From: Scyliorhinus canicula
Taxonomy: Eukaryota
Reading direction: 5' to 3'
Length of the DNA stretch: 64,000 bases
NCBI RefSeq assembly: GCF_902713615.1
Contig: NC_052167.1
Coordinates: 5,521,203-5,585,202 of the forward strand
Part shown: in pieces, positions 1 through 64,000 of the stretch
Numbering within the stretch: the first letter of the stretch is position 1
How the letters are laid out: every line of letters begins with the position of its first letter
The notes under the pieces: model-generated
The model's database searches: none
What the model was told of the DNA's origin: nothing
What the model saw: the letters and a program-made list of their open reading frames with translations, nothing else
Translations under genes and position numbers: made by a program

Positions 1-1152
1 CTGAAAGTTCTCTCCTCTATTAACTTCTTACCGTGGACTTGTTGAAGGGTAAACCTGAAGGATACTTAAGGATGTGAATTATATTCATGCAGCCACAGTG
101 TTTGTGTCTGGAGACCACACGATGGCTCAATAGTGCAACGCTCCATTATGAGCCACTCTCAAAGCAGACTTGACACTCTTGCTGCCAACAATCCACTTCC
201 TGTGCAGCCTGTCTCCAAGCCGGCACTCCAGGGGACCGTGCATTGTGTGATCTGGTTCCAGAGTAAATCAACCTCCCTTTTATTTATAGTTCCAAAGCAA
301 AACAATCTTAAGGCAGCTGATAGAGTCGCCCTCCCTGGTAGTGGGTGTGCCTGTACGACTGCCTCGCTCTCACTGCGCAGTGAGTTGCGGCCTTGACTAG
401 ACCAGACTTTCTGCAGTGGGTATTCCTTCGCAGAGAACTGAGCACAGAGAGCGAAGGAAAAACCTCTTAACTTACTCCTGAGGAATTCTGAAGTCACGAC
501 AGTCTAACATTGGCCAAGGAAACATGGTGAAATATTGTGCAGCACCTCATCTCCCGAGAGAGGTGAAATCCCTGGAAATATTGTGAAGCAATGAAATGGC
601 AAACTTTGATGAATGTATTTACACAACCAATCTGAGCTATGCTGTTGGCTTGTTAGCAACACTGCTGACTAATTGAACAGTCAATCTTAGTGGAAAGGTT
701 CCCTAAACAAATCACAAACAAATCTTGTTTATTCAAAAAATTTATTTAAAAAAGGAAAACTTAATCCTGTGAACAAATTGCTGGATGGCATTAGGGGATG
801 GGGCCAATTGGTTCATTATTATTGAATTTGGGAAGGTTTCTAATCATACTGCAATGGACAGGTAATGACAGGCTGGTTCTTTTAGCCTGTCATGTACAAT
901 GTGACACCTTCATGATTCAGATCACATTGAACCACCTTACGTCATCTCCCGAGAGAGGTGAGATCCCTGGAACGCTCCTCATCAACCTGCCTAGGTTGTT
1001 GAAACTAGCCCAGACCACATCAATCCTGTCTTACATTACTTGATACTTTCTATATGATGTGCTGACTGAAGTCAGGTGAAACCCAACCGCTTCCTTTTAA
1101 AGGTATAGAATCAATCAGCGTTGCCCACATGCATTGTCAACTTGTCGCCTAC

Positions 1153-1460
1153 AATAATAATAATATTTATTAGCGTCACAAGTAGGCTTACATTAACACT
1201 GTACTGAAGTCGCTGTGAAAAGTCCCAAGTTGCCACATTCTGGCGCCTGTCCGGATACACAGAGGGAGAATTCAGAATATCCAATTCACCTAACAGCACG
1301 TCTTTCAGGACTTGTGGGAGGAAACCAGAGCACCCGGAGGAAACCCACGGAGGCACTGGGAGAACGTGCATTTTTTGCATAGGCAATGACCCAAGCCGGG
1401 GATCGAACCTGGGACCCTGGAGCTGTGCAGCAACAGCGCTAACAACTGTGCTACTGTGCC
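1153..1460 (-). mobile_element. V-SINE (HE1-like head/core) with alternative 'gcctacttgtgac...(tta)n' tail
   Basis: Reverse strand has a tRNA-like head (B box ggttcgatccc), the V-domain gggtttcctccgggtgctctggtttcctcccaca, then the tail shared with the short SINE at 5455. Confidence 0.85.
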
Positions 1461-1558
1461 TACTCTCTGGGAAGAGGAGGACCATCCAGTATCATAACAC
1501 AACACTCAAGAACATCCACATGTAAAATAACCAGAATCATTTGTAGATGATGATTCAA

Positions 1559-1786
1559 TTTTTATTTTATTTCTTTAATTTTTAGAGTACCCACTTCATT
1601 TTCCCCAATTTAGCGTGGCCAATCCACCTACCCTGCACATCTTTGGGTTGTGGGGGCGAAACCCACGCTAACACGGGGAGAATGTGTAAACTCCACACGG
1701 ACAGTGACCCAGAGCCAGGATCGAACCTGGGACGTCGGCGCCGTGAGGCTGCAGGGTTAACCCACTGTGCCACCGTGCTGCCCTTG
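1559..1786 (-). mobile_element. Short V-SINE variant with A-rich tail
   Basis: Head gggcagcacggtggcacagtggg, core ggtggattggccacgctaaattg; TSD gatgatgattcaa at 1546-1558 and 1787-1799. Confidence 0.9.
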
Positions 1787-1956
1787 GATGATGATTCAAG
1801 ATGTCACACTGGCATTTACAGAAGTCTGGCATTTACAGAAGTTACTGATTCACTGTCAATAATGTACATCAAGTTAAATTATATTGAGAATAGCAAATCA
1901 TACTTAACAGTGACAATGTCACTGTTAAGGTGTCACTGATAACAACAATTTCTACC

Positions 1957-2329
1957 GTGGGCAGCACGGTAGCAGTGGGCAGCACGGTAGCATGGTGGTT
2001 AGCATAAATGCTTCACAGCTCCAGGATCCCAGGTTCGATTCCCGGCTGGGTCACTGTCTGTGCGGAGTCTGCACGTCCTCCCCGTGTGTGCGTAGGTTTC
2101 CTCCGGGTGTTCCGGTTTCCTCCCACAGTCCAAAGATGTGCGGGTTAGGTGGATTGGCCATGCTAAATTGCCCGTAGTGTCCTAAAAAGTAAGGTTAAGG
2201 GGGGGGGTTGTTGGGTTACGGGTATAGGGTGGATTCGTGGGTTTGAGTAGGGTGATCATGGCTCGGCACAACATCGAGGGCCGAAGGGCCTGTTCTGTGC
2301 TGTACTGTTCTATGTTCTATGTTCTATGT
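1957..2329 (+). mobile_element. HE1-type V-SINE, full length, CR1/HER1-type tail
   Basis: A/B boxes, V-domain, 3' gggccgaagggcctgttctgtgctgtac(tgttcta)n similar to the CR1 3' end at 43655-43699. Confidence 0.92.
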
Positions 2330-2994
2330 CGATCCCTCATCAAAAATAGACGGTGAATGCTCAAGTTGAATATTCCTTATTATTTCTTACAGTGATCTTC
2401 TTAGGTCACTCACCACAGATGCTCCTCCCTGTGTGATTGTCCAGGATGATAAAATCCAGGATGATAACAACAATTTCTACTGAAGCGAGCTCTACCCTCA
2501 GGTCTCGGAGGGAATATCATCACCTCAAACCTCTCCAAAAATAGATTCTACACCGCAAATGTCAACTGATGATTCAAGCAAACACCGAAGGTCTTTAAAT
2601 TATTTCTAATTAAGAAAAAGCCAGAGGTGAGAAGTCGCCAGGGCAACTCGATGTTTGGAGTGAGGCTGTCACATTGAGAATACTAAAGTGTTCTTTTTTT
2701 TACTGTGCCTTTGAACAGGGAGGTCATGACAAAGGTTTGCGGGCACATTCTTCTCAATGTTGATTTGACGCCTGGTTCTGGTGCCAAGTCGCATCAGTCA
2801 AATGGTTGTGGGAAGTTCAGGCCATGAATCTCAGTGTTACAGAGTCCCGGCTATCTCGTGCAGTGCAAGTAACTGTTTAGTGGTTCAAAGTGTAGCATTG
2901 AATTGTAGCATTTCTTTCAACGATGACAATAACTAATATCCAATATCACGATACATATTTAGGGGTGGAATAACCATTCTTAAGCATCTTATTC

Positions 2995-4096
2995 TGGTCG
3001 CATGGCCACTTTAAGAGGAGATACTTTGCGGGCCATGTGACGGACCGAGAGCCAATGAGGAAACAGCACATAAAAGCAAACCTATCAGGGGTTTAGGCAC
3101 AGCTCTAGCTTGGCCAGAGTTAGCCCAGGAGTCGTGGGGAAAAGACAGCCACCACAGCTTCACTTGGCAGACTTCTCACTCTTGTACGGTTCAACCCCGC
3201 ATTCCACCACCGGGGTTACCCCGGCTGAGTGGTTAGAGGGCCTCAGGACCTGGCTCAGCCTTACTTTTCTAAATTTGTCGAGAAGGGTGGTGGCTGAGCA
3301 AGCCTGACAGAAAAGCCATCACGATGCAACCAAGAAGGACAGGTGGTTTCAAGCAGATGACTTAGTAGAACTTTGGTGGAGCACCGGGATGGTTGCCTGG
3401 AAACATTGTTAAAAGGATTGGGCCGGTACCCTATGTCATAGATCTACTAGGCAATGAAGCTACAATGCATATTGACTATCTGAGGAGCTGAGCATCTGAC
3501 ATCCCTGAAAAGGGGCAACTGGACCCAATCCCGGTTTCCAGGATACCACTTGCCGCAGCGATGGTGTTAGAACCGAGATCTTCTCATGGGGGTTAATCAA
3601 GGGCCACGGAGGGAGCTGATGTGGTCGTCAGCACAACCCCTGTTGTGAACCCTACAGATCCGCCTGTCTTTGTTAGAGACTCAAATACTCCTAATCTGGA
3701 CAAGCTTTAGCACGGCAAGAGTTAGGAAGTCCCCGGATAGACTTACCTTATGAACTTTGTTTTAAGCTCCATTACTGCAACACTTTTGCATGTATATATC
3801 TGTAAATAAGAGGTTTTCTGCTTTTGCTTTACAGGGATATGTAAGGGAACTTAAGGGGGGAGCAATGTGGTAGTTTGGCCCCCTTTAAGGGCCACGTGAC
3901 GGGCCTTGAGTCTATAGGGTCATAGGCTTACGGTATCCAGGGTTGAGATGTGGTTCTGGCCATTGGGGTTAGCCTGGAAGTCGTGGGAACAAGACCTGTG
4001 CCTTAGTTGTGCTATCCAGTGTATATCAATCACCTTAGTTCAATAAACTTCCTTTGTGTTTCAACACTGCCGCGTCAATCACCTTGTAATATAACA
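2995..4096 (+). mobile_element. Internally deleted Gypsy LTR retrotransposon (partial 5' LTR, integrase C-terminal relic, PPT, 3' LTR 3866-4096)
   Basis: Translation LADFSLLYGSTPHSTTGVTPAE...GWLPGNIVKRIGPVPY resembles Gypsy integrase/GPY-F; PPT aaggggggag at 3853-3862; LTR tg...ca with aataaa; 3000-3145 similar to 3875-4000. Confidence 0.8.
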
Positions 4097-4585
4097 CTTA
4101 CGTTATTGTTTTGAATAATACAACCATCTCTTGTATATACAAAAGGAAACACCACTCAGTCCACCAAAATTACCCTATTGATTGGCACTGGTTAATCTAC
4201 ATTGCCCCCCTTCTAATGCCAATGTAACCTTCCTAAGGTGTGGACCCAGGACTGAACACAGCCCAGGTGGCCCCCGACAAAAGACTGTAAAACTGAAATG
4301 TCACTTCCTGCCAATTGTTTTCAAGTCACTTTTGAGAAAAAGACCAACACTGTTTCTTTTTCAATTAGTTTTGTTAACCCATTGTATTATTAAGAGATGT
4401 GGGGCAAAGATGGGTATTTAGAGTTTGATCAAAGGACAGCCATGATGTCATTGAACAGGCTCGAGGGACTGAATGTCCTGCTCCCTCTTTCCATATTCCT
4501 CAGGCCCTAAGTGAATGACCTCACACTTCAGCATCTCATTCTGCTCCACCTATCTGTTCCTATCTCTCTGTAACTTCCTGATCTT

Positions 4586-5427
4586 GGGTGAAATTCTCCG
4601 ACCCCCAGAAGGGTCGGAGAATCGCCTGGGGCCGCCGAAAATCCTGCCCCCGCCATGGCAGGGATTCTCCGCCACCCGGGAATTGGCGGGGGCGGGTATC
4701 ACGCACCACCGATCGGCGTGACGTCTGCACCGATCGGCGAGGCCCTTGCGGCGATTCTCCGGCCCGCGATGGGCCGAAGTCCCGCCGCTGGGAGGCCTCT
4801 CCAGCCGCCGAGGTTTGAACCACCACTGGTGGCGGCGGGATCAGCGGCGCGGCCGGGCCCCCGGGGTCCTGGGGGGGGCATGGGGCGATCGGACCCCGGG
4901 GGGTGCCCCCACGGTGGTCAGGCCCGCGATCGGGGTCCCCCGATCGGCGGGCGGGCCAGTGCCGTGGGGGCACCCCCCGGGGTCCTGGGGGGGGCATGGG
5001 GCGATCGGACCCCGGGGGGTGCCCCCACGGTGGCCAGGCCCGCGATCGGGGTCCCCCGATCGGCGGGCGGGCCAGTGCCGTGGGGGCACTCTTTCTCCTC
5101 CGCCGCCACCACGGCCTCCGCCATGGCGGAAGCGGAAGAGAATCCCCCAGCGCGCATGCGCCGGTGGTGACGTCAGCGGCAGCTGCGCGAACCGGCGAAG
5201 GCCTTTCGGCCAGCCCTGGCGCTGGGCGGCGGGCCTGAAAGGCTGCTGGTGCCGGTTTTGGCGCCAGTCGGCGTGGTGCCAACCGCTCCGGAGCGGGCCT
5301 AGCCTCCAAAGGTGCGGAGAATTCCGCACCTTTGGGGAAGCCCGACGCCGGAGTGGTTGGCGCCACTCCCCTACGCCGGGACCCCCCCCCCCCCCCCCGT
5401 CCCGCCGGGTAGGGGAGAATGCCGCCC
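4586..5427. mobile_element. GC-rich PIF/Harbinger-type MITE (family A)
   Basis: Imperfect TIR gggtgaaattctcc / ggagaatgccgccc; 3-bp TSD ctt (4583-85, 5428-30); internal 116-bp tandem duplication. Confidence 0.8.
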
Positions 5428-5454
5428 CTTGAAAGAGATGATTTTCTATCATCT

Positions 5455-5650
5455 GGGGCTGGTTTAGCACACTGGGCTAAATCGCTGGCTTTTAAAGCAG
5501 ACCAAGGCAGGCCAGCAGCACGGTTCAATTCCCGTACCAGCCTCCCCGAACAGGCACGGGAATGTGGCGACTAGGGGGCTTTTCACAGTAACTTCATTTG
5601 AAGCCTGATTGTGACAATAAGCGATTTTCATTTCATTTTCATTTTTCATT
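5455..5650 (+). mobile_element. Short tRNA-derived SINE (~190 bp) with (catttt)-like tail
   Basis: Head ggggctggtttagcacactgggcta, B box ggttcaattcc; near-identical copies elsewhere in window. Confidence 0.85.
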
Positions 5651-7124
5651 CTAACATTCCAATGTAAGTAGAAATAGACTGAATTACATAGAGAAATTCG
5701 ACCACAATCGATGCAAACACGTGTTTATGTGCAAATAAGACTCCACAGCACACTCCCATGTATAGCTTTTGTCCAGTTTAACAGTCTTCTACCATTAATA
5801 TTTATAGCGTAGTAGAGTTTAGTTAGACGAGGATCAGTGTTCATTCTCTCTACACTTGGGGAAAAAACAAATTGTGGTCACTAAACTGTCTGGCATATTG
5901 TTATCCTATGATATGGCATGTTTCCTGTGACATGCAACATTCAGCAAAGGTCAGGACACACATTATCACCACTGTTTAATCCCTGGTAGCATTAAAGGAC
6001 TGCCTTCACTGAGTAATGGTGACCTACAGCATGCAGACTCTCAGGGATTAATAAATACCACGACTGCATTAAACATGGGCCATAACAGACTCAATTCAAT
6101 AAGTTAGATTACAGATTGAGACAGTCGAGGCTGGAATCAACAAATCCCAGAACACAAGGAACAATGACCAGTTTTTGAAAAACTGTGATAATAAGGGATT
6201 GTGTTGAATGGTGAATCTGAAAAAGGGGGAGAATTACTTTGGTCACCTCATGAAGATTTGCTGTTCGGTTGGTATTCAGAGAGGAAAGGCTACTCCACTT
6301 GATCACCAAATATCTCACTCCTCACCCATTACATTGGTACAGGATGAGGCCATTCAACCCCTCAAGTCTACCCCACCATTCAACTAGACTGCAGCTGATA
6401 AACAGCGTAACTCCATTTTCTCGCCTCTGCCCCTTCACCCCTTTGCCCAATGAAAACATATCAAAAGCAAAACAAATGCTGAAAATCTGAAATGGAACCC
6501 CCCCACTCCCCAAGGAAATATTGAGTAGGTCTGGCCGTATCTGTTGAGCGAGGAGCAGAGATAGTCTTTCCGCTAATTGGCCCAAAATGTCAAAAACACA
6601 TCAATCTCACTCTTGAAATGTTTAATGATCTCCAGCGCTCACAGTTATTGGTGGAAGAGGGACAGGTCAAGATTTCCACTGCCGTTTGTGTGAGAAAGTG
6701 ATTCACGATTTCCCTCCCGAGTGGCTTAGCTCAGACCTTGTCCTTCATTCCCCAACTGGGGGAAACCATTTCTCCATATCTCCTCTGTAAGAAGGCACCC
6801 ATTAAGATTAGTCAAGTTGGGATATATTTGACATAAGCAGAAAGCATTATGGGTCAGTGGCTTGAGAATTGCTCCGGTTGCTATGGGACAAACTGGCTTA
6901 ATGATGATGGAAATGGACAATGATAAGCTCACCATGGCGGTGTACGAAAGCAGGCCACAAGACACGGGAACCGCGGCTATCTGGCAGAAAGTGAGCAGCA
7001 AAGACAACAATCAACAACTCAGCTATGCTTGTTTATTCATCTGCATAAATCAGAGTAATATCGAACACAACTCAAGTCGTGGCTCTGAAAATTGCCATGA
7101 GCAATACCACAATGGATTTTCTAT

Positions 7125-7326
7125 AATAATAATCTTTATTAGTGTCACAAGTAGGCTTACATTAACGCTGCAATGAAGTTACTGTGAAAATCCTCTAATC
7201 GCCTCACTGTCGCCTGTTCGGGTACACTGAGGGAGAATTCAGAATATCCAATTCACCTAACAAGCACGTCTTTTGGGACTTGTGGGAGGAAACCTAAGCG
7301 CCCGGAGGAAACACACACAGACACGG
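7125..7326 (-). mobile_element. V-SINE 3' half with alternative tail
   Basis: Matches 1153-1350. Confidence 0.8.
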
Positions 7327-7564
7327 TAATTGTAAGCATATAGATGTAGATTACCTACTTATAATCTTGATACATTCTCAGATATTAGGAAGCCTCTGTC
7401 AATTATCACTGGCTCATTACTGTCTCATTACTGGCTCAGTCGCCCCCTAGCCACCTGGAAATGCCCCATTTGTTCCCCATAAACAAGGAACTACTCCGTA
7501 TGTATGTGCATTAGTTTCTCACTCCACCCGGTAGCTTGAATGAGCAGAGTTTTGCAAGGTTTTT

Positions 7565-7776
7565 GAAAATAAATTTAGAGTACCCAATTCGTTTTTTCCA
7601 ATTCAGGGGCAATTTAGCGTGGCCAATCCACCTACCCTGCACATCTTTTTGGGTTGTGGGAGTGAGACCCACGCAGACACAGGGAGAATGTGCAAACTCC
7701 ACACGGACAGTGACCCGCGTCGGGGTCGAACCCAGGTCCGCGGCACCGTGTCCTAACCACTAACCCGTGCCGCCCC
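7565..7776 (-). mobile_element. Short V-SINE variant
   Basis: Matches 1559-1783. Confidence 0.85.
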
Positions 7777-8039
7777 AGGGTTTTGCAGAGTTAACAACAA
7801 ATTCCTAAAATTGAGCTGGCTACTCTTCGCTAAATCGAAAAACAGGGACAAGCACATGAACGTCATACTCTACTCCCAGTTTATCTCACAGCTGAGAACT
7901 CCCTTAATATCGGACAATGCAAAAAGCCCAAAATTATATTTGAATATAATTTTTTGCTGCTATTTGATGTTGTCCAAAATGCTAATGGCTGCCTTTTCTG
8001 TTATTTTCCCGCCAATTGACATTTTTTATATTATGTAAG

Positions 8040-8135
8040 AGCAGGAAATGCTGGATAAACTCAGCAGGTCTGGCAGCTTCTGTGGGGAGAGAAACTGAGT
8101 TAACGTTTCGAGTCTCTATGACTCTTCTACAGAAG
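8040..8135 (-). mobile_element. Penelope-like element terminal fragment
   Basis: Reverse complement of the 8860-8940 terminal sequence (gactcgaaacgttaactc...gacctgctgag). Confidence 0.65.
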
Positions 8136-8384
8136 GGTCATATTATTTTGATTGATTCAACACTCAGAATTCAGTGGACACCTTGTACCATCTGCTGGCT
8201 TTGTTGGGGTATAAGATTCAACAATCTCCACGGAATGTCAAAGAAATTATATTTAGCGCAAACACCCCTACCCTACCCCGCCCCCAGCTGTCCACAAGAC
8301 CCCCCTTCCCTCCAACACCATCCTACCCACTATTCTCCAAAGTCCTTCTGTCAAAATCAGTTATTTGAGTCTAGTTATTTGAGT

Positions 8385-8983
8385 CTGCTGCAATGTTCCA
8401 GTGAAGCGCAACGCAAACCGGAGGAACAACATCTCATCTTCCAGTTAGGCACGCTTCAGCCTTCCGGTCCCAACATTGAATTCAACAACTTCAGGTGATC
8501 AGCCCCACATCGACCCATTTGTTTTCATTTCATTTTAACTGTCTTTTACCATTTCTTTCTTTCTTAATATACATTTAATTTCCCGCCCCGAATCTTCTCC
8601 ACCTTTCCTGCACCTTTCTCCTCTTTGCTTCCCCCTTCCCTTCCCCCCACATCTACAGTTCATCCTCTGATGTTAGTTTCTCTGGTGTTTGACCTTTCAC
8701 ACCTTTTGTTCTCTCTGGGGACTGCTATTAACACTCTTTCCCCTTGGTTTCTGTGGCCATTAGCATTCATTTCCCTGAGTTTCTGTGGCTATGACTCATC
8801 TTTCATTCTCACTCCACAGCATAAATATTTCCCACTCTCTCTGTCTGTTAGATTTGACAAAGGGTCATCTGGACTCGAAACGTTAGCTCTTTTCTCTCTC
8901 TACAGATGCTGCCAGACCTGCTGAGATTTTCCAGCATTTTCTCTTTCGTTTCAGATTCCAGCATCCACAGTAATTTGCTTTTA
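8385..8983 (+). mobile_element. Penelope-like element 3' fragment (end of GIY-YIG ORF plus pLTR/UTR)
   Basis: LLQCSSEAQRKPEEQHLIFQLGTLQPSGPNIEFNNFR* resembles the PLE GIY-YIG C-terminus; degenerate hammerhead at ~8853-8890; ttatttgagtct repeated at both flanks. Confidence 0.8.
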
Positions 8984-9564
8984 TTATTTGAGTCTAGCAT
9001 TCCTGGTTAACACTTCCAAGTCTGCAGTAACTCCTGAATTTTGCAGGAAAGGCGTGTCTAAAGCACGCACATGAGTATGAATGGCAACACCTGTGAACAT
9101 TTCCAGCATTTTCACTTGCTGTCGCTTTCTACTCCAGCCAGGAGCCATGTCATGCCACATTCCCAAGCTCGCCCTTTGCTTTTGTATCTGTACCCGCTCT
9201 CTCCCCCTCCCCCCAGGCAAAATATCACAAAGATGCAGGAAAGCTACTTTGTGCTGATTCCATTGCTTTCCTTCCATCGATAGCGCCACGATTCCCTCTG
9301 GAACAAAGAACACCTTTTTAGAAATCCAATTGCAAACTGAGAGCGCTCATTCTGTTAAACTCAATTTGACACGATTTGACTTTCAGTCTGCAGTCTAACC
9401 TGTTCCCATCACACACCATTGAATGTCAGTTCACAGATTGCACTTGGCACCCTCATTTTCTGTCCCTCTCCCCGTCTCCTCCAAAGGGAACTACCCCACA
9501 CCCATCAATTCGGTCCATCGGGTCTCCAGCGACCCTCCGAAAGATCACCCCCCACTAGGTCCAC

Positions 9565-9806
9565 TCCCTAACCCCGTAACCCTACCTAACCTTCACATCC
9601 CTGGACACTATGGGGAAATCTATCATGGCCAATCTGCCTAACCTGCACATCTTTGGACTGCGGGAGGAAACCGGAGCACCCGGAGGAAACCCACGCAGAC
9701 ACAGGGAGAACGTGCAGATCCCACACAGACAATCACCCGAGGCCGGAATCAAACCCGAGTTCCTGCCACTGTGAGGCAGCAGTGCTAACCACTGTGCCAC
9801 CATGCC
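9565..9806 (-). mobile_element. HE1-type V-SINE
   Basis: V-domain and tRNA-like head on minus strand. Confidence 0.85.
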
Positions 9807-10694
9807 GCACCATCGCACCTAGTCAAGACTGTATTCTCTATATATATATATAGATATATAGTTCTGTGTTAATAAACGGTATTGTTCAACCATACACGCC
9901 TTTAGACCTCTTAATGATACAACATAGAATCTTAAACACAAATATTGTGCAAACCTGGGACATTATTGTACATCAAAGTAGGTCAGATAATTCCAGAAAC
10001 TGTAAAAACAAATCTTTGATGATTTCTTCCTGGCATTGCCTCTCCTCATATACCAGTGCTGATGTTTCATTTCATTTTGTAAGCTGTCTTGGCCAATGAT
10101 CTGTTTGGTGCCAGCGTTTGTAAACCTTGTGATTTACTGGAACATTTGTAATGCTTGTGATTCATGTTGGAAAACTAACTAGAAAGCAGCATTTAACTTT
10201 TCCAGAACACGGATTTCTTGCTTGGGGCAGAATTAAAGAAGATTAAGAGTCTTTATTCCAAAAATAAAAAAGACCTGCACTTATAAAACACCCTATAATC
10301 TTTCTGAAATATCGCAAAGCTTTCCAGACACAAAAACTGACTTTTAACTGTGGAAACATTACAGTCACACCCCCAACGTTCCCCAGGCAACAATGACCAG
10401 CTATTCCGATTTCTTGCAATGTTGGTCAAAGGACGAACGTGGGCTCGGACCCTGGCAAAGTCTTTAATGTTGATCTGCATAAGCAGGTTTCACAGGGAAA
10501 GGCAGGATCAGGGTATTGAAATTGATCAGCCATGGTCACAATGAATAGTGGAGCAGGATCGAAGGGCCGAATGGCCTCTTCCCGCTTCTATTTTCTATGT
10601 ATGTTTCTATGTAACTCATCTAAAATAGGGCCTCCGCTGCAGGTTTATTGATGAATTGTGTGAATCTGTTTATTAGCTTGACTGTACCTCATGA

Positions 10695-11075
10695 TTTTAT
10701 TTGGATTTTTTATTGTCACGTGCACCGAAGTACAGGGAAAAGTATTTTTCTGCGGGCAGCTCAACAGATCATTAGGTACATGCAAAGAAAATAAAATAAA
10801 AAGAAAATACATAAAAGGGCAATGCAAGGTCCACAATGCAAATACATAGACACCGGCATAGGTTGAAGCATACAGGAGTGTAGTATTAATCAGGTCAGTT
10901 CATGAGAGGGTCGTTTAGGAGTCTGGTAACAATGCCGTTTTTGAATCTGTTCTTTCGTGTTCTCAGACTTCTGTATCTCCTGCCCGATGGAAGAAGTTGG
11001 AAGAGTGAGTAAGCCGGGTAGGAGGGGTCTTTGATTATGCTGCCCGCTTTCCCCAGGCAGCGGGAGGTGTAGACA
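10695..11075 (-). mobile_element. Rex1/Babar LINE 3' fragment
   Basis: Similar to 12450-13100 and 63045-63850; 3' UTR ending cacgtgacaataaa. Confidence 0.75.
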
Positions 11076-11175
11076 GATATATTTATGAATATGGCTTTGC
11101 TGATCCCTTGAATGTTTAGTGTGGTTCCAACTCACAAAAGGTTAAAAGAAAGATGTGGTGCCCTTTAACTTGATG

Positions 11176-11500
11176 GGGCAGCACGGTGGCACAGTGGTTA
11201 GCACTGCTGCCTCACAGTGCCAGGGACCCGGGTTCAATTCCGGTCTCGGTGACTATCTGTGTGGAGTTTGCGCGTTCTCCCCGTGTCTGCGTGGATTTCC
11301 TCCGGGTGCTCAGGTTTCCTCCCACAGTCCAAAGATGCGCAGGTTTGGGGGATTGGCCATGCTAAACTTACCGTTAGCGTCCCGGGTTAAAGGGGTTGCA
11401 GGGATAGGGTGAGAGCCTGGTTAGGGTGCTCTTTCAAAGGGTCGGTGCTGTCTTGATGGGCCGAATAGCCTCCTTCTGCACTGCAGGGATTCTTCTATGA
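11176..11500 (+). mobile_element. HE1-type V-SINE with CR1-type tail
   Basis: Head, V-domain, tail gatgggccgaatagcctccttctgcactg. Confidence 0.9.
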
Positions 11501-12449
11501 TGCTCTGAGAACCAGTAATGAATCTGTTGTTGTGCAGCCTTATGTCTAATGGATGCTGAGCACCTGCGAGAGTCGGACAAGAATACTTCATCACCTCAGC
11601 GTAATGAACAACAATCCATTTAGCCAGCAGTACAAGAGGAGCCTTTACACATGTCTGCCAATGACCAATTAAACAGATTTTTGTTTGATCAATAAGGAGC
11701 AAGAAAGTGACCATAAAACACGAATAGTTGTCCTGATTTTAATGTAAAATGTTATGTGAATCTCTGTAATGACTCCTTCACTTTTATGGCTATGAGTTAC
11801 TGAGATGGCTTCATGCAGCAGGTCAATAGCGATTTACTGTTTATCCGTTGTGATGTCTATTTGGTGCCACCAATTACATGAATGAAAGACACTGTTTATT
11901 TTCTGCTGTATTGTGCTCTGCACAAATCATCAGTCTCCTGTGTCGGTGGAGAATAGCAGAGTCAGGAGTTACAATCAGTCCACTTTCTCCAGCCTACATA
12001 CTGCGCCCGCTCTGTAAACTTTGGTCCTGGATCAGATTCTGACTGATTGAATCAACCATGCGCGAGGACCTGGATCTTTAAACACCTGTGATTAATTTTG
12101 AGAATCTTAATGTGCAAAAAAAGGAAGCTGTTTGGACCATTGTGTGTGCCCCAGCTCTTGGAAAGCCTTCTCTAATTGGGACCACGCATCTTTCCCCGCA
12201 GCCGGCAAGTCTTTGGGCTTCAAGTAAATCTTCCTTTGAAAGGGCTGTTCAGGCTGCTTTCATCCTCCTTCCAAACAGCACATTCCAGATCATAACAACA
12301 TGGTGCGTAACAAAAATTCTCAGCTCCCCTCTGACTCTTTTGCCAAATATCTCAAAGCAGTGTCCATCGGTTTCCAGCTCCCCTACCAGTGAAAACAGTT
12401 CCTCCTTGTTTCACTTCATCGAAACCCTTCATAATTTTGCACCCACTAT

Positions 12450-13100
12450 TTGATTAGACTTGATTTATTATTGTCACATGTATGAGTATACAGTGAAAAG
12501 TATTGTTTCTTGCATACTGTACAACGCATACCGTACATAGGGAAGGAAGGAGAGACTACGGAATATAATGTTACAGTTATAGCTAGGGTGTAGAGAAAAG
12601 ATCAACTTAATACGAGGTAGGTCCATTCAAAGGTCTGATGGGAAGAAGCTGTTCTTGAGTCGGTTGGTACGTGACCTCAAACTTTGGTATCTTTTTCCTG
12701 ATGGAAGAAGGTGGAAGAGATTATGTCCGGGGTATGTGGGGTCCTTAATTATGCTGGCTGCCTTTCTGAGGCAGCGGGAATTATAGACAGAGTCAATGGA
12801 TGGGAGGCTGGTTTGCGTGATGGACTGGGCTGCATTCACGACCTTTTGCGGTCTTGGGCAGAGCAGGATCCATACGAAGCTGTGATACAACCAGAAAGAA
12901 TGCTTTCTATGGTGCATCTGTAAACGTTGGTGAGAGTCGTAGCTGACATGCCAAATTTCCTTAGTCTTCTGAGAAAGTAGAGTCGTTGGTGGGCTTTCTT
13001 AGCTATAGTGTCGGCATGGGGTGGACCAGGACAGATTGTTGGTGATTTGGACACCTAAAAACCTGAAGCTCTCGACCCTTTCTACTTCGTTCCCATTGAT
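12450..13100 (-). mobile_element. Rex1/Babar LINE 3' fragment
   Basis: KKAHQRLYFLRRLRKFGMS..YRCTIESILSGCITA and HLLPSGKRYQSLRSRTNRLKNSFFP (DUF1891-type RT C-terminus), frameshifted. Confidence 0.88.
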
Positions 13101-13255
13101 GCTATCAATTCTCCCCTTAACATTCTCTGCTCCAATGGGAATGGAGCAATTTCTCCAATCTCACCACATGTCTGAGGTCCCCCCATCTCGTAAATCTGCT
13201 CTGTACCCTCTCTCAGGTTTGTATATCCTACCAAAAAATGATGTGTCTAGAATGT

Positions 13256-13611
13256 CTGGAATTCTGCAGCCAATGGGATTACTTTTCCCCCCTGGCAGCA
13301 CACCCACATCCGCGGGTTTCCCGGCCAGGTGGGTGGCCTCAATGGGAAATCCCATTGACAAGTGACCGTGAAAAGAAAATCCCCCCGCCAGCAAACGGCT
13401 CGCCGCCGAGAAATATCTGGCTGGAGGAACCGGAGAATACGGTCCAATAGGTGGAATTCTCCAACCTTTGCCACTGGCAGGATCTTCCAGCGGCGCGGGC
13501 GAAGAATGTTATTCACCATTGATTTCAGCAAGGCCAGGAGATCTCAACGGCGACTGATAGCGAGTGGCCTCCCCTGCGGAATGGGGGGGTGTGGGTTGGC
13601 GAATCCCGCCC
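13256..13611. mobile_element. Two adjacent short Harbinger-like MITEs (family C)
   Basis: Termini ggaattct...ggagaatacggtcc and ggtggaattctcc...gaatcccgccc; internal caatgggaaatcccattg palindrome shared with 40062 and 40945 copies. Confidence 0.55.
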
Positions 13612-14371
13612 AATATTCCAATGGTCGTACCCTATGCCTCTATATTGCCAAGGACCACAAATGCAAGGATCTCAAATTCTCCTGCAAACGTGAGAGATTT
13701 GTGTGCATCCGCCCTCCAGCCTCGTGGCTCCTGCGTGAGTTTACCATTTAGTTCAAATTGCAACTCCTCATCCTTGGTACCAAACAGCATTACTTCACAC
13801 TGAGTTACTTTCACCAGTCTGCCTCTACCCTCCTGGGCTCACCAGCCGTCCTGCTCATTGTTTACATCTGCGGGGACCTATTCCTGGCAATAGGCCCAGG
13901 GGAATTATAATCAAGATTCAGAATAGAAACTGTTCATTTTCCGGGAGCTCCAGTCTGATTTCCAGTCCCTGTCTGGGTAAACTGCCTCAAAAAAACATTT
14001 ACTTAATCTTATCTGTTCAACCAAGTCGTTTCAACAAATCAAAAGCTGCCATTTTGGAATCCGATCGCCAAGCACCTTTCCCATCTTGCCAATGGTAGAA
14101 TTCACAGGAAGCCAAATACTGAACAGAAAATTATTCTTCAACATTTTTTTGTTGTTTAAACAAATGTGTGTTTCCGTTGCTTGACAATCCTGAAGTAACT
14201 TTTTAAAAACTGAATTGAACATAAATGTGCGAAGGAAAAGAAATGGAGAAAGTACAACTAGGGAAAGTGGGACCACTTGGATTCCTCTTTCGAAGAGCTA
14301 GTAGAAACACAATAGGCCGAACGGCCTCTGCTGTGCTATTATATTCTGTGATAAATGTAAGCATTCGTTTT

Positions 14372-14593
14372 AAAAATAATTTGGACTACCCAATTCTTTA
14401 TTTTCCAGTTTAGGGGCAATTTAGCGTGGCCAATCCACCTAACCAGCACATCTTTGTGTTGTGGGGGGTGAGATCCACACAGACACGGGGAGAATGTGCA
14501 AACTCCACACGGACAGTGACCCGGGGCCGGGATCAAACCCGGGTCCTTGACGCTGAGGGGCAGCAGTGCTAACCACTGCGCCACCGTGCCGCC
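14372..14593 (-). mobile_element. Short V-SINE variant
   Basis: Matches 1559-1783. Confidence 0.85.
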
Positions 14594-15019
14594 TCGAAAA
14601 GTAAGCATTCCAAAGATTCCTTCCACAAAAAGGTGTTTCATTCAGCATCGTTAACATTTAAAAAACATACATTTTATATAACAAATAAATTAGAGATCCT
14701 GATGGTTTTACAATGTGCAGTCTGTGCTAAATCAATAAATTAGTATGGCCCCGGGTCCTTACCAATTGACACTGTGGTAGCGACTAGAAGCCAGGAAATT
14801 ATGCTTGTCTTCAGCATCTCCATGGCCGCAGAGGAAAGTAAATTTTAGTTCTCGATGGGTGGTCACTCTGACGTTATGGCGCCCTCATTAATGTTTGCTA
14901 TGTCAGTCATTGTGACTTCAGAGGACCGCTGCCATTCTGCTGTCAGGGATCTCTGACGCCTGGGGTCCGCCCAGTTCCCAGCGATCACTCTCCTTCCCTG
15001 TCAGGTCAAGACCACTCCC

Positions 15020-16281
15020 CCAGTTCCGGGGTATTGGCAGGGGCAGGCACGGCACACCAGTCAGCAGCTGCTGCAGTAGCCCCCCCCCCCCTTCCCCCCC
15101 CCCGGTGATTCTCCAGCCCGCGACGGGCTGAGTGGCCGCCCGTTTTCGGCGGGTCCCGCCAGCGTAAATCACAACAGGTCCTTACTGGCGGGACCTGGCT
15201 CCACGGGCGGCCTGCAGAGTCCTCGGGGGGGGGGGGGGGGGGCGCGAGGGGATCTGGCCCCGGGTGGTGCCCCCACAGTGGCCTGGCCCGCGATCGAGGC
15301 CCACCGATCCACGGGCGAGCGTGTGCCGTGGGGGACACTCTTTCCCTCCGCACCGGCCGCTGTCAACCTCCGTCTGGCCGGTGCAGTGAAGAACCCCCCT
15401 GCGCATGCGCTGGTGTGGTATTGTGCGAAGCAAATAATGGCATGATGGGAAAACTAGTCAAGTCTTCTTGGTACAATTGAATTTAAACTGATTTCACATA
15501 ACCTAAGGCACAGATACAAATACACAGATACAAACAGCCGAGGTCAACTTGACCTGAGAACTGGCTGACTCTAAAACTCAGATAAGACGCGTTCGTCATG
15601 AGACCAGAGCAGTCTAAATACATACGATAAGCTAAAAGACTGTCTCTTCCTGTACTTAAACAATTTGTCCATCTCTCAAAACAAAGACAAGATAATGATA
15701 TGAGACCCCAGTCCCCTAAAGGTCAGCAAGGTGATGCCATTGTAATGATTATTACTTATGTTTTACTTTTGATCAAATTCCTGACCAAGCTGTATTCATG
15801 TTATCTTGATCCTATACTGTATAAAAATCGTCTTATTCTTCTGTAATATCGCAGACTTGGGACGGACGCAGCAGTTTGTACTGACTGCCTTCCGACTTCA
15901 AGTCACAGCCATACTGCTAGCAGTCAGTTCTAATTCGTAAATAAAGTTCAGTTTTGCTTACCTAATGAATCATGTTTGCATTTTTCTATCACAGTACAGA
16001 AGCGGGGAAAATATTAACTACGACACTGGGATGACACCAGCACACGCTGGCGCTCCTGCGCATGCGCAAACTCGCGCCGGCCGGCGAAGGCCCTTCGGCA
16101 CCGGTTGGCACGACGACAAGCCCTTCCGTGCTGGCTGGCGTGGTACCAAACACTCCGGCGCCGGCCTAGCCCCTGAAGGTGCTGAGGATTCCGCACTTTG
16201 GGGCGGCCCGATGCCAGAGTGGTTCACGCCTCTCCTCAGCGCCGGAGTGGCCCACCCCGCCAGGTGGCGTGAATCCAACCC
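15020..16281. mobile_element. Harbinger-type MITE family A, split by a solo LTR
   Basis: 15020-15413 and 16026-16281 join to match the 54490-55227 copy; left end uncertain. Confidence 0.75.
15414..16025 (+). mobile_element. Solo LTR (612 bp)
   Basis: tgtggta...tacgaca termini, 4-bp TSD ctgg (15410-13, 16026-29), TATA-like tataaaa ~15820, aataaa ~15940. Confidence 0.88.
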
Positions 16282-17454
16282 GGTAGCTATGAAGCTATTA
16301 TTGAAAGCCCAACTGGTTCACTTTGGGGAAGGAAATCTGCCAGCCACACCTGGTCTGGACTACATTAGGCTCCAGTCCCACAGCAACGTGGTTGATCCTT
16401 AAATTACCTCAGTTCAATTGAGGGTGGGCAACAAATGCTGGCCTTACCAGAAGCACCTACGGCCCATGAAAGAATGTTTTTGAAAAATCACTATGTAGTT
16501 CCATGGGTTGGAGCGACACTCTTTTAGGGCGAAGCACATTGAAGCAACTGGACCTTGAAAGCTAGGGCACATCAATCAGTCCCAGCCTCCATTTAAAATG
16601 GAAAGGTGCAGGGCTAGAACTTCCTCTCGGGCAGCAGCCGGCGGTGAGGGACTAATTGGATTCCCTATTTTCAAGTAGCTGGCCCAAGCACGAGGGGCCG
16701 AATGGAGCTGGAAGAGAGCGCAAGAGAACTTGCGGCTGCCTGGGGGAAACCTTGACTGCCAGTTGGGGACACTGAGAAGGCAGATGGATCCCCAGCACCG
16801 GATTCCATCTATCTTGTACACGACACTATTTATTTGACATTGCTTCATTCTATCTCGACATTATTTATCGCTCTCTTTACAATGTCACTGTCCTTGAAAT
16901 TTACTATTTTTTTGTGTGCAGTGTTTAACCCAAGGCTTCGTACTTTAAGTGTATTTTATTGGATGCATGTTCCGACAGCCGTCTGTGCCATTTTTCAGCC
17001 ATTGAATTCTTAATTTCCCACAAGGTTTACTACATTATTAGATTCAACACTTGGTCCGACCCTTTTGAGAGAGGGATTTAGGATCTGTGTCCCAGAGTTA
17101 TTACACTGCGCACAGCAGAATTTCTACACATTACTGGGTAAATGTGACATTGCTACTCGGGCAACTAATTCAGGCTCAATATCAGCAAGGAGTTGGCAAT
17201 ACAGCAGACGATTCAGCTGCACAGTGTCCATTTCTCGGATGCTATCTGTTACCTTCTGGTGCTTGGACGGCAGGAATGATGCACAATAGAGGGTCTAGTT
17301 CTTGACGAGTTAAAATGTTTTATTATCAAATAAATGCATGATTCAGATATCTGTGAGAAATATATTACAAACTACTAATTATGATAAATTATCCTCGAGC
17401 TACTGCAAGTATGACTGTCCACAACACGACTATCTCCGGACTCCTCGAGGTCAG

Positions 17455-17592
17455 AGTCACGTGGCAGATTTACACTGCCACCTGCTGGTTGGAGGTCATT
17501 TATATCACTATTTACATGAGTGCTTATGCATATAATCATACTAACCAGTCTCCTCCGGCTCCCATATGGCAAGCCGGAAGTGGGCTTCCGGC
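17455..17592. promoter_or_regulatory. Candidate regulatory cluster: E-box, CTCF motif, paired inverted ETS sites
   Basis: cacgtg 17458-63; ccagcaggtggcag on minus 17475-88; gccggaag-tggg-cttccggc 17573-92. Motif match only. Confidence 0.35.
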
Positions 17593-17679
17593 GAGCCGAA
17601 CATTACTCAACTTCAGGCTGTCTCCTGCAGGCTGACCAAACTTCAAAGAAATTGGTTCAGTATCACAAAGAATAAAAAG

Positions 17680-17970
17680 TAAGTCTTGCATTTGTACAGC
17701 GCCTTTCATGATCTCACGGCATTCCAAACCGCCTTACGGCCAATCAATGGTTTTGGAAGCAGAGCTCTTCTGGAGTGGAGTCACTGTTGTAACACAGGAG
17801 ACGCGGCACCCAATTGGTGCACAGCAAGCTCCCACAAGCACCATGGGGTAATGACCAGATATTCTGCTCCTATGACGTTGGGTGAGGGACATATATTGGT
17901 TGGGACACTAGGGAGAACTCTCCTGAAGGATTTTGCCATGGGATCCTCCCCATCTATCTGGGAGAACAGA
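17680..17970 (-). mobile_element. Deu-domain SINE (SacSINE1/AmnSINE1-like)
   Basis: Reverse complement of gtgggagcttgctgtgca..aattgg..acaacagtgac Deu core. Confidence 0.7.
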
Positions 17971-19279
17971 CTGTGTCCCGGCATAAATGATGAAGTCTCC
18001 TTTAACATTCTGTGATATGCTGGGTGGATATTCCTTCTTGCTGGTTACATTAATTTGTGAATCCGCTCAGCAAGAGGTCAGTGCCATCATCAGGGAAAAA
18101 AACGGGCTATTGAGTCAGTGTGATTAAATAAAATAACAATGGATACACTGATATTAACATATGACATATCTGCACTTGATAAATGTTGTTAGCAGACTTC
18201 ACTGACTGAGTCGCTGATATATATATATGTTTTATATATGTATATATATAAATTAACTTTCCATCAATGATGATTAATTTCAAACTGTGCATGTGGAAAA
18301 CAATTAATGAGGGAGATCCACCTTTGTAAACTATTATGAAATGGGAATGCCGATTTTTAATTCTCTCTTCAAACCACCCGATTTTGGAAATCTGTCATTC
18401 GCTCTCGCCAAAACACCTGCTGAGGTGGGAACCAGTTGAAAATTCCAAATGAGAGATTGTTTAGATTTCTATTGGGCAGGAATTTTAGGAGAAAGGGAAC
18501 CAAGACCGCCAAGGTATAAAATAGCCACAAGCTAATTGAGAGGCAGGACGGGGGCGAGGGGCTGAATGGCCTCCGACATAGCAAGGGTGAGACAAAAGAT
18601 TATTTTCCAGGGCATGTTGAGATGTTTGATGTTGTATATTCGATACGGGGATGGGGAGGACGATGTTGATGCTGTAACAAGATGCAAAGTTGGAAAATCG
18701 CAAAGAGAGAGACCAGATGATTGTGAAAAGGTTCCCAGTTTACAGTCACCCTGTCTCCTTTTCCATTGCCTTGTAAAAGGGGAGTGGGGAGTAAGGGGGG
18801 TGTGGGAGGAGGAGGGTGATTCATCATTACCCAAGGCAAATTTATAGCCCCAGAGAACTTAATAAATCTAGCCACCCAGTTCTTCCCAAATGAAGAAGGG
18901 TTTGAGGTGGGAGGGAGCGCAAACCGAGGTGCAAAAGGGCACTTTTAGAAAGCAAGCCAAAGGATAGGGCCAATGAAAATAAAAAGCATGGTCCTTTAAA
19001 TCTTGAAATGGTTTGATAGGTTCAACAAGGGGAAGGTATTTGCAGTTGTGGACAAGACCCGAACTAGGAGCCATCAATAGAAGATAGTCACAAACAGAGA
19101 ATTCAAGGTGAAATCTATTTGCCCAGAGAGTGATGAGAGTGTGAAACTCTCCATTGTAGGGAGGGGTTCAGCTGAATATTTAATATGGTGATGGAGAGAA
19201 GGATGTCAAATGTATGACAGGATGCAGCAGCAGAGTGACATCTGAGGGAAATCTGGATAAACACAAGGGGAAAGGAATA

Positions 19280-19607
19280 GAATCAAAGAATCATAGAATT
19301 TACAGTGCAGAACAGGCCATTCGGCCCATCGAGTCTGCACCGGCCCTTGGAAAGAGAACCCTACTTAAGCCCACACCTCCACCCTATCCCCGCAACCCAG
19401 TAATCCCACCTAACCTTTTTGGACACTCAGGGCAATTTAGCATGGCCAATCCACCTAACCTGCATGTCTTTGGACAGTGGGAGGAAACCCACGCAGACAC
19501 GGGGAGAACGTGCAGACTCCGTACAGACAGTGACCCAGCGGGGAATCGAACCTGGGACCCTGGCACTGTGAAGCTACTGTGCTAATCACTGTGCTACAAT
19601 GCCACCC
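19280..19607 (-). mobile_element. HE1-type V-SINE
   Basis: Head, core and CR1-type tail on minus strand. Confidence 0.88.
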
Positions 19608-19999
19608 ATTATGGTGTTAGGATGAGATGAAGCTGGTGGAGGAGGGGGTGCGTGGAGGGGGTATGGGGAGCAGCTTCATGTCGAGCTTGGACTAGTCGGG
19701 CCAGACAGCGTGATTCTGCACTGCAAACTCTACATACTGGGTTATATAAGAATAACAATTGTGATTAATGAGATTGAGAAAATGTATTTCCTTGCCAGGT
19801 TAAACTGCTGATTAATTTGTATTCATGGCCTGAAGGCTCTTTGCTAAGTTCCTTATCTTAAATTGGTTTTACTGACAATTAGGGCAAAGTGGTTCACATA
19901 TTAAAAAGGTCAGACCTGGACCACAGGGAAGAGTGTGATGGGCAATATGCCTCCCTGTCCTCATAGGTCAGAGATGAGGTAAACTAAATAAAGCAAGAC

Positions 20000-20720
20000 A
20001 AGCATTTGAATATCACCTTTTACAACCTCTGAATGACCCAAAATGCTTGACAGCCAATGAAATGCTGACGAAGTGTAGCCACTGTTGTAATACAGGAAAT
20101 GTGACAGCCTACATACGCACAGCAAGCTCCCACAAACAGCAATCTGCTAATGATCAAGATCATCTGTTTTTGTGATGTTGATTGAGGGATAAATATTGAA
20201 ACATAGAATTCCTACAGTGCAGAAGGAGGCCATTCAGCCCATCGAGTCTGCACCGACTCTCTGAAAGAGCACCCTACCTAGGCCCACTCCCCTGCCCTAT
20301 CTCATAACCCCAAAAACTCACAGCCCCACATCTTTGGCAACCAAAGGACAATTTATCATGGCCAATCCACCTAATCTGCACATTTGGACTGTGGGAGGAA
20401 ACCGGAGCACCCGGAGGAAACCCACGCAGACACGGGGAGAACGTGCAGACTCCGCACAGACAGTGACTCAAGGCTGAAATTGGGACCCTGGCACTGTGAG
20501 GGCAGGCATGAATAATTCCCATGCCCTTCTTCAAAATGGTGCCATGGGTACTTTTACATGCACCTGAGAGGGCAGGTGGAGCCTTGGTTTGATGTCTCAT
20601 CCAGAAGTCAGTGCCTCTGGCAGTGCGGATCTCCTCCAAGTACAGTCCCAGAGTGTCAATGAGAGAGAGAGAGGCATGAACCCCCAACCTTCAATCGACC
20701 TCACCCACGGCTGACACTAT
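20000..20720 (-). mobile_element. Deu-domain SINE interrupted by an HE1 SINE (~20200-20500)
   Basis: Deu core at 20040-20200, remainder 20505-20720; V-SINE between. Confidence 0.7.
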
Positions 20721-20979
20721 CTCCTGAACCCCCCCGAGGGACTCTGTGGGGGATCCAGTTTTGTGGCCTATATTGGATGTGCTCCATAGAGGAGAAATCC
20801 TCTTGGTAACTGTTGTCACTGCACACAATGGCCTGTGAATACTTCAGCCCCACCATTAATTGACTAAACAGCCCTGACAATTTGTATTTTTATGTGCAAG
20901 ATTCCAATAAAACAGCACTTAATTTTCCGTCAAGTCCAATTTTAATTCATTAGAAATTCAATTTTCACACTTTTTTAGG

Positions 20980-21430
20980 AAGGCTGTCAAGGCCTTGGAG
21001 GGAGCGCAATGGCGATTTATTCGACTGGTTGAGAGCGGAGAAGCTGAGGTGGTTCAACCTGGAGGAGAGACAGTGAAGAGGAGATTTAGTCGAAGCATTC
21101 AAAATATGAGGCATTTTGACAGAGTGGATAATGAAAGACTGATTCCGTTGACAGGAGGGTCAATAACCAGAGGACACAGAATTAAGATAATTGTCATAAT
21201 AAAACAGGGGAGAAGGTGAGGAGAATATTTTTACGTAGTAAGTTGCTTCGGTCAGGAATGCCTGAAAGGATAGAGGAAGCAGACGCAATAGTAACTTTAA
21301 TTGGAGATAGACTTAAAAAGCACAATTTGCAGGGTGATGGGGAACGAGCTGGGAGGAGTGGGTTAAATTGGGTAGAGCTTTCAAAAAGCCGGCACAGGCT
21401 CGATGGGCTGAACTGCCTGACTCTGTGCTC
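20980..21430 (+). mobile_element. Old CR1 LINE 3' fragment
   Basis: Degenerate LEGAQWRFIRL..GGSITRGHRIKI; tail ctcgatgggctgaactgcct. Confidence 0.7.
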
Positions 21431-21557
21431 TTGGAGTCAGCAATCAGTCTTGTTTTCCTTAGTGTGACATCTTACCCCATCTACATTCCTCTTGATTGAG
21501 GATCCAGTCTCTTAAGAAGTTGAGATGGAAAGCAGCAGAGTTGATGAGTGAGCATTA

Positions 21558-21730
21558 TGAAAATCGTTTATTGTCACGAGTAGGCTTCAATGAAGTTACT
21601 GTGAAAAGCCCCTAGTCGCCACATTCCGGCACCTGTTCGGGGAGGCTGGTACGGGAATCGAACCGTGCTGCTGGCCTGCTTAGTCTGCTTTAAAAGCCAG
21701 CGATTTAGCCGAGTGAGCTAAACCAGCCCA
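21558..21730 (-). mobile_element. Short tRNA-derived SINE
   Basis: Reverse complement of 5455-5650. Confidence 0.85.
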
Positions 21731-22307
21731 GATTATCTGACCTACCTCATGTTGGCTGTCCTGTCAAAACTTCTAGCTGAGCCGGCACAGTTCTAGTCCA
21801 AATGGACTGTTTTCCTGACGGAGGTTAGCTTGGGTGAACAAGGTATGTGGCCCCTACCTTTCCAGCCTGTGTCGCTTAGCTTCGGTAATCGGGGAATGAA
21901 TGCATTCAATGACGAAAGGAGCCGGCAGAGTTTATCAAGACAACAGAGCAACACAGGCTGAAAACTAAGATATATTAGGCGGTGTAAGGTATTTATCATG
22001 AATTATTTGATGATGGAACGCAGAGGCAGCAGCCTGGTGTTTCCCTGCTGCCACAAAGGGAAGAAACCAACGTGCTGTACAACATTTGCATTCAAATAGG
22101 ACTACACCGTATTCAGATTTCAAGGTCAGCAGCAGAGACACACAGCAAGTTAGATGTACAAACTGGCCCTTTCAATTGCAGAGGTCACTGGTACATTTTG
22201 CACAAAGGGGAAATGTTGAATCCCCACAATGCGGAAAGTGTAGCGATGACTCATTCTGCTTCAGACATTTGCCCCCAGGCAACAAACATCCAGGGCTCCA
22301 CAGATAA

Positions 22308-22495
22308 GAGCAAATTACTGCGGATGCTGGAATCTGAAACCAAAACAGAAAATGCTGGACAATCTCAGCAGATCTGACAGCCTCTGTGGGGAGAGACAGA
22401 GCTGCTCCGAGTCTGGATGACTCTTTGTTACAACCCAGCTTTGACAGATGCTGTCAGACCTGCTGCGATTGCCTGGTATTTTATGTTTTTGATCC
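22308..22495. mobile_element. Penelope terminal fragments in inverted arrangement
   Basis: ctcagcagatctgacagc...gctgtcagacctgctgcg inverted copies of the PLE terminus seen at 8900-8980. Confidence 0.65.
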
Positions 22496-22669
22496 ACGAT
22501 TCCATGTTTGCTTCATTCTTTCCAATATGTATCGTCGACACAGAATCTTCGCGGAGCGGCAGGCAAACCCAATACCTTCCCAACGACAGGTTGGAGAAGC
22601 CTTTCCCAGAATCACAAGCTACTCCTCTCGGGTTCGATGTTTCCTGATTTAAAAAAATATAATAAGCTT

Positions 22670-23351
22670 CCTTATTATCACAAACAGGCTTACATTAACA
22701 CTGAATGAAGTTACTGTGGAAATCCCCTAGTTGCCACATTCCGGCGCCTGTTCGGGAATGCAGAGGAAGAATTCAGAATGTCCAATTTACCTAACACTCA
22801 CGTCTTTCGGGACTTGTGGGAGGAAACCGGAGCACCCGGAGGAAGCCCACACAGACACGGGAAGAACGGGGCAGCATGGTAGCATAGTGGTTAGCACGGT
22901 AGCATAGTGGTTAGCACAATTGCTTCACAGCTCCAGGGTCCCAGGTTTGATTCCCGGCTTGGGTCACTGTCTGTGCGGAGTCTGCACATTCTCCCCGTGT
23001 CTGCGTGGGTTTCCTCCGGGTGCTCCGGTTTCCTCCCACAGTCCAAAGATGTGCAGGCTAGGTGGATTGGCCATGCTAAATTGCCCCTTAGTGTCCAAAA
23101 TTGCCCTTCGTGTTGGGTGGGGTTACTGGGTTATGGGGATAGGGTGGAGGTGTTGACCTTGGGTAGGGTGCTCTTTCCAAGAGCCGGTGCAGACTCGATG
23201 GGCCGAATGGCCTCCATCTGCACTGTAAATTCTATGATAATATTGTACGAACGTGCAGATTCCACACAGACAGTGACTCGAGCCGGGGATCGAACCTGGG
23301 TCCCTGGCACCGTGACGTAACAGTGCTAACCACTGGGCTACCATGCCGCCC
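22670..23351 (-). mobile_element. V-SINE (minus) hosting a full HE1 SINE (plus, 22869-23248)
   Basis: Host halves rejoin at gaacg TSD (22864-68, 23249-53). Confidence 0.85.
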
Positions 23352-24335
23352 ACAATGAAGCATCAATCGATTTCCGAATCTAGTGAAACTAGGGAATGAG
23401 CTGAACAGTGTTTCCATTCCCCCGCAGCTTCTGTCCCCCTTGTTTTGGGGCCGGGGGTCAAGGTGTGAATTTCCTGCACTAACACAGTCACTGAATCGGT
23501 TCAGGTACGCCGCCAGTTTTGCTGTCGTGGAAATCCACGAATCCTGCCCCAGCATCTCAGAACAGAGAATCCCGCCCAATAGCTTTTCAAACGGCTTCAA
23601 TGTTATTAGTTGGACTAATTTATATTTATTTACTATTCAAGAGTTTTTATTTATAAATTTAGAGTACCCAATTCACTTTCTTAAAAAAACATTGCCGAGG
23701 GGACAACTTCCATGGTGACAAAAGGCCAAAGACCATTCCACAGTGGCCGGAATTCGGAATTGGCTAGCAAGTATCTCCCTCCTCAGGCTTCACTTCCTGG
23801 AGTCCACATTTCTCTGTAGTCAGAGAGTTGGTAAGAGTGACCATAATTTCATAGTTCAGATGTATGTCTGCTTCCTAACTGCTGAGATCCTGAAGCCAAG
23901 CAACACAGTGGACAAAGCTCCCGATCATTTCCATTCACAGCACTGGTCAACACCTTCCACCTTCCAGGGAGCAGAAAGTTGGTTCAACTGACCACACGTT
24001 TACAGTACAAAGCATGGACTCAACCCCCACACTGTCCCCCACGGCCTTTAATTTCTCCTGCATCCAAAAATCTATCAATCCGCGACTTGAATATATTAAC
24101 GATGAAGAATCCGCAACTCCCTGGGAGTCGAGGATTCCAAAGATTTGTGATGTTTTGAGTGAAGTAAGTTCTCCCCATCTCAGCCATAAATGAACCCCCC
24201 CCCCCCCCCGCCCCCGCCCCCACCCACCCCCAGTCAGAGGAAACATTTTCTCAGCATCTACCCTCGTCAAGTCACTGAAGAATTTTATACATTTCAATGA
24301 GGTCAGCTCTCAGCTGTCTCTATTCCAGAACAATA

Positions 24336-24503
24336 TGAAATGAAAATCGCTTATTGTCACGAGTAGGCTTCAATGAAGTTACTGTGAAAAGCCCCTAGTC
24401 GCCACATTCCGGCACCTGTCCGGGGAGGCTGGTACGGGAATCGAACCGTGCTGCTGGCCTGCTTTAAAAGCCAGCGATTTAGCTGTGAGCTAAACCAGCC
24501 CCT
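24336..24503 (-). mobile_element. Short tRNA-derived SINE
   Basis: Reverse complement of 5455-5650. Confidence 0.85.
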
Positions 24504-25427
24504 ATGGGTCCTGTCACTCGATCTGCCGCTCATCCCCAGGAGCTAGACAAGGGAATGTTCATATAAAGGAAGGGAAAGTGTGCTTACAGTCAGCGAGGAG
24601 GCCTGATTGCCTTGAATAAGGAGGCAGCCATATTACACACTCGATGATTGATGAAATAATCGATGAAGTGTGTGATTGGTTGAGTAGTGTCATCTTGGCG
24701 GACTCCATTTTGATGATCACTCTGGCTTGAAGGATAGAAGTTGTTTTAAATTTTACGATAAGGTCATTTTGAAGCACCAGGAAAAGATGCAGGACAGGTT
24801 CCCAATTCTTTTTGTATCTTTGGTTTTCATATTCATTTCATTACTTAGCTGTCTTTAACCCTGTCCTTCCTCCCCCTGAGTAGGACATGTGGCGTCTTCA
24901 TACCTTAAGGCATTAAAGAACAAAATTACTTGCAATTACATACAGCACCTTATCACATCTTTCAGAAGCCACTTCAGCCGGAATGAACACGTATTAAATT
25001 GTGCGGTTACAGTTCCTACGTGGGTTGGCGCATTGTTTATAACAAAGTCACACAATGGGTGAGGAGAATGGCTTTCTATATTTAGAAATACTGTTTCCCA
25101 GTTTGTGCAATAGCCTTTAATAGGACCAAATAAAAAATCTTAACAAAAATAACTGAAACTGGAGTTTGTTATTATTCATGAAGAGCGGAGACAGGCATAG
25201 CAAGTGCTTTCGCAATGATAAGAAAATCTCCTTTCCTTGTAGGAACTGTTTCAAACCATCTGCCCCAATTTCCCCTCACAGGTCGACTGCCAGCCGTTGG
25301 TTTGTTAATGCTCCTGTGAAGTGCCCTGGAAGGTTTTACCTAGCCGCTATATAATGTAAGTTGGGGTAGTAGCGTCATATAATGGTGTGATTAACTCCAT
25401 TCAGGTGTGCAGCTTTTTGGTAGGTAT

Positions 25428-25647
25428 TCTTTTTTAAATTTAAAGTACCAAATTCATTTTGTTCCCAATTAAAGCGCAATTTAGCCCGGCCAATCCACCT
25501 ACCCTGCACATCTTTGGGTTGCGGGGGTGAGATCCACGCAGACTCGGGGAGAATGTGCAAACTCCACACGGACAGTGACCCGGGACTGGGATCGAACCCG
25601 GATCCTTGGCGGCGTGACACCGCAGTGCTAACCACTGCGCCACCGTG
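25428..25647 (-). mobile_element. Short V-SINE variant
   Basis: Matches 1559-1783. Confidence 0.85.
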
Positions 25648-25969
25648 GTTTTTTGCTCGGTATGTATTAAGAAAGCAAATAAATTTAGAATGGACACAGA
25701 TACTAAATAACTGAGAACGTGACTTCACTGTAGCCGACATTGTCTAGAACTTGCGATGGACCTCAGCGATACATCCCAGAATCTGACCTGCAGCCTGAAG
25801 GATTATTAAACTCTGGTCAAACTCACCCCGTGTTTACTTAACAACAATTATACTTTACGGCCTTGGTCAATTGCTGTTTTACCGCAGAAGCAGAATAAGG
25901 CATTAGGGGGTAAATCACTTCTGCCCTTAGAAAATGTTCCAACCTCTGCATTGGTTAATGCAATGACAC

Positions 25970-26350
25970 ATGAAATGAAATAAAATGAAAATCGCTTATT
26001 GCCACAAGTAGGCTTCAAATGAAGTTACGGAGAAAAGCCCCTAGTCGCCACATTCCAGCGCCTGTTCGGGGAAGCTGTATCTATGCAAATCTTTCTCAAT
26101 AAATCCATCACATTTTAGTGATTATAACTTCCCTCACACCTCCCCTTGTCTGCGTGGGCTTCCTCCGGGTGCTCCGGTTTCCTCCCACAAGTCCCGAAAG
26201 ACGTGCTTGTTAGGTGAATTGGACATTCTGAATTCTCCCTCCGTGTACCCGAACAGGCGCCAGAATGTGGCGACTAGGGGCTTTTCACAGTAACTTCACT
26301 GCAGTGTTAATGTAAGCCTACTTGTGGCAATGAAGATTATTAGATTATTA
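25970..26350. mobile_element. Two SINE 3' fragments (minus 25970-26078; plus 26143-26350)
   Basis: Shared tail gaatgtggcgactaggggcttttcacagtaac in both orientations. Confidence 0.75.
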
Positions 26351-27139
26351 TAAATTTCTATTCAGCACCTTAAGAGTATGTCAGAAAGGAAGGACAAAAG
26401 AAAACAAATCTACTGGTTACCTCTGACATTTGGCTGACCTCTGAATCTTCCTGAGAGCAATTAACCTCTAACTGACCTCAGGAGGGCAGAACAATTAAGC
26501 TTGGTCATTTTAAACAGACATGAACATGACACCTCAGCAGCAATAAGAATATATATTCTGGTCAAAGAAGGTCAACAACTTGAAACGTTAACTCTGCTTC
26601 TCCCTCCACACGTGCTGCCGGACCTGCTGAGCAGTTTCAACATTTTCTGTGTTTATTTCAGATTTTCAGCATCTGCAGTATGTTCCGTTCCATGTAGCCA
26701 TAAATACGAAGCAGGTAAGGGTTATGTGATACTGAGCAGTTTATTCTTCAGTTTTACCCTGTGAAGCAGAGACACCAATGAGTTATTTAATGAACCATTT
26801 AAATGGCTTTCAAACATTACCTCTGTCTGCCCATGCACTGAGGACTGAACTTGTCCCAGAAAATGGCAGTGAGATGAGAAAGCTTTGCCTGAAATATCAA
26901 GCATTTTCAAGTTAATTATTCTTCAGTTTCACTTGGGCAGGTCTTTAGTATAAAAGGAGATGATCTTTGGGATCCACCATCTGAGAATGTAATATTGGTA
27001 ATGAAGACTCAGTGTGGACCTGCTGTGGTGAGTATTAATCAGATCACAAGGAGCCAAAATGTAATTTAGTGAAATCTGATGCAATTTAGCTGGCCCGAGA
27101 ATCTTACTCAGATAATACCGTTCTTCAAGAAGACAGGAA

Positions 27140-28162
27140 CAGCTGCGACAACCATCGGGTTGCCGCCCGGGAGTATGGATGGGGGGTTTCGAGCATGGCG
27201 GCGGGTGGGGGTGGGAAGGGTGGGCGATATGTTCCTGGAAGGGAGCTTTGCGAGTTTGAGGAGATTGGAGGAGAAATTTGGGCTGGTAAGGGAAAATGAT
27301 TTTAGGTACCTACAGTTGCGGGACTTTGTTCGTAGACAGGTCCCATCTTTCCCATGCCTCCTGCCAATGGGGATCCAAGACAGAATAGTCTCTAGGGGGG
27401 GAAGAAAGGGAGGATAGAGTCTCTGATATTTATAAGGTGCTCATGAGGGAGGAAGAGTCCCAGACGGAGGAACTGAAATTTAAATGGGAGGAGGAGCTAG
27501 GTGGGGAAATGGGGGACGGGCTGTGGGCAGAGGCCCTGAGTAGGGTAAATTCGACCGCGACACGTGCCAGGCTCGGGCTGATTCAATTTAAGGTCGTTCA
27601 CCGGGCCCACATGACGGTGGCTCGATGAGCAAATTCTTTGGGATAGAGGACAAATGCGCTAGGTGCGCGGGAGGACCAGTGAACCACGTTCACATGTTTT
27701 GGGCATGCCCTAAGCTTAGGGGGTACTGGGAGGGATTTGCGGGCGTCATGTCCCAGGTGCTAAAACGAGGGTGGCGATGGGTCCAGGGGTGGCAATTTTT
27801 GGGGTTTCGGAAGACCCAGGAGTCCAGGGGGAGAAAGAGGCCGATGTTTTGGCCTTTGCTTCCCTGATAGCCCAGCGATGAATACTATGGGCGTGGAGGG
27901 ACTCAAAGCCCCCAAAGACTGAGTTGTGGCTTGCAGACATGTCGAGTTTCCTGGGTATGGAAAAAATTAGAGTAGAGTAGGAGGGATAAAATGGCAGGTA
28001 GTACCGGTGGGAGAGGAGCGGGCTTGTGCAGTATGTTACGATTTAAATATTGAATGTACGTGGATGTTTGCACATTTTTGCCTTTTTTGCTTTCTTTCTG
28101 TTGATGTCTGTAACTGTTTACAAAGCCAAAAACTACCTCAATAAAATTGTTTATTGAAAAAA
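27140..28162 (+). mobile_element. 5'-truncated L1-clade LINE (ORF2 C-terminus, 3' UTR, poly-A)
   Basis: FRYLQLRDF, WEEELG, IQFKVVHR, CARCAGGPVNHVHMFWACPKL (CCHC); aataaa and A-tail; 13-bp TSD aagaagacaggaa at 27127-39 and 28163-75. Confidence 0.92.
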
Positions 28163-28649
28163 AAGAAGACAGGAAGAGATGTTAGAAAATAGGTCAAAAT
28201 GCGGCATTAATCAAATTCACACATGTGGGTGACGGAAACAGCTCCACATTCAACAAGAGAGATTCTCTCGTATTGTCAGATTTCACCTTAACCTCAAACA
28301 GCTTCGATAGAGCCGCTGGTGGGAGATCAGGTCGGGTTCCTCAGGCTGGACTGAATCCAAAACAGGAAAGTTGAGGAATGTCCACTCCGTCTAGGAGCCT
28401 CCCTGCACTTTGATCTGGCCTCAGCTCAGCCTCATTCTAGATCCAGGCTGTGCACCCGGACTGGAACTGGAGCAGATCAAATCGAAACAGCGGGCGCTGT
28501 CGAACGGTCTCTTCATGCCCACCTCGATGATGTGACGAGGCTGTTAAAGCTCGCGAGAAGCCTCTTGCAAGATTTGCGACCTAATGAGATTTCGTGAGAC
28601 GTCGCAACCGAGATTTCGACCTCGCTGGGCGATATCCAGATTTACATAA

Positions 28650-28878
28650 TTTTTAAAAATGCATTTAGAGTATCCAATTCTTTTTTTTCCGATTAAGGGG
28701 CAATTTAGCGTGGCCAATCCACCTACTCTGCACATCTTTGGGTTGTGGGTGTGAGACCCACGTAGACATGGGGAGAATGTGCAAACTCCGCACGGACAGT
28801 GACCTGGGGCCGGATCGAACCCGGGTCCTCAGCACCGTGAGGCAGCAGTGCTAACCACTGCACCATCGTGCGGCCCCC
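28650..28878 (-). mobile_element. Short V-SINE variant
   Basis: Matches 1559-1783. Confidence 0.85.
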
Positions 28879-29077
28879 ATATTTACCCTTCCTTATTGTT
28901 GACTCAAGAGCTTTCGTAATGAGTCTGTTGTGATGCGATGGTGTTCATCTAGGATTTAGGGAGTGATTTGGTATCGTTAGTGACTTCCTCATCGCATCCC
29001 TCCTGCTGTCCTCTCCCCTTCCAATAGAAGTAAAGAGCTGAAGTTGGGCGGCAAGGTGATGCAGTGGTTAGCACTAC

Positions 29078-29270
29078 TTTCCAATTAAGGGGCAATTTAG
29101 CATGGCCAATCCACCTACCCTGCACATCTTTGGGTTGTGGGGGTCAAACCCACGCAAACACGGGGAGAATGTGCAAACTCCACACGGACAGTGGCCTGGG
29201 ACTGGGATCAAAACCGGGTCCTCGGCGGTGTGAGGCAGCAGTGCTAACCACTGCGCCACCGTGCCACCCC
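29078..29270 (-). mobile_element. Short V-SINE variant
   Basis: Matches 1559-1783. Confidence 0.85.
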
Positions 29271-29271
29271 C

Positions 29272-29395
29272 CCAGATTTACATATTTAAGGTTCATTTAA
29301 ATATATTGGTGCCCGATTCACCCGAGGCTCTGGAACAAATGCCACCGCAGCATTTATCACTGGTCCACAAATACGTGGACGGAGCGTAACAGCAT

Positions 29396-29427
<32 letters not shown>

Positions 29428-29880
29428 GTCGGGTCTCCAAGGCCATCAGAGACCCCCGGGTGCATGTCTGGGCAGGGTGGTACTCTGGGCATTCCCACTG
29501 CCACCCGAGCACCATGGCACTGCCAGCCTGGTACCCTAGCAGTACCACCCAGCAGGGTTCCCAGCCCTTAAGAAGTGGGGTGAAGGGGGGACTTGAGGAC
29601 CCACTAAAACGTAAGCTGGGGCACTGGGGGTTGGGGGGGGGGGGATCCGGAGGCTGCGGAGATGGGTCGATAGAGCGGGGCAGCATTTAAAGATGGCTTA
29701 GCTCATCTGTGCAGGAAGTGAGATAACTGCGGCCCCAGCGAGGAGTTCCCAACGAGACCAGACAAAAACATCCGAGTCCCGTTTGATAGCGGGGCTGGTT
29801 TTGGTGCTGCAGGCGCTGAGGAACACTCGGCTACACGTGTCCAAAACCAGGCTCGGTTTTTTGGGCATTAAATGACGGCC
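29272..29880. mobile_element. GC-rich non-autonomous DNA element (family B), partial; contains ~30-nt poly-G
   Basis: Similar to 50145-50978 (gatttacatatttaag, ccatggcactgccagcctgg); left part likely at ~28545-28648. Confidence 0.6.
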
Positions 29881-29984
29881 AGCATCAGCGGGGAGAGTGA
29901 ATGCAGCGAAGGAGCACATTGTCACAACACGATTTCTGCTTGAAATAACCAGTGTTAAGAACTGGAGATATGTCATTGCTGTCT

Positions 29985-30286
29985 TCGAATCCCCACAGTG
30001 CAGGAGGAGGCCATTTGGAATCGAGTCTGCACTGACCCTCCAAAGGCGCATCTACCAAGGCCCTCTCCCCCGCCCTATCCCCGTAACCCTGCGCATTGAC
30101 CATGGCCAGTCCACCTAACAGCACGTCTTTCGGGGCTTGTGGGAGGAAACCAGAGCACCCGGAGGAAACCCACGCCGACACGGGGCGAACGTGCAAACTC
30201 CACACAGACAGTCACCTGAGACCGGGAATCGAACCTGGGACCCTGGCGCTGTGAGGGTGGAGTGCTAAACACTTTGCCACCGTGCA
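29985..30286 (-). mobile_element. HE1-type V-SINE
   Basis: Head, V-domain and tail on minus strand. Confidence 0.85.
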
Positions 30287-30512
30287 TTCCATATGTTGGT
30301 ACAGTACCATCTTTTCAAATAACTGTGCTTTACCTGACGACTGTGCATTTGAACAGGGATTGTTAAAAGGGATAAACATTTTGAAGTTTTTGATAGTTAG
30401 ACCTGGCCACCTTAGTTCCTCCTTGGTTTTGGAAGCTTCAATTTAAGTCAGCTGGAACTCGGTTATATTTCTACTACAGATTGGACATTTATCTGGTCAC
30501 GTTTTCATTCAG

Positions 30513-30620
30513 GGGTAAAGATGACCGTCACTCAGTATTCCTAAACTAGGACTGCTCATCTTCAACATATCCCTCCCACGGCCTCCGTTAAGTAAGATCT
30601 TGTGAACTAGAGAGATTCGG
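30513..30620 (+). other. Candidate non-coding exon
   Basis: gttttcattcag acceptor and gg|gtgagt donor; stops in all frames. Confidence 0.3.
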
Positions 30621-31014
30621 GTGAGTTCATTCATTGAAAAGAAAGCAATACAAAATGGACGAAACCAGGAAACGAGATCACCTAAGTACACAACCTGTGT
30701 CTATCCTGTCAGCACAAACTCATCGTACCATCTACGTCTCAACTGCCTCGAGACTCTGGAAAATTCTTAAATGAATTCTAAGATTCCTGTCTCGCCCACA
30801 CATCCTCATCAACACGAGGACTAATTTCCCAAAGCTCCATTTTAATGCAAGTTTCAACTCTAGAGGAGGCGAATCAGCCCCTTGAGCCTGTCCCAACATT
30901 CAATGAGATCGTGGCTGATCCGTATTGTAATTCCATCCATCCGCCTCGATTCCATTCCCCTCAACACCCTTGCCTGAAGAAACTTTTTCAATGTCAGTTT
31001 TGAAATGTTTAATT

Positions 31015-31246
31015 TTTTTTATTATTATAAATTTAGAGTACCCAATTCATTTTTTCCAATTAAGGGGCAATTTTAGCGTGGCCAATCCACCTCGCCTGCA
31101 CATCTTTGAGTTGTGGGGGTCAGACCCACACAGACACGGGGAGAATGTGCAAACTCCACACGGACAGTGACCCAGAGCCGGGATCGAACCTGGGACCTCG
31201 GCGCCAAGCGACAGCAGTGCTAACCACTGTGCCACCGTGCAGCCCC
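31015..31246 (-). mobile_element. Short V-SINE variant
   Basis: Matches 1559-1783. Confidence 0.85.
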
Positions 31247-31526
31247 CTGAAATGTTTAATTAACTCACAACCTCAACAGCTACTTGGGGAAGGAGTTCCA
31301 GATTTCTGCTCCCCCATGTGTGAAGCATACTTCCCGGCATCTCCCCACAATGGTCCAGCTCCAATTGTGAAGTTATTCTCCCTTCTGGAGAGAGAAAGTA
31401 GTTTCTCTCGTTACCCTATCGGCCCCTTTACATCTTCAACACGTCAAGTACGTGGTCCCTTTATCCTCCATACCCTGGTCCATACAAGCTGACATCATAA
31501 TTTATTTTCTTCCCCATCTCAACCAG

Positions 31527-31684
31527 GGTACCTCACAGTCCTGATGATTTATGCATCATGTTACAGATACTCCTTACCAACCTGGAAACATGGATTCACC
31601 TGGAACTGGAGGTGAAAAAAGAGAGTTAAAATTCAAGAGCGATGAGGGAACAGAGTCTGAAAAATCTCCATCCAAATCCTTCAG
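31527..31684 (+). other. Candidate exon containing ATG 31590 (MDSPGTGGEKRELKFKSDEGTESEKSPSKSF)
   Basis: Long pyrimidine tract plus cag acceptor; aacATGg Kozak; cag|gtgatt donor. No homology recognised. Confidence 0.33.
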
Positions 31685-31765
31685 GTGATTAAAACTAATC
31701 CACAAGACGTTGACTTATGCGTTTTGATATTCTTTCATGGCACGTAGGTGTTGCTGGCAAATCCT

Positions 31766-32451
31766 GGGCGCGATTCTCCGGACTCACGACCCGTCGGAGA
31801 ATAGCGGGCGGCGCGAATTTTTATGGCCACGCTGGTCCGATGCCCTCCCACTATTCTCCCCCCCCCCCCCCCACGGCCGCCCCCAAACACGAATCGCTGC
31901 TCACCGTTTTTTTATGGCGAGCAGCGATTCTCCCCTGGCCGATGGGCCGATTTCCAAGGCCTTTACGGCCGTTTTTACGAATTAAAAACACACCTGCTCT
32001 CACCGTTCGTAAAAACGGCCGTAAAGTGCCGTTCTGGGGAACCATGGCACCGATTTGCACGGCCGCACCACGGCCATGCCAAGGGTGCCATGGGCCCGCG
32101 ATCGGTGGGCACCGATCGTGGGCAGCGGGTACTTACCCCGCGCACTCTTTCTTACTCCGCCGCCCCGATGGATCCGTCCGCGGGGCTTCTGAGGGGCATA
32201 ACGGCCCGCGCATGCGCGGGTTTCACGCATATGCGTGATGACGTCATCATGTGCGTCAGCCGTCGCTAACTTTGGCGGGCGGGCTTAGCGAAATTCGTTA
32301 AGCCCGCGATGCCGGAGTTCACGGCCGCGCGATGCTAGCCCCGACCGGGGAGCAGAATCGGGTCCCGGGCGGGGGCTCGGAGGCTGCCGTGAAACACGGC
32401 CGTTTTCGTGGCAGCCTTCACGACCCGCCGCCTTTGGGGAGAATCGCGCCC
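31766..32451. mobile_element. PIF/Harbinger-type MITE (family D)
   Basis: Perfect 14-bp TIR gggcgcgattctcc / ggagaatcgcgccc; TSD cct (31763-65, 32452-54); similar to 55806-56543. Confidence 0.88.
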
Positions 32452-33494
32452 CCTGTATTTGTTGTCCATCCCTAATTGCTCTTGAACTGAGTGGCAGAGG
32501 ATCATTAACAGTCTGCCATATTCATTTAAAGGCCGCAGATTTTCTTCCGTAAATGGGGCGGCAACCGGATGGGTTGTAGTAACAATTTGAATTTAAATTC
32601 CACAAGCAGCTCGGGTGGGGTTTGAACCCACATCCCCACGGTGTTTGCCTGGACTTCTACATTGCTACCCAGGAACATTACCACTTTGCCGCTGTCTCAC
32701 CCACAGCCTGCACCCTGGATACTTCTTGTACAATCCAACATCTGCCCCGTCACACTCACCACGCCATGTCTTTCTGAAGCCGTGCGCCTCCACCTTCAAA
32801 AGTCTCCTGAGTACCGACCTCCTCAACCTGAGCTCCAGTCGCCTTTTCCAACTCTTGACCAGTGCGGAGTCTTACGTGGCCTCCTTGGAGTCACTTCATG
32901 AGGCTTCACGATGACCCTGGAGGCTGGATCAGAGATAGGACTGTCACATAATATCCCAAGGAAACCTTAAATTCCACAGAGGAAACCGCAGTTTTGTAAT
33001 ATCCCCAATAGAGGCAAATTGATTTGTCAATTTAAGATTTTGAAATAAAATAAAGAAACATTTGAAAACAAATATAAAGTAACAAACATATTTATTCTAT
33101 CCATTATGGTGAAGGGAGGGAAATAGATCATTGGTAAATAAATCAGAGTGTACAAGCTATGAATACAGTTCGGACTGATGACTGATATTTTGAAATAGAT
33201 AGAGTCATTGAAATAAATCTCAGATTTTTGTGAACTAAATCTAAATTGCCTTGTCTTTTAAAACTCAATTTTTCCCTTGAGTGGGTTTCTACCTTAGCAA
33301 TAAGCAAATGATGGAAAGCTAAATTATTTATCCACTCCGAGCTCACAAGAACAGGTGTATTTGATTATTAACAATATCATAAGGAGTATTTTTTTAACAA
33401 AAGGGAAGAGGAAATGTTGAATTCATCTGATGCTGAGTGAATCCACAGAATCCAACTGAAGTCGATCGGAATTTTAAAAATCATCTTTTCATAA

Positions 33495-33820
33495 GGGGGC
33501 CTCACGGTAGCATGGTGGTTAGCATCAATGCTTCACAGCTCCAGGGTCCCAGGTTCAATTCCCGGCTGGGTCACTGTCTGTGTGGAGTCTGCACGTCCTC
33601 CCCGTGTGTGCGTGGGTTTCCTCCGGGTGCTCCGGTTTCCTCCCACAGTCCAAAGATGTGCGGGTTAGGTGGATTGGCCATGCTAAATTGCCCGTAGTGT
33701 AAGGTTAATGGGGGGATTGTTGGGTTACGGGTTACGTGGGTTTAAGTGGGGTGATCATTGCTCGGCACAACATCGAGGGCCGAAGGGCCTGTTCTGTGCT
33801 GTACTGTTCTATGTTCTATA
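33495..33820 (+). mobile_element. HE1-type V-SINE, full length
   Basis: Near-identical to 1975-2329. Confidence 0.92.
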
Positions 33821-33834
33821 ACAAGCAATTACCT

Positions 33835-34114
33835 TTATTAGTGTCACAAGCAGGCTTACATTAAAACTGCAATGAGGTTACTGTGAAAAGCCCCGGATCG
33901 CCACACTCCAGCGCCTGTTTGGGTACACAGAGGGAGAATTCAGAATGTCCGATTCACCAAACAAGCACATCTTTCGGGACTTGTGGGAGGAAACCGGAGC
34001 ACCCGGAGGAAACGCACACAGACACGGGGAGAAGGTGCAGACTCCGCATAGACAGTGACCCAAGCCGGAATCCAACACTGTGCGCTGTGAGGCAACAGGG
34101 CTAACCACTGTGCT
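33835..34114 (-). mobile_element. V-SINE with alternative tail
   Basis: Matches 1153-1460. Confidence 0.85.
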
Positions 34115-34159
34115 ATTGGCAATACCAATCCAAGCAAACTGAATGGTTCCGTTAGGCTC

Positions 34160-34620
34160 TCGGTGTCAGCTGTGGTTCCGTGTATTAGTCCTCTCACCTT
34201 TTGAAGGCAGGAGGGTGCGGGTAGACGTCCAACTCCAGCGACTTGTGCGCCGGTTCTGTGCTGGATGTCCAGATCAGTACTGAGGGAGTGCTGCCCTGCT
34301 GGCAGTGATGGCTCCTGGATGAATGGTTGAGCTGAGGCCCGCCGTGCCATCTCAGCTGGAAGCGAAAGGCTCCACCACCCGTACTTCAGAAATCGCGGCA
34401 TTTATCCCTGGGTGCTGACCAATATTTCTAACCTGCTCTCAGATCATTAAAACGCACCAGCTAGTCATTATCAGGTTGCTGTTTGTGGGAGCTTGCTGTG
34501 CTCAAATTGGCTGCTGCGTTTCCCACATTACAACAGTAACTACACTCAGTTCGTTGGCCGCAAAGCACTTTGGGATGTCCGGTGGCTGTGAATTGTGCTA
34601 AAAAAATGCAAGTCTTTCTT
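34160..34620 (+). mobile_element. Deu-domain SINE (SacSINE1-like), near full length, old
   Basis: cagtactgagggagtgctgc; Deu core gctgtttgtgggagcttgctgtgctcaaattggctgctgcgtttcccacattacaacag; L2-like tail ..aaatgcaagt. Confidence 0.8.
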
Positions 34621-34957
34621 TAGAAGTTGCGAATTAAGTTATTCCTTTGGCGAAGTAGCCGCTCTCTCTCCATGTCATGCCCTCATTTTCAAAGAGATTC
34701 TAATCATGGCTCATGCCCTGATGTAGGCCCCAAGAACCACCTTAGCTGGTACAGGGATAGAACCCATGTTTTTGACATTATTCTGCACCACACTCCAGCC
34801 TTAAAGATAACTAGGCTAATCAGTCCATCAGCCAGAACACCCGAGGAACCTGATTTAAATGGAGCTGGAATGGACTCTGCGTACAAAGTTTAAACCTAAG
34901 GCTCTCAGTCTTGCTTCTGCTGTCCTGACATATGAATCAAGCTAACTCTCTTTTCAG

Positions 34958-35022
34958 ACTTTGTTCGAAGAAGGAGCCGACTATTAATACATCAATTTCG
35001 TCAGGAAGACGCGATCCCAGAG
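34958..35022 (+). other. Candidate 65-nt exon
   Basis: ctaac branch-like motif, ctctcttttcag acceptor, ag|gtgagg donor; open in two frames. Confidence 0.35.
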
Positions 35023-35318
35023 GTGAGGGGCCTCGTTAGCAGCAACATGAAAGTGATTTACTTTCGCAGAGGAAGTGAATTAGAACTGGTGTGCTCGAGA
35101 GAAATACACAAACAACAAGGGTGGCTGTCAGATGCTTTCTAGAATTCAACGGCTTTCGAATAACGCCGTGGAAATCTCACCCCATAAACATTTCACAGGA
35201 TCGTGCAAATCAGAGGGGGACTTTCAATGAAACACACAGTACTGCAGCCCGGGGCCCTGGCCAATGGGGAGCGGACCCATACGGAAAGTTGACTGTCGTG
35301 ATGGGGAGGCCATGGGGA

Positions 35319-35422
35319 CACCAATCAGAGCCTTGGTATCTCTAAATTTCCTTGATAGGCTCAATAGATTCGAATGAGCCTATCAAAAGGCAATGCAGAA
35401 TAACATTGAGCTCTGATTGGTG
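35319..35422. repeat. Imperfect inverted repeat/hairpin
   Basis: caccaatcagagc / gctctgattggtg (13 bp) enclosing ttgataggctca / tgagcctatcaa (12 bp). Confidence 0.85.
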
Positions 35423-36057
35423 GATTCTCCTTTCAAGCGGGAAAACATTTTGCCAGACGGTGAGGGGTGATGGAGGCTGAGAGCAGTTCAGACACGAATC
35501 CCCTGAATCGGTGTGAAGTTTCTGAATTTTCATTGAGAAAAGGGGCAAAACAAAACCATCCAAAAAGGACAGAGGCTGCCAGGCCTGATAGTCCGCAACA
35601 CCCGCGGTCAACGAGGGTCGAGGCTCAACCCGAGCGAGAGCCGATAGCTGAGCAGAGAGCAGTCAGGGGGTGAAGAAGGCCAGACCACCAGTGGCGCCGT
35701 GCCTCAGGGAATCTGGGAACAGCGGCCAGCGAGAACGGGAGCGGAAGCAGGGCGACCAAAGTCAGAGGCCAGCCAGGCAGAGCTGGGAGCGGGAAGGTTG
35801 GGCAACAAACAGCATCTTCTACTTCTCATTTTTGAATTTTGAATTTACTGCCTTTTTTGGTGTCAGCCATTTCTCTATCTAATGGATTGTGGTGTGCTGT
35901 ACGATACCCGGCAGCTTTCCCAAAAATTATTGCCAGCAGCCAGCTACTCCGGGCGGAGTTTGGCCGTGAATTCCAGCTCACCCTCATACCAATTCTTTTC
36001 ACAATTTCTGAAGACTCTCAAATTGTAGAAATCAGGACAGATCACCCCCCAGTCAAC

Positions 36058-36853
36058 GTGAAGAGACACGATGAATCTGACAGGCAAAAACACAGGTGAG
36101 ACAAGAGGATGAATCTCAGCAAAGAGACAGTTTGGCACTTTACTTTAAAAGGTTTGGATCATTGAACGGTGCCCAAACTACACATTCATCCTCAACAATA
36201 ACATCATCAAGAGGTCTTTGATGACTTTTACCTGCTGATTTCCGGAGACAACACATTGCTGGAAAAACTTGAACAAGGTGTAACACCAACATTAACAACA
36301 GGTCCCTCTGATGAAAGGAAAAGTGAAGGTCATCGTTGAGACTGTCAACATTATTCGTGACACAGGGATGGTGCGATTACAGAGTAGAAGTGAATCTCTG
36401 AAGAAGACTGTTGAATTATTTTGCGCGCTTTTTGACAAAAGTTTGGATGAGGGTGCAGTCAGAGGTTAATTGAATTCACCAGGAGGACACAGGCACAAAT
36501 CTTTTTGAAGGTGAAGTGAAACAATTAATTCATTTCATCGATAATTATGAGCTCTGTGCTTCGAGATCACCAGCTGATTTTTACAGACTTGTATGTGATG
36601 GTTTGCAGGCAACCTTTCCAAATGTGGAAACTATTCTAAAGATCTTTCAACAATCCCTGTCACAAATGCCTCCAGTGAATGTTCTTCCTCTGTATTAAAA
36701 AGATTGAAATATTATCTGCAAAGTATGATGAGTCAGGAACATTTAACAAATTCAGCAATACTGACAATCGAAAACGAATCCTTACAAGATTTTGCCTATG
36801 ATGATGTGATTGATAATTTTGCGAAGATAAAGTTCAGAGGAAAAGCTATCTAA
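36058..36853 (+). pseudogene. Decayed, internally deleted hAT (ZMYM1/Tip100-like) transposase
   Basis: C-terminal dimerisation-domain relic LQATFPNVETILKIF..LKRLKYYLQSMMSQEHLTNSAILTIENE..YDDVIDNFAK; basic N-terminus VKRHDESDRQKHR; frameshifts and stops. Confidence 0.82.
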
Positions 36854-38794
36854 GTTGCCATGGATTGTAAACAACTAAGGACGCAAGAAAATCCAACAAA
36901 TCTGTCCCTCCACCATGTTCTCCAGTCTAAAATCTGTCCTTTAGAGAGAATATCTGCTGGTCTGATATATTGACTGGTGGTTACATGTGGGCAGTTATAA
37001 CTGGTGAGTAACCTCCATCCCCCTTTGCTCTATACTGGCCTTCAGAAAGTCTCTTCTTACTTCTCTGGACAATTCAGGAACGGAATCCTGCTAGACAGTT
37101 GCCAGCAAAGTCACCGATAGTAGACTTGGCCTGGAAGCTCCACTTCATTGGAGCATTTGCCCCATACACTGGACTTTTTCTGGCTGATTCTGTTCTGCAC
37201 TGACCTGTGCTGTTCTGCAGTTATATCACCGGCTAATTTCTCCACCCTGTTGCTCATCAGCCAGTTTCATGTTTGCCTTCCGCAAAACACGCAGATCGCA
37301 ACATTGACCATCTCTGCCGTCACGCTGACAACAGGCAGGCTTTGATTTCAATTGATCAATTACAGTACAGGCCTGTTATTGGTCTTAAGTTAAAGAGCAC
37401 TACAGCAGTCCTCCAAGCAGTGATTTTGGGTTTCTGTGCTTTGCACTGTGTGAGCTGAGGGTGGATGGGGTCAAGAGGTCATGGACATAATTCAGGGTGG
37501 GGCTCGATGGCATTGTGGCTGGGGCTCAATGTCATTGAGGGCAGGTCGATACATGGGGTCCTCCAAAGAAGGAGATCGATGGCCTCCAGAAGTGTAAGTC
37601 CGCCTCTGATTTTAACGGCAGCATTAAGCGAGTTCAAACAGAACAATTCAGGCTTCCCCCCCCCCCCCCCCAACACTTCTCATATTCAGAGCTGGACTGC
37701 ATCTTCTCCAAGCAAGTTCAATTCCTTGGCAACCAACAAGTCTTTATGCTTCCGTCAACAAATGTAGAACAATTTCTCTGACATTGCAATAAATTGCTCT
37801 TTGGAGACTATGTGAGATACCTGCCATGTCTTTAAGTCTTCTCCTTAAAACACATTGAACTATAACACCCTTTGCACAGGCTAAGCAATTTGTTAAGATT
37901 TATCTCCAGGTAAAAACCAACAAACGGAGCACAGTGTAGCAAGAGGTTAATCTGACAAAATAAACAACCAACGTAACTTGGTAAAACGGGCTACTTTTAA
38001 AAAGAAAAATCCAAATTCACGGCAGTGTTTCGGAACAAGTTCTCGATAGCATGAACAGTAACACAGTGCGATATTCGAGCACAGATAGTTGCTTAACACA
38101 TTCTGCTGAAATTCTTTTCTCCAATATTTAACGAGGCATTAAATCACTCATTTTAAATGGATTGCTGCTTTTGCTCAAACATTGGAGAGGGCAGTTTCGA
38201 AACCTGCACGTCTTGAGATAGCAAAACTTAAGTATCTTTAAATAGTAATAGTGTGAGTCTGTAATTAATGGCAGAAATGGTCTATTACGGTGTGATGAGA
38301 AACTAAACTCATTTAATTCTGTCCCGACCACTCACTGTGAGATGATTGAGGCCTGTACCTGACACACGCAATTAAGTATTGAGTTACAAAAGGCAGGGAG
38401 GAAAAAGTATCATTACAAAGTTGTGTTTCTCGCAATCAAGCAACTTGTCTTCAGTCTAATTATTGTAAATAGAGGATTTTACATGTTACATACAAAATCA
38501 CAAAGGGATCACACATAATTGAAACTATCATAGACAGCTCATTTCAACGTTTTCATTTTAGCTTCACAATTCTTTGCAAAAGAAATGTGATTTGAATGAA
38601 TATATCAGAAGGGGTACATTAAAAGTTATTTGAGGATGGAGAGTGGCTACGCAAATTGGAATAGAGCATGCTGTCGTGGGGTAGAGGGGAACTCCATAAA
38701 TTTGTAAAATGCAAACAATTGTGTGAAGCAAGTTTCAGTAGACTCATGGTATCAGTGATCATTATCCCCTTGTCATATCTCCTCAGAAGCTCTT

Positions 38795-39080
38795 TGATGA
38801 GCCATCAATTGCACGAGAGACGATAGCTATACAAAAGTTAGGCTTTAATAAGCTAGAACTTAGACCTGCGGTTGTCTACAATAAAATGGACGACCGCCGG
38901 GCGTTTCGACTATTTATACCTCGATAAGGAGGCTTGGTTAACTCAGCCTCTCGACCAATCGGAGAGCTGTCACATGACTGGTCTCAACCAATCGGTCGAG
39001 AGGCACATGACCGACCAGGGCCAATGGTAAGCCGGTGTTCTGCCCCAATGGCAGACAGCTATGCAAATCATATCACCACA
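38795..39080 (-). mobile_element. Solo LTR (286 bp), Gypsy-like
   Basis: Minus-strand tgtggtgat...ctcatca; 5-bp TSD ctctt (38790-94, 39081-85); tataaata and attaaa on minus strand. Confidence 0.88.
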
Positions 39081-39844
39081 CTCTTTAACACATGGATCAA
39101 GCTAAGCTTGTTCCCATTTTGTTTGCGCCAAGGCCGTTCATTTTGTTTTCTTCCTCTATGGGATGTGTGTCGCTAGTGAGGTCATCATTTGTTGGCCTTC
39201 CCAACTTCCCTTGAGAAGAAGTGGAGCTGAAGGTTTGCAGGGAGCGAAGTTAAAACTACCGCCTGGCGACATTGAGGAGCCCGGGGCAATGTCAGGACGC
39301 GATTAAAAGCTTCTGGATCACAATCATCTTTTCTCAGAATTCCTGGAATTCAGAAATATCGCCAATATTTTCTCAGTATTTTCAAGAGGGAAGTGTAATG
39401 GATGCTAACTGATTCCAGTTGAAGCCAATCACCTTTGCTTCATGTAGTCTAATCTCTTGGTTCAAATCAAAGCGATTATTTTGTAATTAACATTCATTAG
39501 CTTATAGTTAATTAAAATTAAAGCGTCTAATTTGGCCGGTGACCATGACACTAATTCCCAATAGAGTCGTGTAATATTAACATCTCATTTCAATATTAGG
39601 AGCAACAGTCAGCACATTCTTAAAGTGACACTAAAATTAAAACAGCAATTTTTGGAAAACTCAAAGAAAAGCAGAAAGCACCTGGGACCTGAAGCATTTA
39701 AACACTCCGGGTGTGACCCCCACCATTCTTAAACTTTACTTTAATTGTAGCAGAAAAGTCGAAGACCAGTCATTTCCGCGTTGATTCCAGTTTAACGGAT
39801 TGTCCGATTTCAATAGCTCGGCTAAACCTCGAGCGGTTCCCAGA

Positions 39845-39975
39845 GCTCACCAAAGAGTCATCGGACTCGAAACGTTAGCTCTTTTCTCTCCCTACAGATG
39901 CTGCCAGATTTGCTGAGATTTTCCAGCCTTTTCCCTTTCACCAGATCTCTGATCGCCGCCTGCGAGTTCTGGGTT
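39845..39975 (+). mobile_element. Penelope terminal fragment
   Basis: gagtcatcggactcgaaacgttagctcttttctctccctacagatgctgccag matches 8862-8915. Confidence 0.7.
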
Positions 39976-40061
39976 TGGGGAACAGGAGTGAAATGGTTTC
40001 CACCCTGTGGATAGTAGAAAGCAAGTCTGCAGGGTTCCCTCAGCAATTTTGAACAACAGTG

Positions 40062-40230
40062 TGCTGGATTCTCCCAATCGCCAGCAGCACACTCGCCCCA
40101 CCGGATTTCCCGACTGCTTGGAGATGCCCACAATGGGAAAGCCCCTTGGCCGGCTGCCGGGAGGGAGAATCCCTCTGCCATGGGGGGTGCGCCCCACAAG
40201 AAAACGGGTGCGGCGGGGCGGAGAAGACAG
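40062..40230. mobile_element. Short Harbinger-like MITE (family C)
   Basis: gctggattctcc start; similarity to 13256-13445. Confidence 0.55.
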
Positions 40231-41069
40231 TTTGTCAGTGGACGGGAGTTATACTCAACATGGTGTTCAATCACATGCGAGAAGCCCTTGATCTCCCCAT
40301 CAGGCCCAATATCCCCCGGTTCCAGGGTTGGGACTTGACTCTGGAATAAGCAGGGTTATTTTAACCGAATCGGTCAGGGTGGGAGCCAGGGGGTGGGGCG
40401 GGGGAGGGGGGGCGAGGGGGGGTTGGCGGTGGGCGGATGTCGTGGAACACATGCCCTCTGCTCACTCAGTGAAACCAATGCTGGATAAAATCGGGAAGAG
40501 TGTAAAGAGGTGCTCCATCCCCATACAGACAGTCGACGGCAGGCTGGCTGGGGTTAAATTGCCTCTCACAGCTTTGCCAGTTTTGAAAATTCCACTTTGC
40601 GGCGGAGGTTAAGTGACAGTATAACTGCATCCTTGACGGAGCTATTGGAACTGCTGACTGAGTTACCAGCAGCAATTTGTACTGGTAAATTCGACAATTT
40701 ATTGTAATGGAGGAAGTTACCCAACGTCACTTTCAGACAACCACACCAGCAATAATACTTTCCTGTAGTACAATGAAGTTAGGAACTTCCTAGTTTCACT
40801 GCAGCCTCACTCATACTTCTTATGATTTTTAAAATCTTTTTGAATTGACACGACTCCCTCTGTTTAAATATGAAAGGCCTTCATCAATCTCTCCACAATA
40901 TAAACTGTTGATTTTACAGAGACACTGGTTTGATAATATTCTTTTAGTCAGGATCATCCGGTCCTGCCAGCGGGCGCACCCCCCAGGTGCGGGTCTCATG
41001 GTGGCAGGGGGTGCATTCAATGGGAAATCCTGGTGACAACGTAAGGAGCAGAAGATCCCGCCACATTAC

Positions 41070-42475
41070 TATCCACCCTATCTATGTCCCTCATAACTTT
41101 GTACACCTCGATGAAATCCCCCCTCAGCCTTCCCTGCTCCAAGGAAAACAACCCCAGCCTATCCAGCCTCTCCTCATAATAATCATAAATATAATCTTAA
41201 TGGTTTACCCTGTATCCTCAGACTGTGACCCCTGATTCTGGACACTCCCACCATCAGCAACAACCTTCCTGCATCTACCCTGTCCAGTCCTGTTAGAATT
41301 TGAAACATTTCTATGAGATTCCCCCCGATTCGCCTGAACTCCAGTGAATACAACCCTAACCGATTCAATATCTCCTCATATTCCAGTCCCACCATCCCAG
41401 GAATCAGTCTGGTAAACCTTCGCTGCTCTCCCTCTGGAGCAAGAACATCTTTCTTCAGATAAGGAGACCAAACCTGCGCACAATATTCCAGGTGTGGTCT
41501 CACCAAGGTCCTGTATAATTGCAGCAAGACATCCCTGCTCCTGTACTCTCGCAATGAAGGCCAGCATACCATTTGCCTTCTTTACCGCCTGCTGCACCTG
41601 CATGCTTACCTTCAGCGACTGGTGTACGAGGACACCCAGGTCTCATTGCACATTCCCCTCTCCTAATTTATGGCCATTCAGACAATAATCTGCCTTCTTG
41701 TTTTTGCTGCCGAAGTGGATAGCCTCGCATTTATCCAAATTATACTGCATCTGCCATTCATTTGCCCACTCACTCAACTTGTGCAAATCACACAGGAGGA
41801 TCTCTGCATCCTCCTCACAGCTCACCCTCCCACTCAACTTGGTGTCATCTACAGATTTAAAGGAGAATCCCGGCCATGGCATTTTGTTCCCTCATCTAAA
41901 TCATTAATATATATATTGTGCATAGCTGGGGTCCCAGCACCGATCCCTGCGGTACCCCACTAGTCACTACCTGCCAATTTGAAAAAGACCCATTCATTCC
42001 TACTCTTTGTTTCTTGTCTGCCAACCAGTTTTCTATCCATCTTGGGCGACACAGTGACGCAGTGGTTAGCACTGCTGCCTCACCGCGCTAAGGACCCGGA
42101 TACGATCCGGGACACTTTCCATTTAGAGTTTGCACATTCTCTCCGTGTCTGCGTGGGTCTCACCCAAAGATGTGCAGGATAGGTGGATTAGCCACGCAAA
42201 ATTGCCCCTAACTTGGAACAAAAATAATTGGGTACTCTAAATTTATAAAGAAAAAAGTTTTCTATCCATCGCAAAGCACTAATCCCATGCTCTTTAATTT
42301 TACATGCTAATCTCTTATGTGGGACTTTGTTAAAAGCCTTCTGAAAGTACAAATACATCGCAACCACTGGCTCCCCTTCATCAATTCTACTAGTTACATC
42401 CTCAGTAAATGTGGCAAGCATGATTTCCTCTTCATAAATCCATGCTGACTCTGTCCGATCCTGCCACTGTTTTCC
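41070..42475 (-). mobile_element. CR1 (HER1-like) LINE RT fragment, with V-SINE inserted at 42042-42255
   Basis: YLYFQKAFNKVPH, DDTKL, LYRTLVRPHLEYCAQVWSPYLKKD; SINE TSD agttttctatccatc (42027-41, 42256-70). Confidence 0.9.
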
Positions 42476-42698
42476 AAGTGCTCAGCTATAAATATTTTGC
42501 TTTCTTGCATCATTGTAGAAACTTAATGTCAGTGTCTATATGCGTGATCTTCTTGGAGATCCACTCCACTTTGAGCCGGCAGTTTGCGGTGTTGATGGTA
42601 GCCATGATGAGGAGATGCCGGCGTTGGACTGGGGTGAGCACAGTAAGAAGTCTTACAACACCAGGTTAAAGTCCAACAGGTTTGTTTCAAATCACTAG

Positions 42699-43699
42699 GG
42701 CTGTGACTAGTGATGTTCCGCAGGGATCAGTGCTGGGACCTTTGCTGTATGTATAAATGATTTTGACAAAAATGTAACTGGTCTGATTAGTAAGTTTGCA
42801 GACGACACAAAGGTTGGTGGAATTATGGATAGCGATGAGGACTGTCAGAGGATACAGCAGGATTTAGATCGTTTGGAGACTTGGGCAGCGTTATGGTAGA
42901 TGGAGTTTAATCCGGACAAATGTGAGGTAATGCATTTTGGAAGGTCTAATACAGGTAGGGAATATACAGTGAATGGTAGAACCCTCAAGTGTATTGGCAG
43001 TCAGAGAGATCTTGGTGTACAGGTCCACAGGTCACTGAAAGGGGCAACGCAGGTGGAGAAGGTAGTCAAGAAGGCATACGGCATGCTTGCCTTCATTGGC
43101 CAGGGCATTGAGTATAAAAATTGGCAAGTCACAAACCTTAGTTCGCCCACACTTGGAGATAGTGTTCAATTCTGGTCGCCAAACTACCAGAAGGATGTGG
43201 AGGCTTTCAAGAGGGTGCAGAAGAGATTTACCAGGATGTTGCCTGGTATGTAGGGCATTGGTAATGAGGAGAGTTTGAATAAACTTGGTTTGTTCTCACT
43301 GGAACGAAGGAGGTTGAGGGGCGACCTGATAGAGGTCTACAAAATTATGAGTGGCATAGACAGAGTGGATAGTCAGAGACTTTTTCCCAGGGTCAAGGGG
43401 TCAATTACTAGGGGGCATGGGTTTAAGGTGCGAGGGGCAAGGTTTAGAGGAGATGTACGAGGTAAGTTTTTTATACAGAGGGTAGTGGGTGCCTGGAACT
43501 CACTGCCGGAGGAGATGGTGGAAACAGGGACGATAGTGACGTTTAAGGGGCATCTTAACAAATACATGAATAGGATGGCAATAGAGGGATACGGACCCCG
43601 GAAGTGTGGAAGATTTTAGTTTAGACGGGCAGCATGGTCGGGGCAGGCTTGGAGGGCTGAAGGGCCTGTTCCTGTGCTGTACTTTTCTTTGTTCTTTAT
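42699..43699 (+). mobile_element. 5'-truncated CR1 (HER1-like) LINE
   Basis: VPQGSVLGP, KFADDTK, MEFNPDKCEVMHFG, ERRRLRGDLIEVYKI; tail ..ctgtgctgtacttttctttgttc; TSD tcactag (42692-98, 43700-06). Confidence 0.92.
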
Positions 43700-43738
43700 T
43701 CACTAGCTTTCGGAGCACTGCTCCTTCCTCAGGTGAAT
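43698..43738 (-). ncRNA. Minimal type I hammerhead ribozyme motif (Penelope-associated)
   Basis: AUUCAC-CUGAGGA-A-GGAGC-AGU-GCUCC-GAA-AGCU-A-GUGAAU: conserved core, stems I and II pair, palindromic helix III. Confidence 0.7.
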
Positions 43739-43967
43739 GAAGAGGTAGGTTCCAGAATGAAGAGGTAGGTTCCAGAGGTAGGATCTGTAAAGACTTAATT
43801 ACCTGCAAATGCTCGCATTCAAAGTATCTTCTTGCATCTTTGACTTTGTCTATATATATGTTTCTGGTACCTACCTCTTCATTCACCAAGAATCAATGAC
43901 ACCTCGGGCTGTGCAAACCGAGTACAATCTAATCAAAATCATATCGTTTATTAACAGGATAGGCTTC

Positions 43968-44155
43968 AAATTTTTTCCAATTAAGGGGCAATTTAGCGTG
44001 GCCAATCCACCTACCCTGCACATCTTTGGGTTGTGGGGGCGAAACCCACGCAAACACAGGAAGAATGTGCAAACTCCACACGGACAGTGACCCAGAGCCG
44101 GGATCGAACCTGGGACCTCGACGCCGCGAGGCAGCAGTGCACCACCGAGCCACCC
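43968..44155 (-). mobile_element. Short V-SINE variant
   Basis: Matches 1559-1783. Confidence 0.85.
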
Positions 44156-45349
44156 TTCAAACAGTTTCTATTCCATCAACTAAACTTGCTAAAAGCAAAA
44201 CACTGTGAGTGTTGCACATTTGAATTCCAAAGAAGAGTGCTGTTGGTCTCGAAACGTTAACTGTGTTTCTCTCTCTCTATAGATGCTGCCAGACCTGTTG
44301 AGTTTTCCACATCTTTTGTTTTCATAACTGGATTCAATTACAGCCTTTAAATCACTCTCTGGCATCCAGTATTTGTTATTCCCCCTCTCCGCTAGATGGG
44401 AAGGGTGTGTTTATTCGCTCACGCTCTGTGCTGACTGCTGTTCTTGCTGCTGCTGATGGCGACATTCAAATGCGTTCCAACGGGTTCTCAATCGCACCAA
44501 CGCTCACACACTCCTGTGATGGGGAGGGAGAGCGATTCAGGGCTGGGATTCAGATGGAGACTTTCACAATTCCATTTAGCACAGATTAACTCAACCCCTT
44601 GTACAGCGACAACTCCCGTAATGAAGGAGTTTTGGGGGGGGGGGGGGGGGGAGAGGTGGGCAGATTTGAGTTCAGCGCAGGGAAGATTTTCATTTCAGTC
44701 CACACGTCATAAACATGTGGAACAGAATTCTGAAAGTGACCACAATCCCCTTCTAATCCACACGCTTTCCTCATTAATCCTACATAAAAAAGGCTACCAT
44801 TAAATAGCCTGCAGTTAAATGCATGTGTGCAATATAACGCTAAAGAATGGAAACCACGGTGTTTACTATGTCTGAACCTTGGAATGAATTTTGTGTTTTC
44901 ATACCTGATTCAACTGCAGCGCCTTGGAAACTGGAAAGGAGAGCAGGCAAAAGGGAGGAAGGAGAGGCGACACAAAGAAGCAATTTACAAATTCCCTCCA
45001 AGGTGTTGCTGCTATTTCTAATTCATTTTGTTGAGCCCGGAAAGTGAAAGCGCTTGTTTGAAAGACGTCCTGTAAATCAGCAAGAGATTTCCTGACACAT
45101 TTTCCAACACCAATCACAAGTGTGTTCACACATCAAGCTGTGAGCGTAATGAGAGAGAAAAAAAAAAGAGACTGACCCTCTGGAAAACCCAAAGACCCAC
45201 ACAGATGCCACTTCAGCTACACGGATTTTGGAAAGCAGCTCCACTGGAGGGGCACCAAGCTGGCAGCAAAACCATGCCAATCTCGACTTGTTCTAAAGAC
45301 TCACAGCGACAGAATTATTGTCACTCCCAGGCCTCTGACGGCAACAAGT

Positions 45350-45645
45350 TGCATTTATATTCCCAAGGCAAATGCAAGCTTCAGTATTCCTCAACTAAAC
45401 ATTTACCTAAAACCGGGTCAATATTACACCTTCATGTCTTAAACATCCCAAGGCTCTTGCAAGAGCTTTCATCAAAATATGTTTGACACAAACATAAAAA
45501 GTTATTGGATAATATGACAAAACGTTTGCTCACACAAGTTGATTTTAAGGAGAATCTTAAAGGAGGGATGTGGGGGGAGATTGAAGGGAGAAATTCGGGA
45601 GCCTAGAGGCTAGGCAGCTGAAGACAGGGCCTCCAATGGTAGAAT
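45350..45645 (-). mobile_element. Old L2 LINE 3' end
   Basis: Reverse strand ccattggaggccctgtcttcagctgcctag (IGGxxFSCL-like) and tail ..tataaatgcaa. Confidence 0.5.
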
Positions 45646-45819
45646 AATAACATTGAGTTGTTAATGAAAGACTTCAACACTAAACATTCGCCCTCCTCCA
45701 CATCTGTCTCTCTACATTATCAAGAGAAGCTTTACAATTGCAGGGTCCAAATTGTCAAAGACAGAGAACTTGCTCTGATGGGATAATGCTGAATGATTTA
45801 AGGATAGAGAAGGGCTTTC

Positions 45820-46570
45820 TCAGTGCTGTAGCCCAGCTGATAGCACACTTGTCTCTGAGTCTGTAGGCTGTGGGGTCAGGACCCATCGTAGAGCTTAGTT
45901 ACAGCAGTCAATGCTGACATGCCACTGATGGGACCTACACTGTCAGCGGTGTCAATCTTTGGATGAGAGGTTATACTGAGGTCCCATCTGCCCTCATGGG
46001 TGGGTGTTAAAGATCCCATGGCCATTATTTCGAAGAACAGAGGAGTTATCTGCAATGTCCTGGTCAATATTTATTCCTCAATCAATATTACGAAAACAGA
46101 GACTGCATATTCCGCTCCCACAATTCCCACGTGAGGTCAATGGACCTTTGGCTAGTCCATCAACTTTTCCATCACGCCTCAAACAATTCCTATCACAAGC
46201 AGGAGCAGGAAATCCCAGGTAGGTTTTGCTGTGTGCAAACTAGCTACCACATTTCTTTTTTAAATTTAGAGTACCCAATTATTTTTTCCAATTGAGGGGC
46301 AATTTAGCGTGGCCAATCCACCTATCCTGCACATCTTTGCAGACACGGGGAGAATATGCAAACTCCACACGGACAGTGACCCAGAGCCGGGATTGGAACT
46401 CAGGTCCACAGCACCGTAGGCAACAATGCTAACCACTGTGCCACCGTGCTGCCCTGGCTACTACATTTCTGACATTACAATAATGACTACACTTCAAAAT
46501 ACTTCATTGTATTTGGGACATTGGGACAGCGAGGGATCGTGAAACGAGGCGATATCAATGGAAGCCTTTC
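45820..46570 (+). mobile_element. Deu-domain SINE pieces with a short V-SINE inserted (46255-46455, minus)
   Basis: Similarity to 34160-34620; V-SINE flanked by gcta(c/t)cacatttct-like duplication. Confidence 0.65.
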
Positions 46571-46932
46571 TTTCGTTTCTAACCCGAAGTAAGCAGAGAG
46601 AGAATAATGATAATGAAGAAATAATGCACAGCTGTACATCCACCGGTTTTAAAAAAAAACTCTTTATTTGCACTGTCCCAATCTACAGCCCATTTCCACC
46701 TTTTCTTTACTTGTCTAAAGGGAGCTGCCGCAATCATCCTACTCCCTGATTTGATTAATTTACAGCATCAGTCACACTTTGTCACCATCTCTGACTGCCC
46801 ATTAAAAGCTGATGAGAATTTGGCAAAACAGACTCAAACTAAATACTCACAGCACTATCTTAATTAACACTTTTATTAATTGAGAAAACAAAGCAGTGTT
46901 ATGTTGTCACGGCTGAGTCCAGACTGTTCCCG

Positions 46933-48074
46933 TGTTAGGGAATTAAAGGTGTTTTTTAAGGATTTATATCTGTATTGGTAAACATTAGAAATAAGGTATT
47001 GTTTTAAGTGGGTTTAATTTTCTGTACCTGGAAGGATAAAACCTATCGTTAGATTCATGCTGGACAAGGTGTTTGTATGTTCCAATTTTGATTATATTGT
47101 GATTAGAAAAGGCTACGGCATGAAGAGTAAATAAACCAGCAGTGGCTGCTTCGCAGATGGGGGCCTTGTACGGTAGAGAAGCTTTTCAGTTTTCGTTTAG
47201 TTAGTTTGATTGCCATTGGAGAGGGATAGCGAAAGAGAAGGCAGCTCTCACAATTCTTCGAGAAGCAGTTGGTTTTAGTGGGCTAAAGAGGGAACATCTC
47301 TTTCAGCCTTGCTGGAAGAAAAGCCATACTATGGAGTAATGGTAACAGAGGTAACTAGGAACCAGAACAGATTACAGTTCAATAAAGTCACAGAGAGTTG
47401 AAAAGGCATTGGATCGCGAGAGGCCAGAAAGATATTTGCAGTAGTGCTAATGTTTGAGAGAAAGCAGTTTTGGGAGAGATTATTTGAAATTGTGCGAATT
47501 AGTGGCTGGACCTTGTGTAAAAGTCTTTAAGACAAAGAAAACTGAAAGGAGAGGTGTAAAACCTGAACTTTTAACTTTGATGGAAGGAGCAGAGGCAAAG
47601 TATAATTTAAAAGAAATTTGAAAGTGTGACATTTGAAAGTGGAATTTGAAATCACTTGTGTGTAAGGCGGAGTTCAGTGAGACAGGGTGGTTCACGGTAT
47701 AAGAATTATCTGGGGGGATGTTGAGGAGAAATCCACAGATATTCACTTGGGTTCAGAGAGGAATGTGCCTTACCACAGTCATCCTATGTGCTTAAAAGGG
47801 ACTTTGTGTGTTAATGAGTCCTTTGTAGTTTAAGATGTATTTTGTAATCCATGTTAATCTTTAAATCAATGTGTATTCGTTAAAATAATCTATAGTCTAT
47901 ACTATAATCCAGTTTTTCCATGGTCAATAAATGTTTTTTTCTTATTATTAAAACTAACCAGTATTTCTTTGGCTCTTCCTCCACATTTTATAATTAAAAA
48001 ACTTTTGTCTTTTGATCCAGGGTTCCGTTCTAGAATCTTGGCGTCTAGTTGTAACATCACCTAGGATTGTAACA
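46933..48074 (+). mobile_element. Long solo-LTR-like element (~1.1 kb)
   Basis: tgtta...taaca termini, aataaa ~47926; second diverged copy in reverse at 54120-58889; TSD not evident. Confidence 0.65.
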
Positions 48075-48559
48075 CCATTTAAAAATTCCGGCGAGTGGAG
48101 CTCCTCAGCGCAGGAAATGGGACTAAGTGTAGCCTTGGTGGGGCATTCCACACTGACGTCCCAAATAGAACCAGAGTCCCGGTAGATAGCGTGGTGTTTC
48201 TCGGCACTGCGAGCACAGGGAATCACCCGGCTAAACGCACATGTTACGGGACCCAGTTCCCATTCGGTTACATCGCGCCTCTGGTCTTTTGAGCCAGGGT
48301 TCCAGCGTGCGTGAGATGGTGATTTGATGCCCAACTCAGAATGGGGAAAGGCAGTGAGGCTGGACCAACAGGGAGAAGAGGAAGAGCAGGGTGGCATTTC
48401 AGCACACCGCTGTTACCTATTGTCCAGAAGGTGAGATAGGAATCTAAGTTCAATCATCCACATTAATCATATTCTGTAACATCAGCCCGAGCTCGCTGGG
48501 TTTCACCCCGGCCAAGGTCAGGAAGTTTTTTTGTTCAAATGCCTCTCCAGACACAATCT

Positions 48560-48870
48560 GAACTGGCACGTCAAGCGCAGGAGGGCTGCACTGTCGGAGG
48601 TGCAGGCTTTCAGACTTGATGTTAAGTCGAGGACCCCTCCCCTCTCCTCCCCAGGTTAGATACAAAGATCCCACGGCACTATTTTGAGAAGAGCAAGGGT
48701 GTTCGGCAGATCACCCTGGGCAATATTTATTGCTTAACCATCGCTAAAACAGACGACCTTGCCATTATCACATTGCTGGAAGCGGGAGCTTGCTCTGTGC
48801 CAATTTGTTGCTGAATTTCCGAATTGGCTGTAAAGTGCGGTGGGATATCCTGGGCTTGTGAAAGGTCTTT
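48560..48870 (+). mobile_element. Deu-domain SINE fragment
   Basis: cattatcacattgctggaagcgggagcttgctctgtgc; similar to 34280-34600. Confidence 0.6.
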
Positions 48871-49977
48871 CTTACTGTTATTGTCCAGGGGATGTCATGG
48901 CTTCATGGGAGCAGTCGGATATCTTGAAATTTCTCTTTCCAAACAGCTGGTGGAGTTCAGTTGAATCAACCTGCCACACTGCGCCTGTCTGTGCCCAAAC
49001 CACAGCAGCAACTCTGACGCTGCTTGGCATGCTGGGGGCACAGATGTTCACAAGGTGGCTCGAGGGCAGGAACTTGCCACAGACTCCTTCATGACAGACC
49101 ATATGGTTTCGGAGGATCACACTCAATCCACAGAGTGGCTGACTTATTCAGTGCAAATTAAATTCTGCAAGTCAAGTGGGAGCGCTTTCTCAAGCGGCCG
49201 TCCAGACGGGCATTAAGAGGAGACTGGGAAAGTGTCAGACAGAGGCTAGGTCAGGCTGTATCAGTATCGCCACTCTTGTCAGCACAGGCTGACCTATAAT
49301 TCACTGACGGGGAACTCAGACAATAACTCTGGCTCACCGGACACGAACATTATAAACCTTATCCCAAAAACTCTGGTGTTTCATAATTTTTCTAACGGAG
49401 AATATTTTTAGGAAGGATGGTTAAAAGAAGATCCTGGAAGAGATTGAGCCCCAGAGAGAATTACAGAGCCGATAGGAAATTGTCAGCCTGTTTACATTAA
49501 GAGTGTGTGACAGGTGTCTGATTTGCCATTCTCTGTTTTTCGCGATTGATAGAATTGAACATCACCCCAAAGGCCCCGGTGTGAGGGGAACAAAAGGCCC
49601 ACTTTAACCCAAAATCTGAATGCCAAATCCTTTTCTTCAAAAAACAGGTGACACAAAGATTTCTGGCTCATTTGGGGCACAGTGAAATGAAACAAGAGCT
49701 GGTGGCGTTTCTCTGAGAACTGGGGAAATTGGACATAATTGTGCTTGAATTCTTGCTGCCTGGGTTACAGTTTAATTTTCCACTGAAGTATACTCACCTA
49801 ACCACAAACCTTCGATGCCGCAGCCTAGTTGGTTCATGTAAAGAAAAAGAATTGTTTATTTTTGTTGTTCTACAATAAAAATAATTCAGTGAGATCTTTA
49901 CAACTGGAAATCTGATGCAGTTTTATCAATACAGGGTTTATCACAAAAAAGAAGTTAAGATTTTGAAACAAAAACCT

Positions 49978-50978
49978 CGGGTGTGATCGAATGGCCCCAT
50001 CACGCCTGAATGGGTGACGAGACGACACCATTAAATCTCGTTAAAGACCTCTCACTAGATTTGCGATACCCGGTACGGCCTGGCGAGATTTGATGAGATC
50101 TCGTGAGAAGTTGTGACCTGGAAGTCGCCCTTGCTGGGCGAGATCCGGATTTACATATTTAAGTGAGCCATTAGGAGTCTGTGGCAAGATCATGCCCATT
50201 AGGCTTATTTAAATATACCACCGCCCAATTCTCCTGAGGCCTGGGAACCAACGCCTGAGCCTGGGAGATATCGCATTGGCACCACTGAGCACTGGTCCAC
50301 ACAAACGTGGACCAGGTGAAATGGCAACTGGGGGGGTGGGGTGGGGGCTCTCCCAGGCCTTTGGAGGTCCCTGGGTGGTCGGGCTCTGGGCGGGGTGAAC
50401 CCTGGCACTCCTGCTGGCACCTGGGCACCATGGCACTGCCAGCCTGGCACCTTAGCACTGCGACTTGGGCACCCTGGCAATGTCGTCTAGGCACCATGAT
50501 GCACCACACTGGCATTGCCACGATGCCCTGCTGGTAATGCTGGACTGGCAGGGGGCACTAGCAGGATGCCAGGTTGGCAGTGCCAAGGTGCCCAGATGCC
50601 AGGTTGCCCATACTAGGGATCGGGCCGAGGTGTACCCTGCCCTTAAGTGGTGGGGTGGTGGTGGTGGGGGGGGGGCTCGAGGATCCCCTAAGAGGTAAGT
50701 TGGGGTGTTGGAGGGGGAGTTCTGGAGACCGCAGTGGGTAGTCTGTCTGAGAGGGGTCAAGAGAGCAGGCTGGCATTTAAAAATGGTGCTCCAATCTTTT
50801 CCTGTACTGGTGAACTGAGCGTGTCAGTGCAGGAGGTGAGGTAAGTGCGGCCTCAGTGGGGTGTTCTGGATCAAGGCCAAAGAGATAGAGCCCCTTGTGA
50901 TAGTGATGTCGTTCTCAGCAACACCTCACTATTCATGCCCAAAACGGGACTCTCTGTTTTTCCCGTTAAATCGCGCCC
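49978..50978. mobile_element. GC-rich Harbinger-like non-autonomous element (family B)
   Basis: Termini gggtgtgatcgaa / ttaaatcgcgccc; internal tggca/tgcca arrays; related pieces at 29272-29880, 48075-48280, 53676-54118. Confidence 0.6.
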
Positions 50979-52422
50979 AATAATCCAACACCCGTGAATA
51001 GCGGATTTTACATCGTCAAAATTACACTTGCCGGAAAAATTTACTATTTGCACCTGTGTCAGTTTTGTCATAAGTTAAATCACTTTTAACATGTTAAAAA
51101 CTTTTAAAATATGCCGTGCGCTGCCTGGAAAGACCAGGTTGATTTAAAGAGCTTCCTTAAAATCTAGAAAGCAGCAGAAATGTGGCATCTTCATTATTTC
51201 AGTCTGCTGGCGTGGTCCATTTTTGGATGGGTCCATCTTTGGGCGAGGTGATTTTGAAAGCAAAGGCTAAAGCTTGTAGAATCTTGATTGACGCTCAATG
51301 CAACTTACCCTCAAGTTTCTTCGATCTTATGGCTGATGCAGCTAATTTCTTCTGAACTGCGTTTATATAACTGCCAAACTCTCAACCCCAGGCGGTTCAA
51401 ACTTGAAGTCTGCATTGCGATGTGCCTCAGCTTTGCCCATATGACATATGAGGTTGCCATTGAAGATTTGTGTCTTCACCGGAGAATGCTGTTCAAAATG
51501 GTATTCCACACACTTACGATCATTGTGGCTTCATTCTTGTGATATTATTGAACCCCTTTATTGTGTCATAAAATGCCTAAGCACTTCTTGTTCCATGCGG
51601 ACTGAACTGACAGGACTCGTTTGTATATGAAATATATTTACATGGTAATGCCTGTACTGACAAACAACGAGTGCTTCTTCCCTTTCCACCTTCACTTTAT
51701 TTGCTGTATAAACATGGAGTAATGTTGATTAATGAGCACCAGATATTGAGAATGTTGGACTTAAATAGAGTGCAGATTGTTTATGGGTAAGACATTATAT
51801 TGGACCACGGGATTCATAATCCACAGATGATTGTAAAGTCCTGCAAGGTTACTTTCACCAAGTGATAAATGGTCATTGAGGAAATGCAAATGGACAAGAG
51901 CTGGTGCGAATTCTCCTCTTCCCTCACTCAATGCAGGAGACTGCGGTATGATCGAAAGTCTGAATTTAAGTTGCAACAGTCCATTAGACTCAGGGACAGC
52001 CAATGTGAACTGTCAGAGAAACCATTATAACCTATTCTCCATTACTCCCTGTTCGGCCTGTCAATGCTGATTCACCAGAGATTCCATTTTCACTAGAAGA
52101 GTAATCCAGTTTACTTCAACACTGCATTAGACCAATATAAGGAACAGGGGTAGATATAACCAATAGAAAATGCTCCTGCTGATTTTTTTCACCCGTAGCT
52201 AAATGGCAATTCTCATTTAATTTCTATCCTTTTCCACACTTGTTGCTATTCGCTTTGTGCACAAATGAACTTTTCAGCATTGTCACGCTCAGTGCAGGCA
52301 GGAAGGTATGGCAGATTTTAAAGCTGTATTTTGTTTTAAAAGTGGGCAGCACTTTGTTAAAATGGCCAACATACAGGATTGGACATTTTAAATTAAACCA
52401 CAGTCAAGACCACAGACAGGCC

Positions 52423-53145
52423 TGTTGGGAATTTGAACAGCCAGGTTCGAATACACTGGACCGAGACAGACAGCCCGGGGCCAGTCTGGGCCTGTCCTGA
52501 AAACAAGACATTGGAAAATAATCGGTTCCATTCAAATGGATCGATTGTTGTGGATTGCCCAGATGAAGGCAGACAATATGGCACGTAGATCACCTTCTAT
52601 AGAGTAAAGTGATGTGCGGACAATGTTCCTGGAAATGGTACCCTGGGGGTGGGTTTCTGTTGTCTTGCAGAGTTGCAATCGGCAACTCCATTGGGTGTTG
52701 CGACCCCCACCCCGATACCTCATTGGCTGAGAGCCGGAGAACCTTCTGGAAATACACGATTGAGGGGCATAAAGAGCGACCACCGAGGACCCTCCCGAGT
52801 GAAGACTCGACACCGAGTTAGCAGCGAAGATTCAACGTCAGACCAGAGGGCGGGAGGAAGCAATGTGTGAGACCCACCTTCACGGACGAAGACCCTGAGA
52901 TAACCTAGACTCAGAGGATTGGACCTAGAGCTGAACTGAGTTCATAGGCACGAGTAGAATTAAGAATCTTAGGAATATTACTAGTTGGGATAATTTAAGA
53001 GGGATAACTGTTTTACTGTGTTTAATAACAAATTTGGTTGAATAACAAACTTGTATTTGTCCTTTGTTCATCTCAAATGAGAGCACCCTGGGTAAAACAT
53101 TTGAGGAATAAACTGTTCAAAGTGCCTGAGGTTTTACAGACAACA
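52423..53145 (+). mobile_element. Probable solo LTR
   Basis: tgttg...caaca termini, cataaa ~52768, AT-rich 3' part with aataaa; no clean TSD. Confidence 0.45.
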
Positions 53146-54489
53146 CCCATCTGTTTAAGACAGAGGTAGCATATCGTGTGACTTTGACAGCATTAGCTAC
53201 AGACAGACCTGAAACTCAAGCAAATGGAAAATCACCATCACTTTAAAATTCACACAATCCTCGTTAAGGATGAAACATCAACAAAAATACGCCAACTGAT
53301 TCATCTTTTTGCCTCAACATAGACAATAGGGACATGAAAACTCATTGATGTTAGCCGCACATGAAACAAATTTCATCAATCTTTCATTGCGGGTGGGGGG
53401 GTCCTCATCGCATACACAACGGTGAAAATTTCACTGAGTAATTAGCTTCTAGTTGTCTTCTGAATATGCCTGTTTGGGTGACAGTACTTTGCAAGATTTG
53501 TTAACTGGGTAGTGGTCCTAAAGGGACAGGCCATGTGAATGTCAACTCTGTCGTGACCATTCAATATCATAACCTTGCTTGAGGTCTGAAGGAGTTGCCA
53601 TGGGAGATAGGGCTCCTTGAAAATCTAGATAAGGATTTTTAGTATGAGGGAAAGGTATTTTTGTTTCATTTTTAAATGGCATCCCAATCTCTCAACCCCC
53701 CCAACATGACCCCCGAACCACCCCAAAAGCCCCAATATTTCTATGTGGGGGTCCTCAGGCCCCCCAAACCCGACTCACACCAATCCCTGTCGCTGGAAGA
53801 TGCCAGCTTGGCACCAACCAGATGGCACCTGCAGTGCCAGGGTGCCTCCCTGCACAGTGAGCAAGCATCTGATCCCTGGCAGACTCCCATCTGGTCCCCG
53901 ATTGTGGAGACCAGCACTGAACAGCAGTCGCCCAAGGTCTCCGAGGTGTAGGGGTTAGATCCCAAAGCACATCATGTGGATCATGGGAGAGCATATTAGA
54001 GTGAGACTAGCTGTCTCACACCAATATGCAGATTTGCAAAACAGTGATCCCACCCACAATGGGCATGATTCAGATTGCAAGGTTGTCTCGCAAGATCGTG
54101 TTAGATCTTTCGGGCACGTTTTTTTTTAAACGTGGAGGAAAATAATCCAAAGAAGGCTATTTAGATTTAACAACAAGAAAAAACATTTATTAAACATGGA
54201 TAAATTGGATTATAATACAATACTCCTTTACTCATCCCCCTTAGTTTAACAAATACAGGGAGGTTTAAAGATTAACATGGATTACAAAGTACTTCTTAAA
54301 CAACAATGGTCCCATTAACAGAAAGTCCCTTTTAAGCACACCGAATGACTGTGGTGAAATACTCTGAACCTCAAGCGCCCCTTATGGATGTCTCCTCAGA
54401 TAATTGTCACGAGACTTTCCAAGTTCCACTTCCTCCACAAAAACACTTTAAAATCTCCTTTCACAATCATGTCCTTTCATAGAAATCGC

Positions 54490-55227
54490 AGGCGGGATTC
54501 TCCGACCCCCCCGCCAGGTCAGGGAAACACCTGGGGGGGCGGCGTGAATTCCACCCTCACCAAATTCTCCGGCGCCAGGGATTTGATGGGGGCAGGGATC
54601 GCGCTGCGCCGGTTGGCGGCCATTGGCAGCAGCCCCCCCCCCCCCCCCCCCCCCCCCCCCCGCCCCCTGCCGAATCTCCGGCCTGCGATGGGCTGAGTGG
54701 CCACCTGTTTTCGGCCAGTCCCGTCGGCGTATATTACACCAGGTTTTTGCCGGCAGTACCTGGCTGTGCGGGCGGCCTCTGGGGTCCTCGGCGGGGCGCG
54801 GGGGGGGGGATCTGACCCTGTGAGGTGCCCCCACGTTGGCCTGGCCCGCGATCGGGGCCCACCAATCCGCTGGGCGGGCCTGTGCCGTGGGGCACTCTAT
54901 TCTTCCGCGTCGGCTGCTGTGGTCCTCCGTGACGGCCGATGCGGAGATGAACCCCCCCCGTGCATGCGCTGGGATGACGCCAGCACACGCTGGTGCTCCC
55001 ACGCACATGCCAACTCGCGCCAGCTGGCAGAGGCCCTTTGGCACCGGTTGGCATGGCGCCAAACCCCTTCCCCGCCGGCCGGCACGGCACAAACCACTCC
55101 GGTACCGGCCTAGCCCCTGAAGGTGCAGAGGATTCTGCACCTTTGGGGCGGCCCGACGCCAGTATGGTTCACGCCACCCCTCGGCGCCGGAGTCGCCCGC
55201 ACGGCTGATTCCTGCAGAATCCCGCCC
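54490..55227. mobile_element. Harbinger-type MITE family A
   Basis: aggcgggattctcc / gcagaatcccgccc TIRs; flanks cgc/ctc. Confidence 0.8.
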
Positions 55228-55267
55228 CTCATTTGTAGCAGTGGTTTTCCAAATGACACTTTTAAAA

Positions 55268-55444
55268 AATAATAATTAGAGCTTATTGTCACAAGTAGGC
55301 TTCAATTAAGTTACTGTGAAAAACCCCTAGTCATCACATTCCGGCGCCTGTTCGGGGAGGCTGGAATAGGAATAGAATAGGAACTGTTGGGCTTGTTCTG
55401 CTTTACAAGCCAGCTGTCTTAGCCCACTCTGCTAAACCAGCCCC
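55268..55444 (-). mobile_element. Short tRNA-derived SINE
   Basis: Diverged reverse complement of 5455-5650. Confidence 0.8.
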
Positions 55445-55445
55445 T

Positions 55446-55642
55446 ATTACTTTATTCCTTTATCAGAGTTACAAAGCCAGAGCTCAGAGTGTGAACAGGG
55501 GCAAACCCCTAATCCAGCTCCTTGCCAGCTCCAAAAACCAATTCAAATTCAGATTGAATCCAATTCATTGTCCCCACAAGACCAGATCCAGGCACTGAAC
55601 CTGAACTCACGCTCATCTTAGCCGAAAAGGCCGAGAAGCAAT
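55446..55642 (-). pseudogene. U2: Divergent full-length U2 snRNA-like retrocopy / U2-derived SINE
   Basis: 5' attgcttctcggccttttcggctaagat vs U2 ATCGCTTCTCGGCCTTTTGGCTAAGAT; ggacaat; Sm-like ggtttttggagc; SLIII-like ggagctggattaggggtttgcccc; begins exactly at U2 +1 beside a TSD. Confidence 0.85.
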
Positions 55643-55805
55643 CAAATGACTTCTTTAAACAAGTTTACGCTCCTCTTTTAACAAGAAACCCAGTGCAGGA
55701 TTTTACACCAACAACTTTCTGCCTTGACTCCTGTACAAACTGTTCACAATTGCTGTAACTCTCGATTCTCAGTCTGTGGGTGAAATTATACATTTGGGAG
55801 ACTAA

Positions 55806-56543
55806 GGGCGCGATTCTCCGCACTCCCGACGGTGCGGAGAATAGCGTGGCTCGTAAAATTTTACGGCCATGCTGTTCCGACGCCCTCCCGCTATTCTCCC
55901 CCCCCCCCCCCACGCCCGACCCCCGATACAAATCGCTGCCGCCGTTTTTTTACGGCCGGCAGCGATTCTCAGCTGATGGATGGGCCGAGTTCCCAGCCCT
56001 TTACGGCTGTTTTTACGAACGGCAAACACACCTGGTCTAGCCGTTCGTAAAAACGGCCGTAAACTGTCGATTTTTAAAACCATGGCACCGATTGGCACGG
56101 CAGCACCACGGCCGTGCCAAGGGTGCCATGGGCCCGCGATCGGTGGGCACCGATCGCGGGCAGCGGGCCCGATGCCCGCGCACTCTTTGTCCTTCCGCCG
56201 CCCTGCAGTATCCATTCGCGGGGCGGCTGAGGGGCATCCCGGCCCGCGCATGCGCGGATTTCGCGCAAATGCGCGATGACGTCATCCGCGTATGCGCGGG
56301 TTGGAGTCTTCCAATCCGCGCATGCACGGCTGACGTCATATGACGCGTCAGCCGGCGCTAACTCTGGCTATCGGGCTTAACGAAATTCGTTAAGCCCGCG
56401 ATGCCGGAGTTTACGGCGTCGGGATGCTAGCCCCGACCGGGGACCAGAATCGGTTCCCGGTCGGGAAGGGGGGGGCTGGCGTCAAACCCGCCCGGATTTG
56501 ACGCCAGCCTTACGATTTCTCCCCCTCTGGGAGAATCGCGCCC
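55806..56543. mobile_element. PIF/Harbinger MITE (family D)
   Basis: Perfect 14-bp TIR gggcgcgattctcc; canonical TAA TSD (55803-05, 56544-46). Confidence 0.92.
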
Positions 56544-56767
56544 TAAGTGTTGACGTCGGGACTGAATTGCGTGCGGTTCGCATTCCCGTTGGAGCGCTAT
56601 CTGTGGAGCAATTCCAGACATGCTAATGGGCCAGCACGCTGCTGGTGCAAATTCCGAGCAATTCCTGACCCAGCGGGCGTTCTAATCGCTGAGTTAGTGC
56701 AAAGAGTCTGGCAGCTGGAGCTGTATTAAGCACTCCACTTACCCACACATTCACTGCAGCCACCAAG

Positions 56768-56948
56768 ATGGCTCAGATAAGACCTGCCCCCGAGATTGGG
56801 AGTCTAAAGTGGACCCACAGCTCCAGGCCAGTAAGGAGCGGAGGGACACCCTCTTCCCCAGGATAGGCCTGCCCTCATGAACACCACCTGGGAGGGGGTG
56901 GCAGAGGCAGTCAGCGCTGCCAGTCTAACTGGGAGTGACAGCTGGTGA
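56768..56948 (+). pseudogene. Myb/SANT-like (NAIF1/MSANTD-type) Harbinger accessory gene relic
   Basis: MAQIRPAP / LQASKERRDTLFP / NTTWEGVAEAVSAASLT across frameshifts; aagATGg context. Confidence 0.6.
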
Positions 56949-57482
56949 CCCGGAGGGGTAAGGGTCCCAGGGATGGTTCCAAAGGCCACGGTGCAGTGTC
57001 CTCTGGGTGGGGTGAGCTCTGCCTATCCCCTGCTTCCTCTGCAATGGGGCAGAGCTTCTGAGTTCCAACACCTGGTGGGCTCCTGATTGAGCTTGGCCCT
57101 TGATGATACAGCTGGGTCTGAGGGTATCCGGGGAGGGGGGGGGGGGTGGCCTGGGTGGGCTCCCAGATGACCAGAGGCTTCCTGAGTATTTAAAGGACAC
57201 AGTGAGCAGTCAGCAGAGTGAGCAGCCAGGAGCCTGTAAGGAGCACTAAAGGGGTGTGTTTAATAGACAGACTGCAGCGATGGGGGTCTGAGCCAGGCCA
57301 CCCCGATCCCGAGGGGGACACCCCAAGTCCACTGACTTTGCACCAAGTCACTACCTGCTACAGACCCTGGCCCGGGCAGCCATGCCTCAGCAAGCCCAAC
57401 CATTTTCAATGATTTTCCGTGTTTTTTTTGCCTCCCACTTCCCCTCTGCAGCCATGGCGCCCAGACCATGTTTGTCAATACT

Positions 57483-57707
57483 TTAAAAAATAAATTTAGA
57501 GTAGCCAATTATTTTTTTTCCAATTAAGGGACAATTTAGCATGGGCAATCCACCGAACCTGCACATCTTTGGGTTGTGGGGGTGAGGCCTACGCAGACAC
57601 GGGGAGAATGTGCAAACTCCACACGGACAGTGACCCAGAGCCGGAATCGAACCCGGGTCCCCAGCGCTGTAGGCAGCAATGCTAACCACTGTGCCACAGT
57701 GCCGCCC
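57483..57707 (-). mobile_element. Short V-SINE variant nested in the Harbinger element
   Basis: TSD ttgtcaatactt on both sides. Confidence 0.85.
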
Positions 57708-58929
57708 TTATGATTGTCAATACTTGTAGTAATTCATGCCCGTGAGATTTCCACCTGAGAGGGGTGGAGCATCGCAGAAAGGCACAACATATCATGTCCA
57801 ACCCGCTAATCACATTTAAATGCGTGCAGATACCTGTTTTATATGCCCCTGCTGGCGCAGGGCGCATACCTTGTTATCGACACCAGCGAGGAATTAGAGC
57901 ATGGTGCCTGAATCAGTGCCGGGCGCGAGCCTCAATTCTGGCTGGACACCCGATTCTCCACCTGATCAGGGTTTGCATTAGTGGTGTCGCGAGATGGAGA
58001 ATTTCATCCTGTATTAAAATATCATCAAATGTTTCATTTACCTCTGAAGTATGCTGTCCCACTTTAAATCTAGTTACTGCAATTGCCTCTTTAACCCAGA
58101 CTACAATGACTACTATTGAAGTCATTAAAGAACAGCAAGAGCACCACTAAAGCACAGGTCAGGGCACTTGTTGATTATGTGCACCATAGTTTGCACTTTG
58201 CCACAATTGCACAGGGATGAGTTACGAAGTCCTCAACTGATAAGGCTCTTGTGATCGGGTCCGACTCCAGTGCAAAACCTGTCCAGTTAGGCCCATTAGC
58301 CACATGGGAGGTCAAGGTCTGGGAATTCCAACATGGGATCATCAACCAGGTGCTGATTTAACTCAGAACACTTTTCCTACTCTTCCTTGAATTCTTCTGA
58401 ACAGTACCTTGGTCTTTGTTCGCTTAACTTCAGTCACCTTAAACATTTTTTCTATTCCAATTCCCCGGTTATCCAGATTGTATCTCATTTCATAGGAAGT
58501 TTGCATCTTTGCAACTTCCTTCTCCTGTCCAGTTTCTCCTGGCAGATTTGAGAGAGGTTAACTCCCAGTGTCCTGTCACCAACTGCAATATATCTCGCTA
58601 AAACTAAAACTTAAAAATCTTTTTCCCTTAAAAGGATCTCTAGTTGTTAAGCAACACACACATGCTTTATTTATTCTTCATGCCGTAGCCCTTTCTAACA
58701 CAATGGGAACATAGTTGGAAATTAACCAACCCCACATTTGCAATCTCTTTGTCCAGCATGAATCTAACTACAGATTTGACCCTTCCAGGGTCAGATACAT
58801 TAAATTAAATCCTCTTAAAACTAAACTGTATTTCTAATGTTCACCAATACAAATATAAAACACTTAAAAATACCTTAATTTTCCGAACATAAGTTTCTGC
58901 TCTTCATTCAACACTGTGGGTAGTCATAG

Positions 58930-61385
58930 TGTGAAAGGTTTAGAGGAAGGGAATATCTTAAAATGTGTCCAGGAAACTGTTTAGGTCAGGAGGTAGAGGA
59001 TCCTACAAGAGAAGGGGCAGCCCTGTACTTAAGTTTAGGTAACACAGCCGGGCAAGTGGTTGAAGTATCAGTGGGGTCCCTCTGGCTGAAGAAATTCCTC
59101 CTCATCTCTGTTTTAAAGGATCGTCCATTTAATCTGAGATGGTGTCCTCTGGTTCTAGATTTTCCTACGAGTGGAAGCATCCTCTCCACGTCCACTCTAT
59201 CCAGGCCTCGCAGTATCCTGTAAGTTTCAATAAGATCCCCTCTCATCCTTCTAAACTCCAACGAGTACAGACCCAAAGTCCTCGACCATTCCTCATACGA
59301 CAAGTTCTTCATTCCAGGGATCATTCTTGTGAACCTCCTCTGCACCCTTTCCAAGGCCAGCACATCCTTCCTTAGATACGGGGCCCAAAACTGCTCACAA
59401 TACTCCAAATGGGGTCTGACCAGAGCCTTATACAGCCTCAGAAGTACATTCCTGGTTTTGTGTGTGGAGCCGGAATAATGTATGTAGAGTTCTAAATGAA
59501 TACTTTGTGTCAATGTTCATTCGTGAGAGAGACTGTGTGGATATAGAAATCAGGGAGAAAGACTGTAATAAAATTAAAGAAATTAACATGGATAGAGAGG
59601 AATTACTGAATTTCTGAAAGAGCTGACAGGCTTAAAATCTCCAGGGCCGGATGAAATGAAAGGCTGGTGAGTGAGGCAAGGGAGGAAATAGTGGGGACAT
59701 TGGCAATAATTTTCAATTCCCTTCTGTGTCTGCCACAGGGGAGGAGCCGAAGGACTGGAGGATAGCCAATGTGGTACCATTATTCAAGAAGGGAACCAGT
59801 TAACCACAGGCCAGTCAGTCTAACTTCAGTGGTGGGGAAACTATTGGAAGACAGAATGAACCTACATTTGGAAAGGCAAGGATTAATCAAGAACAATCAA
59901 ACCCAGCATGGGTTTGCTCAGGGGACGTCATGTCTGTCCACCTTGATTGAAGTTTTCAAAGAGGTGACCAGGCATGTAGATGAGGTCAGTGCATTTGACG
60001 TAGTCCTTCGGGTGCTCTGGTTTCCTCCCATAGTCCAAAGATGTATGGGTTAGCTGTAAGACCATGATAAATTGCCTCCTAGTGTCCAGGGATGTACAAG
60101 TTAGGTTATGGGGTTACGGGGATGGATCGGGGTGGACGGATGAGTGGACATGGGTAGCGTGCTCTTTCAAAGGGTCAGTGCAGACTCGATGGGCTGAATG
60201 GCCTCCTTCTACAGTGTAGGGATTCTATGATTCTATGACTCTCCTTGGACTTCAGCAAGGCTTTCAATAAGGTTCCACATGGGAGGCTGATAACGAAGGT
60301 AAGAGCCCACGGGATCCAAGGAAATTTGGCAAAATTGGATCCAGAATTGGCTGCGAGGCTGAAAGCAGAGGGTGGTGGTCGAGGGTGTTTTTCTGACTGG
60401 AAGCCTGTGTCCAGTGGGGACCTTGCTATTTATGGTTTATATTAATGATTTAGACGTGAATGTAGGAGGATTGATCAATAAGTTCCCAGATGATACAAAA
60501 ATTGGTAGGGTGGTAAATAGTGAGGAGGATAGCTTCGATTACAGGAGGATATAGACGGGCTGGTCAGGTGGGCTGATCAGTGGCCAATGGAATTCAATCC
60601 GGATAAGTGTGTGGTGATGTACTTGGGCAGGGCTAACAAGGCAATGGGAATACAGGATAAACAGCAGGACTCTGGGAAGCTCCGAGGATAAGAGGGATTT
60701 TGGTGGGCATGTACACCCGTCCCTTAAGGTAGCAGAGCAGGCGAATACAGTGGTTAAGAAGGCGGATGGTAACATTGCCTTTATTAGCCGAGACATAGAG
60801 TTTAAGAGCAGGGAGGTTGTGCTGGAAATGTTGGTTAGGCCACAGCTGGAGTATTGTGCGCAGTTCTGGAATCCACATTGTAGGAGGGAAGTGATAGCAC
60901 TGGAAAGGGTGCAGAGGAGATTTACCAGGATGTTGTCTGGGTTGGAGAGTTTTAGCTATGAAGAGAGATTGGATAGACTGGGATTGTTTTCCTGGGAGCA
61001 GAAGAGAATGAAGTAGAACATGATTGAGATGTGTAAAATCACGAGGGGCATAGATAAAATGGACAGAAAAAAACATTTCCCCTTGGTGGAGGGGATCAAT
61101 GACCAGGGGGCATAGATTTAAGGTAAGGGGCAGGGGGTTTAGAGGGGATGTGAGGAAAAACCGTTTTACCCAGAGGGTGGAGGGAGTCTGGAACTCACTG
61201 CCTGAAAGGGTGATGGAGGCAGAGACCCTCATAACATTTGAGAAGTATTTAGATGTACTCTCACGATGCCAGAGCAGACAAGGCTATGGGTGAAGTGCTG
61301 GGAAATGGGATTAGAATAGTTAGGTGGTTGCTTATGACCAGGGCAGATCCGATGGGCCGATAGGCCTTTTCTGCACTGTCGACTT
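58930..61385 (+). mobile_element. Degenerate CR1 LINE ORF2 (with inserts at 59079-59460 and V-SINE ~60005-60238)
   Basis: QEVEDPTREGAAL, NHRPVSLTSVVGKLLE, DFSKAFNKVPHGRL, YINDLD..DDTKIG, LVRPQLEYCAQFWNP. Confidence 0.88.
59079..59460 (-). mobile_element. CR1 LINE fragment
   Basis: LYKALVRPHLEYCEQFWAPYLRKDVLALERVQRRFTRMIPG. Confidence 0.9.
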
Positions 61386-61934
61386 CGATGCCTGTGACGT
61401 GCTTACATGTTTATTCTATATACTGTTGCTGAAAAGCATTGACCTTGAATATTTTGTGAATATTTAGTCCATTGAAGGTTTTTGTTGCAGATTTCTCTTT
61501 GTTTGCTATTTTAATGTAAATGTTGATTTGGTCCTTTGTTAAAGAACCCTTGATATTATTCATATGACTGCATGTTAGCACAGCGAGCCACCACTTTACA
61601 TTCAACAAAGAATAGACAATATTTGTGTACAACGCGTTTGAAAGGAAATTAAACAGCCACTGGAAATGCTATTTATTTCATTTAATTACTTCGATTCTTC
61701 ATTTAATTAGTGGGAATGTCTCTTAGCTCTTGCTTTAACCAACACTTTATTCATCTGATTCAACCAGTTTTCATTGAAGAGAAACACCCATTCTGTATTC
61801 TCTTTGTAATATACTCAACATACAAACTCGGCAGCATTTATTAAAGACTTCCAACTCTTTTGCAAACGGATGCTAAATTTGACAAGGATTTAAATCCACC
61901 TGATAAGATGGAAATAATAATTATCCTGACTATA

Positions 61935-62090
61935 GCTGGGCTTTTAAAGCAGACCAAGCAGGCCAGCAGCACGGTTCGATTCCCGTACCAGCCTCCCGGG
62001 ACAGGCAGCGGTATGTGGCGACTAGGGGCTTTTCACAGTAACTTCATTGAAGCCTACTCGTGACAATAAGCGATTTTCATTTTATTTCAT
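61935..62090 (+). mobile_element. Short tRNA-derived SINE (5' truncated)
   Basis: Matches 5483-5650. Confidence 0.8.
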
Positions 62091-62712
62091 GTTGAAGATG
62101 TTGGGTTGCGGGGGGGGGGGGGGGGGGGGCAACACGAAAAATACAATTGCTGGCTTGCTCCCACTGCCAGCAATGCGATACTGACCAAATAGTCTGGATA
62201 TTTGTGACAAAGTGGGAAGTAAGAGGGGTACCATCTTGGGGGTGGTGTGCGCTGCGCATCAAACAGGGAACCACCCATAAGGGGGTACAGCCCACTTTGT
62301 ACTGCCCCCTCCCCAGTCACGAATGAACCGCCCAGCGCCCCCCCCCCCCCTCCCTCCCCCCCAGCCAGGTTCCCAGATCCCTCACTGCCCCAAAGCTCCC
62401 AACTTACCTTAGTCTGGTATCTGTGACACGTCTTCTCAGGGACTCATATGTAGTTCCAGCAATAGCCACTACAGAGCTCTGGCGCTGCTGAGACCACTCC
62501 GCTGCTGGCCACAGCTCTCAAGGACAGGGCCTGCTTTCCCTGGAGGGCCAGAAGTCCCATTCTCACCTCATTAAGGTCACCCCCCCCTCCCCCCTCCCCC
62601 CCCCCCCCCCCCCACCCCAGTGTATTATTGCTGCATGGCAGCCTTTTTTAAAAGTCGTTCAGTTTGTGTCTGACTTTTCTGCCGGGGGTGTGGTGGGATG
62701 TGAACAAATAAG

Positions 62713-62875
62713 GGCAGGTTTGGCACAGGGCTAAAGAGCTGGCTTTTAAAGCAGACCAAAGCAGGCCAGCAGCGCGGGTTCAATTCCCGTACCAGCCTCC
62801 CCGAACAGGCGTCGGAATGTGGCGACTAGGGGCTTTTCACAGTCACTTAATTTGAAGCCTACTTGTGACAATATA
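62713..62875 (+). mobile_element. Short tRNA-derived SINE
   Basis: Matches 5455-5620. Confidence 0.8.
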
Positions 62876-63044
62876 TATTTTTATATATTACCCCTCAAAC
62901 CTAGCCCTTTGAGTGCCAATCAGATGATTTTCAGAGCGATGTTCAAAACGCTGGGCTCCTTCATGGCTAAAATACAGGAGTCAAGAATCAAGAACTGGAC
63001 TCGGGCATTTTCAAATTGAAAGGCTTAGGGTAAGGCGTAACAAA

Positions 63045-63850
63045 TTTGATTTGATTTGATTTATTGTCATATGTACCAAGTACAGTGAAAAGTATTTTTC
63101 TGCGACCAATGGAACGTACACAGTACGTACATAGTAGACAAAAAGAATAATCAACAGGCAACATTGACAAATGGTACATCGATAAACAGTGATTGGTTAC
63201 AGTGCGGAACAAGGGGTCAAACAAAGCAAATACATGAGCAAGAGCAGCATGGGACTGGTTTAGCACAGTGGGCTAAATTGCTGGCTTGTAAGGAAGAACA
63301 ATGAAAGCAGCGCGGGTTAAATTCCCGCACCGGCCTCCCCAAACAAGCACTGCAATGTGGCGACTAGGGGCTTTTCACAAGTAACTTAATTGAAGCCTAC
63401 TTGTGACAATCAGCAATTATTATTATTATTATCAGAGGGCGTCATGAATAGTGTTCTTACAGGGAGCAGATCAGTCCGAGGGGGAGTCGTTGAGGAGTCT
63501 GGTAGCTGTGGGGAAGAAGCTGTTCCTATGTCTGGATGTGCGGGTCTTCAGACTTCTGTACCTTCTGCCTGATGGAAGGGTCTGGAAGAAGGCAATGCCT
63601 GGGTGGGAGGGGTCTCTGATAATGCTGTCTGCCTTCCTGAGGCAGCGGGAGGTGTATATAGAATCAATGTGGGGGTGGCAAGCTTGTGTGATGTGTTGGG
63701 CTGAGTTCACCACACTCTGCAGTTTCTTGCGATCTTGGGCCGAGCAGTTGCCATACCAGGCTGTGATGCAGCCGGATAGGATGCTCTCTATGGCACATCT
63801 GTAGAAGTTTGTGAGAGTCGATGCAGACATGCCGAATTTCTTTAGCTTCC
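63045..63850 (-). mobile_element. Rex1/Babar LINE 3' fragment with short SINE inserted (63251-63431, plus)
   Basis: LTNFYRCAIESILSGCITAWYGNCSAQDRKKLQ...LPSGRRYRSLKTRTSRHRNSFFP; (aaatc)n tail. Confidence 0.9.
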
Positions 63851-64000
63851 GTTTAAAACAGGGTTGAGGAGAAACCACTTCTTCCAAAGGGTTGTGAATC
63901 GGTGGAATTCGCTACCCCAGAATGCAGTGGATGCCGGGACAGTGAGTAACTTTAAGGAGGAGTTAGACAGTTTTTTAATTGGTAATGGGTTGAAAGGTTA
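63851..64000 (+). mobile_element. CR1 LINE 3' fragment (runs off window)
   Basis: FKTGLRRNHFFQRVVNRWNSLPQNAVDAGTV..FKEELD. Confidence 0.8.

Follow-up and report, generated by a model that had tools for sequence, protein, structure and literature searches.

The minus strand of the window, by which is meant the whole stretch of 64,000 nucleotides of Scyliorhinus canicula DNA that was analyzed, opens with ATTGCTTCTCGGCC when read from position 55642 to position 55445. The Rfam model for U2 snRNA (RF00004) aligns to this segment over model positions 1-192 with a score of 27.3 bits and an E-value of 0.0077. An earlier note on this DNA had described the segment as U2-like, full-length, and colinear with U2 from +1, and the alignment bears out that description. 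The Rfam search proposed in the same note thus returned an end-to-end alignment, but the score falls under the gathering score of 46 bits. The features of the locus are as follows.

55643 to 55656, minus strand: 5' target site duplication (TSD), aaagaagtcatttg, identical at 12 of 14 positions to 55250-55263 and A-rich at its start, as are the TSDs of other copies
55615 to 55642, minus strand: newest head layer, U2 nt 1-27 (5' end and stem-loop I; Rfam model positions 1-27), with a C3T substitution and an inserted C in the loop
55606 to 55614, minus strand: GAGCGTGAG, a diverged remnant of U2 nt 28-36 (branch-point recognition region)
55589 to 55605, minus strand: likely remnant of an older head layer, consensus GGTCAGGTGTAATGCCTG, with private changes in the window copy; the "stem IIa" of the earlier note
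55454 to 55588, minus strand: body common to all subfamilies, from U2 nt ~57-191 (Rfam and consensus alignments to shark U2)
55445 to 55453, minus strand: start of the tail, a private duplication of the terminal AAAGKAAT unit (alignment to the E-long consensus)
55264 to 55444, minus strand: unrelated, very abundant SINE nested inside the tail of the U2 element, with ATT repeats and a T run at its end
55250 to 55263, minus strand: 3' TSD, aaaagtgtcatttg

The first 28 nucleotides of the copy correspond to U2 nt 1-27 with one inserted C and one substitution, in agreement with the nearly identical stem I noted previously. In the consensus of subfamily E, to which the copy belongs (see below), the head is identical to shark U2 at 27 of 27 positions. 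The body includes a remnant of stem IIb with a private deletion of 8 nt and an expanded AATTTG/AATTGG tract. At the position of the Sm site is GGTTTTTGG (55531-55539), the counterpart that the earlier note had pointed out, and a hairpin derived from stem III, with the tip GGGGTTTGCCCC, is located at 55498-55509. The 3' part of the body is a degraded stem IV region with AAAGGAAT as its last letters. Three further claims of the note held as well. The branch-point recognition sequence is changed and the ~10 nt beyond it are absent; stem IV is poorly preserved, on which the Rfam alignment and the helix pair table agree; and the element was retroposed, as indicated by the 12/14 TSD and by a tail that is A/T-rich. 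The nested SINE separates the U2 element from its 3' TSD.

Relative to the E-long consensus, the window copy displays 10 substitutions in 188 aligned nucleotides (5.3%), the private 8-nt deletion, the 1-nt insertion in loop I, and the duplicated 8-nt terminal unit. No relatives with its private changes were observed, the 40 genome matches that were scored being only 84-90% identical, and the copy is without detectable progeny. The suggestion that it might be the master of a family is contradicted by its differences from the E consensus, by the nested SINE, and by the count of zero close relatives that carry its private changes. Very probably, what lies between 55642 and 55264 on the minus strand is a SINEU-like SINE of the long form of subfamily E, retroposed and now dead. 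There is every indication that the substitutions, the 8-nt deletion, and the nested SINE were acquired after insertion and that the copy is without recognizable function. By itself the locus is ordinary repeat debris, and the interest resides in the family.

Several other repeats lie in the neighborhood. The nested SINE represents a type of ~170 nt that starts with GGGGCTGGTTTAGCAGAGTGGGCTAA and has ATT repeats at its end. This type is matched 10 times within the 64-kb window, where further copies lie at about 5455-5622, 21568-21729, 24349-24502, 61934-62071, 62712-62873, and 63251-63430, and 30 times within 323 kb of fetched DNA. ARAGORN detected no tRNA in it, and no Rfam match was obtained in the stretch searched. 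A different repeat, ending in ...GGGAGAATC(G/C)CGCC, is positioned at ~55790-55900 on the minus strand, ~150 nt ahead of the window copy's 5' end; it also adjoins several 5'-truncated copies of the U2 SINE (the 5' flanks of L095, L101, L111, and L112) and is probably the terminus of a DNA transposon or MITE. Near-perfect palindromes at 56000-56063 (minus strand) and 56267-56350 (plus strand) are matched by plant miRNA families at 24-26 bits, the thresholds being 230-268, and are most likely inverted repeats of a transposon.

As a second alternative, the earlier note had proposed a U2-derived SINE family in the shark, and such a family of retroposed copies was indeed found. A search of the window's own genome (4.22 Gb) with an internal 34-mer, which extends from the Sm-like site to the 5' side of stem III, yielded 1,909 matches with three or fewer mismatches and 0 matches with a reversed-pattern control. 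The window element is therefore not the single copy for which the note had also allowed, there being about 1,900 or more interspersed relatives. A DNA search with the window element gave 2,629 first-look candidates in the genome, among which the 40 scored non-window matches show the above identity over ~195 nt and are dispersed on many chromosomes. In an alignment of 30 copies with their flanks, the similarity begins at ATCGC (U2 +1) and ends with ...GTAACTCTGATAAAGTAAT, after which there is an A-rich tail. The elements are 167-216 bp in length plus this tail, and about 10 of the 60 sampled copies are 5'-truncated or interrupted. With the Rfam U2 model, seven well-kept copies score 29-40 bits, all under 46.

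TSDs were located by a strict script in 43 of 61 full-length copies, and additional ones with two or three mismatches are visible by eye in several of those remaining. For the 40 TSDs that reach 10 bp or more, the median length is 14 bp. Immediately ahead of the TSD stands T in 20 of these, C in 12, G in 3, and A in 5. Positions +1 to +4 of the TSD are occupied by A in 19-26 of the 40, an A-richness that is partly inflated, as an A-rich tail cannot be cleanly delimited from an A-rich TSD. Insertion sites of this Y/AAAA-like type are the signature of nicking by an L1-type endonuclease. The flanks and TSDs of the copies are mutually unrelated, and no target specificity was observed beyond the Y/AAAA-like nick site. 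A search of the genome for L1 ORF1 (PF02994) provided four weak matches above the cut-off among 150 scored, so that remnants of an L1-type ORF1 are present. An intact partner LINE was not found; the one L1 ORF1-like locus that was opened is degraded and has no long ORF2.

The 5' ends of the copies are distinctly heterogeneous. Sixty copies, for which an exact match to the internal 34-mer was the sole criterion of choice, were classified with consensuses and fall into at least seven 5' architectures, designated A, B, C, D, D', E, and E'.

Subfamily A: U2 nt 1-27 (with GGCTCAGAT) fused straight to CTGGTATGTC..., with U2 nt ~28-58 deleted
Subfamily B: pristine U2 nt 1-42 upon an A element truncated at ~nt 8
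Subfamily C: U2 nt 1-38 upon an A element truncated at ~nt 12
Subfamily D: a head with the end GATCGAGCGTAGA upon an A element truncated at ~nt 5
Subfamily D': D plus a third head
Subfamily E (the window type): U2 nt 1-27, GAGCGTGAG, GGTCAGGTGTAATGCCTG, and the A body from GATCTGG
Subfamily E': E plus another head with the end CAAGCGTAG

E is the largest class in the samples, all of which were found through conserved words, and both subfamily shares and divergences are biased. The mean substitution divergence of the copies from their own subfamily consensus is 3-6% in every subfamily, with minima of 0.6-1.4%, values that are biased low by sampling. The family does not look recently active. Each of the subfamily-diagnostic junctions is common to 3-45 of the sampled copies. 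Because ~2,000 copies have diagnostic deletions, insertions, and substitutions in common, the family descends from dedicated source elements and is not a sum of independent retropseudogenes. Tails of the form AAT(T)2-8(A)n rather than AAT(A)n occur in about 40% of the copies and in every subfamily (for example L010, L020, L067, L074, L089, L090, and L102), and the E' tails have the form AATGGAT(A)n. Of the words taken from an E copy close to the consensus, DNA runs under two organism labels contain a fraction of 0.8-0.87. Runs guessed as RNA contain ~0.5 of these words, which may simply reflect SINEs within longer transcripts.

The non-A subfamilies (B, C, D, D', E, and E') are characterized by one to three stacked U2 5' segments, and individual copies have gone further. 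In L143, U2 nt 1-46 precede a complete E element within a TSD of their own. In L152 (G000:C21:59828091-59829039), six tandem heads of 36 nt, with the unit ATCGCTTCTCGGCCT[A/T]TTGGCTAAGATCAACCTT, lie ahead of a complete E element within one TSD, GGAAATAGGCA, the array being located about 220 nt upstream of the start of the E element. A mosaic copy, L154 (G000:C16:114504603-114507623), combines a B-type outer head with a body that has E-type diagnostic bases, which suggests recombination between subfamilies or template switching. The derived GAGCGT state is observed in both D and E, and its AGCGT core is also present in the extra head of E'. No U2 gene with the AGCG variant was found; only two genome matches lie in a U2 context, and both are B-type SINE copies. 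Because the variant is absent from the U2 genes, some heads appear to have been copied from SINE RNAs and not from U2 snRNA.

The hairpin that follows the head in E deserves comment. Its consensus aligns to U2 nt 25-42 without gaps at 13 of 18 positions (p<5e-5), in a register that was picked after seeing the data, and a gapped alignment to U2 stem-loop IIa has a p of about 0.01. The hairpin is likely an older, decayed head layer, with the homology of E nt 28-65 being ambiguous between the two registers. The earlier note had read it as a stem IIa of the form UUCAGG/CCUGGA, but that pairing carries private substitutions of the window copy, and the consensus aligns better to U2 nt 25-42. Derivation of the hairpin from the inner head of subfamily D was considered and rejected, the alignment having a p of 0.28, which is not significant. 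Also disfavored is a scheme in which E is the ancestral full-length form and A its deletion derivative, for the A body is nearer to U2 toward its 3' end and the E hairpin fits U2 nt 25-42. The layered-head reading is preferred over one with E as the ancestor, tentatively so as regards the sequence in which the events took place. The top head of D and E shows 0 changes in 27 positions versus U2, and there are several changes in the next ~10 nt of that same head. Two processes would fit such uneven divergence, namely homologous renewal of the 5' end, occurring repeatedly, and selection acting on nt 1-27 of the source copies. At least in part, repeated addition of U2 5' segments explains why a pristine 27-nt head accompanies a diverged body.

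For a comparison of structure, the canonical shark U2 (L031:1501-1691) served as the reference, and its helices were projected onto the consensuses of A, D, and E. Stem I is unchanged in the SINE consensuses. Stem IIb shows one or two one-sided changes that keep the pairing (C-G to U.G), and the tip of stem III shows a single one-sided change (G.U to G-C in A and E, and G-C to G.U in D). Three pairs of lower stem III are gone through an indel. In stem IV, 7 of 11 pairs are broken in A, and D and E are mostly gaps (two pairs broken and five gapped in E). The covariation check that the earlier note had advised thus gave no two-sided compensatory change in any helix of the A, D, and E consensuses versus shark U2. 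The covariation that it had reported at the stem III tip fails because its reference U2 came from another species; the shark's own U2 already has GGGGC-UU-GCUCC there. Similarly, stem IIb had been taken to be restructured, yet the shark U2 already contains GUCCC/GGGAC, and the GUCUU/GGGAC of the window copy is due to its private 8-nt deletion.

Measured against dinucleotide shuffles, the minimum free energy of genuine U2 has a z-score of -4.7; the z-scores of the SINE consensuses are -1.1 for A, -1.5 for B/C, -2.5 for E, and -3.1 for D. The Sm-like site reads GGUUUUUGG in all subfamilies, whereas shark U2 has GAUUUUUGG there; a canonical Sm site has the form R-A-U4-6-G-R. The A of the Sm site matters for assembly of the Sm core. 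The branch-point recognition sequence GUAGUA is not retained, and E reads GAGCGUGAG in its place. Outside of nt 1-27, the body is ~70-80% identical to U2, and it has GGGGACCAT and TTTTTGGAGCAGG in common with the canonical shark U2. The idea of a source RNA that was a structurally selected U2 variant with a new specificity finds no support, given the absence of compensatory changes, the weaker folding z-scores, and the loss of stem IV.

Genuine U2 genes are readily distinguished from these elements. At least 48 matches score 162-192 bits, and these genes lie partly in tandem arrays on C26 and C20. The loci referred to as L031-L060 (G000) are located at 215.9 and 217.4 Mb on C5, 80.9 Mb on C15, 130.0 Mb on C18, 74.9-75.06 Mb on C20, and 12.68-13.13 Mb on C26. 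They form three sequence classes, all at 162-192 bits, the first of which is canonical. The class in the C20 array has an altered segment after the branch-point region (AGTTTCTG), an altered 5' arm of stem IIa (TTTTCAG), and an altered Sm flank (TTTTTAGAGC), and it keeps the canonical proximal sequence element (PSE). The C26 class is a tandem array with a period of ~970 bp, contains GGCTCAGAT, and has altered stems III and IV; no PSE is seen at about -52, and a PSE-like TCACCGTAGACTAAAAGT is positioned near -100. The C20 and C26 class genes may be expressed variant U2 snRNAs. One 179.6-bit U2 match, L038 (G000:C6:126376210-126376400), is without an upstream PSE and is followed by a T run and another repeat. 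Rather than a gene, it is probably a U2 copy that was orphaned or retroposed.

Transcription of U2 genes relies on Pol II and on a PSE that lies upstream. In the canonical and C20-array genes of the shark, the PSE GCTGTAAAAGAGGGAAGG is present with 0-2 mismatches and starts at about -52 to -54, and the genuine genes also carry a 3' box-like AATTTCAAAG. In 77 copies of the SINE, no PSE with fewer than seven mismatches was observed between -90 and -15. This set takes in all 29 genome copies that contain an exact 49-mer of the E consensus; where their 3' ends are intact, these 29 copies have A- or T/A-rich tails, most with a recognizable TSD. Neither a source copy nor its promoter was found among the copies examined, and the PSE-bearing source locus sought at the suggestion of the earlier note was not encountered among the 77.

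In light of these data, three other explanations can be weighed. The copies could be retropseudogenes of one expressed, lineage-specific U2-variant snRNA gene, equipped with a Pol II promoter, a PSE, and a 3' box, and perhaps altered in function. Such a gene would account for copies that start exactly at U2 +1, for the identity of nt 1-27 to U2, and for the U-rich Sm-like site and the stem IIb and III hairpins present in every subfamily consensus; an external promoter is, moreover, the simplest route to a +1 start, U2 being without a known internal promoter (PMC4494074). We consider this explanation improbable. A PSE is found in 0 of 77 copies and deviates in the canonical genes by only 0-2 mismatches, and the exact 49-mer copies with an intact 3' end have tails and mostly TSDs. 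The family has lost its branch-point sequence as well as stem IV and the Sm-site A, and two-sided compensatory changes are absent. In addition, the stacked heads of the seven or more architectures can arise only by retroposition, and thus the new sources were themselves retroposed copies. The possibility that a functional variant U2 gene is represented by the window copy can be virtually dismissed. The PSE-like TTGTTAAAAGAGGAG at about -43 to -26 might be cited in favor of such a gene, but its alignment to the shark PSE core needs a gap, it lies ~10 nt too near to +1, and it is pre-existing target DNA directly upstream of the TSD. The TSD, the private indels, the SINE nested in the tail, the lack of a 3' box, and the score of 27.3 bits versus the threshold of 46 likewise speak against a functional gene.

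A third explanation invokes a Pol III SINE whose promoter evolved within the U2 sequence. In subfamily A, the head does contain TGGCTCAG, reminiscent of how an A box begins, and the loop of stem III contains GGTTCGCCCC, which resembles a B box; the two derived changes of A-D versus U2 go toward the A-box/B-box consensus. In many of the tails a T run also stands ahead of the A run, as is the case in polyadenylated "T+" SINEs. The runs TTTT in loop I and TTTTT at the Sm-like site, however, are present in every subfamily upstream of the putative B box and would terminate transcription, and E has reverted or is without both of the box-like changes (TGGCTAAG and GGTTTG). These features make a Pol III promoter very unlikely. 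Termination at T runs was also Kojima's argument against Pol III in the case of SINEU (PMC4494074).

The reading favored here, to which a probability of roughly 0.9 is assigned, is that the family is a non-autonomous retroposon derived from the shark's own U2 snRNA and amounting to about 1,900 or more copies. In the mechanism envisioned, an L1-type LINE enzyme would prime on the A-rich tail of RNA from a few source copies and reverse-transcribe this RNA at the nicked target. Upon reaching the 5' end, the enzyme would sometimes change templates and continue on U2 snRNA or on a different SINE RNA, and this switch would add or renew a head. Copies with a newly complete head may then have become new sources. 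Head renewal, possibly together with selection, would keep nt 1-27 identical to U2 while the remainder drifts. The T-run tails, found in ~40% of the copies, are not predicted by a simple poly(A)-priming model and count against this explanation, as do the failure to find a partner LINE and the lack of a source copy or promoter among the copies examined.

A more speculative proposal, and one that we regard as rather doubtful, is that U2 nt 1-27 constitute the selected functional module of a Pol II-type, promoter-poor class of SINEs that is convergent in sharks and crocodilians. If true, a regained U2 5' end is what makes a source copy, being needed for making or stabilizing the RNA or for reverse transcription, and the convergence between shark and crocodilian would extend to the same internal deletion and the same stacking of heads. 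For genome annotation, the practical consequence is that the ~2,000 sub-threshold "U2-like" matches in this genome are repeats and not snRNA genes or variants.

The closest published systems are the crocodilian SINEU families reported by Kojima in 2015, which are snRNA-derived SINEs and none of which was detected outside of crocodilians (PMC4494074). In the full-text literature searched, snRNA-derived SINE families are described only in that crocodilian paper, and none was found for sharks or other non-crocodilians. Shark subfamily A has the layout of SINEU-3. Both are derived from U2 only and consist of a ~30-nt 5' segment and a middle U2 segment with an internal deletion of 30-50 nt (PMC4494074), followed by a ~40-nt 3' end that is hardly recognizable as U2 and a poly(A) tail. 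The copy numbers are about 1,600 for SINEU-3 and at least 1,900 for the shark family. Unlike in SINEU-3, the 3' end of the shark elements aligns weakly to stem-loop IV, and the body carries shark-type U2 residues (GGGGACCAT), from which it follows that the family arose independently of the crocodilian SINEU. The insertion sites in the shark are also diverse and L1-like, in contrast to the Mariner target of SINEU-3.

With SINEU-1 and SINEU-2, the shark family shares recurrent additions of snRNA 5' segments, subfamilies with stacked heads, private 5' additions in individual copies, and the lack of a recognizable promoter. The stacked heads of SINEU-1/SINEU-2 were attributed to template switching (PMC4494074). 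Only U2 heads, and no U1, have been seen in the shark, however, and there is no foreign, non-snRNA 3' body. Whereas the crocodilian families were mobilized by Tx1-Mar with a preference for Mariner-N4_AMi, the shark copies display a non-specific L1-type nick signature. The processed U2 pseudogenes and snRNA/L1 chimeras of mammals are similar in their L1-type TSDs, template switching, and occasional poly(A), but these mammalian cases are one-off, independent events that are usually 3'-truncated and near-identical to U2 (PMC4494074). The genuine U2 genes of the shark are colinear with the SINE and identical to it over nt 1-27, and only the genes have the PSE, the 3' box-like sequence, and tandem arrays.

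The shark family displays the features of the SINEU class, namely a U2-derived 5' region, a length of <500 bp, poly(A) tails and TSDs, and recurrent 5' addition. Structurally it fits this class, though its target choice is different and its partner LINE presumably is too. The published snRNA-derived SINEs have so far come from one vertebrate order, and a second family is now at hand in a cartilaginous fish. The internally deleted, U2-only body, the stacking of heads, and the lack of a visible promoter consequently look like rules of the class and not like crocodilian accidents, and the shark provides a second system in which the spread of SINEs without a Pol III promoter can be studied. As compared with published descriptions, the shark family is a second member of this rare class, beyond the crocodilian ones.
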